Assembly: GCA_043228905.1 (NCBI GenBank)
Contig: JBHGNT010000016.1
Coordinates: 13,268,001-13,332,000 of the forward strand
DNA length: 64,000 bases
DNA from: Azolla caroliniana
Lineage: Eukaryota; Plantae; Polypodiophyta
Direction: 5' to 3'
Shown: positions 1 to 64,000 of the stretch, one piece after another
Position numbering within the stretch: position 1 is the stretch's first letter
Layout: each line of letters opens with the position of its first letter
Program-made: the position numbers and the translations under genes
The notes under the pieces: model-generated
Told to the model about the DNA's origin: nothing
Database searches by the model: none
Seen by the model: the letters and a program-made list of their open reading frames with translations, nothing else

Positions 1-314
1 CGAGAGAGAGAGAAAGAGTGATGATAAGAAAAGAAATATATTATGTGAAGAAAATGTACAGTAGCTAGGAGGCTTAAGACTGGCATTGAACCGATTTGGT
101 TCGAAATAATGCCTTGGGCCTCCTTTTATAGTGTTCTAAGGAATACTCCTGAAGTTTCTAGAATGTTCCAGAGAAATCTGGAATATACATCAATTTTCTA
201 TAATAAAACATAAATGAAAATAATATTCTACATATTATAATGTATAGTCTAATGGTCAAGAGCTCGACCCATGTAGCATAAGGTCATGGGTTCGAGTCTC
301 GCCATATCATGACA
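1..314 (-). repeat. G1 3' LTR (partial)
   Basis: Matches the distal part of 5031-5456 with roughly 10 substitutions and ends in ATGACA. It is followed by ctatcccccc, the PPT on the minus strand. Confidence 0.95.
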
Positions 315-329
315 CTATCCCCCCTTTAA

Positions 330-3300
330 AACGACGAGTGTAACGAGTCGTTTTGGATTGGGGACCCGGTTTGTTTGGATATTGACGATGGAAGTCCTCA
401 AGAAGAGCACGAGCATTGGTGATATTCTCTATCGGTTCCCAAGTATGCTCGCTGGGACTATATCCTAGCCAATCGACTAGATAGTAGAGCTTGTTGCGAA
501 CAAGCTTGGAATCAAGGATGGCGGCAACCTCGTACTCAAGTCCATCTTCAAGCTCGATCAGGGGTGGAGGCTATGTAATACGTCCTGGGATGGTGCTCTC
601 TTGATAGGGTTTGAGGAGAGAACTATGAAACACCGGATGTATCCGAACTTGTAGAGGTAGATCAAGATGAAAAGCGACATCATTAATTTTTCCTATAATA
701 CGGAAAGGACCTAATCGCCGATAATCCAACTTCTCGCATGGGCGAGTAGTCTTGATGTGTCGTCGGAGTAGCCATACCCGATCTCCAATGTTAAAACTAG
801 ATGGGAGTCGATGACGATCCGCATAAACCTTGTGTGTTTGTTGAGCTTGTTGGAGATGAGTAGATAAATCCGCTTGTATCTTGCGTAACCTTTCCAAATG
901 ATCCTCTGTGCAAGGATTTGTGGACACCTCTGGGGTTTCAAGTACACACCACCTGGGGTGACATCCCGTATAAGCATAAAATGGCATAACTTTAGTGGAT
1001 GTGTAGATAGAGTTGTTATAGGCAAATTTGGCGAAGTGGAGAATATCTGCCCAGTCATCCTGATGATAGCTGAGAAAGCACCGCAGATACTACTCCAGCG
1101 TTTGATTGGTTCATTCAGCTTGGCTGTCGGTTTGTGGGTGGTAGCCGGAGGAGAGGTTACAAGTGACATTGAGCATGTTAAAAAGGTGCTTCCAGAATTT
1201 TGACACAAACTGGGGTCCACGGTCACTAATGATACTATCGGGAAGTCCATGATGCCGACATACTTCACACATGACAATTTCGGCAGTGTCTTCACTGGAG
1301 ATCTCCTTAGTACATGGCAAGAAATGAGCCATCTTCGTATATCGATTGACCACCGTTAGAATCACATTGAACCCCTTAGAGACTATAAGATCTGTGATGA
1401 AGTCTAGAGAAATGGATTGCCACGGCTTGCTTGGAATTGGTAATGGTTCTAATAAACCATATGGATGATGCCTTGGCATTTTCGCTCGGCAGCATGTATC
1501 ACAAGTCCGAACAAAATCCTCGACAAATTGTCACATACAGGGCCACCAGAATGATCGTTGTACTAAATGTAATGTTTTACTACTACCAAAATGCCCAGTT
1601 GTATATGTGTCATGACAGTTTTGTACTACTTGAAGCCGGCAAGAACCATTAGGAACATACAAAAGTTCTTTAAAGAAGAGTAATCCATCATGGTATTTGA
1701 ATTGCCGATAGTCTGTACCTGGTGGTTGCGACTGTGAATACGACGCTCGAGAGGGATCAATTTGTGCTAGTATAGCTTGGGCAAACGCATCTGTCTTCAA
1801 GTCTTCGTGTATGGTATCGATAACGCGGGAATCCATGGGCATGTCAAAGATCTGTGTTGCTTGTAGTCGTGCCGGTCCCAAGATGACTTGTTTTTGGTTA
1901 TCGAAAGCTGGCTCGCCAGGACGGGGTGCTAGATACGAACACCGTGATAATGCATCTGCCTTCGCATGGTGTTTCCCCAGACGATATGTAATTTTGAAGT
2001 CGAAATGCATGAGGAAGTGGGCCCACCGAGCTTGACATCGATTCAACACACGAGCATCCTGAAAGTAGGCAAGGTTCTTGTGGTCACTAAATACGGTGAC
2101 CGGATGAGAGGATCCTTCTAGAAAATGCCTCCATTGCATAAAAGAATCCACTATTTCCAATAGCTCCTTATCATGAATTTCGTAGTTGATTTCGGCGGCA
2201 TCAAACTTGCGTGAGTGAAAAGCCACAGGATGTAGCTTCTCATCATTCCCCTGTTGTGACAAAATGCTCCCCAATGCAAAATCCGATGCGTCAGCTTCGA
2301 TAATGAATGGTTTTTCCGGATCGACATGAGCTAGAATTGGAGCCGATGTAAATGCATTTTTAAGACTTTCGAAAGCGATGTCCGTTTCTTCAGACCAGAT
2401 GAACGGTTGTCCCTTCCTGGTAAGTTGTGTGAGAGGTAGAACGATCTTTGAGTAATCTTGTATGAACTTCCGGTAAAAATTGGCAAAGCCTAGGAAGCAT
2501 TGCACATCTTGCACCGAATGCGGAGTCTGCCATTCTACCACCGTTTTGACCTTAGCTGGGTCCATGGAGATGCCTTCTGACAAAATGATGTAGCCGAGAA
2601 ATTCCACTTGGTTGCACCCAAAACTACATTTTTCTAGCTTTGCATACAGACCATGTTCTCGAAGTCGTTTTAGTACTAATAATACATGAGAATCATGTTC
2701 TTCTTGGGTCTTTGAATAAACCAGTAGATCATCCAAATAGATGATCAAACAATCATCCAATAGATCTCGGAATATATCATTAGCCATGTGCTGGAAGACT
2801 GCTGGCGCATTAGTGAGGCCGAACGGCATCCCCGTAAGTCAATCTTCGTGAAGAACCTGGCACCATTGATCCGTTCTAAAAGACTTGAGATAAGGGGAAG
2901 AGCATACCTATTCCTGATTGTAACCTTATTCAGGCCACGGTAATCTATAACGAGACGAAGCGATCCATCCTTTTTCTTGACGAAGAAAATGGGCGCGCCG
3001 GTTGAAGATTTCGAATGCCGAATGAAACCATTTTCCAAATTCTCCTCTATATAGGCCCGAAGGACTTCCAGCTCGGTTGGTGACAAATTGTAGATCGGTC
3101 CCCATGGTGGCTCTTTTCCCGGTTGTAAATCGATGGGGCAATCGTACAGTCGATGATGAGAAAGTGTGGTTGCTTGTACTTTATTGAACACATCGGCGTA
3201 ATGACGATACTTCTCAGGAAGTTGAACGGTGGATTCTTCTTTAGTGGTGCTGGAGGGGTTTACTGATATTGCAAAGAGGAATATTTCCTCCTTGCGCCCT

Positions 3301-3805
3301 TCTTTACACAACTGATGTAGCGAAATGGTTGCCATCTTCTGAGTTGACCCTTGGGTTTGTCGACACCGGATTTCTCTTGTTCTCCAATCTATGTCTGGGT
3401 TATGTAACTCGAACCACGGTAATCCTAAAACTATGGGATGTTCTGGGATACTAATAATATTAAATGATACTACACATGCTAAGTTATCTAGGACAATATT
3501 AATGGGCTCTGACTCTTCTATGATATTTTCGGAAGCAATGGGACGTCCATCAATGACTACTACAGAGGTTGGACACTGGAGTTTTCTTAGGGATATCTTA
3601 TGAGCTTGAGCAAATTTCTTATCCATAAAGCAAGATCTAGCTCCAGAATCTAGGAGTGCTAGGACATGTACTAGAGGGGTACTTTTAGTACTAACTATTA
3701 CTTGGGCTACGAACATATCACTAACTTGCTTAGAGGGAATGGAACCACTAATGGGCTGCATAGATCTAGGGCTGTCCAACCAAACGGCTCCTATTTTGGC
3801 TGGAC
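330..3805 (-). pseudogene. G1 pol (protease LLDSGA, RT YLDD, RNase H, integrase, chromodomain EYEVAAILDS...YLVDWLGY)
   Basis: ORF pieces 2745-3779, 1531-2829, 1111-1479 and 571-987 align to the intact 1190-aa pol at 41067-44639. There are several stops and a frameshifting deletion in RT near 2830 (after KIDLRG). Confidence 0.93.
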
Positions 3806-4957
3806 TTAGTCGTTTAACTCTTCTTCTAACTGACTAAGGACATCAAATCTGTTCGCTAGATCTGGGCTATTAGTACTATTAGGACTATCAGATATCGTTA
3901 CTGAAATAGGCTCAAGTTTAGTACAATTAGAACTAGCGACTATTTGGTTTACCTGTCTTCTTGGCCTATAGGGGAAATTTATTGTGATATGTCCTGGTCC
4001 ACCGCAGTAAAGACATAGTCGATTTGTACGACGTCGCTGCTTTTCTTCTTCGGATAATGGCCCTCGACGACGTGTAGTGTCAATCTCCATCGGAGTCGGA
4101 GTATTCGCTGGAGGCGCATTATATGACTCCCTCGGAAAAGGTCTTGCTACCACTGAGGCGTAGGTGGGCTCTGATCTTGCCCTCGGCACCTGTAGTTGTC
4201 GTTCTGAACGTCGCTCAAAGAGGCGGTCGTCACATCTCACTGCGCGACTGATTGCTTCTGTTAAGGACTTTGGCTCTTCGGGGAAGGTCAAGAGTAAATC
4301 CTTGACGTCGTTGCGTAAACCATAACGGAATTGCTCCATCAACGCTTGATCATCCCAAGGGATATCGGCGGCGAGTAGGCGAAAATCTGCAGCGTATGCG
4401 GAGAGTGGATGGTCACCTTGGTGTAATCGCTGAATTTTGTTGATTGCGGTCCTCCTGCTGTCAGTATCTTCGAAACATGCTTTAAACTCACCTAGAAACT
4501 CTTCAAAATTGTTGAGTAACGGAGATTCCTTTTCTAATAGTGGAGTGAACCATGCCAACGTTGAGCCACTTAACAAAGTGCCTACTAAACCCACTCGTGA
4601 TGCATGAGTGAGATATCAGGAAGGATGCATTTGAATAACTAATCGTACCTGGTTAAGGAACCCTCTAAACTGCGATCGCGTTCCATCGAACTCCGTGGGA
4701 AGGCCAATCTTGGGTTCTTTATGAATCCCTTGTGTTCTGAGCCCTTGTTGTTGCATCGCTACGATGGTTGCTTCGAGTTGTTGCACGCGTAATGCAAGTT
4801 CCGCATGCTGTTGTTGCGTTTGCTGCTTTTCTAAGGAGATTTGCTGAAGATCCCCCAGCAACCGTTGGTTTTCTTGTTCCAAAGCATGGAACTTCTCTTT
4901 CAAGCATTGAAATTCCGAGAAAAAATATTGATATTCTTCAGCGCTAACAGTGGCCAT
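3806..4957 (-). pseudogene. G1 gag with CCHC-type knuckle (CLYCGGPGH), one in-frame stop near 4616
   Basis: ORFs 4616-4957 and 3806-4594 are in the same frame. TGA sits where G2 encodes Arg (MHPS*Y versus MHPSRY). Confidence 0.9.
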
Positions 4958-5016
4958 GGGATGAAAGAAAAGAGGAATAAGAGATTAGTGGGAAATGAGA
5001 GAGACAGAAGGTAGGA

Positions 5017-5028
5017 AAATCGGTTCAA
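5017..5028 (-). promoter_or_regulatory. G1 primer-binding site, non-tRNA (self-priming type)
   Basis: TTGAACCGATTT lies 2 nt inside the 5' LTR, has no TGG start, and is complementary to the minus-strand LTR sequence at 5228-5239. Confidence 0.8.
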
Positions 5029-5030
5029 AC

Positions 5031-5456
5031 TGTCAGGAACAGTACTAAGACAGAGAAGGAATTAGTACTAAAAGAAGTATTAGTACTAAGAGAGGTGAAG
5101 AACTCTCGAGAGAAGGAAAGAGTGAGTGAGAGGGAGGGAGAGAGAGAGAGAGAGAGAGAGTGATGATAAGAAAAGAAATATATTATGTGAAGAAAATGTA
5201 CAGTAGCTAGGAGGCTTAAGACTGGCGTTGAACCGATTTGGTTCGAAATAATGCCTTGTGCCTCCTTTTATAGTGTTCTAAGGAATACTCCTGAAGTTTC
5301 TAGAATGTTCCAGAGAAATCTGGAATATACATCAATTTTCTAAAATAAAACATAAATGAAAATAATATTCTATGTATTACAATGTATAGTCTAATTGTCA
5401 AGAGCTCGACCCATGTAGCATAAGGTCATGGGTTCAAGTCTTGCCATATCATGACA
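5031..5456 (-). repeat. G1 5' LTR
   Basis: TG...CA ends. TATAAAAG is on the minus strand at 5272-5265. Confidence 0.95.
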
Positions 5457-6187
5457 CGGCCTATACGCGCTCGCGGATGAAGTGGTAATGTACTTCGATA
5501 TGTTTAGTTCGCGCGTGGAATACGGGTTTTCGCGCCAGGTAGATACTGCTCATGTTGTCAAAGTATAGACGAATTTGATCCTTGATGGGAATGCCCAGAT
5601 CCTTTAGTATGCGTTTAAGCCATACGGCTTCGCATGCGGCGACTGTTGCGCCCCTATATTCGGCTTCTGTGCTCGACAATGTGACTGTCGGTTGTTTCTT
5701 GCTGCTCCAAGAGATTGCTTCACTGTCGAGGGAGAGGACAAATTCAGAGTTAGAATGTTTATCTGCTTTATAGCCTGCCCAATCTGCATTGGTGTACCCT
5801 TCGAGTCGAATAGTCGTGTTCGACTTATACATGATGCCATAAGCCATTGTCGTACTGACATACCGTAGTATCCTCTTAGCACAATCAAGATGAAGGTTTC
5901 GCGGATTCTACATGAATTTGCTAAGTAGGCTGACCGAATAACTGAGGTCGGGTAGCATAATGGTTAGATAGATCAAACTATTGATCAGTTGTCGATACTG
6001 AGTCGGCTCGCTCTCAGCGGTTCTGGAATTGGCATCAATCTTTAGGTTACGATCGAGAAGGGTAGACACAGGCTTGCACTCGGTCATTCCGAACTTGTAG
6101 AGTAAGTTGAGGACGTAGTGCCATTGTGAGATCATTATCCCGACTAGTGTCCGAATTACTTCAATGGCTAGGAAGTAATGGAGTTCG

Positions 6188-6986
6188 TGTTGGGAGACAG
6201 GTCCCTCCGGATGGGAAGGGAGAAGAACATTGTCGAAACGGTATGAGGAGTACCCGGCTACGGAGAGCCGGATGGTGCAGGCCCAGTGTGAACCGGATGA
6301 GGAGTACCCGGCTACGGAGAGCCGGATGGTGCAGGCCTAGTGTGAACCAGATGAGGAGTATCCGGCTACGGAGAACCGGAATGGTGCAAGCCCGGTGTGA
6401 ACCGGATGAGGAGTACCTATACCCGGCTACGGAGAGCCGGATGGTGCAGGCCCGGTGTGAACCGGATGAGGAGTACCCGGCTACGGAGAGCCAGATGGTG
6501 CAGAACCGGTGGGAACCGGAGGAAGAGACATATTCGTAAATATGTTTCTGAGAGCCCATCGAGGCTATATTTGTAAATAGCCGAAAAGTCATATTGGTAT
6601 AAATATGACTTAGGGCAAACTTTTAGTTAATGTTGTTGTTATTTTGTTGTTGGTGCAAGAAGAAGAAAGAGCACGTAACAGTGTACAGAGAGAGAGAGAG
6701 AGAGAGAGAAAGAGGTCGTTGCCTCTGTTGTAACCGCCGCCTGTGGCGAAGATTTGTGAGCATGAGGTCGGTGCCTCAGTGAACTCACGGTTGTATATTC
6801 CCACATAGTGACAGTTTGCAGCCTGTGGGCTGCCGTTGTTTTTTCCCTAGTTTTGGGGTTTTTCCATGTAAACCTCCTGTGTATTCTTTCCCTCTTCTTG
6901 TCCTGTTTTATTTCCCGTTTTCTGTGTATGAAAAGAATCTCGGTTGTGGCCGAGCGTTGGACAGAAGGAGCCTTGAGTTCCCGTCA
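6188..6986 (+). repeat. Element B 5' LTR with five 54-bp tandem units
   Basis: TGTTGGGAG...CCGTCA. The unit GGATGAGGAGTACCCGGCTACGGAGAGCCGGATGGTGCAGGCCCGGTGTGAACC repeats from about 6240 to 6517. Confidence 0.95.
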
Positions 6987-7016
6987 ATTGGTATCAGAGC
7001 GAAATCGACACAGAAA

Positions 7017-10000
7017 ATGGACGAATCATTTGGCAGCATGTTCAAGCTCACTGGCTCCAACTATTCAGTATGGAAGTCGAAGATGAGGGACATGCTCGTT
7101 GTTAAAGACTTCTGGCTGCCGGTTTAGTTCGGGGACAAGAGACCGGACAAAGTCGACGCCGCGATATGGGAGGTGATGCACATGAAGACAATGGCGTACA
7201 TACGGTGCTTCATCGACATGAGCCTGTACAACAACTTCAATGAAGAGAGCAAGGCTGATGAGCTCTAGGAGAAGATCGGCATAATGTTCCAAAACAAAAA
7301 TGCTGTTAATCAGGTTTCGGTATTCCGGAAGCTAGTAAGACTCCGGTACCAAGATGGCTCCAGCATGGCGGAGCATATGAATGCCTTCTAGGGGCTGATA
7401 CACCAGGCAACGTCATTGGAAGTACCTCTTGCCGATGAAGTATTAGCACTACTCCTGCTCGGTTCCCTCCCGGATAGCTGGGAGACGTTGGTTGTCACTT
7501 TGGGCAACGCCGGGCCGGAAGGAAAACGGTTATCCCTAGCAAGAGTAAAGTCGAGCTTGCTAGATGAGGACGCGCGTCGGAAAGACAAAGATACGAGCTC
7601 CGACTCCAAAGCGCTTCTTACCGAATCGGAACGTGGAAGACATAGAAACCGTAGTCCCCAGAACCGGGAGAAGTCGGGGACACGGTCAAAGTCAAGGGGG
7701 AGGCCTACTTGCTTCTATTGCGGCAAACTAGGACACTTCCAAAAGAACTGTCGGCATTTCCGTAAATACAAGGAAACCGACGGTATCGATTCGAAGCAAA
7801 CCTCAGACCGGAACGGTAAGAGACCGAAAGGGGCCAGACCGGAAGGGAACGACGGCAATCGCGGCAAGCGAAGAAGAGTTGATGCTCATCACCGAGGAGA
7901 GTGAAATAAACCTTGCCGACGACGAGACGACCTGGGTGGTAGACTCCGGAGCGTCGTTCCACCTTACCCCGGACCGGAAATGCTTCTCATCCTATTCAAC
8001 CGGTGATCACGGCTGTGTCCGGATGGGGAATGAAGGAACATGCTGAATTGTCGGCATAGGAGACGTGTGGCTAACAACACCAACCGGATGCAAGTTGCTG
8101 CTGAAGGATGTCCGACACGTTCCGGAAGTTCGTCTGAACCTGATATCAGCCGGTCGGCTAGATGATGAAGGCTACACGGGTAGCATCCGGAACGGTGTCA
8201 TGAAGTTCAGCAAAGGGAGCCTAATTGTGGCTCAGGCCCGGAAGGTAAACACGTTGTACCTGATGAATGCCCGGTTATGTCCGGAAGAAGTGAACGTGGC
8301 ATCCAGCACTGCCGGTGAGCTGTGGCACAAGAGGTTGTGTCATATGAGCAAGAAGGGGATGAAGAGGCTTGTAGACGACAACCTCATTCCAGTGAAGAAC
8401 GTGCACTTACAGAAGTGCACTGATTGTCTGGCCGGTAAGCAGAACCGGACCTCCTTCTGACCAAGGCCACCGATGAGACGTAATGCACCACTGGAGTTAG
8501 TGCATACGGATGTGTGTCAAGTAGACACGAAGTCACATGCCGGAGCGCAGTACTTCGTGACGTTCATAGATGACCACAGCCGGAAGTTGTGGGCCACGCC
8601 GCTGAAGACGAAGGATCAGGTGTTATCCGTCTTCAAAGAGCTCCACGTGAGAGTGGAAAGAGAAACTGGTCGGAAGCTGAAGGCAGTTCGAGCAGACAAC
8701 GAAGGAGAGTACCGGGGGCAGTTCGAGGAGTACTGCCGCTCGAAGGGAATCCGGCTCGAATTTACCGTGCCGAAGACGCCGGAACTAAACGAACTGGCCG
8801 AGAGGATGAACCGGGGCATAATGGAGAGGGTCCGGAGTATGCTAGCGCATGCAAAACTACCCAAGAAGTTTTGGGCTGAGGCACTGTCGACGGCGACATA
8901 TGTGATAAACAGATCACCCTCAGTACCCTTGGACGGAGACACGCCACAGAGAGTATGGACCGGTAAGGAAGTGTCCTACCGGCATCTGAGGGTGTTCGGG
9001 TGTCTCGCGTATGTGCATGTAGCAGAGGACCGGAGAGGAAAATTAGATCCAAAGACCCGGCCTTGCATATTCCTCGGTTACGGTGACGATGAGTTCGGCT
9101 ACCGAGTGTGGGACCCGGTCGACAAGAAGGTATTCTGGAGTCGAGATATTATCTTCATGGAGGACAAGACACTCGCCGACTGGGAGTCGGAGAAGAAGAT
9201 AATGAACTCCGAGTCGACTGGTAAGGATCGACTCTGCGATGAGCAGACCCAACTAGCAAGAAACCGGTTAGCACTCGAGGAACCAGCCTGTTACAGTGAG
9301 GATACCGAACCGGCAGAAGAAGAAGTAGAGGAAGCTGAGACCGGAACCGGTCAAGACCCCGAATCGGATTCGGATGAAGAGCAAATGGAGGAGCCGGTTA
9401 CCGAAGCCCGAAGACGTAGATATCCTCTCAGAGAGAGAAGGGCGCCCCGGAGATTTCCGAATGTAGAGCATGTTCTGCTGACCGATGAGGGGGAGCCGGA
9501 AAGCTTCGAAGAAGCGAAGGAAGACACCCACAGCCGAAAATGGTTAAGTGCCATGCAGGATGAGATGGATTCCCTGCATGAGAACCATACATACAAATTG
9601 GTGGAGTTGCCGAAAGGAAAGCGGGCACTCCGAAACAAGTGGATGTACAAGTTGAAACCGGGAGATGCCGGGAACCCCTCGAGATACAAAGCCAGGATTG
9701 TGGTGAAGGGGTTCCAGCAGAAGAAGGGCGTGGACTTCGACGAGATATTTGCCCCGGTAGTAAAGATGACCTCCATCCGGACGGTGCTGAGTATAGCAGC
9801 AAGCATGGATCTCGAGGTAGAGCAGTTGGACGTGAAGACAACATTCCTTCACGGCGACCTCGAAGAGGAGATCTACATGCAGCAACCGGAAGGTTTCATG
9901 GAGAAAGGGAAGGAGCACCTGGTATGCCGGTTGAAGAAGAGCCTGTACGGACTGAAGCAGGCTCCCCGGCAATGGTACCGGAAGTTCGACTCCTTCATGA

Positions 10001-11051
10001 CCGATCAAGGGTACCACAAGACGCAGGCCGATCATTGCGTGTTTGTGAAGAAGTTTGAAGGAGGGGACTTCCTGTACGTGGATGACATGTTGATCGTCGG
10101 ACGGGACCAAGTCAAAATACGGATGCTGAAGAAGGCTCTCAACCGGACCTTCTCAATGAAAGACTTGGGTCCGGCAAGACAGATGTTGGGGATGCACATC
10201 ATCCGGAACCGGTCAGCGAAGCAATTATGGCTGTCACAGGAGAAGTATGTGACAAAGGTGCTTCACCGGTTCAACATGTCAGAAGCGAAACCGGTCGGAT
10301 CGACGATTCCGGCAAACTGCAGGCTATCTGGGAAGCAAAGCCCGAAGATGAAAGCAGAGAAGGCGGATATGACGAAGATTCCATATGCCTCTGCCGTCGG
10401 GAGCGTGATGTACGCAATGGTGTGTACCCGACCGGATATAGGATACGCAGTCGGAGTGGTGAGCCGGTTCATGAGTAATCCCGGCAAGGAGCACTGGAAC
10501 GCAGTCAAATGGATACTCCGGTATTTGAAGGGCACTTCAAATATGTGTCTCTGATTCGGCTCCGGAAAACCTCAACTGGACGGTTTCACCGATTCGAACA
10601 TGTCGGCTGATGTGGATACCAGCCGGTCTACATCCGGGTATGTAATGACATATGCAGGGGGAGCTATTTCGTGGCAGTCCAGGCTGCAGAAGACGGTTGC
10701 ATTGTCAACCACGGAGGCGGAGTACATGGCAGCTGTGGAAGCCGGCAAGGAAATCTTATGGATGAAGGACTTCATCGGTGAGCTCGGTATACGGCAAGAG
10801 GAATACCGACTCTATTGCGATAGTCAAAGTGCCATCCACCTTGCTAAGAATGCGGCCTACCATTCCCAGACGAAGCATATCCAGCGGAGATATCACTGGA
10901 TCCGGGAAGGAGTAGATGACCAGGAGTTCACACTTACGAAGATCCACACGGCCAAGAACGGGTCAGATATGCTGACCAAAGTGCTGACACCCGACAAGCT
11001 GGATGCATACTAGAAGAGAATCGGACTGGTAAGACACCCCATGCCGGAGTG
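7017..11051 (+). pseudogene. Element B gag-pol (CFYCGKLGHFQKNC knuckle, VDSGAS protease, integrase, RT YVDD, RNase H)
   Basis: ORF pieces 7416-7904, 8065-8460, 8473-10554 and 10600-11013 are separated by premature TAG/TGA stops. A short deletion precedes LYVDD. Confidence 0.92.
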
Positions 11052-11062
11052 AAGGGGGAGTT

Positions 11063-12043
11063 TGTTGGGAGACAGGTCCCTCCGGATGGGAAGGGAGAAG
11101 AACAGTGCCGAAACGGTATGAGGAGTACCCGGCTACGGAGGGCCGGATGGTGCAGGCCCGGTGTGAACCGGATGAGGAGTACCCGGCTACGGAGAGCCGG
11201 ATGGTGCAGGCCCGGTGTGAACCGGATGAGGAGTACCCGGCTACGGAGAGCCGGATGGTGCAGGCCCGGTGTGAACTGGATGAGGAATACCCGGCTACGG
11301 AGAGCCGGATGAGGAGTACTCGGCTACGGAGAGTCGGATGGTGCAGGCCCGGTGTGAACCGGATGAGGAGTACCCGACTACGGAGAGCCGGATGGTGCAG
11401 GCCCGGTGTGAACCGGATGAGGAGTACCCGGCTACGGAGAGCCGGATGGTGCAGGCCCGGTGTGAACCGGATGAGGAGTACCCGGCTACGGAGAGCCGGA
11501 TGGTGCAGGCCCGGTGTGAACCGGATGAGGAGTACCCGGCTACGGAGAGCCGGATGGTGCAGAACCGGTGGGAACCGGAGGAAGAGACATATTCGTAAAT
11601 ATGTTTCTGAGAGCCCATCGAGGCTATATTTGTAAATAGCCGAAAAGTCATATTGATATAAATATGACTTAGGGCAAACTTTTAGTTAATGTTGTTGTTA
11701 TTTTCTTGTTGGTGCAAGAAGAAGAAAGAGCATGTAACAGTGTACAGAGAGAGAGAGAGAGAGAGAAAGAGGTCGTTGCCTCTGTTGTAACCGCCGCCTG
11801 TGGCGAAGATTTGTGAGCACGAGGTCGGTGCCTCAGTGAACTCACGGTTGTATATTCCCACATAGTGACAGTTTGCAGCCTGTGGGCTGCCGTGGTTTTT
11901 TCCCTAGTTTTGGGGTTTTTCCACGTAAACCTCCTGTGTATTCTTTCCCTCTTCTTGTCCTGTTTCATTTCCCGTTTTCTGTGTATGAAAAGAATCTCGG
12001 TTGTGGTCGAGCGTTGGACAGAAGGAGCCTTGAGTTCCCGTCA
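11063..12043 (+). repeat. Element B 3' LTR with about 8.5 tandem 54-bp units
   Basis: Same sequence as the 5' LTR but with a longer tandem array, about 11115-11576. Confidence 0.95.
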
Positions 12044-12240
12044 GTTCGTATAGGTCTTTCATTTCGAATCTGCCGAAGAGAAGTGTTTTGATTTTGTTGA
12101 TCTCAGCGAGATCCTTTCCTCCGATGACCAAGTCATCCACGTATAGGATGATGATGATCAGGCTATCCGACTCATTTCGGATGTACAGAGAAGTATCAGA
12201 TTTTGACATCCGAAATCCGACTTGATGAAGATGCGTGATC

Positions 12241-13172
12241 AATCGAGGGATAGCGTAAACTCAGCAATTTTTGAGGCCTCGATTTCGGCAAGCGAGAGTC
12301 GCTATGTTGAGTGGTTGGCCTGCCAGGTGGACACGAAGGCACGGATGTGCGACTCCGCGTCGGGGCTGTCGGTGTATCGTGGGTAAGGATACGGCATGGT
12401 ATCGAATTCGGGGTCTTCCGGTAAAACCGGAAAAGGGTTAGGGTCAGGGTGGGTGACCTCTAGATGGCTTGGTGGAGAGGTTGGTGTGGACTCAACTCAC
12501 GACCGAGTAGCAGGTGGCGAGGATTGCAACCTGTGAGCCTCCGATATTTCTAGGAAAGACTGGTCCGTGACCGCCAAGTCGGAAGTGCCTTCGACTGGCT
12601 TAGGGCGTCGGCCAGATGGCCAAGACCGGTTGGTGCGATGGAGCGCTGTAATGGTGGCTGAAGGTTTTCTTCAACGTAGTTCCCTGTGATCTCACAGTTG
12701 TGACCGGGCGTGCCAAATTGTGTTAACTGTTCTGTTGGAAACATCTTCGATATGCCTACAAGCTATCGATATCAAGGGAAGTGTAACGTGAAGACTTGTG
12801 CACGAAGGCGTCGTTAGGGGAAGAAAATGGAGAGCATACCCGGAATAGAGCCTAGGTCGTATACGTAGTTGAGACCTTAGAAACGACGGCACACAGATGA
12901 AAACAACAAGAGCTAATAGATATGTATTACTACAAACAATTAGCGATGATTACAAAAAACACGGCCCACAGCCGGTGACCTTACAAAGCTCCTATATCTA
13001 TGAAACGACCTCGTCTAGGCTCTAGATATCTCTCCCATGCCGAGGTACGCAGACCTCGGTTTATATACTTTTTCTTCATATAGAGCCGAGCGGTCGGCTG
13101 ACTGTGAGGCTCAAAACTCGGCGTTTACCTAACTCTACCTTACCTACTCGCCTTACCTACCGGTGTATTACA
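12241..13172 (-). mobile_element. Truncated Ty3/gypsy-type element: one LTR (12782-13172) plus 5' part of gag
   Basis: TGTAA...TTACA termini and a minus-strand TATA near 13065. The translation PEDPEFDTMPYPYPRY...KIAEFTLSLD is homologous to 37600-37780. Confidence 0.65.
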
Positions 13173-14950
13173 TTTAACTAATTTATATTTTTGGCCTATG
13201 GATAACAACTTTCATCATAAAAGTGTAGTGATACGCCATGTACTCGTCGTAGCCGTAGCGGTTTACAGGGTTCTTCTCTTGGGTGGACCGGCGTAGCTTT
13301 TTATTCACGGATTCTAAAGCTTTCTTAACGTCGTTTGTCCCAATGTCAAGGCCTTCGAACTCACTATCAAGGGAGTGGGTCGATTCGAATTCAAACTGAT
13401 CCTCATATTCCCGCATTTCCGCCTTCCCTTTGTCCAGCTTCGGACCCGGCCGAGATGTGCTTTCATTGCTCGGTAGCTTTGATGGCCCACTCAGCCGTGT
13501 CGTAATTGGGTTGTCTTCTAACATCTATCAGAGCCGATCCCCAACTTCTATTTCTATTTCAGTGTCATCCGCGTCGAGCAGGGTTGGAGTCGAAGTGTTC
13601 TCTGGTGCGTACCAGGATGCGTATTCGTCGAAGACTACGTCTCGACTTGTTCGAACCTTATGGATAGATGGGTTGTAGCATTTGTACCCCTTCTGTTCAA
13701 GTGAGTATCCTACGAGGATACATTTCTCCGACTTTGGGTCAAGCTTTTGTCACGTATCGTTGGGAATATGTACGTAGACGATAGAACCGAAAATGCGGAC
13801 ATGTGACAAGTCCGGCTTCTTTCCGAAGAACTTCTCATGCGGAGTTATATCGTGTACTCCTGAGGTTGTGCACCTAATCATGAGATATACAATCGTATTT
13901 GCCACTTCTGCCCAATATGATTTCGGCAGGTTCTTCTTGTTCATCATGGCGCATGCTACTTCTACTACATGGCGGTTTTTACGCTCTACTACACTGTTTT
14001 GCTGAGGCGTGTGTCGACACGAGAACTCTCGTCGGAATCCTTCTTTTCGGAGATACGCCGTAAATTCATCCAAAAAATATTCTTTGCCTCCATCTGATTG
14101 AAGATAGTGTACATGCCGACCCGTAGTTTTTTGGACTTCGGCCTTGAATGTCTAGAAGTGCCTGAACACTTCACTCTTCTGCTTCATTGGATAGAGCCAG
14201 GTGTTCTTGGAGAAGTCGTCGATGAACGTGACATAGTATCGGCATCCGCCAAATGTTGCTGTCTGGGCTAGTCCCCACACATCTGAATGTACGACATCAA
14301 GGATTCCTTTGCTCACATTCTGCTCTTTAGGGATGGGAATGGGTGACGGCGTTGCTTCCCAAACTGACATGCTTTGCATGCGTGTGTAATCTCCTTCGCC
14401 GTAAAGTTGAGGAGTCCGATTACGACTCCTATCGATTGCATGTTTTGTAGTTTCTGGAGATTAATGTGGCCAATTCTCTTGTGCCACAATTTTAAGTCGG
14501 TTTCGACTTTCAGGCCCTTTGCGTACATGGCCGACTTTACTTCACTCGATTCGAGGATGAACATACGGCCTTCACAACGGTCGTGAGCTATGACTTGATC
14601 GCCTTTTTCGATGAAGCACCCATCGTTATTGAAGCATACTTCCATTCCTTGTTCGACAATCTCGCCAACCGAGAGCAGGTTTTTCGTAATAGTGGGAACA
14701 TGCAGCATGTTTTGGAGGTAGGTCTGTTTGTCGTCGTTTCCGAATGGGACATTCCCGATACGTTGTATTGGGTGAGTCGTGTCATCTCCTGTTTCGACAT
14801 ATCTAGGACGTTCGAGCTTCCGAAGTTCCCGACACCAATCTTCATGGGATGTCATGTGATTGGATGCTCCCGAATTGACAAACCATACGCTCTTCAGAGT
14901 GGAAGCGGTTGTTGACGCAAGTGCAGACATTGAGTGCACTTCGTGCTTCA

Positions 14951-17900
14951 TGTTGAGAATCAAGCTCAACATAGCACAATGTGTGAACACACCTTTTGAG
15001 AATCTATGATTACTCAAAGGTCAAGAGTCACACCACTACTCTCTACACATTAACTATGTGTCATAGAATCATATTCTATGACACATAACTAATGAGTTAC
15101 ATATTCCCCATGACTACGAGTCTTCACATTCCCCAAGAGAGAGAGAGTGGTTGTTGTAAAGTTAATGAAGAGAGAGGGTGACTCTATATAAAGCACCCTC
15201 CTCATACTTCATACTAAGTCAGTTGTGACTCCTTGTAATGCTACATTTTCATTTCTCATTTCTTCTTGAGTATTTCATTTCTCTAGCTTATCTATCTTGT
15301 GTTTCTATTCTCTTCTCTAATTTCTCTCACACATACACATAATACACATCTCTTCCACTACACAAGAATCATATCTTATTCTTTACATGGTATTAGAGCA
15401 ATTTGGTAGCTTGATCTAGCCCACTCGTCTCATTGTGATCATGTGTTGTGCTCTAAGCTGACGTTCAAGAAGAACCGGCTCATCGCTATCGTAGTGCGAC
15501 TACATAGCTCGTGTTCGAGAGAGAAGGAAAAGGAAAGAAGGAAGAAATATACATCGACAATGAATACTCCAATGGGGAGCGCTCTCCCTAGCGAGAAGTT
15601 GGATCACAACAACTTTGCATCTTGGGAGTACAAGATGCAGCAATACCTTGTCGGCCAAGGCTATTGGAGCTACATCAAAGGAGTACAAGAAAATCAGCCC
15701 AACCCGGAAGATGCCGACTATGCAACATGGGAGCAAGCGGCAAGCCGAGTGATGTATTGTTTGGCGACATGTGTTCACGACCACATGCTCGGGTACATTC
15801 GAGAAGCCAAGACACCGAAGGAAGCATGGGAGAATCTACGAAAGATTTTCGCCGCCAACACTACCGCGAGAAAGCTTCAACTCTGCCAAGAGTTGAATAA
15901 TATCCAACAAAGGGATATGTCCGTCACGAGCTACACCTTGAAGATCAAGGAGCTTTGTGATTCGCTCGGCTCGATAAGCGTAAACGTGGAGGATGACGAG
16001 ATGGTGCAAGTATGTCTCGGCGGCCTTGCACCACGATTCGGTGCGATGCGGACTGCCGTACTAGCACGGGAGAATCTACCCTCCTTCTTCGATCTTCAAT
16101 CCATGTTGTTGGTGGAAGAGAATCATGTTCGAACGAGGAGCAACGCCTCGGAAGGCCACATGCTCTACACGCATTTGGACGAAGGAAGAGGATGCGGCCA
16201 TGCAAGAAGAGGCCTATTGTAAACGATTACTTGCGGAAGAGTTAGAAAATAGAGAAAGCAGGGAATACACAGAGTACACAGGAGAGACAGAGAGAGCAAA
16301 ACCTCAACGCTATATTCAAAAAATATATAAAAACACTCTGTACTTACAACTATGCTTAGTAGCATTATTTATACAAGTCCTCGTGGGACTGATAGAAGTA
16401 CCGCGTACTTCAATGCTCACACGAGCATCTGACACTTCACTCTTCGGTCTTCGTTGCCGAAGATCCGCCTTTCTCCTTGCCGGAGTCAGATGCACACTGA
16501 TCCGACTCATCGTTGCCGGTTTCGAATTCCGGCATCTTCTTCTTCCCCTTCTCTTTGCGCGTGAACCATCGCCTCGGTTCCTTGTGCGGGGAGTGCACGG
16601 CAAAGTCTCCATTACTCGCCGGTTCCTCATCGGACTGGTCAGATTGACTCAGTCTCTCGTTTGGCCCGCTCAACTGGAATGATTCTGGACTCTCATCCTA
16701 AGTCCACGCTTCATCATCCTCTACCTGGGCCGGTTCAGGCTCACTAGCCTCATCCACCGACACCGGGTTGGATTCGGATGTTAGAGCCGGTAAGGAGTAC
16801 CAGGATGCCGGTTCATCGAACTCGACATCTCAACTAACTCGGACCTGCTTTGTTTGGGGGTTATAACACTAACTCGGACTTGCTTTGTTTGCTGCAGATA
16901 ACTGTTGAATTGGCCGGAAAAGTACTCTTTTCCACCATCCGACCGCAGGCATTTGATTTTCCTCTCCGATTCCCGTTCCACCATGCTTTCAAGACTCCGG
17001 AAACACTCGAAGACTTAACTCTTCCGCTCAATGAGGGAGATCCATGTTTGCCGCGTATAGTCGTCGATGAAGGAGACAAAATATCGACTCCCGCCAAGAC
17101 TAACATTCTGTGCCGGTCCCCACACATCCGAATGGATAAGGTCGAGCTTGTTACGGCTCCGGTTACGTTCGGTGGAGAATGGAAGCCGGTGTTGCTTCCC
17201 GAGTTGGCAGGCTTCACATACTTGGGCCTTCTAGCCGCTAAACTTCGGCAAACCGAAAACAACTTGTTTCGTTTGCAGGTCTTGAAGCCTTCGGTAATTG
17301 ACGTGGCCTATCCGCTTGTGCCATAGGTCGATGTCCGATTCGACCTTCTGTCCTTTTGCGAACAGAGCGGTGCCAACATCATTGGTGTCGAGGATAAACG
17401 TCCTCCCGTCTCTGCGCCCTTGCGCAATAATCTGGCCCTCTTCCTCGATGAAGCACCCGAGGTGTGTAAACCGCACCTGCATTCCCTGGTCGACGATCTG
17501 TCCGACCGACACCAAGTTCTTCGTGATTGTCGAAATGTGTAATACGTTCATCAGCTTCCCCTTCTGTCCGATGTGGCTTAGAGGGACTTCTCCGACGTGC
17601 ACGATTGGGTGAGGAGTGTCGTCTCCAGTTTCGACTACTCCTAGTTGAACCAGTTTCTCCAAGAAGGAGAACCACTCTCTGTGGCTCGTCATGTGGTTCG
17701 ATGCACCAGAATCAACATACCACACTTCCTCTGATTCGGAAGTGGTCTTCTTCATCGAGTTCGCCTCGTGCTTCATCACCAAGGCTGGCTCGTTACCGTT
17801 CTTGGATCCTCCCGATCCCTTCGCGTAGTGCGAGCTTTGCCAGCCATCCTTGCCGGCCTTGCCGGATTTGGATTTGTCCGAATCGGCTCGTTTTCTCTAG

Positions 17901-20900
17901 CACTCTGTGGCCCTTTTTGCCACAATACCAGCATTCCGTTGCTTACTTCTCTTGTCGGCCTCCGGCACCGCCTTAACTCTCCCTACTTGTGGAAGTCCCA
18001 GAACTGATGTCGGCACGTTCTCTGTGCCTTCGTTCTTGCTCTTGCTGGCTGCCTCCATTGCGTGCCGACCCGCCTCGTCCACCATGCCCACGGGACCAAT
18101 CCGCCTCCGTGTACAGCATCCGGCTGTCAGTGGGTGCGTTAGTTGATGCACCGGCGTGGTTCTCCTCTACAAGGAGCATCGACTATAAGTCGAAAAATGA
18201 TGGTGTATTCTCCCTTGTACACACCGCCGTTCGGAACGCTCTGAACTTAGATGCCAGGCCCCCAAGACAAACCTGTACCATCTCGTCTTCCTCTACGGTA
18301 ACGTTGATAGAGGCAAACGAGTCACAGATCTCTTTGATCCGGGTCGTGTAATCCACCACCGACATGTCCTTTTGTCGAACATTGCTCAACTCCTGTCAGA
18401 GTTGTAGCTTCCGGGCTGTAGTGCTCGCGGCGAAAACCTTCTTTAGGTTCCCCCAAGCCTCCTTCGGTGTTTTGGCATCTCGGATGTGGCTCAACAGCTG
18501 GTCTCCGACACTGGACGCGAAGCAGTACATCACTCTATTTGCCGATTGTTCCCACACTGGGAAGTCCTTATGTGTCGCATCAGGTGCTGTTTCGTTGGCT
18601 CCTTAGATGAAACTCCAGTAGCCATGCCCAAGCAGGTACTGGTGCATCTTATACGACCAAGATGCATAGTTGGATCTGTCGAGTTTCTCCATAGGGAGTG
18701 AGCTAGCCATCCCTCTATCCATTACTTCTCTGTCTGCTATTTTACGACCGGTTAGGGTTTGCTTTCAAGCATTTCTCGGCTGCAGAGGAGGTTCTCAACC
18801 CTCATGCTCTGATACCATGTAAACGATTACTTGCGGAAGCGTTAGAAAACAGAGAAAGTAGGGAATACACTGAGTACACGGGAGAGACAGAGAGAGCAGA
18901 ACCTCAAAGCTATATTCAAAAAATATATAAAAACACTCTGTACTTACAACTATGCTCAATAGCATTATTTATACAAGTCCTCGTGGGACTGACAGAAGTA
19001 CCACGTACTTCAATGCTCACACGAGCATCTGACACTTAGTACGAGACTATAATTGCCTAGTAGTCTACACTAGTACTAGGCTTCCGGTTACTAATTGGAT
19101 CCGGCAAACCGGCTCCCTAGCTCACCGGCTTTGTTGCTTGCCGGCTCGGTTGCTCACAACTTACCGATCCGTCTCGGTTGCCGGCTCAGGCTTATTCAGC
19201 CAATCCGGCTCCAGTTGAGCTTGCCGTTCAACACCTATTCGGTGGCGGACGAGGCCCAACTTACGAAAACAACTCGCAATTTCGATATCAAGACGGAAGC
19301 CATCAAGGAACCTTCGGAAGAAGGGGGAGCTTCCATTCCAGTCCAAACTGACAAAGCTCGGTCGAATGCGGATATTGTGGAAAAATCGGCCACCACGAAG
19401 AAGAATGTCGTAAGAAGATACGCGAGTCGGTTTCCACTAGCCGACAACTCACCAACTACACCATCAACTCCAACTATGAGGATCGTGGCGGAATGTTCAT
19501 GATGAGACATAGAGCGAATTCTATGTCGGCCTCTACTTCTACTAGTGCCTCCGGTCCGGAAGACCTATGGTTCGTCAATTCCGGTGCCTCAAACCATATG
19601 ACATCACATCAAGAATGGTTCAGAGAACTTCGAGAGCCAGACCGACCCGGCTATGTCGAAACCGGAGACGACACTAGGCCCCCGATTCAGCACATCGGCA
19701 ATGTTCCGTTCAGAGAAGAACATAAGCAAACTTACATTAAAAATTTCTTGCATGTACCAACTATCACGAAGAATTTGGTCTCCATTGGCCAAATTGTAGA
19801 GCAAGGAATGCAGGTTCAATTTAATCAAGACGGTTGCTTCATCGAAAAAGAGGGTCGACTCATCGCTGGCGGACGAAGAGAGGGCCGAATGTTCATTCTC
19901 GACTCACACGAGATGAAATCGGCCATGTTTGCAAAGGGCATGAAAGCTGATTCCAACATAGAGTTATGGCACAAGCGGATTGGCCATATCAACCTTCAAA
20001 AGCTCAAGGCAATGCAATCGAAAGGAGTCGTCATCAGGTTCCCGACATTCACGGAGAAAGAGATTGAAGGCGTGTGTGCCACTTGCCAATTTGGCAAGCA
20101 ACATCGGCACCCATTTCCAAAGGAGCGGAACATGAGCAAAGGCATCCTCAACGTAATTCATTCCGATGTATGGGGTCCGGCTCAAACGGCGACATTCGGC
20201 GGATGCCGATACTATGTGACCTTCATGGACGACTTCTCTAGGCACACTTGGATCTACCCGATGTGACAAAAGAGCGAAGTGTTCGGACACTTCCAAAAAT
20301 TTAAGAATGAAGTCGAGAAAGCCACAGGCCAACATGTACAATGTCTTCAGTCGGATGGAGGCAAGGAGTACTTCTCCAACAAATTTTTGGCGTTTCTATG
20401 GAAAGTAGGAATACGGCGAGAGTTTTTGTGTCGACATACACCACAACAAAACGGAGTGGCCAAAAGCAAGAATCGGCACATCCTTGAAGTGGCACGGGCT
20501 ATGCTTAACGAAAAGCACATGCTGAAATCGTATTGGGCGGAGGCAGCTAACACGACTGTCTATCTCATGAATCGGTGTACGACATCATGTGTGCACGAAC
20601 TTACTCCGCACGAGAAGTTCTTCGGAAAGAAGTCGGACCTATCGCATGTTCGGATATTCGGCTCCATTGCGTACGTGCACATCCCCGACGAGAAGCGTCA
20701 AAAGCTTGACCCAAAGTCGGAGAAATGTATCCTCGTAGAATACTCACTGGAGCAAAAGGGTTACAAGTGCTACAACCCCTCAACTCGAAAATCTCGAGTA
20801 AGTTGAGATGTCGTTTTTGACAAGTCTGCATCCTGGTACGCACCAAAGACAACTTCGACTCCGATTCCGCTCAACCCGGAATCCGCCGAACAAGAGATAG

Positions 20901-23380
20901 AGGATGAAGATCGCTTTACGCACATATTCGAAGAAAATCCGATCACGACCCGACTGAGCGGACCACAAGAACCCCCGAGCGATCAAAGCACATCTCAGCC
21001 AAGTCCGAAGATGGACAAAGGGAAGGCAGAAATGCCGGAGTATGAAGACGATCACTTCGAAGGCAACGAATCGACTCACTCCCTCGATAGTGAGTTCGAA
21101 GGCCTTGAGATCCGGACAAATCGAGTGGAGAACATCGTAGTATCCGCAAACGAGAAGCTCCGCCGATCCACCCATGAAAAGAACCCCGTAAGCCAATTCG
21201 GCTACAGCGATTATATGGCGTACCATTACACCTTTATGATGAAGGTCGCAACAGTACGCAATCCGGAAACCTTTTCCGAAGCCGCGAAGGACCCACGATG
21301 GATCGAAGCAATGAACGAGGAGATGTGTGCACTACGCAAGAACGACACATGGGATCTCGTTCCCCACTCACCGCACAGGAAGGCGATCGGATGTAGATGG
21401 ATCTACAAGGTGAAGTATAATGTTGACGGCTCTGTCAACCGCTACAAAGCTCGACTCGTAGTGAAAGGATACGCACAAACACATGGCATTTGCCCCAGTG
21501 GCAAAGATGACAACTGTGCGGACCGTAATTGCACTCGCAACGGCTAAAGGGTGGCACCTCCACCAAATGGACGTCAAGAACGCCTTTCTTCAAGGCGAAT
21601 TGGATGATGAGGTGTACATGGTACAACCACCCGGCTTCAAATCGTGCATTCATCCAAAAGTCGTATGCCAACTCAAGAAGCCTCTCTACGGCCTCAAGCA
21701 AGCACCACATGCTTGGCATTCGAAGATTACACACTATCTTCATCAAATCAGCTTTCGAATGTCGAAATCCGACCACTCCCTCTACGTACGCCACGACTCT
21801 AGAAGCCTAATTGTCATCATCCTCTACGTGGATGATCTAGTTATTGGAGGTGAGCATTTAGTCAACATCAACAAGGTGAAGTCCCTTCTCTCCAACAAAT
21901 TCGAGATGACGGACATGAAGGAGCTTCATTACTTCCTAGGCATCGAGGTAATTCGAACTCCGGCCGGCATCATGATCTCCCAACGGGCACTAAATCCTCA
22001 ACTTGTTATACAAGTTCACGATGACTGAGTGTAAATCTGTGGCAACCCCTCTCGATCGAAACCTTAAATTGGATGTCGACTTCGGCACAGAAGAGTGTGA
22101 GCCGACCCAATATCGTCAACTGATCGGGAGCCTCATCTATCTCACGATCACTCGACCTGACCTTAGCTATCGAGTCAGACTGCTTAGCCAATTCATGCAA
22201 ACTCCGCAAGATATCCATTTTGATTGCACTAAGCGAGTATTACGATACGTGAGTGGCACAATGGATTACGATGTTCTTTACGCATCGGCCACACAAATAC
22301 AACTCAAAGGGTACACAGACGCGGATTGGGCAGGCTACAAAGCCGATCGACAATCAACCTCCGGATTTGTCTTCTCCCTCGGCAGCAGAGCGATTTCGTG
22401 GAGTAGCAAGAAGCAACCTACCGTCTCTCTTTCGAGTACGGAGGCGGAATACAGGGGCGCAGCCGTAGCTGCATGTGAAGTCGTATGGCTCAAAAGGATT
22501 TTGAAGGATTTGGGCATTCCCATCAAGGATCCAATTCCCCTTTACTGCGACAACATGAGCAGTATATATTTGGCTCGGAACCCGGTGTTCCACGCACGCA
22601 CAAAGCATATCGAAGGGCACTATCACTTCATTCAAGAGCGCGTACAAGCCGGAGATGTCGACCTTCAACACATCAATATGAATCTTCAAACGGCCGACAT
22701 CTTCACCAAAGCCTTAGGAGCCGACAAGCTTCGGCAATTCATATCAGACCTTGGATTGACGATCCCTGACTTGCCAAGCTTGAGGAGGAGTACAAGCAAG
22801 AATCAGATACTGTCCGAACTGGGTACGAGCCGAAGCGGACACCGAAGATCATCCAAACCGGATACCAACCGAATCGGACATCAATCGAAAGGAACCAACC
22901 CGAGTTGAGCTTGAGGGGGCGTGTTGAGAATCAAGCTCAACATAGCACAACGTGTGAACACACCTTTTGAGAATCTATGATTATTCAAAGGTCAAGAGTC
23001 ACACCACTACTCTCTACACATTAACTATGTGTCATAGAATCATATTCTATGACACATAACTAATGAGTTACATATTCCCCATGACTATGAGTCTTCACAT
23101 TCCCCAAGAGAGAGAGAGAGTGGTTGTTGTAAAGTTAATGAAGAGAGAGGGTGACTCTTTATAAAGCACCCTCCTTATACTTCATACTAAGTCGGTTGTG
23201 ACTCCTTGTAATGCTACATTTTCATTTCTCATTCTACTTGTGAATATATATCTTCTTCTTGAGTATTTCATTTCTCTAGCTTATCTATCTTGTGTTTCTA
23301 TTCTCTTCTCTAATTTCTCTCACACATATACATAACACACATCTCTTCCGCTACACAAGAATCATATCCGATTCTTTACA
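14951..23380 (+). mobile_element. Full-length Ty1/copia element C1 (degenerate), inserted in D and containing C2
   Basis: TSD CTTCA at 14946-14950 and 23381-23385. LTRs at 14951-15387 and 22922-23380. PBS TGGTATTAGAGC at 15388-15399. PPT at 22912-22921. gag-pol runs 15560-16217 and 19234-22908. Confidence 0.96.
16218..19233 (-). mobile_element. Internally deleted Ty1/copia element C2
   Basis: TSD CCTAT at 16213-16217 and 19234-19238. 5' LTR at 18818-19233 and PBS at 18806-18817. Only about 16218-16437 of the 3' LTR remains. gag, PR and INT N-terminus are present, RT and RNase H are absent. Confidence 0.93.
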
Positions 23381-24783
23381 CTTCATTATGAACATTTCGC
23401 CATGGTCGCCGTAGTCAGAGTTTGTGGCGTAATTTGTTAGTTGTCGGCCTTGCTCACGCTTCTTCTTCCGACACTCCTCTTCGTAGTGGTCGGGTTTTCC
23501 GCAGTACACGCACTCAACTGGGTTCCTACGGTTGCTTGGTCCGGCGTGATGACTCCCCCTTCCACCGAACTCTTTGGGGCCGTTTTTGTCCGCTTGCCAT
23601 TGGTGGAAGTTCCAATGTTGATTGTGTCGGACCTTGGCCATATTGGCCTCTCTTGCCGCGACCGTGTCCTCTTCCTCCATCGAAGTTCAAATATAGCATT
23701 TGTCCTTCGTGTGTGTTTTTCCTTTGACGCACGTGATTCTCTTCGACTAGCTATAACGATTGGAGATCAAAAAAGGAGGGAGGAATCTCTCTCACGAGAA
23801 TAACCAATCTGATTGTGCCAAATCGCGATGCTAAGACACCGAGGCATATCTACACCATTTCTTCGTCGTCAATGCTAACATCGATCGATCCAAGGGCATC
23901 ACACAACTCCTTAATCTTTAAGGTGTAGTTGTCGATTGACATGTCCCTTTGTTGAAGATTGTTCAGCTCCTGTCAAAGTTGGAGCGTTTGTGCAGCCATA
24001 TTGGCTGCAAAAATCTTCTTGAGGTTTTCCCACGCCTACTTCGGCGTTTTTGCCTCTCGAATGTAGCCAAGCATATGATCATGAACGCATGATGCAAGGC
24101 AATACAACACACGGCTTGCAGCCTACTCCCAAGTGGGATAGTCGGTGTGTGTTGGGTTGGGGTGTGATTCGTGAGCCCCTTCAATGTAGCTCTAGTAGCC
24201 TTGTCCGACAAGATATTGATGCATCTTGTATTCCCAAGATGCAAAGTTCGTTCTGTCAAGCTTTTCGGTAGGAAGAGTGCTTCCCATTTGAGTATTCATC
24301 GGTGGGCCGGTTCTGTTGATCATCAGTGTGCAGCACAACACAGTCGAAAATGCTTGATCAGGCAACCACTCGCTTTGATACCATGTAAAGAAATGAGGAA
24401 GCAAGAGAGGTTGTAATGTAGCAGAAGATGAATGTGTGTGTGTGTGTGTGTGTGTGTCACAAGATAAAGTGAGAGAGAGTGAGAGAGAGAGAGGTCTTAA
24501 GACAGAGATAGACAAAACTATATATTAACCAAAATTACATCAAACCATAAGACATCCAACTACAACTAAGTTACAATGTGTTGGTTTATATACCAACTAA
24601 GCTAGGGCAAGTGCCCTTTCTACTATTTACAAAACTAGCCCAACATGTCCATGACCTAGTGTGAAAAACCTATCTATGGGAAGTTGAGTTCGACTCTCAA
24701 CAAAAACACGTATTCTATGTTTAGAATATGCTTTAGAATTTATTTATTTTTGAAGTACGTTGGTTAGATATTGGTTAAATATC

Positions 24784-25090
24784 TTAGGGTTTAGGGTTTG
24801 ATAGACTATATAATGTATTGCACGAGGAATGTGGGCACGATACTTATTTAGGCTACAACTAGTGTTATTAGGTTAACTATTCTTAGGGTTTAGGGGTTTG
24901 TTATAAGGGTTTAGGGTATATGGGTTAAAATATTCTGTGGGTTTAGGGTAGTGTGTGCAAAAGTAAAGGTATTAAGGATTGGTAGGTTTAGGGTTTTAGT
25001 GGTAAGGGGAGATATGTTTAGAGAGGTATGATGATGAGGGTATGGGTTGGCGGGGATATAATGTGTTAGGGTTATTAGTTTAGGGTTGTA
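24784..25090 (+). repeat. Degenerate telomere-like (TTTAGGG) repeats
   Basis: TTAGGGTTTAGGGTTT at 24784-24799, further TTTAGGG-like units near 24883-24917, 24940-24949, 24986-24997 and 25078-25087. Confidence 0.7.
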
Positions 25091-25262
25091 GGTATTGGGT
25101 ATTGGGTAGGTTAAAGATTAACGGAAAGAGGGGGGAGTGCCACGTTTTACTTAGTGGGAAGGAAATAGCATGTATATTATAGAAAGCACAACTAACCACA
25201 CACATAAATACAATAGACACTTCAGAAAATAAAAATAAAAAATTGATCAAATATATATTAAT

Positions 25263-25321
25263 ATGACCTATGTAGCAAACTAGTTTCGCTGTTATATGGA
25301 GCTCGTCAGTGCTTAGGTCAT
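25263..25321 (-). ncRNA. Minimal type I hammerhead ribozyme
   Basis: Minus strand reads ATGACCTA-AGCA CTGACGA GCT ccatataac AGC GAAAC TA GTT TGCT-aca-TAGGTCAT. This gives a full catalytic core, bulged 12-bp stem I, stem II and palindromic stem III. Confidence 0.88.
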
Positions 25322-25985
25322 TTTTTAGTATAAAGGTAAGTTTATATAGGTTTGTGGTAAGGGGGGTGTAAGATGAGTGGTGGACAAGAGTGATAAATGT
25401 GAAAAGAAGAGAAGAGTATGGGAGGGAGTGGTGTAACACAGTGATAAGGGGGCAAGATATGATTTTATAAAGGGAAGGAGTGGGTATCATGAGTTTGATA
25501 GAGATAAGTGGGTAACTAGAGGGTATAATAATGGTGATAAGTGGGTGACTGGAGGGTATGATAAATGAGGGGAGGGGTGTGTATATGTGTGTGATGGGTG
25601 GCTAGTAGGAGGTAAAGATGTGGGTGAAAAACGAGGGGATATGAATTTAATAGTTATGGGGAATGAGGAGAGGGAGAGAGAGAGAGAGAGAGAGAAATTT
25701 AAGTAATGAGAAGAGAGAGTGAAAATAGGTGAGAAAAGAGTGAGAGAGAGAGAGAGGGAGAAAGAGAGAAAAAGAGAGACGTAGAGAAAAGGAAAGGAAG
25801 AGAGAGAAAGGGGAAAAGGTAGAGAAAGAGAAGGGAAGGGAAGGAGGAGATAGAGATAGAGAAAGGCAATGTTAGAGAGAAGAAATGTGAAGGTAGAGAG
25901 AGAGGAGATAGGGGGAGATTCTCACGTGGTAAATATAGGGAGATAAAACTTGTGGTTTTTTAAAAAATAAAAATAAAGAGAGGAG

Positions 25986-27157
25986 TTAGTGTGGATCTAT
26001 AGTAATTTTTTTTGTGTTAACTAATAAATAGTGTAGATTTTTAGATTTAGTCCTACAAATTATTGGTTTGCGGATGTGTTGTAGTAGAGGGTCTTCTAGG
26101 AGGTTTAAGTGTAGGTTAATAAGGGTTTCTTTTATTCCTAGATTAGGGGCTTGGTGTGTGAATTTAAGTTTAAAGATTATGGGTGTGGGGTTTTGGTTAA
26201 TGGTTTTGTTTGAGTGGAGAGTTGGTCTAAGGGAATAGCGGTGTTTTTTGAATATATTGAGGATAAAGTGTGTAGGGTATCCTCGTGCTCGTAGTCTATT
26301 AAAAAATAGTTGTTGCATTTTTAAATAACCTTGGGTTGTACTTTCTCTAATAATGTATCTTTTAAGTTCATTCGAGAGAAAGCTTTTTTTGACGTGGATA
26401 AGATGTGTCGAGGTGAAGGGTATATATTGGTAAGTATTAAGTTCTTTTTGAAAACAATTAAAGGTGAAACTATTATTATCTAAGTTTATCCAAAGGTCGA
26501 GAAAAGGGAGTTTAGTGAGAGAGGTTTGGATGGTTAGTTTAATGGATTTTTGAGTGGTAATACTATAGAAATTTAGGTAGTCTAAGAGTCTAAGGCATCG
26601 TCAATATATCTCTGAAATAAAATAAATGGGGAGATGGGTTGGCATTCACGAGGTATGACAAAAAAAGGCAAGTATATACTACAGAAAAATTGTTTCTCAT
26701 GGCTACGCTCTCAATTTGTTAATAGATTTGGTTATTAAATTTAGGAAATTGGTAAATTCACAGTTTTGTCCATATTTTCACAGTTTTTTTGGGGGGATGG
26801 AATCTGGCTATCATTTGTAGTGCAAATAATCATATTTCTGAACTCAAAAAAAATACTTTGAAAATACGGAAAAAACTGTGAATTTACCAATTTCCTAAAT
26901 TTAAGGAAGTGATATTCTAAGGTTACAACGCTGAGAGCATAGATGAGGTTGGCTTTTTGTTTTGAGAAATGGGGGGTAATTAGGTGTTTTAGGGTGAGTA
27001 GTCCTAGTTTTGGTGGAATACTCGGGTAGAGGATTTCTACGTCAAAAGAAAAGATGACGCTATTGGGTGGTGTCGTAAGGTTTTCTAGGGATTGTACTAA
27101 GGTATTGTTTTTGTTGTAGGAGTATGGGGAGGAGTTGGTGGTGTAGCCACTTAGAAG
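25986..27157 (-). pseudogene. Penelope-like element reverse transcriptase (5'-truncated, decayed)
   Basis: Motifs FSFDVEILYPSIP, FKFNNQIY*Q..VAM-like (after removing the MITE), FQRYIDDAL, thumb YQYIPFTSTH..KKSFLSNELKRY..RLRARGYP and linker KPII...KNLHYLLV, then a stop. Confidence 0.85.
26744..26895. mobile_element. 152-bp MITE inside the PLE reverse transcriptase
   Basis: 24-bp perfect terminal inverted repeat GGAAATTGGTAAATTCACAGTTTT. 8-bp TSD TAAATTTA at 26736-26743 and 26896-26903. Excision restores the RT frame. Confidence 0.9.
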
Positions 27158-29262
27158 TTTGACCATAAAGTTGACCATGCCTACATTGAATCCCATATCA
27201 ACAATTTCTAGTATTAAAGACTCCTCTCTTCCATACTTCAAATCGGTTTTAACAAAATATTGTGTAGCTCAAAGTGGTTGTATTGAATTGCCAAGATTTA
27301 ATTCAAGGGGAAATTGTAGAAGGAAGTTGTTGTGGGGAAAAAGCATGGGCTTATGTGGAATAAATGCCAAAGAGGATGAAATCTTCTCATTTATTTACGA
27401 AGAGTAAAAGCCAAACTTAGAAGCACTAAAACTGTTGATCTACATATCTAATAAATAGAAAGAGGAGTTGATATTTGTAAGTTCATGTACATAATGGGAA
27501 GGACACATCAAAAGTAGTCTAGGAAACATGAGAATTGAACGGAAGCAACTAGTAACAATGTCTCATGAAGACTTCGTTTGGAACCCTACACAATAACCAT
27601 ATGATATTCTCGAACGAGAGTCAATTGACTCTTAAGGAACATGCCAATGGTCTACCAAGGAGCCACTATACCTTTGGGCTTGCTACAAACTTGCATAACC
27701 AAGAATATGACAATAACATGTTGTTCACTCTTTCATTCACTTAAATTCACCTCCGATTAATTTAGTGAAGAGGTACATGTTGGTACACGCTACTCTCGAA
27801 GCTTCTTTGAGGTGTTTGGAAAACGTGAGTGTCCCACGATTGCTTGACAATTTTGGGGTGTAATCACAAACAACATTGGATTGATTGGCAATGGGTTTAG
27901 GGTTGAACCCATAGATATCAAGGAGTATGGTTGTGATGAGGTTATTATGTTTGATTGTTGATTGGATGAACAATTAATATGCACAAGTGATGCTAGAGGA
28001 ATTTTAGGATACTCTAGGAAGATTTTTAAAATTTTAAAATTTTCATGCACTTTCTAAATTGGAGGTTAATTTGGTCTATTGAATCTTAATATTGGGGATA
28101 TTTTTATTCTTAAAATTAGTGATAAGATTTTTTGTATTTACTGTATTGTATGCTATAAGTCATCAAATACAATAAGCACATCTTATTGTCACATATCACA
28201 CATCATTCAAGTACATATTGTATTGTATGAGTTAACAAATCTTTGATAGAGAACAAATATCTTGTAGATGGTATGCTCATTTGGCCATATGAGGTTAGCG
28301 AAGAGGCTTATGCCACTAATGCACGAGTAGCTGGGAACAATATGTACATGAGCATGCATGGAAAGAAATTTATATGCAATATCCAAAATTCTTAGGTTAT
28401 GCATGTAAATTGAAGAAGGCATTGTATGTATTACCAACAACGAACATGAAGTGCTTAATTACGCATGGATTTGAAATATCATAGTTTGTGTATATGTTAG
28501 TTAGTACAATAGAATCATTCTGATTGTGAATTGTGGGGATGTTTATATCCTTGAATGCTCAAGAGACATCAAACATTTGTTGGAGGGATATATTTAACCT
28601 TTGGTTTGAAGAGAAAGAGAGAAGGATATAGTATCATTGAAGTAGACACATATTGCACAATGCTTAATATGAGGAGTCACGGTATGACAAACATTTTTTT
28701 GTATTTTTTGGGCTTTAAGAAATATATGATGATTAAGTATTCAATTTGTATGATTTCATTATCTTTGTCAGGTAGTTATGTTTATTTGTGTATTTTCTAT
28801 AGTAATAAAATGTATAATAATGAAGCATCATATAGAGCTTTTCATTATTAAAACTTGTGCGTCAAATGACATATTAGTTTTTGCACCCTGATGTCATATG
28901 ACATACATCTTTAAAAAATGCGCGTCAAAAAACTCAACGACTAACCCATCAAATTCAGGCCCTGATTGGCATTACCAAAATGCCATGAAAGAAGCATCCA
29001 GTGACAACCTGGATGGAGAGTTTTCAACCATCCAAAATTAGGATAGTGACGACCTAGATTTATAGTCTTCTTGTATTTTGGGGGAAAGACTTTTCAAGCA
29101 CCTTCACCACATGATCCGGATGTCTTTATCTGTTTTGAGCTAATGATTTGTACTGCTTAATCTGTGGGAGACCCAGTCCTTCTTGTTCTCCAGAAGTATA
29201 CGATCGGTCTAAAAAGACTGACCATTGATTGGGGATGCTTATTCTGCAGTGTGCACTCAGCC

Positions 29263-32200
29263 ATGGAAACTAAGCATTCTTCTTCTTCTTCTCATTATTA
29301 TTGTGCAGAGCAGCTCCTGACTTTGATCACCGCAATGTCATGCTTCCTACTTGAGGCTTTTCTAATCACAACTACTCATGTTGCGGCCGACAGCACAGAC
29401 GACAATTATTACTTCCCTTCCTCGAATGTCAATGGCAATCTCTCCTCTTATTACGAAAACCCAGAATACTATGTCTCCTCTTACAGCGATTTCCAGTTCT
29501 GCAACAACCAAACGCTTCTGCAAGCTCTGAATAATGAGAAGAGGCTGTACGGGCGCACCCTCGACATCAACTCAGCCCACCGTTCGGAATACCCTTACAT
29601 TCTCTACTTTCAGCTCTTCTTCGTCATACCCGCGGACGAGCTCTGCGCAAAAAATAATGGCAGTACCCCATCTTACTACCTGTCTCTCTTGGCATATAAA
29701 GGCTATGGAAAGGCGCAAGACCTGAACAAGGGGCAAGTCGTGTGGACCGCCAATGTGGACAACCCAGTCGGCGAGAACGCGTGCCTGGAGCTCAATGCGG
29801 GTGACACCAATCTCAAGCTTGTCGACTATGATCGGAACGGGCCGGATCGCATTGTGTGGCAGACCAATACATCCACCTCTGCCAATGCATCCCTCACCAT
29901 TACCTTTGAGGGGAACCTGGTCCTCTTCACACACGCTACCCTTACTAATGACTCCAAGTTGACCCAAAACATACTTTGGCAATCTTATGAGCATCCCACC
30001 GACACGCTCATGGTGCTGCAAGCTCTTCGACCCGGATATAATCTCACGGCATCCAGCGATAGTAACAAAACAGCCAACTACACCCTCATGATTGGACCTG
30101 ATGGAACCGTTGCCCTATATGCGAAGATCGGGTATCAATCCCTCTATAGCCATACATCTAATAATAGTGCTGTAAATTATACCAGCTATGAATATCGTTA
30201 TTGGGCTTGGACTCTCAATGGTGCACCCCACACGTCTATTGGAGATACGATGGTGCTGTGCTGGTACCCTACCAACCAAAGCCATCTCCAGTTGGATATG
30301 CTTCCATCAGCGAATAGGTTAGTTGATAATGAATGATGAGTTTTGGAATGTGCGCCATATGGTTATCTATATGAATTGCTCACATATGTTTCAAATTCGC
30401 TATATATATAGATCTCACGTTTCGATCTACACCCAAATCTCTCCGGATGATTGTGGTTCACTGCCTCAAGAATGGAAAGGATTTGTATTTGAGGATAAAG
30501 GAAAGGAGGATGAAGCCAATAACTTGACAATAACATATGGCACATTCCTCAGGCTGGAAAGCGATGGAGACCTTCATGCCTACACACTCAATGACACTAG
30601 ATATCCGAATAGCACCGCAGTTTGGAGGAACTTCTCCAGTCTCTTCTCGATAAATCCATGCAAATTGCCTCTCTTCTGTGGATTCTACGGTGTGTGCCAA
30701 GAAGAGTTCCAAAATTGTTCTTCGGATTGTGGAGGATCACAGACATTTGTGCTTCAGGATCCCACAAACCCTAAATCAGGCTGCAAGCTCAAGGATGATA
30801 GTGAATTGATGGAACCCAACAGTACTACTCTGTCTGATTCAACACTATATCATTCGAAGAATTTTTCCGTCATACAAGGGGCCCATTACTTCTCCAACGC
30901 TTTCCGGTCACCTGACCAGAGAAACATTTCTGCAGAAAACTGCAAGGAGAGTTGTAAGAACCTTTGCTCTTGCACGGCCGCATTCTGGGAGTCATCATCA
31001 TCATCAGGTGGTTCTTGCTTCCTCATCCAAGGTCCTGTTGCCACCATTATAGTAGTGAATGCTTCTGCTACTAAAGCATTTCAGGGATTTTTAAAACTCA
31101 TAGACATCTCTACTCCATCCTCATCCTCATCTCTATTCATCCGAATAGGACTACCAGTATTCGGGGTCATCACAGTTATGGCCATACTGGTAGCTGGATA
31201 TCTGTGCAGGAGAAGAAGACTGCAAGCCAAGAAACTGGAACATCATAACGACATGGAAGCTGAGCTCCTGGGTGCCTCGCTTCAAGGGTCGAAGCCCCGA
31301 CGGTTCACATGGAAAGAGATGCATGAAAACACGTGTGGCTTCTCGGACCATCTCGGGAGTGGTGGCTTCGGCAAAGTCTTCCGGGGGGCTATGGACGATG
31401 GCACGCCCATAGCCGTGAAGCAGCTCAACGGTGAAAGCCAACAGGGTAACAAAGAGTTCATTGCCGAGGTGTCCATTCTGGGCCGCACTCACCACCTTCA
31501 CCTTGTCCGCTTGATCGGCTTCTGCCTCGAAGGTACCATGCACAAGTTCCTCGTGTACGAATACATGGAAAATGGATCCTTGGATGCTTGGATCTTCAGT
31601 AAACCCCACAAAGCTAGGTCAGAGACCGACGAGAGTAGGGAGAACAACCAGCAACCCATCCTAACTTGGGAGAGGCGGTTCGACATAGCCTTGGGTACTG
31701 CCAAAGGCTTGGCATACTTGCACGAGGAGTGTGAGGACAGGGTCATACACATGGATCTCAAGCCACAGAACATACTGCTGGGAGCCGATTTCTTCCCGAA
31801 GATTTCCGATTTCGGGCTGTCCCGAAGAGTGGTGAGAGGTGAAGAGAGCGCAGTGGTGACCATGATGAGGGGGACCCCTGGATACTTGGCGCCCGAATGG
31901 CTAACCGACGGGGCCGTGACCGAGAAGTGCGATGTGTACAGCTACGGAATCCTGCTCCTCGAGATCGTGAGCGGGAGAAGAGTGAGAGATTGGAGAGCAT
32001 TGAGGCAGAAGCTGGACATGAGCCGGAATCTGCACGAGGGATTGAGGGAGCTCGTGGACGAGAGGCTCATGAGCTATGGCGTGGGTGTGGCGAAGAAGAA
32101 GATGTACGATGAGAAACAAGCCATGAGGATGGTGGAGGTAGCCATGATGTGCTTGCGAACCAATCCTGGGAGCCGGCCGAGCATGAGCAGAGTAGTGCAC

Positions 32201-32533
32201 ATGTTGGAAGGGAAGATGGAAGCCATTGCCGTGCATGATGGCCCCAATAGTGAGGATTATCAAGAGATGGGGCTCTTAATTCCTAGCAAGAAGATGAAGG
32301 ATGGAGTAGAGCTAGAGCAAGAGCAGCAGTACAAGCATCATTTCTCGGAAATCCAATGGCCCAATGAGTCTTGGGGATCGGGATCCGGCACCACCTCCAC
32401 TACTACGATGGGCAGGACGAGAAAATCGATATTCAGTGGCAAGACATCGTACAAGTATACGGAGATCTCAAAGTCGGAGGAATACATGGATTCACTACAT
32501 GGGGGTCATACGTACAGAATGAGCAAACAATAA
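29263..32533 (+). CDS. G-type lectin S-domain receptor-like Ser/Thr kinase (SD-2-like, non-RD); join(29263..30317,30412..32533), 1058 aa
   Basis: gccATGG start and hydrophobic N-terminus. B-lectin motifs VVWTAN..NPV, GNLVL and LWQSYEHPTDTL, EGF-like CKLPLFCGFYGVC, PAN CKESCKNLCSC, a TM helix, then kinase GSGGFG, AVKQL, HMDLKPQN, DFG and GTPGYLAPEW. Confidence 0.92.
30318..30411 (+). other. Predicted 94-nt phase-2 intron of the receptor kinase
   Basis: AG/GTTAGT donor, AT-rich body, CTCAC branch-like motif and TATAG/ acceptor. Splicing joins ORFs 29164-30336 and 30323-32533 in frame (N-R-SHV). Confidence 0.8.
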
Positions 32534-34039
32534 GATGTAAAAAAACGTGTGTCATTATTATATCATGTGCCATTCAATAAGAAAGCTTTCTTTCGTATCT
32601 TGTCTTCGCTAATCTCCAGCCATTCGCTAATCTCTTTCTTTCGTATCTTGTCTTCCAGAACTCGTGATTTGCGATCCAATATTTTTGTTACAATCCTCGT
32701 GAAATCCTCTAGAGTTGTTCCCACAATGAACACCTGAACATATGGAGCCAAACATTGTCTCCTGCGAAATTAACACGCTTTCATGCCCCAATGCTTCAAC
32801 TTTTTATCTAAAGATTTCAGGAGGAGCCTTGTTCCATCATGAGGAATAAAAGATCCAATCAAAACCTTTCTTTAAATACACATAATTCAATGTGAAATGA
32901 ATATAAAAAAAATTAAATAACAATCCTGGAAAACTCAATTATCTTTAATGAAGTTTGAGCCCGTCACCTTATTACTTAACAAAGTACATAGCTCTTGCCA
33001 CTTAAAGATAACTTTATTGCCTTAACTAGAATTGGGCTTTAAGTACTTTTCTTTCTTCATACGTGATGTGGAAGGAATGAAGGAACAAAAGTTTCCAATA
33101 AGTTAAGGTTATGATTAAGGCCATAATTAGATGGCGATGACAAGAGATAAGTATCAAACTAAAATTTTGAGCTTGCTCATGTGACAATAGCTAATCACTT
33201 AAACAATAAGGACAAGGGTTTGAACCTTCTTATACAGGGCAATAAAAAGCAGAAAAGTTACAAGGCATCAATCGGAGACTCATAACGTCCACTTCAGGAA
33301 TTGTTTTTTACCATTTCCTTATTCTTTATGTCTCTCACCCATGCAATGCAGTTTATCCTTATAAAAATTCTCTCTTACAAAAAATCACATTCACACATGT
33401 ACACAAGCAGAATTATATTTAAGCACAACCATTCCCATCCATACACAAATACATATAGACACAAATACACCCATACAAGCTATAGCACATGTAAAATACA
33501 AACACTTACTTACATAGTTATATACAAATATACCTACATATTGACACCAATCTTCATATAGTTATATGAGCATATATGCAAACCTATACACATATGCACA
33601 TCACCATCAACAAGAACACATCTAGATGCAATTGTAAGTACCTTTTAGGTTACCAACTTTTTGACGTGACGCGGAGGGTTTGAGAGTTGTAAAAGAGAGA
33701 AAGGGAGCAAAAGGGATGCCAAAAAACTTGAATGCATCTTAACACGTTCTCATTCACAAGTGGAGGGATAAGAAATATTTGGTTTGATTTTGAGGCTTTT
33801 TTGGCTATTTCACAAAATATCTTGATGTGTGTATAAGTTTATAACATGTTCTCACAAACTTGATGAAAAAGCTAAAAATTTCACCATTTGGTAAAATTGA
33901 AAATATCAAATGTTTGCCAAACCCTCCCGTTTTTTAAATTCCTTTATTTTCCCCTCTATTTTCTTCTTCATTTTTTCTTCTCTATCCTCATCTTTTTTCT
34001 CCCTCTTCTTTAACGTCTAACTTCTTCTAACTTCCAACG

Positions 34040-35340
34040 TGGCTTTTTGTGTCCGTAGGCTTGCTCTGTTCCTTCTTAACATACATATCCACCTCATGGA
34101 GTCTTTCTTCGTCAAGCTCATTACCAAAACTGAGTGATTTTGTTTTTACTCTTCATAGATGATGTTCGTTCCGAAGTTTCCTGAGCAGCCTCTATCTTCT
34201 CTTTCTCAAGCTTTGAAACATGCTTCACTAGGATCTGATCTAAGCTCTCGATCAGCATTTCCTTCAGCTGCGTCTTAAAAGAAACACATGGTTCTGGCTC
34301 GTCAAGACACTGTCTTCTTGCCTTTGAAGCTTCAATCCCTCGTTGAAGCTTAGAGACATGTTTCACCAGAATGCTGCCTGGATCACTGGCTGTTAACAGA
34401 GGATGGAGCACTATCCACGGATTCTTCTTGCTCTAAGCTTTGATCCTTTCGTAGTGCACTTAGACCACATGTCGCTACGATATGTGCAAGTGAAACCTGA
34501 TGATCAACACTTAGATTTACAAACCTTTCGAGCATCATTGAAGCTATGGTTCGGATCACTGATCTCTTCTTCTTTTGTGTTGTTTTGAGAGGTCCCTAGT
34601 GACAGAGTAGTGATCATCTGGTTCCGTGTGATTGATTTGTGGGTGATTCTCATCGGTCAAGGGTTCTCCTACCACAGGGATCGGAGTACTTTGGCAGCTG
34701 CTATTGTTTCTTGATCTTGTCATGGTTAGGACAGAATTGAATACAAAGTTAGATATAGAGAAACACCATAGCTAACACAGAGAGAGTAGGGATAGGAAAC
34801 AAAGGCAGAGACAGATTGGGAGGCAAGAGAGAGAGGGAGGAACTCCTCCTCAAGGGGGGTCTCCAGGAGGAGGGAGTGCGTATTGGGTTGGGGTGGAACG
34901 AAGAACGTCTCCCGGAGACGGACACACATAGAGAAAGAGAGGGAAAGTGAAACACAACGTTGAGGTGTAACTTTTCTATTCCTTCCTCTTCTTTTCATCC
35001 TCAGTGGGTTGGGTTTATATAGTACAATATCTTTAGGTTACACGACAATACAAAAAGCCAAATGGGGGTAGTTACACCTACTTACCCCATTCTCTCATAT
35101 TTGTACATGCACACAAAAAGCTAAATGTGCATGTGTACACACTCTTTCTCACACTCACATATTACACATTTCTTGTTTATACAAATTACACCCTTATACA
35201 TTACACTATTAACCCCCTTGTACATCTATACGAGTAACAAAGGTTTTGAAAGATTTAACATGTCGGAAGCAAAACCTTAATGCACTTCGATGTGCTTGGT
35301 CCAAGCATGGAAGTCAGAATTTTTCGCCAACTAGATACTA
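34040..35340 (-). pseudogene. Decayed host-gene fragment with repeated ILVKHVSKL motif, interrupted by a solo LTR
   Basis: ORF 34121-34411 contains GSILVKHVSKLQR and SLDQILVKHVSKLEKEK. The flanks are frameshifted. Confidence 0.5.
34723..35260 (-). mobile_element. Solo LTR
   Basis: TG...CA ends with near-TSD TGTCA (34718-34722) / TGTCG (35261-35265). Minus-strand TATA near 35020 is followed by a CT-rich tract. Confidence 0.7.
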
Positions 35341-35344
35341 CTAA

Positions 35345-36019
35345 GGTTATCATACCTCCACCCGCAAATCCTTCAATGGCCGCTTCAGCCAGATGGCTTT
35401 GCATGTTGTGACAACCACTCCTCGGTATTCGACCTCAGTCTTCGATAGTGCCACTATCAGCTACTTTTTACTGCTCCAAGCAATCGCCACACTCCCCAAG
35501 GAGAACACATAACCTGATGTCGATCGTCGATAATCGGCATTTCCTACCCAGTTGGCATCCGTGTAGCCAACAAGTTGTTTGATAACATCTACTTGATATC
35601 GCAACCCTCTATCCTTCGTGTAGCTCCCATATTTCAAGATTTGATGCGCAAACTGAAGCTGGTCGGTTGTCGATTGTGACATAGATTGACTAATCAGACT
35701 GACTGGATAGCTGAGGTTTGGCTAGGTGATGGTTAAATATGAAAGGCTTCCGACAATCAGCTAGAACCGTGTCGCGTCACAAGTCGACCCCGACTCGAGA
35801 CGAAGCTCACATTCTTGTCAAGAGGAGTCGAGACGGATTTACAATCCACCATGCCAAGTTTGAAGAGCATAATTTAGCACTTAATGTCGTTGGTTGATCA
35901 ATATGCCTTTGGGGGTGCAGATAACTTTGATCCCGAGGAAGTAATGAAGGTCTCCTAGATCATTCATCTCGAATGATGCCACCAATTGAGACTTGATGTG
36001 GTTGATTTCCTCTAGGTCT
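35345..36019 (-). pseudogene. Ty1/copia RT/RNase H remnant
   Basis: LVGYTDANW..RRSTSGYVFSLGS..WSSKK in ORF 35461-35682, with a DLGDLHYFLG-like sequence upstream. Confidence 0.85.
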
Positions 36020-37239
36020 ATTTTCCAATTCTACTTCGGTTCTTGTTTGACTAATTGAAATGTCAAAGCAAGATCCAACTATTCAGATTATTCGTATTGA
36101 AGATGGTTGTCAAAGCACTGGCTAGAGTGATCCAACTATTCCCACAAATTATGATGTGATGGTAGAGGAGAAGAGAGGAAGAGTTGGATCGTGAACGAGT
36201 TTTGAAGAGGGCTGATTTTCGTTGTCCATCCAAAAAGAAAAATTTGGACATACAAAGGGCTGAATCAAAACCTATACAGGCGTCCAGGAAGTCATCTCCA
36301 GCATTCCGAATGTGGACTGAATTGGAATAAGAGGTAGATGCTTTCTCTTTCATTGAAGATTATGTTCTAAAGCCACATATCTCGGTTCCATTGGGAGACT
36401 TGTTGGCAGTCTCCAAATAGGAAGTATAGGATGATTTATTGCAGAAGGTGTGAAGGAAGAGAATTCCAGTTGATACAACGATGTCTGCAAAAAGGAGGCA
36501 GGATGGAAAGAAGGATCTACACAAGTGTTGAAGCATGAATATAATATTCCGAGGAGCCACTTTACTCGGAATCACTGGGCTCAGGCAACTACGACAACGA
36601 AAGTATGACTTGGTGGTTTATCGGATGCAGTCATGGCTTTGATTAATAGTGGCTTGGAGATAAACCTCATATCCTTGGAGGTTTACAAGAAAGGAGGGTG
36701 ATTGATGACCTCTGATCATTGTTAACCGTGGGACAAAAAGGAGATTATAGTGTGAAACGAATCTTGAGGAACGAGTAGGTAAAGTAGATGAAATATCAAA
36801 CTGAGAATGGGAAAGGTAATGAATTACGTGCAGTCGAGAATGACGGTCGAAAACGAAGACGGACTGGAGTGCACCAAGCAAGAAACAGAAGTTATAAAAC
36901 AAGGAGCGGAATCAACGAGAAAGGAAGTTAGAAAGGGAGATACCCTGTTCCTAGAAAGAATTTTTGCTATCTATCTGATTGTAACTCCGGCCGTAAGTCG
37001 TGTTGTAAGCCGTGTAACCATTGCATATATTAATATATATCTCATTGTGGGTCTAATCTGTTGGAGTATCTACCTGTGTAATTTGGAATTGCTATCTTAA
37101 TTTCAAGTATAATTTACATGGCTGGTTGTGGTCGACTATTTCTGTAGGTCGGATTGCCGTGCAATCCCTTGTTCTTGCTCACCACTTCGTACCACGATCC
37201 CTTGACCCGATTACCTTAGAAGTAATTGAAGGTGTTACC

Positions 37240-37294
<55 letters not shown>

Positions 37295-38200
37295 ACAATT
37301 TGGCACGCCTGACTCACGCTATTGTGCATCACAGCGAACAACGTCACTGGAAATGCCCAGCCACCCTTACGACGCCCAACTATCTCACGCGCTCTCGACT
37401 CCCATCCCGCCATGCGGAGCCAACTGAGGAAACCACTAACTTCGTGCTCACACAACAATCATTGCTAGAGCCCCTAGAGTTGCACCACTCACCATCAGTG
37501 GTCCCAAATACACAATCACACATAGGCCGCGACCTCGTCACTCCTCCAAGTCCTCCTGAAGTTACCCAAACTGAGTTCAACCCCTTTTTTGGCGCTACCA
37601 GAAGACCCGGACTTCGACACCATGCCTTACCCATATCCACGTTACACGGGTGGCCCCGATGAAGAAGCTCACATCCGCTCTTTTTAATCCACTTGGTAAG
37701 CCAACCATTCGATGGAGCGTCTTACCGCTATAGAGATTGGCACCTCCAAGATCGTCGAGTTCACACTCTCGCTTGATGCTCTTGCCGCATGGTGGTATTC
37801 TCACCACGATCGTAGGGAGTCTACAACATTCCAGGACATCCGCAACTGTTCCTTGAATTATTCCATCACGAGATCCCAAAGCGCGAACTGCTCTGGCAGT
37901 TCTATATGATTGCCTAGGAACCTAACGAAACGGTTTCCCAGTTCACACTCTGGTTTCAAGATCTCTATCGACAACTCGTAGAAGATGTGTCGGCAAATCA
38001 TTTGAAAGATACATTCCTTGTCAGCTTCCGGGAACCTCTACGGACAACACAGGCCCTCACGGAGTTTTCACAACAAACCATTGAGTAGTTGGTCACTCAC
38101 GTTTTAGCTTTAGATAGGGCCCACCTTAACAATTCCTTCTCAATGGGCACTCTCCAAAACAACTTGCCGACACACGAAGAAACCTAGTTTCGGCAACTGT
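36020..38200 (+). mobile_element. 5' part of a degenerate gypsy-type element (probable long LTR ending TTACA at 37118, then gag)
   Basis: gag-like PEDPDFDTMPYPYPRY...EFTLSLDALAAWWYS at 37600-37800 is homologous to 12241-12781. The LTR start is not resolved. Confidence 0.55.
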
Positions 38201-38279
38201 TGTCAGGAATATTACTACTACTGACAGGGAATTAGTACTAAAAGATGAGGATTAGTACTAAGAAGGGTGCAGATCTCTC

Positions 38280-38315
<36 letters not shown>

Positions 38316-39707
38316 TGATAACAAAGATATATATACTATATGAGGAGAATATACAAGAATAGCTAGGAGGCTTAAGACTGGCATTGAACCGATTTGGTTC
38401 TTAATAATGCCATGTGCCTCTTTTTATAGTGGCTTAGGAATACTCTTGACATTTCTAGAATGTTCCAGAGAAATCTAGAATATACATGGATTTCTTAAAT
38501 GAATAAATAAATAGAAATAATGATCTTCGTATTACAATGTATAGCTTAATGGTAAGGCTTCAACCTATGTGACACAAGGTTATGGGTTCAAATCCTTTTG
38601 AAGCTATACCATGCTCTATCATGACACTATCGGGATTTGGCTTGTCGGGATATCACTGATGAAAGTCCGTAAAACAAACAGAGCATTTACAACATTCTCA
38701 ACTCGTTCCCAAGTATGCTTGCTTGGACTATAGCCTAGCCAATCGACCAAATATCGCTTAAAGCTTGTTGCGAACAATCTTGGAATCGAGGATGGCAACT
38801 ACTTTGTACTCTGGTCCTGATTCAAGCTCGATCGGGGGTGGAGGTGGTGTAATACGATTCGGAATAGTGTTGTCTTGATACGGTTTGAGAAGAGAACTAT
38901 GAAAAACCGGATGTATCCATAGTTGCAGAGGTAGATCGAGACGAAAAGTGACATCATTAATTTTTCCGATAATACTTAAAGGACCTAATCATCGATAATC
39001 CAATTTATCACATGGTTGAGTAGTTTTGATGTGTCGTCGTAATAGCCATACCCGATCTCCAATATTAAAACTGGATGGAAGCCGATGACAATCCACATAA
39101 TCCTTCTGTGTTTGTTGAGCTTGTTGTAAATGAGGAGATAAGTCTGCATGTATCTTGTGTAGCCGTTCCAAACGATCCTCAGCATAAGGATTTGTGGGTA
39201 ACTCCAGAGTTTTGAATACACACCATCGAGGATGATAGCTTGTATAAGCATAAAATGGTGTAACCCTAGTCGATGAGTGGACAAAGTTATTATACAAATT
39301 CGGGAAAGTGGAGAATATCTGCCCAGTCATTTTGTTGATAGCTTAGAAAACAACGAAGATATTGTTCAAGCGTTTGATTTGTTCGTTCTGCTTGTCTGTC
39401 TGTTTGCGGGTGGTAGCCAGAGGAGAGGTTACAAGTGACCTTGAGCATTTTGAAAAGATTCTTCCAAAATTTCGAGAAAAATTGGGGTCCACGGTTGCTG
39501 ATGCCATGATGCCGACATACCTCACGCATGATAGTTTCGACATTCTCTTCACTAGTGATTTCCTTAGTACAAGGCAGAAAATGTGCCATCTTCGTATATT
39601 GATCTACTACTGTTAAGATCACATCCAATCCCTTTGAAACTGGAAGATCTGTGATGGAATCTAGAGAAATGGATTGCCACGACTTTCTCGGAATTGGTAA
39701 TGGTTCT
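38201..39707 (-). mobile_element. Chromovirus copy G3: 3' LTR (38201-38626), chromodomain and integrase; remainder lost
   Basis: The LTR is homologous to those of G1/G2. Integrase ORF pieces lie at 38989-39628. The PPT is deleted and the copy is cut off by the copia LTR at 39708. Confidence 0.92.
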
Positions 39708-41066
39708 TGTTTAGAATCAAGCTCAACCTAATCTAGTGTGTGAACACACCCATGAGAGTCCTTGTGCACTCAAAGGTCAAAAGTCACCACTCTTATCTAC
39801 ACATTAACTATGTGTCATAGAATCATATTCTATGACACATAACTAATGAGTTTCCACATTCCCCATGACCCATGAGCTTTGGTAGTTAATGAAGAGAAAG
39901 AAAGAAAGAAAGAAAGATATATTAACTTCTTCTAAGGCCAAATTTGGCCCATGAGACAATTGGTTTACAACAAAAATGAGTGTTTATCCAATCATCAAAA
40001 CTAAAATAAAAGAAAATAGCTTAAGCTAAGAGAGTTCTAGTAGTGTACAAAACTTTGCACTAAGCCTAATCTCATTTCCACCCAAGTCTCTCAAAAAGAA
40101 GGGGGAGGTCAAAAGTTTTTGGTGTGGGTGTGACCCATGGTCCCGATGCATAGAGTGCCCTAGCCATGGCTTCTAGGCGGTGTAGTTCACGTTCCCTTAT
40201 TTTCTTTATTGCTTCTACATCTCGTCGAGTTGCTTTGAAACCCGACATCCAAGGGCGTTTGGTTCTTCTTTGATTTTTTGCTTCATCAAGGAAAAGCCCG
40301 AGTGGTGTAGGTGTGTCGACATTCATTGTCTCCCCATGTTCCTGAAAAACTTCATTTGTTACATGTTGGTAAACATTAGCAACATTATTATCAATGTTTT
40401 GTAACTTATTCTCTCTGTGTTGTTTCAATTCTAAGATGTATATTCCTAATTTCTTTATATCTAGTGTATCTAATAGTTTAGGGAGGGTGGGAGAGGAACC
40501 AAGTATGTCTTGGTATTTTGCCCTTATCTTGACATAGGTGGGGCATTTGCATGTAAAATGGTACTCATCCTCTACCTCTATGTGGCATAACCTACATATC
40601 CTTTCCTCCCTAGGGACTGTCAGGAATAGTACTAAAACAGAGATGGAATTAGTACTAAGAAGAGTAGTACTATTAGTACTATTAGTACTAAGAGGACGGG
40701 ACTGCGTAAGATTCCCGAGAGAGAGGAAGTGAGAAGAGGAGAGAGAGAGAGAAATAGGATGATGACAGCAGCTCTTATATTATATGAAAAATAAGTACAA
40801 ATCGACTAAGAGGCTTAAGACTGGTGTTGAACCAATTTGGTTCAACATAATGCTTAGTGCCTTCTTTTATAGTGTTCTCAGGAATAATCCTGAAGCTTCT
40901 AGAATGTTCCAGAGAAATCTGGAATATACATTACTTTCTTATAATAAAACATAAATGAAAATAATATTCTATGAATTACAACAGATGGTGAGATGGTTAA
41001 GAGCTCGACCCATATACCATAAGGTCATGGGTTCGAGTCTTGCCATCTCATGACACTATCTCCCCC

Positions 41067-44000
41067 TTAAAGACGACGAGTGGAACGAGTCAGCGCTACT
41101 TGCGGACCGGGTTTGTCCGGATACTTTCGGTGGAAATCAGCAAGAAGATCTTGTGCATTGGCAACATTCTCGACGGGTTCCCAAGTACGTTCACTCGGAC
41201 TATAACCGAGCCAATCGACCAAGTAATAGAGTTTGTTGCGAACAAGTTTGGAATCGAGGATGGCAGCAACTTCATACTCCGGGCCGGCGTCCAACTCCAG
41301 TGGGGGCGGCGGTGGTGTCACACGATCGGGAATGGTGTTTGCTTTATAAGGTTCAAGAAGAGAACAATGGAAAACCGGATGTATCTGAAGCTGCGGAGGG
41401 AGATCAAGGCGGAAGGTGACATCATTAATCTTCCCCGTAATACGGAAAGGACCGAGTCGTCGATAATCCAACTTGTCGCACGGTCGAGTAGTCTTGATGT
41501 GACGACGTAAGAGCCATACTCGATCTCCGATGGCAAAAGAGGAGGGAATCCGATGACGATCCGCATAAGTCTTCTGTGTGTGTTGAGCATGACGAAGGTG
41601 AGTAGAGAGATCCATCTGGATCTTGCGTAGCCTCTCCAAATGATCCTCGGCACGAGGGTTGGTAGGTAGCTCCGGAGTGTCGATCACCGACCAGCGAGGA
41701 TGGAAACCGGTATAAGCGAAAAATGGGGAGACCCGAGTCGAGGAGTGAATAGCATTATTATACGCAAACTCCGCAAAGTGGAGAATCTCGGCCCAATCGT
41801 CCTGTTGATAACTCAGGAAACACCGGAGATATTGCTCCAGCGTTTGGTTTGTTCGTTCCGCCTGTCCGTCGGTTTGAGGATGGTAGCCGGAGGAGAGGTT
41901 GCAGGAGACCTTGAGCATCTTGAAGAGATGCTGCCAAAATTTGGAGACAAATTGCGGGCCTCGGTCACTGATAATACTGTCTGGGAGGCCATGATGCCGA
42001 AAAACCTCACGCATAACAAGAGCGGCGGTTTCCTCGCTAGTGATGGCTTTAGTACATGGCACAAAATGTGCCATCTTCGTATATCGATCGACGACGGTTA
42101 GGATAGCATCGAACCCTTTCGAGACCGGCAGATCTGTGATAAAATCAAGACAAATAGACTGCCATGGCTTACTTGGAATTGGTAAAGGTTCCAACAAGCC
42201 ATATGGATGGTGTCGTGGCATCTTTGCTCGGCAGCAAGCATCACAGGTCCGAACGTAGTCGTCGACAAAACGGCGCATGTGGGGCCACCAAAAAGATCGC
42301 TGCACTAGCTCCAACGTCTTAGTACTACCGAAATGTCCCGCCGTATGGGTGTCGTGACAATGTTGGACAATTTGAAGGCGACAGGAGCAATCGGGGACAT
42401 ATACGCGCTTTTTAAAGAATAACAAGCCATCATGATATTCGAATTGTCGGTAGTCAATACCTGGTTGTTGAGACTGAGAACAGGATGCCCGAGAAGTATC
42501 AATGTGCGCCAGGATGTCTTGAGCAAAACTATCCGTCTTCAAGGTTGCACGTATGTCATCGGTAATCCGTGAATCCATCGGGGTGTGAAAAATCCGCGTC
42601 GTGTGCAATCGTGTTGGTCCCAAGATTACTTGCTTTTGATTATCAAATGTTGCTTCACCAGGACGAGGTGCAAGATATGAACGTCGTGATAGTGCATCTG
42701 CTTTTCCTTGCTGCTTCCCCGGTCGATATGTGATTTTGAAGTCGAAACGCGTGAGGAATTGCGCCCACCGAGCTTGCCGTCGATTTAGTATGCGAGCGTT
42801 CTGAAAATAAGCAAGATTTTTATGATCGCTGAAGACAATGACCTGATGTGGAGAGCCCTCTAAGAAATGCCGCCATTGTATAAATGAATCCACGATGGCT
42901 AATAACTCCTTGTCATGTATTTCGTAGTTGATTTCTGCGACATTGAATTTGCGCGAATGAAAAGCCACCGGATGCAACTCTTCTTTATCACCTTGTTGAG
43001 AAAGGATGCTACCGAGGGCGAAATCTGATGCGTCGGCCTCCATGATGAATGGTTTGCTTGTATCCACATGAGCTAGAATCGGTGCTGATGTAAAGGCTTT
43101 CTTAAGATGCCGAAAAGCCATATCTGCTTCAATGGACCAAAGAAATGCTTGGCCCTTCTTCGTAAGTTGTGTGAGAGGTAAAATAATCTTCGAGTAATCC
43201 TGTATAAACTTACGGTAGAAGTTAGCAAAACCTAGAAAACATTGTACATCTCGTACCGACCGTGGAATTTGCCACTCTAGTACAGTTTGGATCTTAGCTG
43301 GATCCATGGCGATGCCCTTTGAGGAGATGACGTAGCCTAGAAATTCCACTTGCTTGCAGTCAAAGCTACATTTTTCTAGCTTGGCATAAAGACCATTCTC
43401 GCGGAGTCGCTTTAGTACTAATAGTACATGAGAGTCATGCTCTTCCTGGGTCTTCGAATAAATCAACAGATCATCCAGATAAATGATCAAACAGATATCC
43501 AAGAGGTCTCTGAATATATCATTTGCCATGTGTTGGAAGACTGCGGGTGCATTGGTTAGGCCAAACGGCATAACAGTATACTCAAAATGCCCATACCGCG
43601 TGCGAAAAGCGGTCTTCCACTCATCTCCCGGTCGGATCCGCACGAGATTATACGCTCCGCGTAGGTCGATTTTAGTAAAAAACTTGGCACCATTAACTCG
43701 CTCTAAAAGACTTGATATAAGAGGAAGTGCATACCTATTCCGGATGGTGACTTTATTTAATCCGCGGTAATCAACGACAAGACGAAGTGAGCCATCTTTC
43801 TTCTTGACAAAGAAGATGGGTGCACCGGCCGGAGATTTCGAATGACGGATGAACCCGCTTGCCAAGTTCTCCTCTATGTAGGCTCGAAGGACTTCTAACT
43901 CGGTGGGTGACAGGTTGTAAATTGGTCCCCATGGTGGCTCGGTTCCTGGTTGTAAATCGATGGGACAGTCATAGGGACGGTGATGAGGAAGGGTACCGGC

Positions 44001-44639
44001 TTTTACCTTGTCAAATACATCGGCATAAGGATGATATTTTGCCGGAAGTTGTACTGAGGAGTCCTTCTTAATAGTGTTGGAAGGATGTACTGATATGGAA
44101 AATAGGAACATTGCCTCCTTGGGTCCTTCTTCGCGTAGTTGATGGAGTGAAATGGTCGAAACTCGGCGAGTTGATTCTTGGGGTGGTCGATATCGGACTT
44201 CTCTTGTTCTCCAATCTATGGCTGGATTATGTAACTCAAGCCAAGGTAATCCTAGGACAATGGGATGCTCTGGACTACTAATTATATTAAATGATATTAT
44301 ACACACAAAACTACCTAGGACAACTTGAATGGGTTCTGATTCTTCTACAATATTCCCGGAAGCAATGGGACGACCATCAATGACCACTACAGATGCGGGA
44401 CAAGGAAGTTTTCTTAAGGATATCTGAGAAGCTTGGGCAAAATTTCGATCCATGAAACAGGAATTAGCTCCGGAATCTAAAAGTGCTAGGACGGGTACTG
44501 GGGGAGTACTTTTAGTACTAACAATGACTTGGGCTAGGAACACATTGCTAACTTGCTTGGAAGGAATGGAACCACTAATGGGCTGTACAGATCTAGGGCT
44601 GTTGTCCAACCAAATGGCTCCTATTTTGGCTGGACTCAA
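41067..44639 (-). CDS. G2 Pol polyprotein (PR-RT-RNase H-INT-chromodomain), intact, likely expressed by -1 frameshift
   Basis: Uninterrupted 1190-aa ORF with LLDSGA, YLDD, EADASD, CDAC, DFI..SDRG..QAE and a C-terminal chromodomain. Confidence 0.95.
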   Translation of the reverse strand: MSPAKIGAIWLDNSPRSVQPISGSIPSKQVSNVFLAQVIVSTKSTPPVPVLALLDSGANSCFMDRNFAQASQISLRKLPCPASVVVIDGRPIASGNIVEESEPIQVVLGSFVCIISFNIISSPEHPIVLGLPWLELHNPAIDWRTREVRYRPPQESTRRVSTISLHQLREEGPKEAMFLFSISVHPSNTIKKDSSVQLPAKYHPYADVFDKVKAGTLPHHRPYDCPIDLQPGTEPPWGPIYNLSPTELEVLRAYIEENLASGFIRHSKSPAGAPIFFVKKKDGSLRLVVDYRGLNKVTIRNRYALPLISSLLERVNGAKFFTKIDLRGAYNLVRIRPGDEWKTAFRTRYGHFEYTVMPFGLTNAPAVFQHMANDIFRDLLDICLIIYLDDLLIYSKTQEEHDSHVLLVLKRLRENGLYAKLEKCSFDCKQVEFLGYVISSKGIAMDPAKIQTVLEWQIPRSVRDVQCFLGFANFYRKFIQDYSKIILPLTQLTKKGQAFLWSIEADMAFRHLKKAFTSAPILAHVDTSKPFIMEADASDFALGSILSQQGDKEELHPVAFHSRKFNVAEINYEIHDKELLAIVDSFIQWRHFLEGSPHQVIVFSDHKNLAYFQNARILNRRQARWAQFLTRFDFKITYRPGKQQGKADALSRRSYLAPRPGEATFDNQKQVILGPTRLHTTRIFHTPMDSRITDDIRATLKTDSFAQDILAHIDTSRASCSQSQQPGIDYRQFEYHDGLLFFKKRVYVPDCSCRLQIVQHCHDTHTAGHFGSTKTLELVQRSFWWPHMRRFVDDYVRTCDACCRAKMPRHHPYGLLEPLPIPSKPWQSICLDFITDLPVSKGFDAILTVVDRYTKMAHFVPCTKAITSEETAALVMREVFRHHGLPDSIISDRGPQFVSKFWQHLFKMLKVSCNLSSGYHPQTDGQAERTNQTLEQYLRCFLSYQQDDWAEILHFAEFAYNNAIHSSTRVSPFFAYTGFHPRWSVIDTPELPTNPRAEDHLERLRKIQMDLSTHLRHAQHTQKTYADRHRIPSSFAIGDRVWLLRRHIKTTRPCDKLDYRRLGPFRITGKINDVTFRLDLPPQLQIHPVFHCSLLEPYKANTIPDRVTPPPPPLELDAGPEYEVAAILDSKLVRNKLYYLVDWLGYSPSERTWEPVENVANAQDLLADFHRKYPDKPGPQVALTRSTRRL

Positions 44640-45793
44640 TCGTTTAACTCTTCATCTAATTGACTAAGGATTTCAAATTTATTTGAGATACTTGGGCTAT
44701 TAGTACTATGAATACTATCTGACACTCTATTAGTACTATTACTACTATCAGACACTCCGAAGGGAAGAATTGACTCAGGTTTAGTACAGGCAACAATTTG
44801 ATTTACCTGTCTTCTTGGCCTATGGGGACAATTGATGGCGATATGTCCTGGTCCACCGCAATAAAGGCATAATCGATTGGCACGTCGTCGTTGCTTTTCT
44901 TCTTCCGATAACGGGCCGCGTCGACGCATGGTATCGATCTCCATCGGTGTCGAAGTATTTGCTTGAGGTATGTCTCGTGCAAACGGTTTAGCCGCGACTG
45001 CGGCGTAAGTGGGCTCTGGCCTAGAGCGTGGTATCTGTAATTGACGTTCTGAACGCCGTTCAAAAAGGCGGTTGTCACATCGAACTGCTCGACTGATTGC
45101 CTCCGTAAGAGACTTTGGTTCTTCGGGGAAAGTTAGAAGTAGATCTTTGACATCGTTTCGCAAGCCATAGCGAAACTGTTCCATTAGTGCTTGATCATCC
45201 CAGGGTATATCTGAAGCAAGTAGGCGGAAATCCGCCGCGTAGGCAGAGGCTGGACGATCGCCTTGACGCAATCGCCGGATCTTGTTGATCGCCGTCCTGA
45301 TGCTGTCGGTGTCTCCAAAGCAGGCTTTAAACTCACCAATAAAATCTTCAAAGTTATTAAGCAAGGGCGATTGTTTTTCTAGAAGCGGAGCGAACCATGC
45401 CAAGGCTGAGCCGCTAAGTAGCGTGCCTATTAGGCCGACTCGAGATGCATCAGTGGGATATCGGGAAGGATGCATCTGGATGACTAAGCGTACCTGATTA
45501 AGGAATCCCCGAAATTGCGAACGCGTTCCATCAAATTACACAGGAAGTCCAATCTTGGGCTCTTTATGAAATCCTTGGGGACTGGATCCTTGTTGTTGCA
45601 ACGCTGCTTCGAGTTGTTGTACCCGTAACGCTAACTCCCCATGTTGTTGTTGCGTTTGTTGTTTTTCTAGAGCGATTTGTTGCAGATCCCCTATCAGCCG
45701 TTGGTTTTCTTGTTCCAAGGCAACAAACTTTTCTTTTAGGCACTGTAGCTCGGAGAAAACGGATTGGTATTCTTGGGCGCTAACAGTAGCCAT
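44636..45793 (-). pseudogene. G2 gag with a single in-frame TAA (45536-45538)
   Basis: IGLPV*FDGTRSQ versus IGLPTEFDGTRSQ in G1. The knuckle CLYCGGPGHIAINC is intact. Confidence 0.9.
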
Positions 45794-45848
45794 AGTATAG
45801 GGGAAAGGGTAGGAAGATGAGGGAGAGTGACAAGTAGGCTAGAGGAAG

Positions 45849-45860
45849 AAATTGGTTCAA
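45849..45860 (-). promoter_or_regulatory. G2 self-priming-type PBS
   Basis: TTGAACCAATTT lies 2 nt inside the 5' LTR and is complementary to the minus-strand LTR sequence at 46072-46083. Confidence 0.82.
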
Positions 45861-48800
45861 ACTGTCAGGAATAGTACTAAAACAGAGATGGAATTAGTAC
45901 TAAGAAGAGTAGTACTATTAGTACTATTAGTACTAAGAGGACGGGACTGCGTAAGACTCCCGAGAGAGAGGAAGTGAGAAGAGGAGAGAGAGAGAGAAAT
46001 AGGATGATGACAGCAGCTCTTATATTATATGAAAAATAAGTACAAATCGACTAAGAGGCTTAAGACTGGTGTTGAACCAATTTGGTTCAACATAATGCTT
46101 AGTGCCTTCTTTTATAGTGTTCTCAGGAATAATCCTGAAGCTTCTAGAATGTTCCAAAGAAATCTGGAATATACATTACTTTCTTATAATAAAACATAAA
46201 TGAAAATAATATTCTATGAATTACAACAGATGGTGAGATGGTTAAGAGCTCGACCCATATACCATAAGGTCATGGGTTCGAGTCTTGCCATCTCATGACA
46301 GGGACTCCGTTAGTACGTCCATTCTCAATCTCAAGTTGGTGAGATGATATTCTAAGTTGACCAATGGCAAACATTAGTGCATGTGGTAAGAATACATCTA
46401 GATATCTTGGTTGCGTGATAAAACCTAACTTAGAGAACTGCATAAAGTGTTCCTTATAGTACGACATTTTAGATGGGAGTGGCTCTAGTGGGGTGATCCA
46501 TTTATACTGAGTATAAATTTTCCATATTTCTTGGCGTATTACTTTATTACGGTCCTCATGAGAGATTAAAGTGTTATCAGTCGTGTGGTCGTACTTAAGG
46601 GGGGGGAGGTTATTAATGTCTAGACCGTTGGCAAGAAGCGAACTCACCATCATGCCATACCATCAGCTAGTATAGTTGGACTCATACAATGCTCGAGAAG
46701 CCTTAAAGGCTTGATGGGATATTCTATCAAGTGGTTGGTTATGTATCTTGTGGATAAAGACTACAAGTTGAAAAAGTGCTTCTACTAACATAGGGGGTAG
46801 AGTGAACTCAACCCTAATAATGTCATGTGGGACCGATGATTTGCTTCGGAGTTGGCGTGATAACATCATCACCAATGGTCTCTCTAATTGTGTCCACATG
46901 AAAGATGGTAGTCCTGGAGCCCAAACCGTTGATGCATACATGAGAGAGGGAGTCACTAATGAGTCAAGGAGCCACCCTTTAGTTCGTGGCTCTTGGAAGT
47001 ATGCTTGGTGGCATTGTCTCTCGAGGAGTGAGAGGGATGCATGTCCTCTTGTAAGTCTATCCTTTGCTGCTTGTGTCATCGAAAATTTACCTGAGCGGGC
47101 ACTGAAAGTGACTCCGAGAGAGAGAGTGACTATATAAAGCACTCTCCTCCTACTTTGTAATTAGTTCGGTTAATCTCCTTTGTAATATATATCTTTTTGA
47201 GTATTCTATTGTCTCTCCAATCTATCTATCTTGTGTTTCTCTCTCTCTCTCTCTCTCTCTCTCATACACACACTCACAACACATATCGCTAATCTATTCC
47301 GCTGCACAAGAATCACCATCGATTCTTTCCATGGTATCAGAGCGGTTTGGTAGTTCGATCTATAGCCCATTCACATGTGTTGAGCTCTACGCCGACGTTC
47401 AAGAAGAACCGGCTCATCGCAATCGTAGTGCGACTACATAGCTCGTATTCAAGAGAGAAGAAGAAGGAAGAAATCTACATCGAACACCATGAATACTCAA
47501 ATCGGGAGCACTCTCCCTAGCGAGAAGTTGGACCGAAACAACTTCGCATATTGGGAGTACAAGATGCACCAATACCTTGTCGGTCAAGGTTATTGGGGCT
47601 ACATCAAAGGAGCACAAGATAACTGGCCCAATCCGAAAGACGCCGACTACGCAACATGGGAGCAAGTGGCGAGTTGAGTAATGTATTTCTTGGCGACATG
47701 TGTACACGAGCACATGCTCAGCTACATTCGAGAAGCCGAGACGCCGAAGGAAGCGTGGGAGAATCTACGAAAGATTTTCGCCACCAACACAACCGCGAGG
47801 AAGCTTCAACTCCGCCAAGAGTTGAACAACATCCAACAAAGGGATATGTCCATCACAAGCTACACCTTGAAGATCAAGGAGCTTTGTGATGCACTTGGCT
47901 CAATAAGCGTCAATGTGGAGGATGACGAAATGGTGCAAATATGCCTCGTCGGCCTTGCACCATGGTTCAGTACGATGCGGACCACCGTACTAGCACGGGA
48001 GAATCCGCCCTCCTTCGTCGATCTTTAATCCATGTTATTGGTCGATGAGAATCATGTTCAAACAAAGAGCAACGCCTTGGAAGGCCACATGCTCTACACG
48101 CATTCAAATGGAAGAAGAGGACGTGCCCAAGCAAGAGGTCAATTCGGCCAAGGACGAGGCGACGAATGAGGTCCGACTTATGACAAGAACTCCCAATTTT
48201 GTCAACAAGATGGAAGCCATTGAGGAACCTTTAGAAGAAGGGGGAGCTCCCATTCCGGTCTGAGTTGACAAAACTCAATCGAATGCAGATATTGCGGAAA
48301 TATCGGCCACCACGAAGAAGAGTGCCGAAAGAAGATGCGTGAGTCGGCTTCCTCAAGCCGACAACTCACAAATTACGCCACCAATTGTGATTATGAAGAC
48401 CTTGGCGGAATGTTCGTGATGAGACATAGAGCAAATTCTATGTCGGGCTCTACTTCGACTAATGCCTCCAATCCAGAAGATGTATGGTTTGTCAACTCTG
48501 GTGCTTCGAACCATATGACATCCCATCAAGAATGGTTCTAAGACTTGCGGGAGACGGATCGACCTAGTTATGTCGAGACTAGAGATGACACCATTCATTG
48601 TATTTGATTTATTGGCAATGTCCCATTTGGGAAAGACGGCGAACAAACTTGCATAAAAAATGTCTTATATGTACCCACCATGACGAATAATTTGGTCTCC
48701 GTCGGCCAAATTGTGGAGCAAGGGATGCAAATTTGATTCAACCAAGGTGGTTGCTTCATCGAGAAGGAAGGTTGACTCATCGCTCGGGGTCGAAGGGAAG

Positions 48801-50261
48801 GTCGAATGTTTATCCTCAAGTCAAACGAGGTGAAATCGGTCATGTATGCAAAGGGCCTCAAATTTGACACCGACATAGAGCTATGGCATAAAAGAATCGG
48901 CCATATCAATCTCAACAAACTCAAGGCGATGCAATCGAAAGGAGTCGTCATTGGGCTCCCGACCTTCAAAGAAAAAGAGATTGAAGGAGTATGTGAAGCA
49001 TGCCGATTCGGCAAGCAACATCAACACTTGTTCCCGAAGGACATGAACGTGAGCAAAAGCCTATTGGATGTAGTCCACTCGAATGTGTCGGGACAGGCAC
49101 AGACGGGTACGTTTGGAGGATGTCGGTACTATGTTACCTTCATCGACGAATTCTCTAGATACACATGGATCTTTCCCATGAGGATGATGAGCAAAGTGTT
49201 TACACACTTCCAAAAATTCAAAAGTGAAGTCGAAAAGACAACTGGGCGCCATGTACGATGTCTTCGATCAGACGGAGGAAAGGAATACTTCTCCGATGCA
49301 TTCACGGCATACCTTCAAAAAAAAGGAATTCGGCAAGAACTCACTTGCCGACAGACACCGCATTAGAACGGTGTAGCCGAACGAAAGAATCGGCACATCC
49401 TCGAGGTAGCACGAGCCATGCTCAACGAGAAGCATATGCCTAAGTCATATTGGGTAGAAGCTGCAAATACCGATGTCTACCTCATGAACCGGTGCACAAC
49501 ATCTGGAGTACACGAGGTCACCTCGCACGAGAAATACCATGGGAAGAAGTCGAATCTGTCACATGTTCGGATATTCGGTTCCATTGCATATGTGCTCATC
49601 CCCGACGAGAAGTGGAAAAAGCTCGACCCGAAGTCAGAGAAATGTATCCTCGTAGGATACTCACTAGAGCAAAAGGGGTATAAGTGCTATAACCCCTCTA
49701 CTTGGAAGGTTCGTGTAAGCCAAGATGTAGTCTTTGACGAATCACCATCATGGTACGAACCCGAGCCGACTATGCTCGAATCATCTACCAACGACCTCGA
49801 CAACACAGACGATGATCAACTAAGGTCTATAATGGAGGAAAGTCCTATCTCAACTAGATTGAGCGGACTGCAAGAGCCTCCAAGCAATGAAAACACATGT
49901 TAGCGAAGTCCAAAGATGGACAAAGGGAAGACCAAAATGCTGTAATATGAAGACGACGGCAATGAATCGACTCACCCACTCGATAGTGAGTTCGATGGCT
50001 TTGATATGCCTCTTTTGAGGTCACCCAGAGTTAAGAAGGCACTTACATCGGTAAATGAAAACCTTCGTCGCTCCACCCGTGAGAAGAATCCTGTTAGCCG
50101 ATTCGGCTACAACGATGATATGGCATACCACTATTCCTTTATGATGAAGGTGGCATCAGTTCAAGAACCGGAGAGCTTTACCGAAGCTGCTAAAGATCTG
50201 TGATGGGTCAAAGCGATGAATGAGGAGATGCTAGCTCTCAGCAAAAACAAGACATGGGATC

Positions 50262-51008
50262 TGTTGGGAGACAAGTCCCTCCGGATGGGAAGGGAGAAGA
50301 ACAATGCCGACGAACAAACTCGACCTCGGCCGAAACGGTATGAGGAGTACCCGGCTACGGAGAGCCGGATGATACAGGCCCGGTATGAACCGGATGAGGA
50401 ATACCCGGCTACGGAGAGCCGGAAGGTGCAGGCCCGGTATGAACCGGATGAGGAGTACCCGGCTACGGAGAGCCGGATGTCGGATGAGGAGTACCTGGCT
50501 ACGGAGAGCCGGATGGTGCTGACCCGGTATGAACCGAAGGAAGAGACATATTCGTAAATATGTTTCTGAGAGCCCATTGTGGCTATATTTGTAAATAGCC
50601 GAAAAGTCATATTAGTATAAATATGACTTAGGGCAAAACTAATTATGTGGTTGTTGTTACTTTTCTTGTTGGTGCAAGAAGAAGAGAGAGCACGTAATAG
50701 TGTACAGAGAGAGAGAGAGAGAGAAAGAGATCGTTGCCTCTGTTGTAACCGCCGCCTGTGGCGAAGATCGTGAGCACGAGGTCGTTGCCTTTGTGAACTC
50801 ACTGTTTTGTACATTCCAAGTTAGTGATAGTTTGCAGCCTGTGGGCTGCCGTGGTTTTTCCCTCTTTGGGTTTTCCACGTAAACCTCCTGTGTAGTGTGT
50901 GTATATCTTCCTCTCCTTTGTGAAGTGTTTTACTTCCCATTTTCTGTGTATCATTCTACGCTCGGTTGTGGCCGAGCGTCGTGCATAAGGAACGTTAGGT
51001 CCCCGACA
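50262..51008 (+). mobile_element. Solo LTR of the element B family, inserted in the RT of element E
   Basis: TSD GGATC at 50257-50261 and 51009-51013. TGTTGGGAG...CCGACA ends and about 3.5 copies of the 54-bp unit. Confidence 0.95.
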
Positions 51009-52295
51009 GGATCTTGTCCCACACTCATCGCAGAAGAAGGCAATTAGCTACAAATGGATATACAAAGTGAAGTATAATGTCGACGGTTCCGTCAATAGCT
51101 ACAAAGCTTGACTCATAGAAAAGGGCTACGCACAAACACATGGAGTCGACAATGAAGAGACCTTTGCCCCAGTGGCAAAGATGATGACTATGTGGACCGT
51201 GATCGCACTTGTAGTGGCGAAAGGGTGGCCCCTCCACCAGATGGACGTCAAGAACACCTTTCTTCAAGTTGAATTAGAAGAGGAGGTGTACATGGTACAA
51301 CCACCTGACTTTGAATCCAACATTCATCCGAAAGACATCTGCTGACTCAAGAAGCCTCTCTACGGCTTTAAGCAAGAACCACGTGCTTGGCACTCGAAGA
51401 TAACACAATGTCTTCATTGAATTGGCTTTCGAATGTCAAAATCCGACAATTCTCTCTATGTAAGAAGTGATTTCGAAAGTCCCATTGTCATGATCCTGTA
51501 CGTGGATGGTCTGGTCATTGGACATCAACAAGGTCAAATCCCTCCCCTCCAACAAATTCGAGATGACGGACATGAAAGAGCTCCATTACCTCCTTGGGAT
51601 CGAGGTAATTCAGACTCCAGCCGTGATTATGATCTCCCAACGACACTACATTCTCAAGTTGTTATACAAGTTCGGGATGACTAAGTGCAAATATGTGGCA
51701 ACACCTCTCGACCGAAACCTCAAATTAGATGCCAGTTTTGGCACCACAGAGTGTGAGTCGACTTAGTATCCGTGTTGGCTTCTCATTAGGAGGGTGGACG
51801 CTCCACAGGGGGAATCTCCTGCTTGCTCGAGGACCGAAGATAGACTCATTGTATCCTTTGCACATCACACTCAGAGAGGGTGACCTGTTTCTGGTTGACA
51901 TCCCCATGCCATAGTGATGGCATGGATGACTCGGACACCTCAGCAAGGCCGATATCACACACTTATCTAGAGCCGGATACATCCCCAAACTCTCCTTCTC
52001 GGATCATCAGTTCTGCGAGCATTGACAATACGGCAAACAAACAGCTGCGACACACCCGTCATCTGCCCCAAGAGAATCGAGTCCTCTCGACTTGGCCCAC
52101 TCAGACGTCTGTGGTCCTATGCCATATCAGTCTCTTGGCAGTGCTTTGTATTTTGTTAGCTTCATTGACGACTCAACTTGGAAGATGTGGGCTTATCCGA
52201 TCAAAACCAAAGATTGAGTGTTCTCGATCTTCTTTGATTAGCTCGCTATGGTTGAGAACCAGTTCGGCAGAAAACTGAAATGCTTTCGGACCGAT

Positions 52296-55200
52296 TATTG
52301 AGTGACAAGCTCAACATTGGGTGCGTAACACGGTACGTAACCCAGTGCGTAGATTGGGTGCGTAAAACATTACGCATAGTGTGGCCGTATCGGTGCGTAA
52401 ATGAAAGGCCGTTAGTATGGTATTCCTCGTAAGGAATAATTTTGGGAGTTAGTGTAGTAGGCTCATTTATGAGCAGTCAAGTACGATCAGTACTTGTGTT
52501 AGCCTGATTGTCAGGGCTTGTATAAAAGATGCTCACCGAGCACGAAGTATGTACAGAGTGTCATTATTTTGAAACAAAACTGAGTTGTCTGCTCTATCTG
52601 TTTCTCCACCTCCTCCATCTCCATCTCTGCGTTTTTTTGTGTGTTTTACCGAACTGTGTACTCTGTGTTTCACATACGCTTCCGCACACGTATTCTTTCA
52701 CATGGTATCAGAGCGCGAGGGTTGAAGTCCTCTGTAGCCGACAGAAAATCTTGCGACAAAGACAGAGTTGAGTTGTTCTTTTTGTATTCGGAAAAGATAA
52801 GACAGTGACATGGACAAAGGAATGGGAAGCTTGGTACCGACTGAGAAGCTCGATAAGAGAAACTATGCATCTTGGTCGTACAAGATGCACAAGTACCTGC
52901 TTGGTCATGGCTACTAGAGTTATGTCGAAGGAGCTAATGATACAACACCCGAATTGACACACAGGGATTTTTTGGCTTGGAAACGAGCGGCAAGCAGAGT
53001 TCTCTACTACTTTGCGTCTTGTGTGAGCGACCAACTATTGAGCTATATTCAGGATGCTAAGATGCCAAAGGACGTGTGGGCGAATCTCAAGAAGATTTTA
53101 GTTGCTACCACAATGGCCAGGAAGCTGTAGCTCAGACAGGAGCTCAACAATGTCCAGCAGAAAGATCTGTTTGTGGCCGATTACACAACTAGAATCAAGG
53201 AAATCAGCGATTCTCTCGCCTCCGTCAACGTGAACATTGAGGAAGATGAAATGGTGCAGGTTTGTCTTGGTGGGATAGCATCAAAGTTCGGAGCATTCCG
53301 AACGGCCGTCTGTATGAGGCAGAATAAGCCTTCGTTCTTTGAGCTTCAGTCAATGTTGCTCGTGGAGGAAAATCACATGGGTGCATTGACGAGCACACAC
53401 GTCGACGGCAAGCTGTTGTACATGGAGGACGATAGGCCCTTGTGGTTGTGGCGGACAAGGCGGATCGGCGTGTAATGGAGGTGGCCGAAAAGAGTAGAAT
53501 GGACGGCATAATTGAAATGCAAGAAGCAATTTCGAATCCTCCGGAAATAGGGGGAGTCATGGTAGCGCCGGAAGCCGGCAAGAGAAGGTCGTGACGGAAT
53601 GCTGGTACTGTGGCAAGAAGGGCCACGGAGAGAGCGAGTGTTGGAAGAAATAAGCCAATTCGGACAAAACTGGATCGAGCGGAAGAGACACAGGAAGGCG
53701 TCAAAAGTCGCACTACGCTGAGGGCTCCGAACGAGCTAGAAATGGATCGGGCCTTGCCTTCGTAATGAAGCACAAGGCCAATATGATGGCTGTGAACACC
53801 TCGAAATCGAGCGAGGTGTGGTATGTCGATTCCAAAGCGTCAAATCATATGACGAGTCATGAGGAATGGTTCTCGTACTTGGAGAAGTCGGAAAAGCAAG
53901 GAGTGGTCGAAACCGGAGAAGACACTTCACATACCCTTGAACATGTCGGTGAAGTTCCCCTCAGCCACGTCGGGCAGAAAGGGAATCTCATGAATGTGTT
54001 GCACGTCCTGACAATAACCAAGAACCTGTGTCGGTCGGATAGATCGTTGACCAAGGCATGCAAGTTCGATTCACACACCTCGGCTACTTCATAGAAGAGG
54101 AAGGCAAAGTAATCGCGCAAGGGCGTCATGAAGGGAGGATGTTCATCCTTGACACTAATCAAGCCGGAACAAAGCTATTCGCGAAAGGACAGAAGGTCGA
54201 ATTGGATATTGACCTGTGGCATAAGAGGTTGAACCATATTAATTTCTCGCGGCTTCGTGAAATGCAAACGAAGAACATTGTTTTCGGCTTGCCAAAATTT
54301 CGAGGCCAGAATGGCCAAGTCTGCGAAGCCTGCCAGATGGGAAAACAACACCAACTTCCATTCCCCAACCAGCGTAATTGTAGTCAAAATCCGCTCGATT
54401 TGATCCATTCAGATGTGTGGGGACCGGCACAGAACATGAGTCTCAGTGGAAGCCGTTACTTCGTAACCTTCATTGACGACTTCACTTGACACATGTGGGC
54501 ATGCACGATCGCGAAGAAGAGCGAAGTTTTTGCGTGTTTCCTGAAGGTGAAGAGCCTTACTGAAAGGGAAACTAGGCGTAAGATCAAATGCCTACGGTCC
54601 GATGGCGGGACGGAGTACTTCTCCAACTGGTTCACAAGTTATTAACAAAAGGAGGGAATTCGACGGGAATTCTTGTGTAGATATATGGTAGAGCAGAACG
54701 ACGTGGCCGAGCGGAAGAATCAGACAATCAAAGAAGCGGCCAATGCAATGCTCGAAGAGAAGCATATGCCAAAATTTTTTTGGGCCGAAGCCATGAGGAC
54801 AACCATCTACTTGCAAAATCGGACTTCTGCTAATGGAGGAGTGTCGCCACATGAGCTGTATTTCGGAAAGAAGCCGAACTTGGCACACTTGGGGATTTTC
54901 AGCAGCATTGCGTATGTACATGTGCTGAACGAGAAGAGGAGGAAGCTGGATGCCAAAGCCAAGAAGTGTATCTTGGTCGGATATTCATACGAGCAGAAGG
55001 GGTATAAGTGCTATAACCCCCGCATGAAGGAAGTCCGCGTAAGTCAAGACGTCGTGTTCGATGAGTCCGCTTCATGGTACTTGCCCTCACCTCCAACACC
55101 TCTCGACTCCATTCCGAATTCTGAAGAAGAGGTCAGCGAGGCCGAGATTCCTTTGCGTGATGAAGAAATCGGAGCTCTGGAGGAGAATCCGATCTCATTT

Positions 55201-57989
55201 CGGCTAAGTGGGCCGAATGAGGGGTTAGGTTGAGGTGGCCAACCTATTGAAGAGACGGTGAGTAGTGGAGACTCGACCATATTATACTCGCGTAAAGAAC
55301 TAAGGAGACGGTTTCCGCACTAGGAGAAGGGGAAGAAAAAGATGTTAGAGTATGATTTCGATAGTGCCGAATCAGATCGGAGTGTATTTGACTTCGAGCC
55401 AATCGAGAAAGAACCTCCGCGAAAGAGGTCGAAATTGGCCGAAAAGGCTGTGAAATCGGGTAATCACAAATTACGCCGAGCTACCTGCCAGAAGAACCCC
55501 ATAAAGAGATGCGAGTATAATGAGTACATGGCGCACCATTATGCGTACATGACGCGAGTGGTGGAAGTGTGTGAGCCGGAGAGCTACGTCGAAGCGGCAA
55601 AAGACGCAAATTGGCGTGCCGCAATGGAGGAAGAGATGCGTGCTTTAACCGACAATAAGACTTGGGACGTAGTTGACGCACCGAAGGGTGTAAAGACGAT
55701 TAGATGTAGGTGGGTATACAAGGTCAAGTACAATACCAACAACTCTGTCAACCGCTACAAGGCCCGATTAGTTGCGAAAGTCTATGTGTAGAAGCACCAC
55801 GTGGATTACGATGAGACCTTCACGTCTGTCGCTAAGATGACTACTGTGCACGTTTTGCTCGCCGTAGCGGCAACAAAAGGGTGGCACTTAGATCAAATGG
55901 ATGTAAAGAATGCGTTCCTGTAGGGTGATCTTGAGGAACAAGTGTACATGGTACAACACCCTGGATTTCTATCCGAACAAAACACTTTGACAGTTTGCCG
56001 ACTGAAGAAGTCACTCTATGGAATTAAGCAAGCCCCGTGAGCCTGGAATGCAAAGATTACGCAACGGTTGCGTAAGATGGGGTTTACGACATCGAAATCA
56101 GACTCTTCACTATTTGTTCAGCAAAGTCAACATGGACCGGTTAGCCTTCTACTATATGTTGATGATTTAGTCATCGCCGGTGCCGACCTGGACGAAATCT
56201 GCCGTGTAAAGTCTCAACTTGTGGCATCATTCAAAATGAAGGATCTTGGAGACCTTCATTACTTCCTCGGGATCGAAGTGATCCGCGCCCCTGAAGGCAT
56301 ATTAGTCAGCCAGCGTCATTACGCGCTAAATATGCTCTTCAACTTCGGGATGGCAAACTGTAAGCCCATCTCAACCCCTCTGGATAGAAATGTAAAGCTT
56401 CGCCAAGATTTGGGAAAGGCGTGCGACCGAACACAGTTCCGACAGATTGTCGAAAGCCTCATTTACTTGACGATTATTAGACTGGATCTCAGTTACCCAG
56501 TCGGCTTGATTAGTCAATTTATGTTGCAGCCTACGGCCGAACACTTTTAGTGCGCGCAACGGATATTGCGATATGTCAGCGGCACGAAAGACATGGCGTT
56601 GTTGTATCGGGCAGGTGTAGCCGAACAGTTAGTTGGCTACACAGATGCCGATTGGGCCAGAAACGCCAGTGATCGTAGATCCACATCCGGATAGGCCTTC
56701 TCATTAGGAAGTGTGGCTATCTCATGGAGCAGTAAGAAGCAGCCGACAGTAGCACTGTCGAGCACGGAGGGCGAATATCGAGGGGTGGTGTCTTATCTGA
56801 CGATGATATATTGCGACAACCTCAGTAGTATCCACCTTGGAAAAAACCCCGTATTGCACGCCTAGACCAAGCACATTGAGGTGCACTACCATTTTGTCCG
56901 TAAGCGGGTCCTTTCTGGTGTAGTCGAACTAGCGTATGTTCCAACGGGTCGGTAGATTTCTGACACTTTCACCAAACCTCTTGGTCTCGACAAGTTGCGG
57001 CATTTCTCGGGTGAGCTGGGGTTGTGTCACCTCGACAAGCCGAACTTGAGGGGGAGACAAGAACAAGAAAGTGAAAGGAGCAAAGGTGATTATCGCGGCG
57101 GAAGTGACCGTGATGCAACATCGAATGAAGAATTCGATTTCGGGCCGGCTGAAGAAGCCGAAGAAGAGAGCAAGGGCCGTAATCGTAGGGAAGTGCCGAG
57201 GATAGCCGAATCACGGGGGGTAAGATGTGGTCTGACATTGTCAAAGGCCTAAAGATTGAAGACAAATTGGAGACAACCAATTTAGATGTAAGTAGAATTG
57301 AATCGGAAGAGACCGATTCAATCGAAATGTTCGATTAAGATATTACGAATCGACTGAGGGCCAAGTGGAGGAAAGGGCAGCGGAAGAGGTGCCAACACCG
57401 CAACAACAAGGAAGCTGAGAAGGGCCACATGAGCAGACAAGCCAACTGGAAGGGTTGAAGAGTGCGGAATCGAACAGGTCAAGGAGTGCGAGCAAGGCGT
57501 GAAGCCAGGAGAAGCCGGAGCGAAGACTCAGAGGAGGATGAGGAACTTCAAGTTGAGCTTGAGGGGGAGTGTTGAGTGACAGGCTGAACATTGGGCGTGT
57601 AATACGGTACGTAACCCAGTGCGTAGACTGGGTGCATAAAACAATACGCATAGTGTGGCCGTATCGGTGTGTAAACCGAAAGGCCGTTAGTATGGTATTC
57701 CTCGTAAGGAATAATTTCGGGAGTTAGTGTAGTAGGCTCATTTATGAGTAGTCAAGTACGGTCAGTACTTGTGTCAGCCTATTTGTTAGGGCTTGTATAA
57801 AAGGTGCTCCCTGAGCACGAAGTATGTATAGAGTGTCATTATTTTGATACAAAACTGAGTTGTCTACTCTATCTGTCTCTCCATCTCCATCTCCATCTTT
57901 GCGTTTTTTTCTTTGTTTTACCGAACTGTCGTTCTCTGAACTGTGTACTCTGTGTTTCACATACGCTTCTGTACACATATTATTTCATA
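52296..57989 (+). mobile_element. Full-length degenerate Ty1/copia element H
   Basis: Near-TSD CCGAT/CCAAT at 52291-52295 and 57990-57994. LTRs at 52296-52702 and 57570-57989. PBS at 52703-52714 and PPT at 57560-57569. The gag-pol has many stops. Confidence 0.92.
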
Positions 57990-59893
57990 CCAATAATGGG
58001 GGAGAATTCAAATAACAGGAATTCATCAAATTTTGTCGACAACGTGGCATAAGATGTGAATTTACGGCACCCCATAGTCCGGAGGATAATGGAATTGCCG
58101 AGGGGATGAATTGGACAATTCAGGAAAGGATAGTGTCCATGCTCCAACACTCCAGACGTCGGATGGCTTTTGGGTAGAGGCCCTACTTATGACAGTACAC
58201 ATAATCAATATGTCGTCGAGTAGGCCTCTAGGACTTTGGATCCCTCAGGAATTATGGACCGGTAGTAAGACGAATTACGACAAGCTGAGGATTTTCGAAT
58301 GCGATGCGTACTCCCTTATCCTGAAAGATGATCACCGCAAACTTGCACCAAGGTCTAGGAAATGTATTTTCCTCGGTTATGGACCAGATGGCAAAATGGG
58401 ATACTAACTCTGGGACCCCGAACACAGACAGATCGTCTGAAGTTCGGACGTCGTGTTCAATGAGTCGACCATGCATCAATCGGTCGAAAAACTGATCGAA
58501 GTCCGAAGGGTAATTTTCTCCGATGTGCCAACCCTTCACAAAGGCCCATCCCACAACACGTGGTCAGCTTCACATGTGGCTGAACCCTCTAACACCAACT
58601 TGACAATGTCCGCCTCAACACAACCGAATGACTCGGCTTTGGACCATCCGGCCATGACACCTGATTTGACTAGTCCAATCATACCTTGACAATCCGAGAG
58701 ACTGTCACAACCCCCGGAGGGGTACTCTCTTGGTATATTCTATACAGACGTCGGAGAACCGACATCATACGAAGAAGCATCGGTGTCAGTTGACTCGGCC
58801 ACTTGGCATCTGGCAATGGAGTTCGAAATGAATTCAATTTGTGCAAACAACACTTGGAACTTGGTCGAATTACTGAAGAATCGACATGCTCTTCCGTGCA
58901 AATGGGTCCATCGAATTAAGGAGACGTTCGATTCGGCCACCCTAAAATTTAAGGCCAGATTAGTACGAAAGGGTTCTCAACAGGAATACAACATCGACTT
59001 CGACAAAATCTTTTCACCAGCGGTAAAAATGACAACCCTTCGATGTATGCTCAACATAGTGACAATTGAGAATTTGGAGTTGATTCAGCTAGATGTCAAA
59101 ACGACTTTCCTCAATGTTGATCTTGAGGAGGAAATTTATATGAAGCAGTCGAAAGGCTTCGTGATATCCGGCCAAGAACATCTAGTCTGCCAACTCAGGA
59201 AGAGTCTCTATAGCCTGAAACAAGCATCGCAACAGTGGTACAAGAAGTTCGACGACTTCATCTAATTGATCGACTTCTTAAAGAGTGATGAGGACCATTG
59301 TCTCTTCACGAAAACAACTCGGGATGGATCACCCATCTTCCTCATCATCTACATGGACGCATTGCGCATGTCCGGTCGCCATGCCGGAGAACTCGCCGAA
59401 CTTATTCGGCAATAGTGGTTGAAGTTTGCCATGAAGGACCTTGGTCCGGCACGACACATTCTTGGTATGAAAATAAGTCGAAATCGAAATCAAAGACAAT
59501 TGTTTCTGTCTCAATCCGACTACATTGGACGTGTCCTAGAATGCGCGTCAACATGCAATCGGCCAAATCTGCTTCAACCGCACTCCCAATTAGTACTTGA
59601 CTGTCTCAGCAAGACTGCCCCACATCTGGTCCAGGGGGGTAAATTATGAAGTCGGTCCCATATGCGCCGACAGTTGGCTCCCTGATGTACGTGATGATCG
59701 TGACACGGCCTCACATCGCTCACGCCGTCAGAATTGTCAACAAATTTATGTACAATCCTGGCCGATCGCATTGGAATGCAGTCAAGCATGTGTTCAGATA
59801 TCTGGTGGGCACAAAAGACCTTGGTATTCTATTTGGCCCGAGCAACACCTCAGGCGTAGTCGGATATACCGACTCAGACTTTGTAGGTTGCAT

Positions 59894-60651
59894 TGTCGAG
59901 AAAATCCTTGCGGATGCGTGGAAGTTGGGCAGGACCAAGGGGGCTTGAACCAAGGAATCAAAAAGTGAGGAGGAAGAGTCTGTGGCTTACGTAAGCCTTG
60001 AGACCGCAGTTAAATGGAGAAGGTTAGTGAAATGAGAGAGAGAGTGTAAGAGGATCGCGTGTTGACACAGGCGCAAACAGAGATGTTGAGAACAACTTGA
60101 GCTGTGGGGAATAAGTTTCTATTAATCAAAACATGTGCGTAGCGCTGTGGGGAATTACAACCGGATCAGTGCCGGTGATAGAGCGTAGAGCTCTAGAGTA
60201 GTTAGATGCAAAGGTACGTAGGCACACAGAAGGTCGATCCCCCGGTCGGGAGCACTCGGTTATCTAACGCGAGTAGGGGAAGTGCCTTTTGGTGATACCT
60301 CGTAGAACTCCTCATCCCTTCTGCTGGTTGTTTCTCTTCTCCTCTCTACTTCACATCCCCCAAAATAGTCAAAGGTCACCCGTTTTATAGCACAAGGAGC
60401 GACCATTACAGAGCATTCCTAACCTGTCACTTTCCCTTCCTAGATTCTCCCCCCCTGATTCGCTCTCCTCGTAACTCTCCCTACTTACGTGATGTCTGAA
60501 TCCCTATTAATCCTTTAACTACCTAGTACACCTTCTTCTACCTATGCCCAACACTTACACTATTTAAGTCACTAGGGGTGAGCACTCGTGCACCCTAGTG
60601 GTTCTGAGCATTTCACATTGTTTCCACCTATGGCCCAGAATCTTCACGACA
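59894..60651 (-). mobile_element. Solo LTR with apparent 4-bp TSD, inserted in RNase H of element F
   Basis: TGTCGAGAA...TTCACGACA termini with flanks GCAT/GCGT. Removal restores DFVGCVDSRK. Confidence 0.8.
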
Positions 60652-62039
60652 GCGTAGACAGCCGTAAATTGACAACTGGATATTGTTTTAAACTTGACAA
60701 TGGAGCAATCTCATGGAAATCGAAACTTCAGGAGTGCACTGCCACATCAACGATTGAGGCTGAATATGTAGCGGTGTCCGATGCGGTGAAAGAGGCCTTA
60801 TGGCTCGATCGGTTGGCCTACATGTTTTGACAAGCCGAAATTGGCTCGGCTCCAATTCCTTACAGTGACACTCAGGATGTTGCTGCTCTATTGAAAAATC
60901 CAGTTCATCACAATGCCTCCAAGCATATCGATGTTCGATATCATTTTGTTCGGGAGTGTGTCACTTCAGGGAAAATCGTCCTTGAGAAGGTACCTACAGC
61001 CGATAATGTTGCGGATGGATTGACCAAGGGTCTCTCGGCGGATCGATTTTCGATCCCATCGCCATCATATGGGCGTAATGAAGAATCGGTCTGATTAAAT
61101 CGATCACTCAGGATGTTTCTCAGACAATAAAGCTGGATAGTTCGAACTTCGGCTTCAGTCTCTCCGAACTCAGCCAATCCGGCCTTCTATTCTTCGAAGT
61201 TCACTGCCTCGAAAGAATTCTTGATTATTCGGAAACCTTGTATCAATCTATATTGTACATTCATTTCGGTTTACAGATTTAAGATGTATACGCCCATTAT
61301 GGGGGAGTGTTGAATACGGGTTTCTAATGGACGTATTGACACTGTCTCCTTTGTACACACTAGGCTTAGGCTATTTATGTAAATAGTGAGAAGGGGAGTT
61401 GCCCTAAGTCAGTCAATATATAAACTAACTTTGTAACCTAGTTATGTGGTTGTTAGCTTAAGTTGCAATATACTCTTGACATTGTGCCTAACTCTCTCTC
61501 TCTCTCTCTCTCTCTCTTTGATGTACTCTTTGTGTTTCTGGTTTTTCTGCCTATGTTGCCATCAAAACTATGATCTTGCATCTATTCTTGATCTTCTCCT
61601 AGAAGAGTGTTGATCTTGTTCCGCATTAGATGCCGGCTTTCCCAACAACCATAATAGCTAAATAGTTTCCCCACTTTATACGACTTAGCTAATCAGCAAA
61701 GATGTAACAAATTAGCTACACTATGGACACAAGCATCAATTTTACTTGTCAATTTTCTCCACTCATTAGGGAGAGCTGTATTGCAATCCCCCAAACAGAA
61801 TGCAGCAATGTGACAAGCATATTGAAAACAAATGATATGGTATGTGTGATGGCATGGTTGTAGGTGAACCACTAGAGTAGTAGTTTTGTCCTCTACACGT
61901 AATCTGCAAGCGTTGTAATGTGCTTGAACAATCAATATATCGTTTCTTGGTTCTCCTTCATTTGGTAAGGGACCAAGAATGTTCAGGTCCAAATCTTGCC
62001 TACTCCTTACCATCCCCTCCACAAAATGTAGTTGCTTCT

Positions 62040-64000
62040 TGTTGAGCAGCAAGCTCAACCGGATCCGGATCGGCTGAATAAGCCTGAGCCGGATCGGCAT
62101 TCGGAAGGATGAGCCGTATCGGTGACCCGGTGAGCTGGGGAGCTGTTTAGCCAGGTCCATCAGTAATCGGAAGCCTAGTAGCAGCTAGACTACTAGGCAT
62201 TTAATAGTCTCGTAGTCAGTGCCAGATGCTCGAGTGAGCATTGAAGTACGCGGTACTTCTGTCAGTCCTCTCAGGACTTGTATAAATAGTGTTGTTGAGC
62301 ACGTTTCATGTACAGAGAACTACTATTGTTTTGTAAGAGATTTGAACGTTTTGCTCTCTCTCTCTCTCTCTGTCTCTCCCGAGTACTCTTTGTATTCTGT
62401 GTACTATTCTCTCTCTCTCTGTTCCTACGCAGCCAAGTTGTTGTCTTCCGCTTCCGCACATACGCTTTCACATGGTATTAGAGAGCGAGGGTTGAAAACC
62501 TCTGCAGCTGACATTTGCTTTCGCAAGACAAACCCTACAGGTTGTGAGAATAGAACAGTAGACAGAAAGAAAAAATATGGATAGAGGTATGACGAGTTCA
62601 CTTCGTACAGAGAAGCTCGACCAGAGCAACTATGCGTCCTGGTCATACAAAATGCACCAATACCTACTGGGGCATGGGTATTGGAGTTTCGTGGAAGGAA
62701 TGAATGAGGTAGCACCAGAGCCGAGTATTATACTGCCTCGCGTATTGTGTGCATGACCAGGTACTCGGCTACATAAGGGATGCAAAGACGCCGAAGGAGG
62801 CCTAGGAAAACCTGCGTAAGATTTTCGCCGCAAGTACCACAACTCGTAAGTTGCAGCTCCACAAGAGCCGAACAACATCTGTCAAAAAGATATGTCAGTT
62901 ACAGACTACACCACCAAAATAAAGGAGATTTGCGACGCGCTTGGGTCCATCAACGTGAAGGTGGATGAAGATGAAATAGTACAAATCTGCCTTGGTGGTC
63001 TAGCGCAAAGGTACGGGCCAATCCGGACAGCGATCTGCACCCGGGAGAAACCACCGACCTTCTTCGACTTGCAATCGATGTTGATGGTTGAAGAAAACCA
63101 CGCGAGTAGGTCCAGGACCACTCAAACAGACAACCGGATGTTGTACACGGAGGCGGATAGGCCCCATGGGCGTAGGGGACGAGGTGGGTCGACACGCACT
63201 GGAGGCGGTCGGCAAGAGTAGGAAAGAAGCCATAGAGAACGGGCCGACAATAGTTCCGAGACTTCCACAAGCAGGGGGAGTCAAGGCGGCGCCGGAGGCC
63301 AGCAAGACAAAACCGCCACGGAATGCTGGTACTGTGGCAAAAAGGGCCACAGAGAAAGCGAGTGCTGGAAGAAGCGCGCCGATTTAGACAGATCTGGATC
63401 CGGCAAAACTGGTCTGGAGAACCGGCAAAGCTCGCACTACGCACAAGGATCGAAAGGATCCGGAACCAGGAAGACTGGTAAGGGGCCAGCCTTGGTGATG
63501 AAGCACGAGGAAAATTCGATGAAGAAGACCACTTCCAAATCGGAGGAAGTATGGTATTTTGATTCCGGTGCGTCGAATCACATGACGAGCCACAAAGAGT
63601 GGTTCTCCTTCCTGGAGAAACGGGAAGAACCGGGAGTTGTCGAAACCGGACACGACACTCCTCACCCAATCGTGCATATCGGAGAAGTCCCTTTGAGCCA
63701 CGTCGGACAAAGGGGGAAGCTGATGAACGTATTACATGTTCCGAATATCACGAAGAACCTGGTGTCTGTTGGACAGATTGTCAACCAGGGGATGCAGGTG
63801 CGGTTTATGCACCTCGGGTGCTTCATCGAGGAAGAAGGCCAAATCATTGCGCAAGGGCGCAGAGACAGGAGGATGTTCATCCTCAACACCAATGACGTCG
63901 GCATCACGTTGTTCGCCGAAGGACAGAAGATTGAATCGGATATTGATCTCTAGCACAAGCGGATCGGCCACGTCAATTACCGGTGGCTTCAAGACTTGCA
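62040..64000 (+). mobile_element. Ty1/copia element I (C2 family), 5' part; runs off the window
   Basis: 5' LTR at 62040-62472 is similar to the reverse complement of 18818-19233. PBS TGGTATTAGAG at 62473. gag with CWYCGKKGHRESEC knuckle and protease WYFDSGAS. Confidence 0.92.

Follow-up and report, generated by a model that had tools for sequence, protein, structure and literature searches.

A clade of Ty3/gypsy chromoviruses carries, at the start of U3 in its long terminal repeats (LTRs) and antisense to the element, a box A and a box B at tRNA spacing. Comparison of the bases across families indicates that this module is tRNA derived and has been selected for promoter-type bases rather than for an RNA fold. 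Our preferred reading, to which we give roughly even credence, is that the module binds TFIIIC and protects the 5' LTR as a boundary or roadblock.

The box pair in the window

The window, the 64-kb stretch of plant DNA analyzed here, is crowded with LTR retrotransposons, which surround a single lectin receptor kinase gene. A single minus-strand chromovirus family accounts for five LTR copies (two in G1, one in G3, and two in G4; Table 1). G4 is a 5.7-kb coding element with two differences between its LTRs, a gag with an in-frame stop, and an open pol of 1,194 aa. The order of its pol domains, PR-RT-RH-INT-SH3-Chromo, is that of Ty3/gypsy elements with a C-terminal chromodomain, and the cage positions of this chromodomain, judged by eye, are all aromatic (Y, W, and Y). 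Named protein matches are fungal, fish, frog, and algal, at 41 to 48% identity. Elsewhere in the window, the lectin gene (29161-32533) encodes, across two overlapping frames, a G-type lectin S-domain receptor kinase whose named relatives all lie at 52% or below in the kinase domain, and an inverted repeat of 56 bp (26735-26904; 93% complementary) lies within an AT-rich stretch.

Table 1. Features of the chromovirus family in the window
Feature	Position	Strand	Basis or remark
G1 3' LTR module	245..299	+	Score 18/19
G1 3' LTR	Starts at 314	-	Cut by window edge
G1 primer-binding site	5017..5028	-	Complement of R start 5228-5239
G1 5' LTR	5031-5456	-	One of the five family copies
G1 5' LTR module	5387..5441	+	Score 17/19
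G3 3' LTR (TG...CA)	38201..38626	-	Decayed copy, 5'-truncated, PPT degraded
G3 12-nt self-primer, inferred R start	38384..38395	-	Sequence complement
G3 TATA box	38422..38428	-	33 nt ahead of inferred transcript start
G3 box A (tRNA positions 8-19)	38542..38552	+	Motif score
G3 long hairpin over module	38548..38612	+	Folding z; window's subclade only
G3 variable-loop motif AGGTY (tRNA positions 44-48)	38577..38581	+	Conservation
G3 box B (tRNA positions 52-62)	38585..38595	+	Motif score
G3 T4 run, possible Pol III terminator	38596..38599	+	Motif; subfamily-specific
G3 integrase/SH3/chromodomain remnant, fragmented	38620..39706	-	tblastn
G4 element	40618..46300	-	LTRs 45863-46300 and 40618-41055; 5-bp target duplication
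G4 3' LTR module	40986..41040	+	Box A 40986-40996, box B 41030-41040; score 17/19
G4 chromodomain	41124..41276	-	PF00385, E 1.3e-13
G4 primer-binding site	45849..45860	-	Complement of own R start 46072-46083, not a tRNA end
G4 5' LTR module	46231..46285	+	Box A 46231-46241, box B 46275-46285; score 17/19

Box A, box B, and the TTTT run of G3 all lie where the original prediction had placed them, on the plus strand at the start of U3, antisense to the minus-strand chromovirus and 32 to 85 nt in from the LTR start. The claimed tRNA spacing also holds, with a T8-to-T54 distance of 45 nt, the standard tRNA value. The A+B motif used for scoring is textbook knowledge; it is degenerate and consistent with the Rfam tRNA line. 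G3 scores 19/19, a value matched by 0 of 60 dinucleotide shuffles (shuffle mean, 12.2), and two real plant tRNA genes of locus L022 score 19 and 17 by the same measure. Across both strands of the window, scores of at least 17 are confined to the five LTR copies, with seven background sites at 16. The G3 box pair is beyond chance. Judged as a type 2 Pol III promoter, the module has both boxes at tRNA spacing, with G10 as its weak position. The variable-loop motif was absent from the original prediction and also lies outside the search score. Both LTRs of G1 and of G4 carry the module, and second LTR copies were also found in L013, L014, L015, and L018. In the 5' LTR of G4, the module points toward the host flank.

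Distribution and conservation of the module

Relatives were fetched by protein similarity with the SH3-chromodomain region, the LTR not being used. Metagenomes contributed 76 loci (best 80 of 274 matches), and a further 14 came from genome bins. The LTR start was located in 74 of the 90 loci (71 by pattern and 3 by hand), four of which were too short; the remaining 70 loci and the five window copies formed a clade of 53 LTRs and an outgroup of 22. The clade loci come throughout from one single series of assemblies, in which contigs of high coverage represent collapsed repeats. Copies of the family are very numerous: in one run, 1,387 contigs aligned to a single 79-nt stretch. The genome-bin loci (L078 to L091) are 14 contigs in prokaryotic bins with chromovirus integrase ends and are probably eukaryotic contamination. 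A search of viral contigs for relatives returned nothing useful, and two runs guessed to be RNA (X23 and X24) gave 9 and 0 contigs, which has no bearing either way on expression.

A module score of at least 15 in the first 150 nt, antisense, was reached by 49/53 clade LTRs (each p <=0.033 and above shuffles) and by 0/22 outgroup LTRs; the clade LTRs missing the module are L023, L038, L047, and L067. When the scan was widened to as much as 450 nt on both strands, 1/21 outgroup LTRs got to 15. Box spacing is 45 to 46 nt in 48/49 module-bearing LTRs, although 43 to 49 nt was permitted, and the extra base sits in the D-loop, as it does in tRNAs. Box B itself lies 11 to 63 nt from the end of the LTR, and box spacing that stays fixed beside this variation counts for the TFIIIC reading. 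In a noncircular test anchored on box A and the variable loop, GTTCRA occurred at the expected place in 43/53 clade LTRs versus 0/22 outgroup LTRs. A tree built from 28 representatives with the module and 13 from the outgroup places a single origin of the module with support of 98/92.

Conservation was computed over 21 families (80% clusters), leaving out the degenerate L023, L038, and L067. The majority-base fraction is 0.71 in box A, 0.90 at positions 44 to 48, and 0.81 in box B, versus 0.57 in the anticodon arm and 0.42 to 0.50 in the flanks; conservation of the boxes and their spacing above the flanks, proposed earlier as a check, is thereby borne out. At 40 four-fold degenerate codon sites of the adjacent gene, the mean is 0.56. 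Values of at least 0.9 occur in 12/14 tRNA-invariant and variable-loop columns and at 0/40 four-fold sites. Since the four-fold sites are not fully saturated, part of the shared sequence reflects descent. Among 20 amplified or window families, G46, T47, G53, T54, T55, C56, and A58 are invariant (20/20), and box A retains R9 (20/20), Y11 (19/20), A14 (18/20), G18 (18/20), and G19 (19/20), while N12 and N59 are unconstrained, with all four bases seen. Positions 49 to 51 tolerate transversions. This base-by-base pattern matches the DNA consensus of type 2 Pol III promoters, which counts for the TFIIIC reading. Two observations count against it: G10 of box A departs from the textbook form and is kept in just 8/20 of these families, and the most conserved block of the module, the variable loop at positions 44 to 48, lies outside the usual box B and answers to no obvious promoter requirement.

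Decay of the box B CpG is directional. C56 is unchanged, and its CpG partner G57 has become A, the form that the consensus permits, in 13/30 families with no case of the reverse decay, through about six separate changes on the tree as counted by eye. The CpG-type pair at positions 48 and 49 decays in both directions (16 and 6 of 30 families), although the contrast between the two pairs, drawn from related families, is not significant on its own (Fisher p = 0.064). The box B core is intact in 34/35 contigs with coverage of at least 5 versus 7/13 below that level (p = 0.0008), a contrast that is supporting evidence only, because old single copies decay throughout.

That a tRNA gene or SINE head gave rise to the module, as was originally suggested, is supported. 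It is improbable that U3 harbors a neutral remnant of a SINE or tRNA, that the likeness arose by chance, or that the module serves an unrelated DNA-binding factor. Such readings would accommodate the incomplete saturation of four-fold sites (0.56), the lack of tRNA calls at default thresholds, and the weak match of the module profile to the two real tRNAs of L022 (E 0.48 and 0.76). However, the invariant bases sit exactly at tRNA-invariant positions and at tRNA spacing, while flanks, stems, and synonymous sites drift, and the box-B-free anchoring and the four-fold comparison already contradict a relic or chance origin, which is largely refuted. With respect to the source isotype, the anticodon arm shares 6.1 and 3.9 of 18 positions with the two L022 tRNAs, which identifies none. 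These tRNA genes (Asn and Thr; L022:553-626 and 832-905) lie about 150 bp from a 5'-truncated clade element, an arrangement found in none of 59 other loci scanned. No free full SINE copy of the module occurred in the 456 kb searched, where the one partial box B match belongs to L040. There, a partial tRNA-like stretch (L040:270-330; variable loop and box B) lies behind a GA repeat, outside any recognized LTR start, and may be a decayed SINE.

A second antisense A/B module of different sequence occurs inside pol in one subfamily (L008, L010 to L012, L014, and L015). It lies in frame within the protease-RT linker, to which it adds about 17 to 20 residues (e.g., L015:2950-3010). Seven linkers in these six loci score 16 to 18, while the other 27 are all below 16; the top score is 18, and block shuffles over all loci yield 0 to 2 matches at 17. 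The boxes are kept across four variants, one of which has a T5 run between them.

Folding, termination, and priming

The module does not pair as a tRNA gene would. Paired fractions are 0.27 in the acceptor, 0.40 in the D, 0.26 in the anticodon, and 0.43 in the T stem, and all four stems of the cloverleaf pair at the row-permuted null level. At default thresholds, ARAGORN called 0 tRNAs in the window and Rfam none at the module. A functional tRNA was also rejected across 60 loci, in which ARAGORN called no module. Relaxed tRNA calling, advised in the original prediction and run here with ARAGORN, returned 0/30 modules at 90%, 6/30 at 80%, and 17/30 at 70%, with inconsistent isotypes and without a shuffled control. 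The 9-bp complement between 38539-38547 and 38601-38609, followed by CA, is indeed present in G3; it takes up box A bases and hence cannot be the tRNA acceptor stem that it was thought to be. Nor is the stem with CCA a family trait, as it is absent from G1 and G4 and broken in the close relative L017. TTTT after box B, correct for G3, does not extend clade-wide: T4 immediately follows box B (position 63) in just 5/30 family representatives, the G3 group. The self-contained cassette of acceptor stem, CCA, and terminator that had been envisaged is confined to G3 or its subfamily.

Hairpins are likewise restricted. Folding z scores run from -2.2 to -6.3 in G1, G3, G4, L007, L017, and L025; over 29 representatives, z is -2 or lower in 7 and above -1.4 in 22. 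A conserved RNA hairpin was rejected as the selected unit, the clade's best helix excess (0.15) equaling the permuted maximum (0.15), and a Pol III microRNA unit of the foamy virus type, a conserved hairpin ending in a T-run, was not found. The G4 hairpin (window 40986-41050) is four pairs longer at the expense of the canonical A14, which most relatives keep; this extension could be palindrome correction instead of selection.

These data bear on whether the boxes drive Pol III with antisense RNA as the useful product, which we consider unlikely. If started in the 3' LTR, such an RNA would read into the PPT and the integrase end; in the window's subclade it would contain a 25-bp hairpin, and its role would be to tune element activity or supply small-RNA pathways. 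Box A and the box spacing, both needed for initiation, are retained, the hairpin is strong in the six members named above, T4 comes straight after box B in the G3 group, and the captures in U3 and pol are both antisense. In G1, module variants at 3% or more are confined to tRNA positions 36, 37, 39, and 41, on the loop side of the hairpin, and position 48 (four runs from four coded organisms, with rare variants dropped by contigs). The U3 of foamy viruses provides a reported precedent (PMC3993851). An antisense product is harder to reconcile with the 22/29 representatives whose z exceeds -1.4 and with the position of the first T4, which ranges from 63 to past 600 where such a run exists at all, leaving no common end. 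Terminator avoidance was rejected as well: T4 is scarce inside modules (3 versus 6.7 shuffled), but A4 is similarly scarce (4 versus 8.3), such that the scarcity is not strand-specific. Stems at the null level, no common helix, no common terminator, and a T5 run between boxes favor a role at the DNA level.

The primer-binding sites indicate that the clade self-primes in the manner of Tf1. A 12-nt complement between R and a primer-binding site just past the 5' LTR is present in 10/16 clade entries examined, in five covarying versions, and four of the six entries without it had less than 600 nt upstream of gag. The G1 site carries a compensatory change relative to that of G4, and shorter R/PBS complements are present in outgroups. 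A TATA box lies 32 to 37 nt upstream of the 12-nt self-primer sequence. Given self-priming and the TATA box, the module is neither primer nor promoter of the genomic RNA, from which it faces away. Two further candidates were rejected: a self-encoded tRNA primer, as the primer-binding site pairs with the element's own R start, and a constant interval between box A and the start of Pol II transcription, which ranges from 147 to 240 nt in the 13/30 representatives with a placeable start.

An alternative that we doubt is that the U3 start of the genomic RNA docks a host tRNA through its D and T arms, thereby aiding dimerization, packaging, or strand transfer. The bipartite primer site of Ty3, also a Ty3/gypsy element, reportedly has a 3' part in U3 whose sequence complements the T and D arms of a tRNA (PMC5371799), and the present module has the same place and orientation in U3. 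It also has two conserved blocks (14 to 23 and 44 to 61, the variable loop included), and G57-to-A would leave a tolerated G-U pair. However, transversions at 49 to 51 and the four bases at 59 would break the duplex, G53 is never replaced by A (30/30) though wobble would permit it, and the degenerate R9 and Y11 are retained outside both blocks. Ty3 primes with that tRNA, whereas the five covarying versions of the 12-nt pairs leave the present clade in no need of a tRNA primer, and its substitutions fit a promoter consensus over a duplex.

Other features of these LTRs were noted between the module and the transcript start. In several families, the sequence immediately ahead of the inferred transcript start repeats the self-primer end in inverted form; the copies in the window (38384-38402, 40827-40845, and 5228-5246) can each also be read as a lone box B core. 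At the 3' end of the RNA, such a copy could make the second R inaccessible to the primer site. Repeated TTCTAGAA-type palindromes lie between module and TATA box (38450-38482 and 40888-40917) in most clade LTRs and form a conservation peak in related organisms; we take them to resemble heat-shock elements.

A candidate chromatin boundary and its precedents

Under the boundary or roadblock reading, an ancestor of the clade would have captured one tRNA gene or tRNA-SINE head in U3, and host TFIIIC would bind the module as DNA. TFIIIB would probably join TFIIIC, because box A and the spacing are kept. The reading fits an element whose chromodomain would target heterochromatin. The complex on the 5' LTR, positioned between host flank and TATA box some 150 to 240 nt from the start site, may act as a barrier to silent chromatin or to read-through Pol II; lineages losing the module would then amplify less. 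Counting against a barrier, Pol II transcribing the element itself would run into the copies in the 3' LTR and in pol. More broadly, and tentatively, the clade may carry a portable tRNA-gene insulator, captured in U3 and, in one subfamily, in pol, which would use host TFIIIC and TFIIIB to separate the element's promoter from the silent chromatin that its chromodomain would lead it into.

The most likely working analogues are the B2 SINE boundaries of mouse and the tDNA/ETC roadblocks of yeast. TFIIIC has been reported at chromatin boundaries, where B2 SINEs set tRNA-type boxes against an opposing TATA/Pol II promoter (PMC8136502), and Pol III complexes at yeast tDNA and ETC sites are described as halting Pol II read-through (PMC4228148). 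The reported barrier and Pol II-block activities of tRNA-type boxes are thus from mouse and yeast; our literature search found no demonstration of a TFIIIC barrier in plants. Those sites are host loci or free SINEs, whereas the present module belongs permanently to the LTR and is inherited and copied with it at each replication.

Pol III promoters are already known from the LTRs of nonautonomous Cassandra and Helenus elements and from foamy viruses. Cassandra, named in the original prediction, is a correct comparison in that a Pol III internal promoter is conserved in its plant LTRs; it differs in having a 5S (type 1) promoter, being nonautonomous, and transcribing itself (PMC7215508, PMC10886601). 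Closer precedents are the tRNA-derived boxes of Helenus LTRs and the Pol III units in foamy virus U3. Helenus TRIMs (TRIMp3) are reported to have tRNA-derived sequence in both LTRs with only boxes A and B conserved, no working tRNA, and no role as primer, as seen here, and a SINE insertion into the LTR has been proposed as its origin (Kojima 2024, PMC10886601). They are described as nonautonomous, 311 to 1,263 bp, and tRNA primed, with boxes proposed to transcribe the element (PMC10886601). The present element shares with them the boxes in both LTRs; unlike Helenus, it is neither short and noncoding nor tRNA primed and Pol III transcribed, being a coding chromovirus of 5.7 kb that has a TATA promoter, self-primes, and carries boxes that face outward. 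According to the passages of that paper considered here, autonomous partners would probably not have such LTR sequence in common with TRIMs, and "not a few" Repbase LTRs resemble parts of tRNAs, with TRIMs alone analyzed (PMC10886601); unreported autonomous cases may therefore exist. Foamy virus LTRs are reported to place Pol III boxes and hairpins in the U3 of an autonomous retroelement, in units defined by a hairpin and terminator with small RNAs shown (Kincaid 2014, PMC3993851). The present module, in contrast, follows tRNA numbering and lacks a clade-wide hairpin or terminator.

By domain order, aromatic cage, and self-priming, the three features on which likeness was judged, the present element resembles the Tcn1 type. 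Tcn1 and Tf1/Sushi elements are reported to share with it a caged chromodomain, the lack of a tRNA primer site, predicted self-priming (Tf1-type in Tcn1; PMC6317226), and LTRs of about 440 bp with a TATA box; a tRNA-like LTR module is not mentioned in the passages of these papers considered here (PMC6317226, PMC2864245). Among plants, caged chromodomains are reported in non-seed plants only (PMC6317226), which makes a non-seed plant the likely host. The 22 related LTRs outside the present clade are, unlike those within it, without the module. In the literature covered, with subscription journals and Repbase reports outside its scope, we found no Pol III promoter in an autonomous LTR retrotransposon. 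A tRNA-like sequence in U3 is said to have been described in a study of HIV.

Pol III promoter capture, which drives transcription in nonautonomous TRIMs, would extend with this module to autonomous elements, in which its role must be another. The module provides a specific, mutable cis-element for testing how chromoviruses stay active after insertion into heterochromatin, and through it TFIIIC boundary activity would for the first time become approachable in plants. Were the clade to carry a portable insulator, very many new TFIIIC sites would be scattered through the host genome. A family this abundant could be a main source both of TFIIIC sites in its hosts and of spurious tRNA-like calls there.
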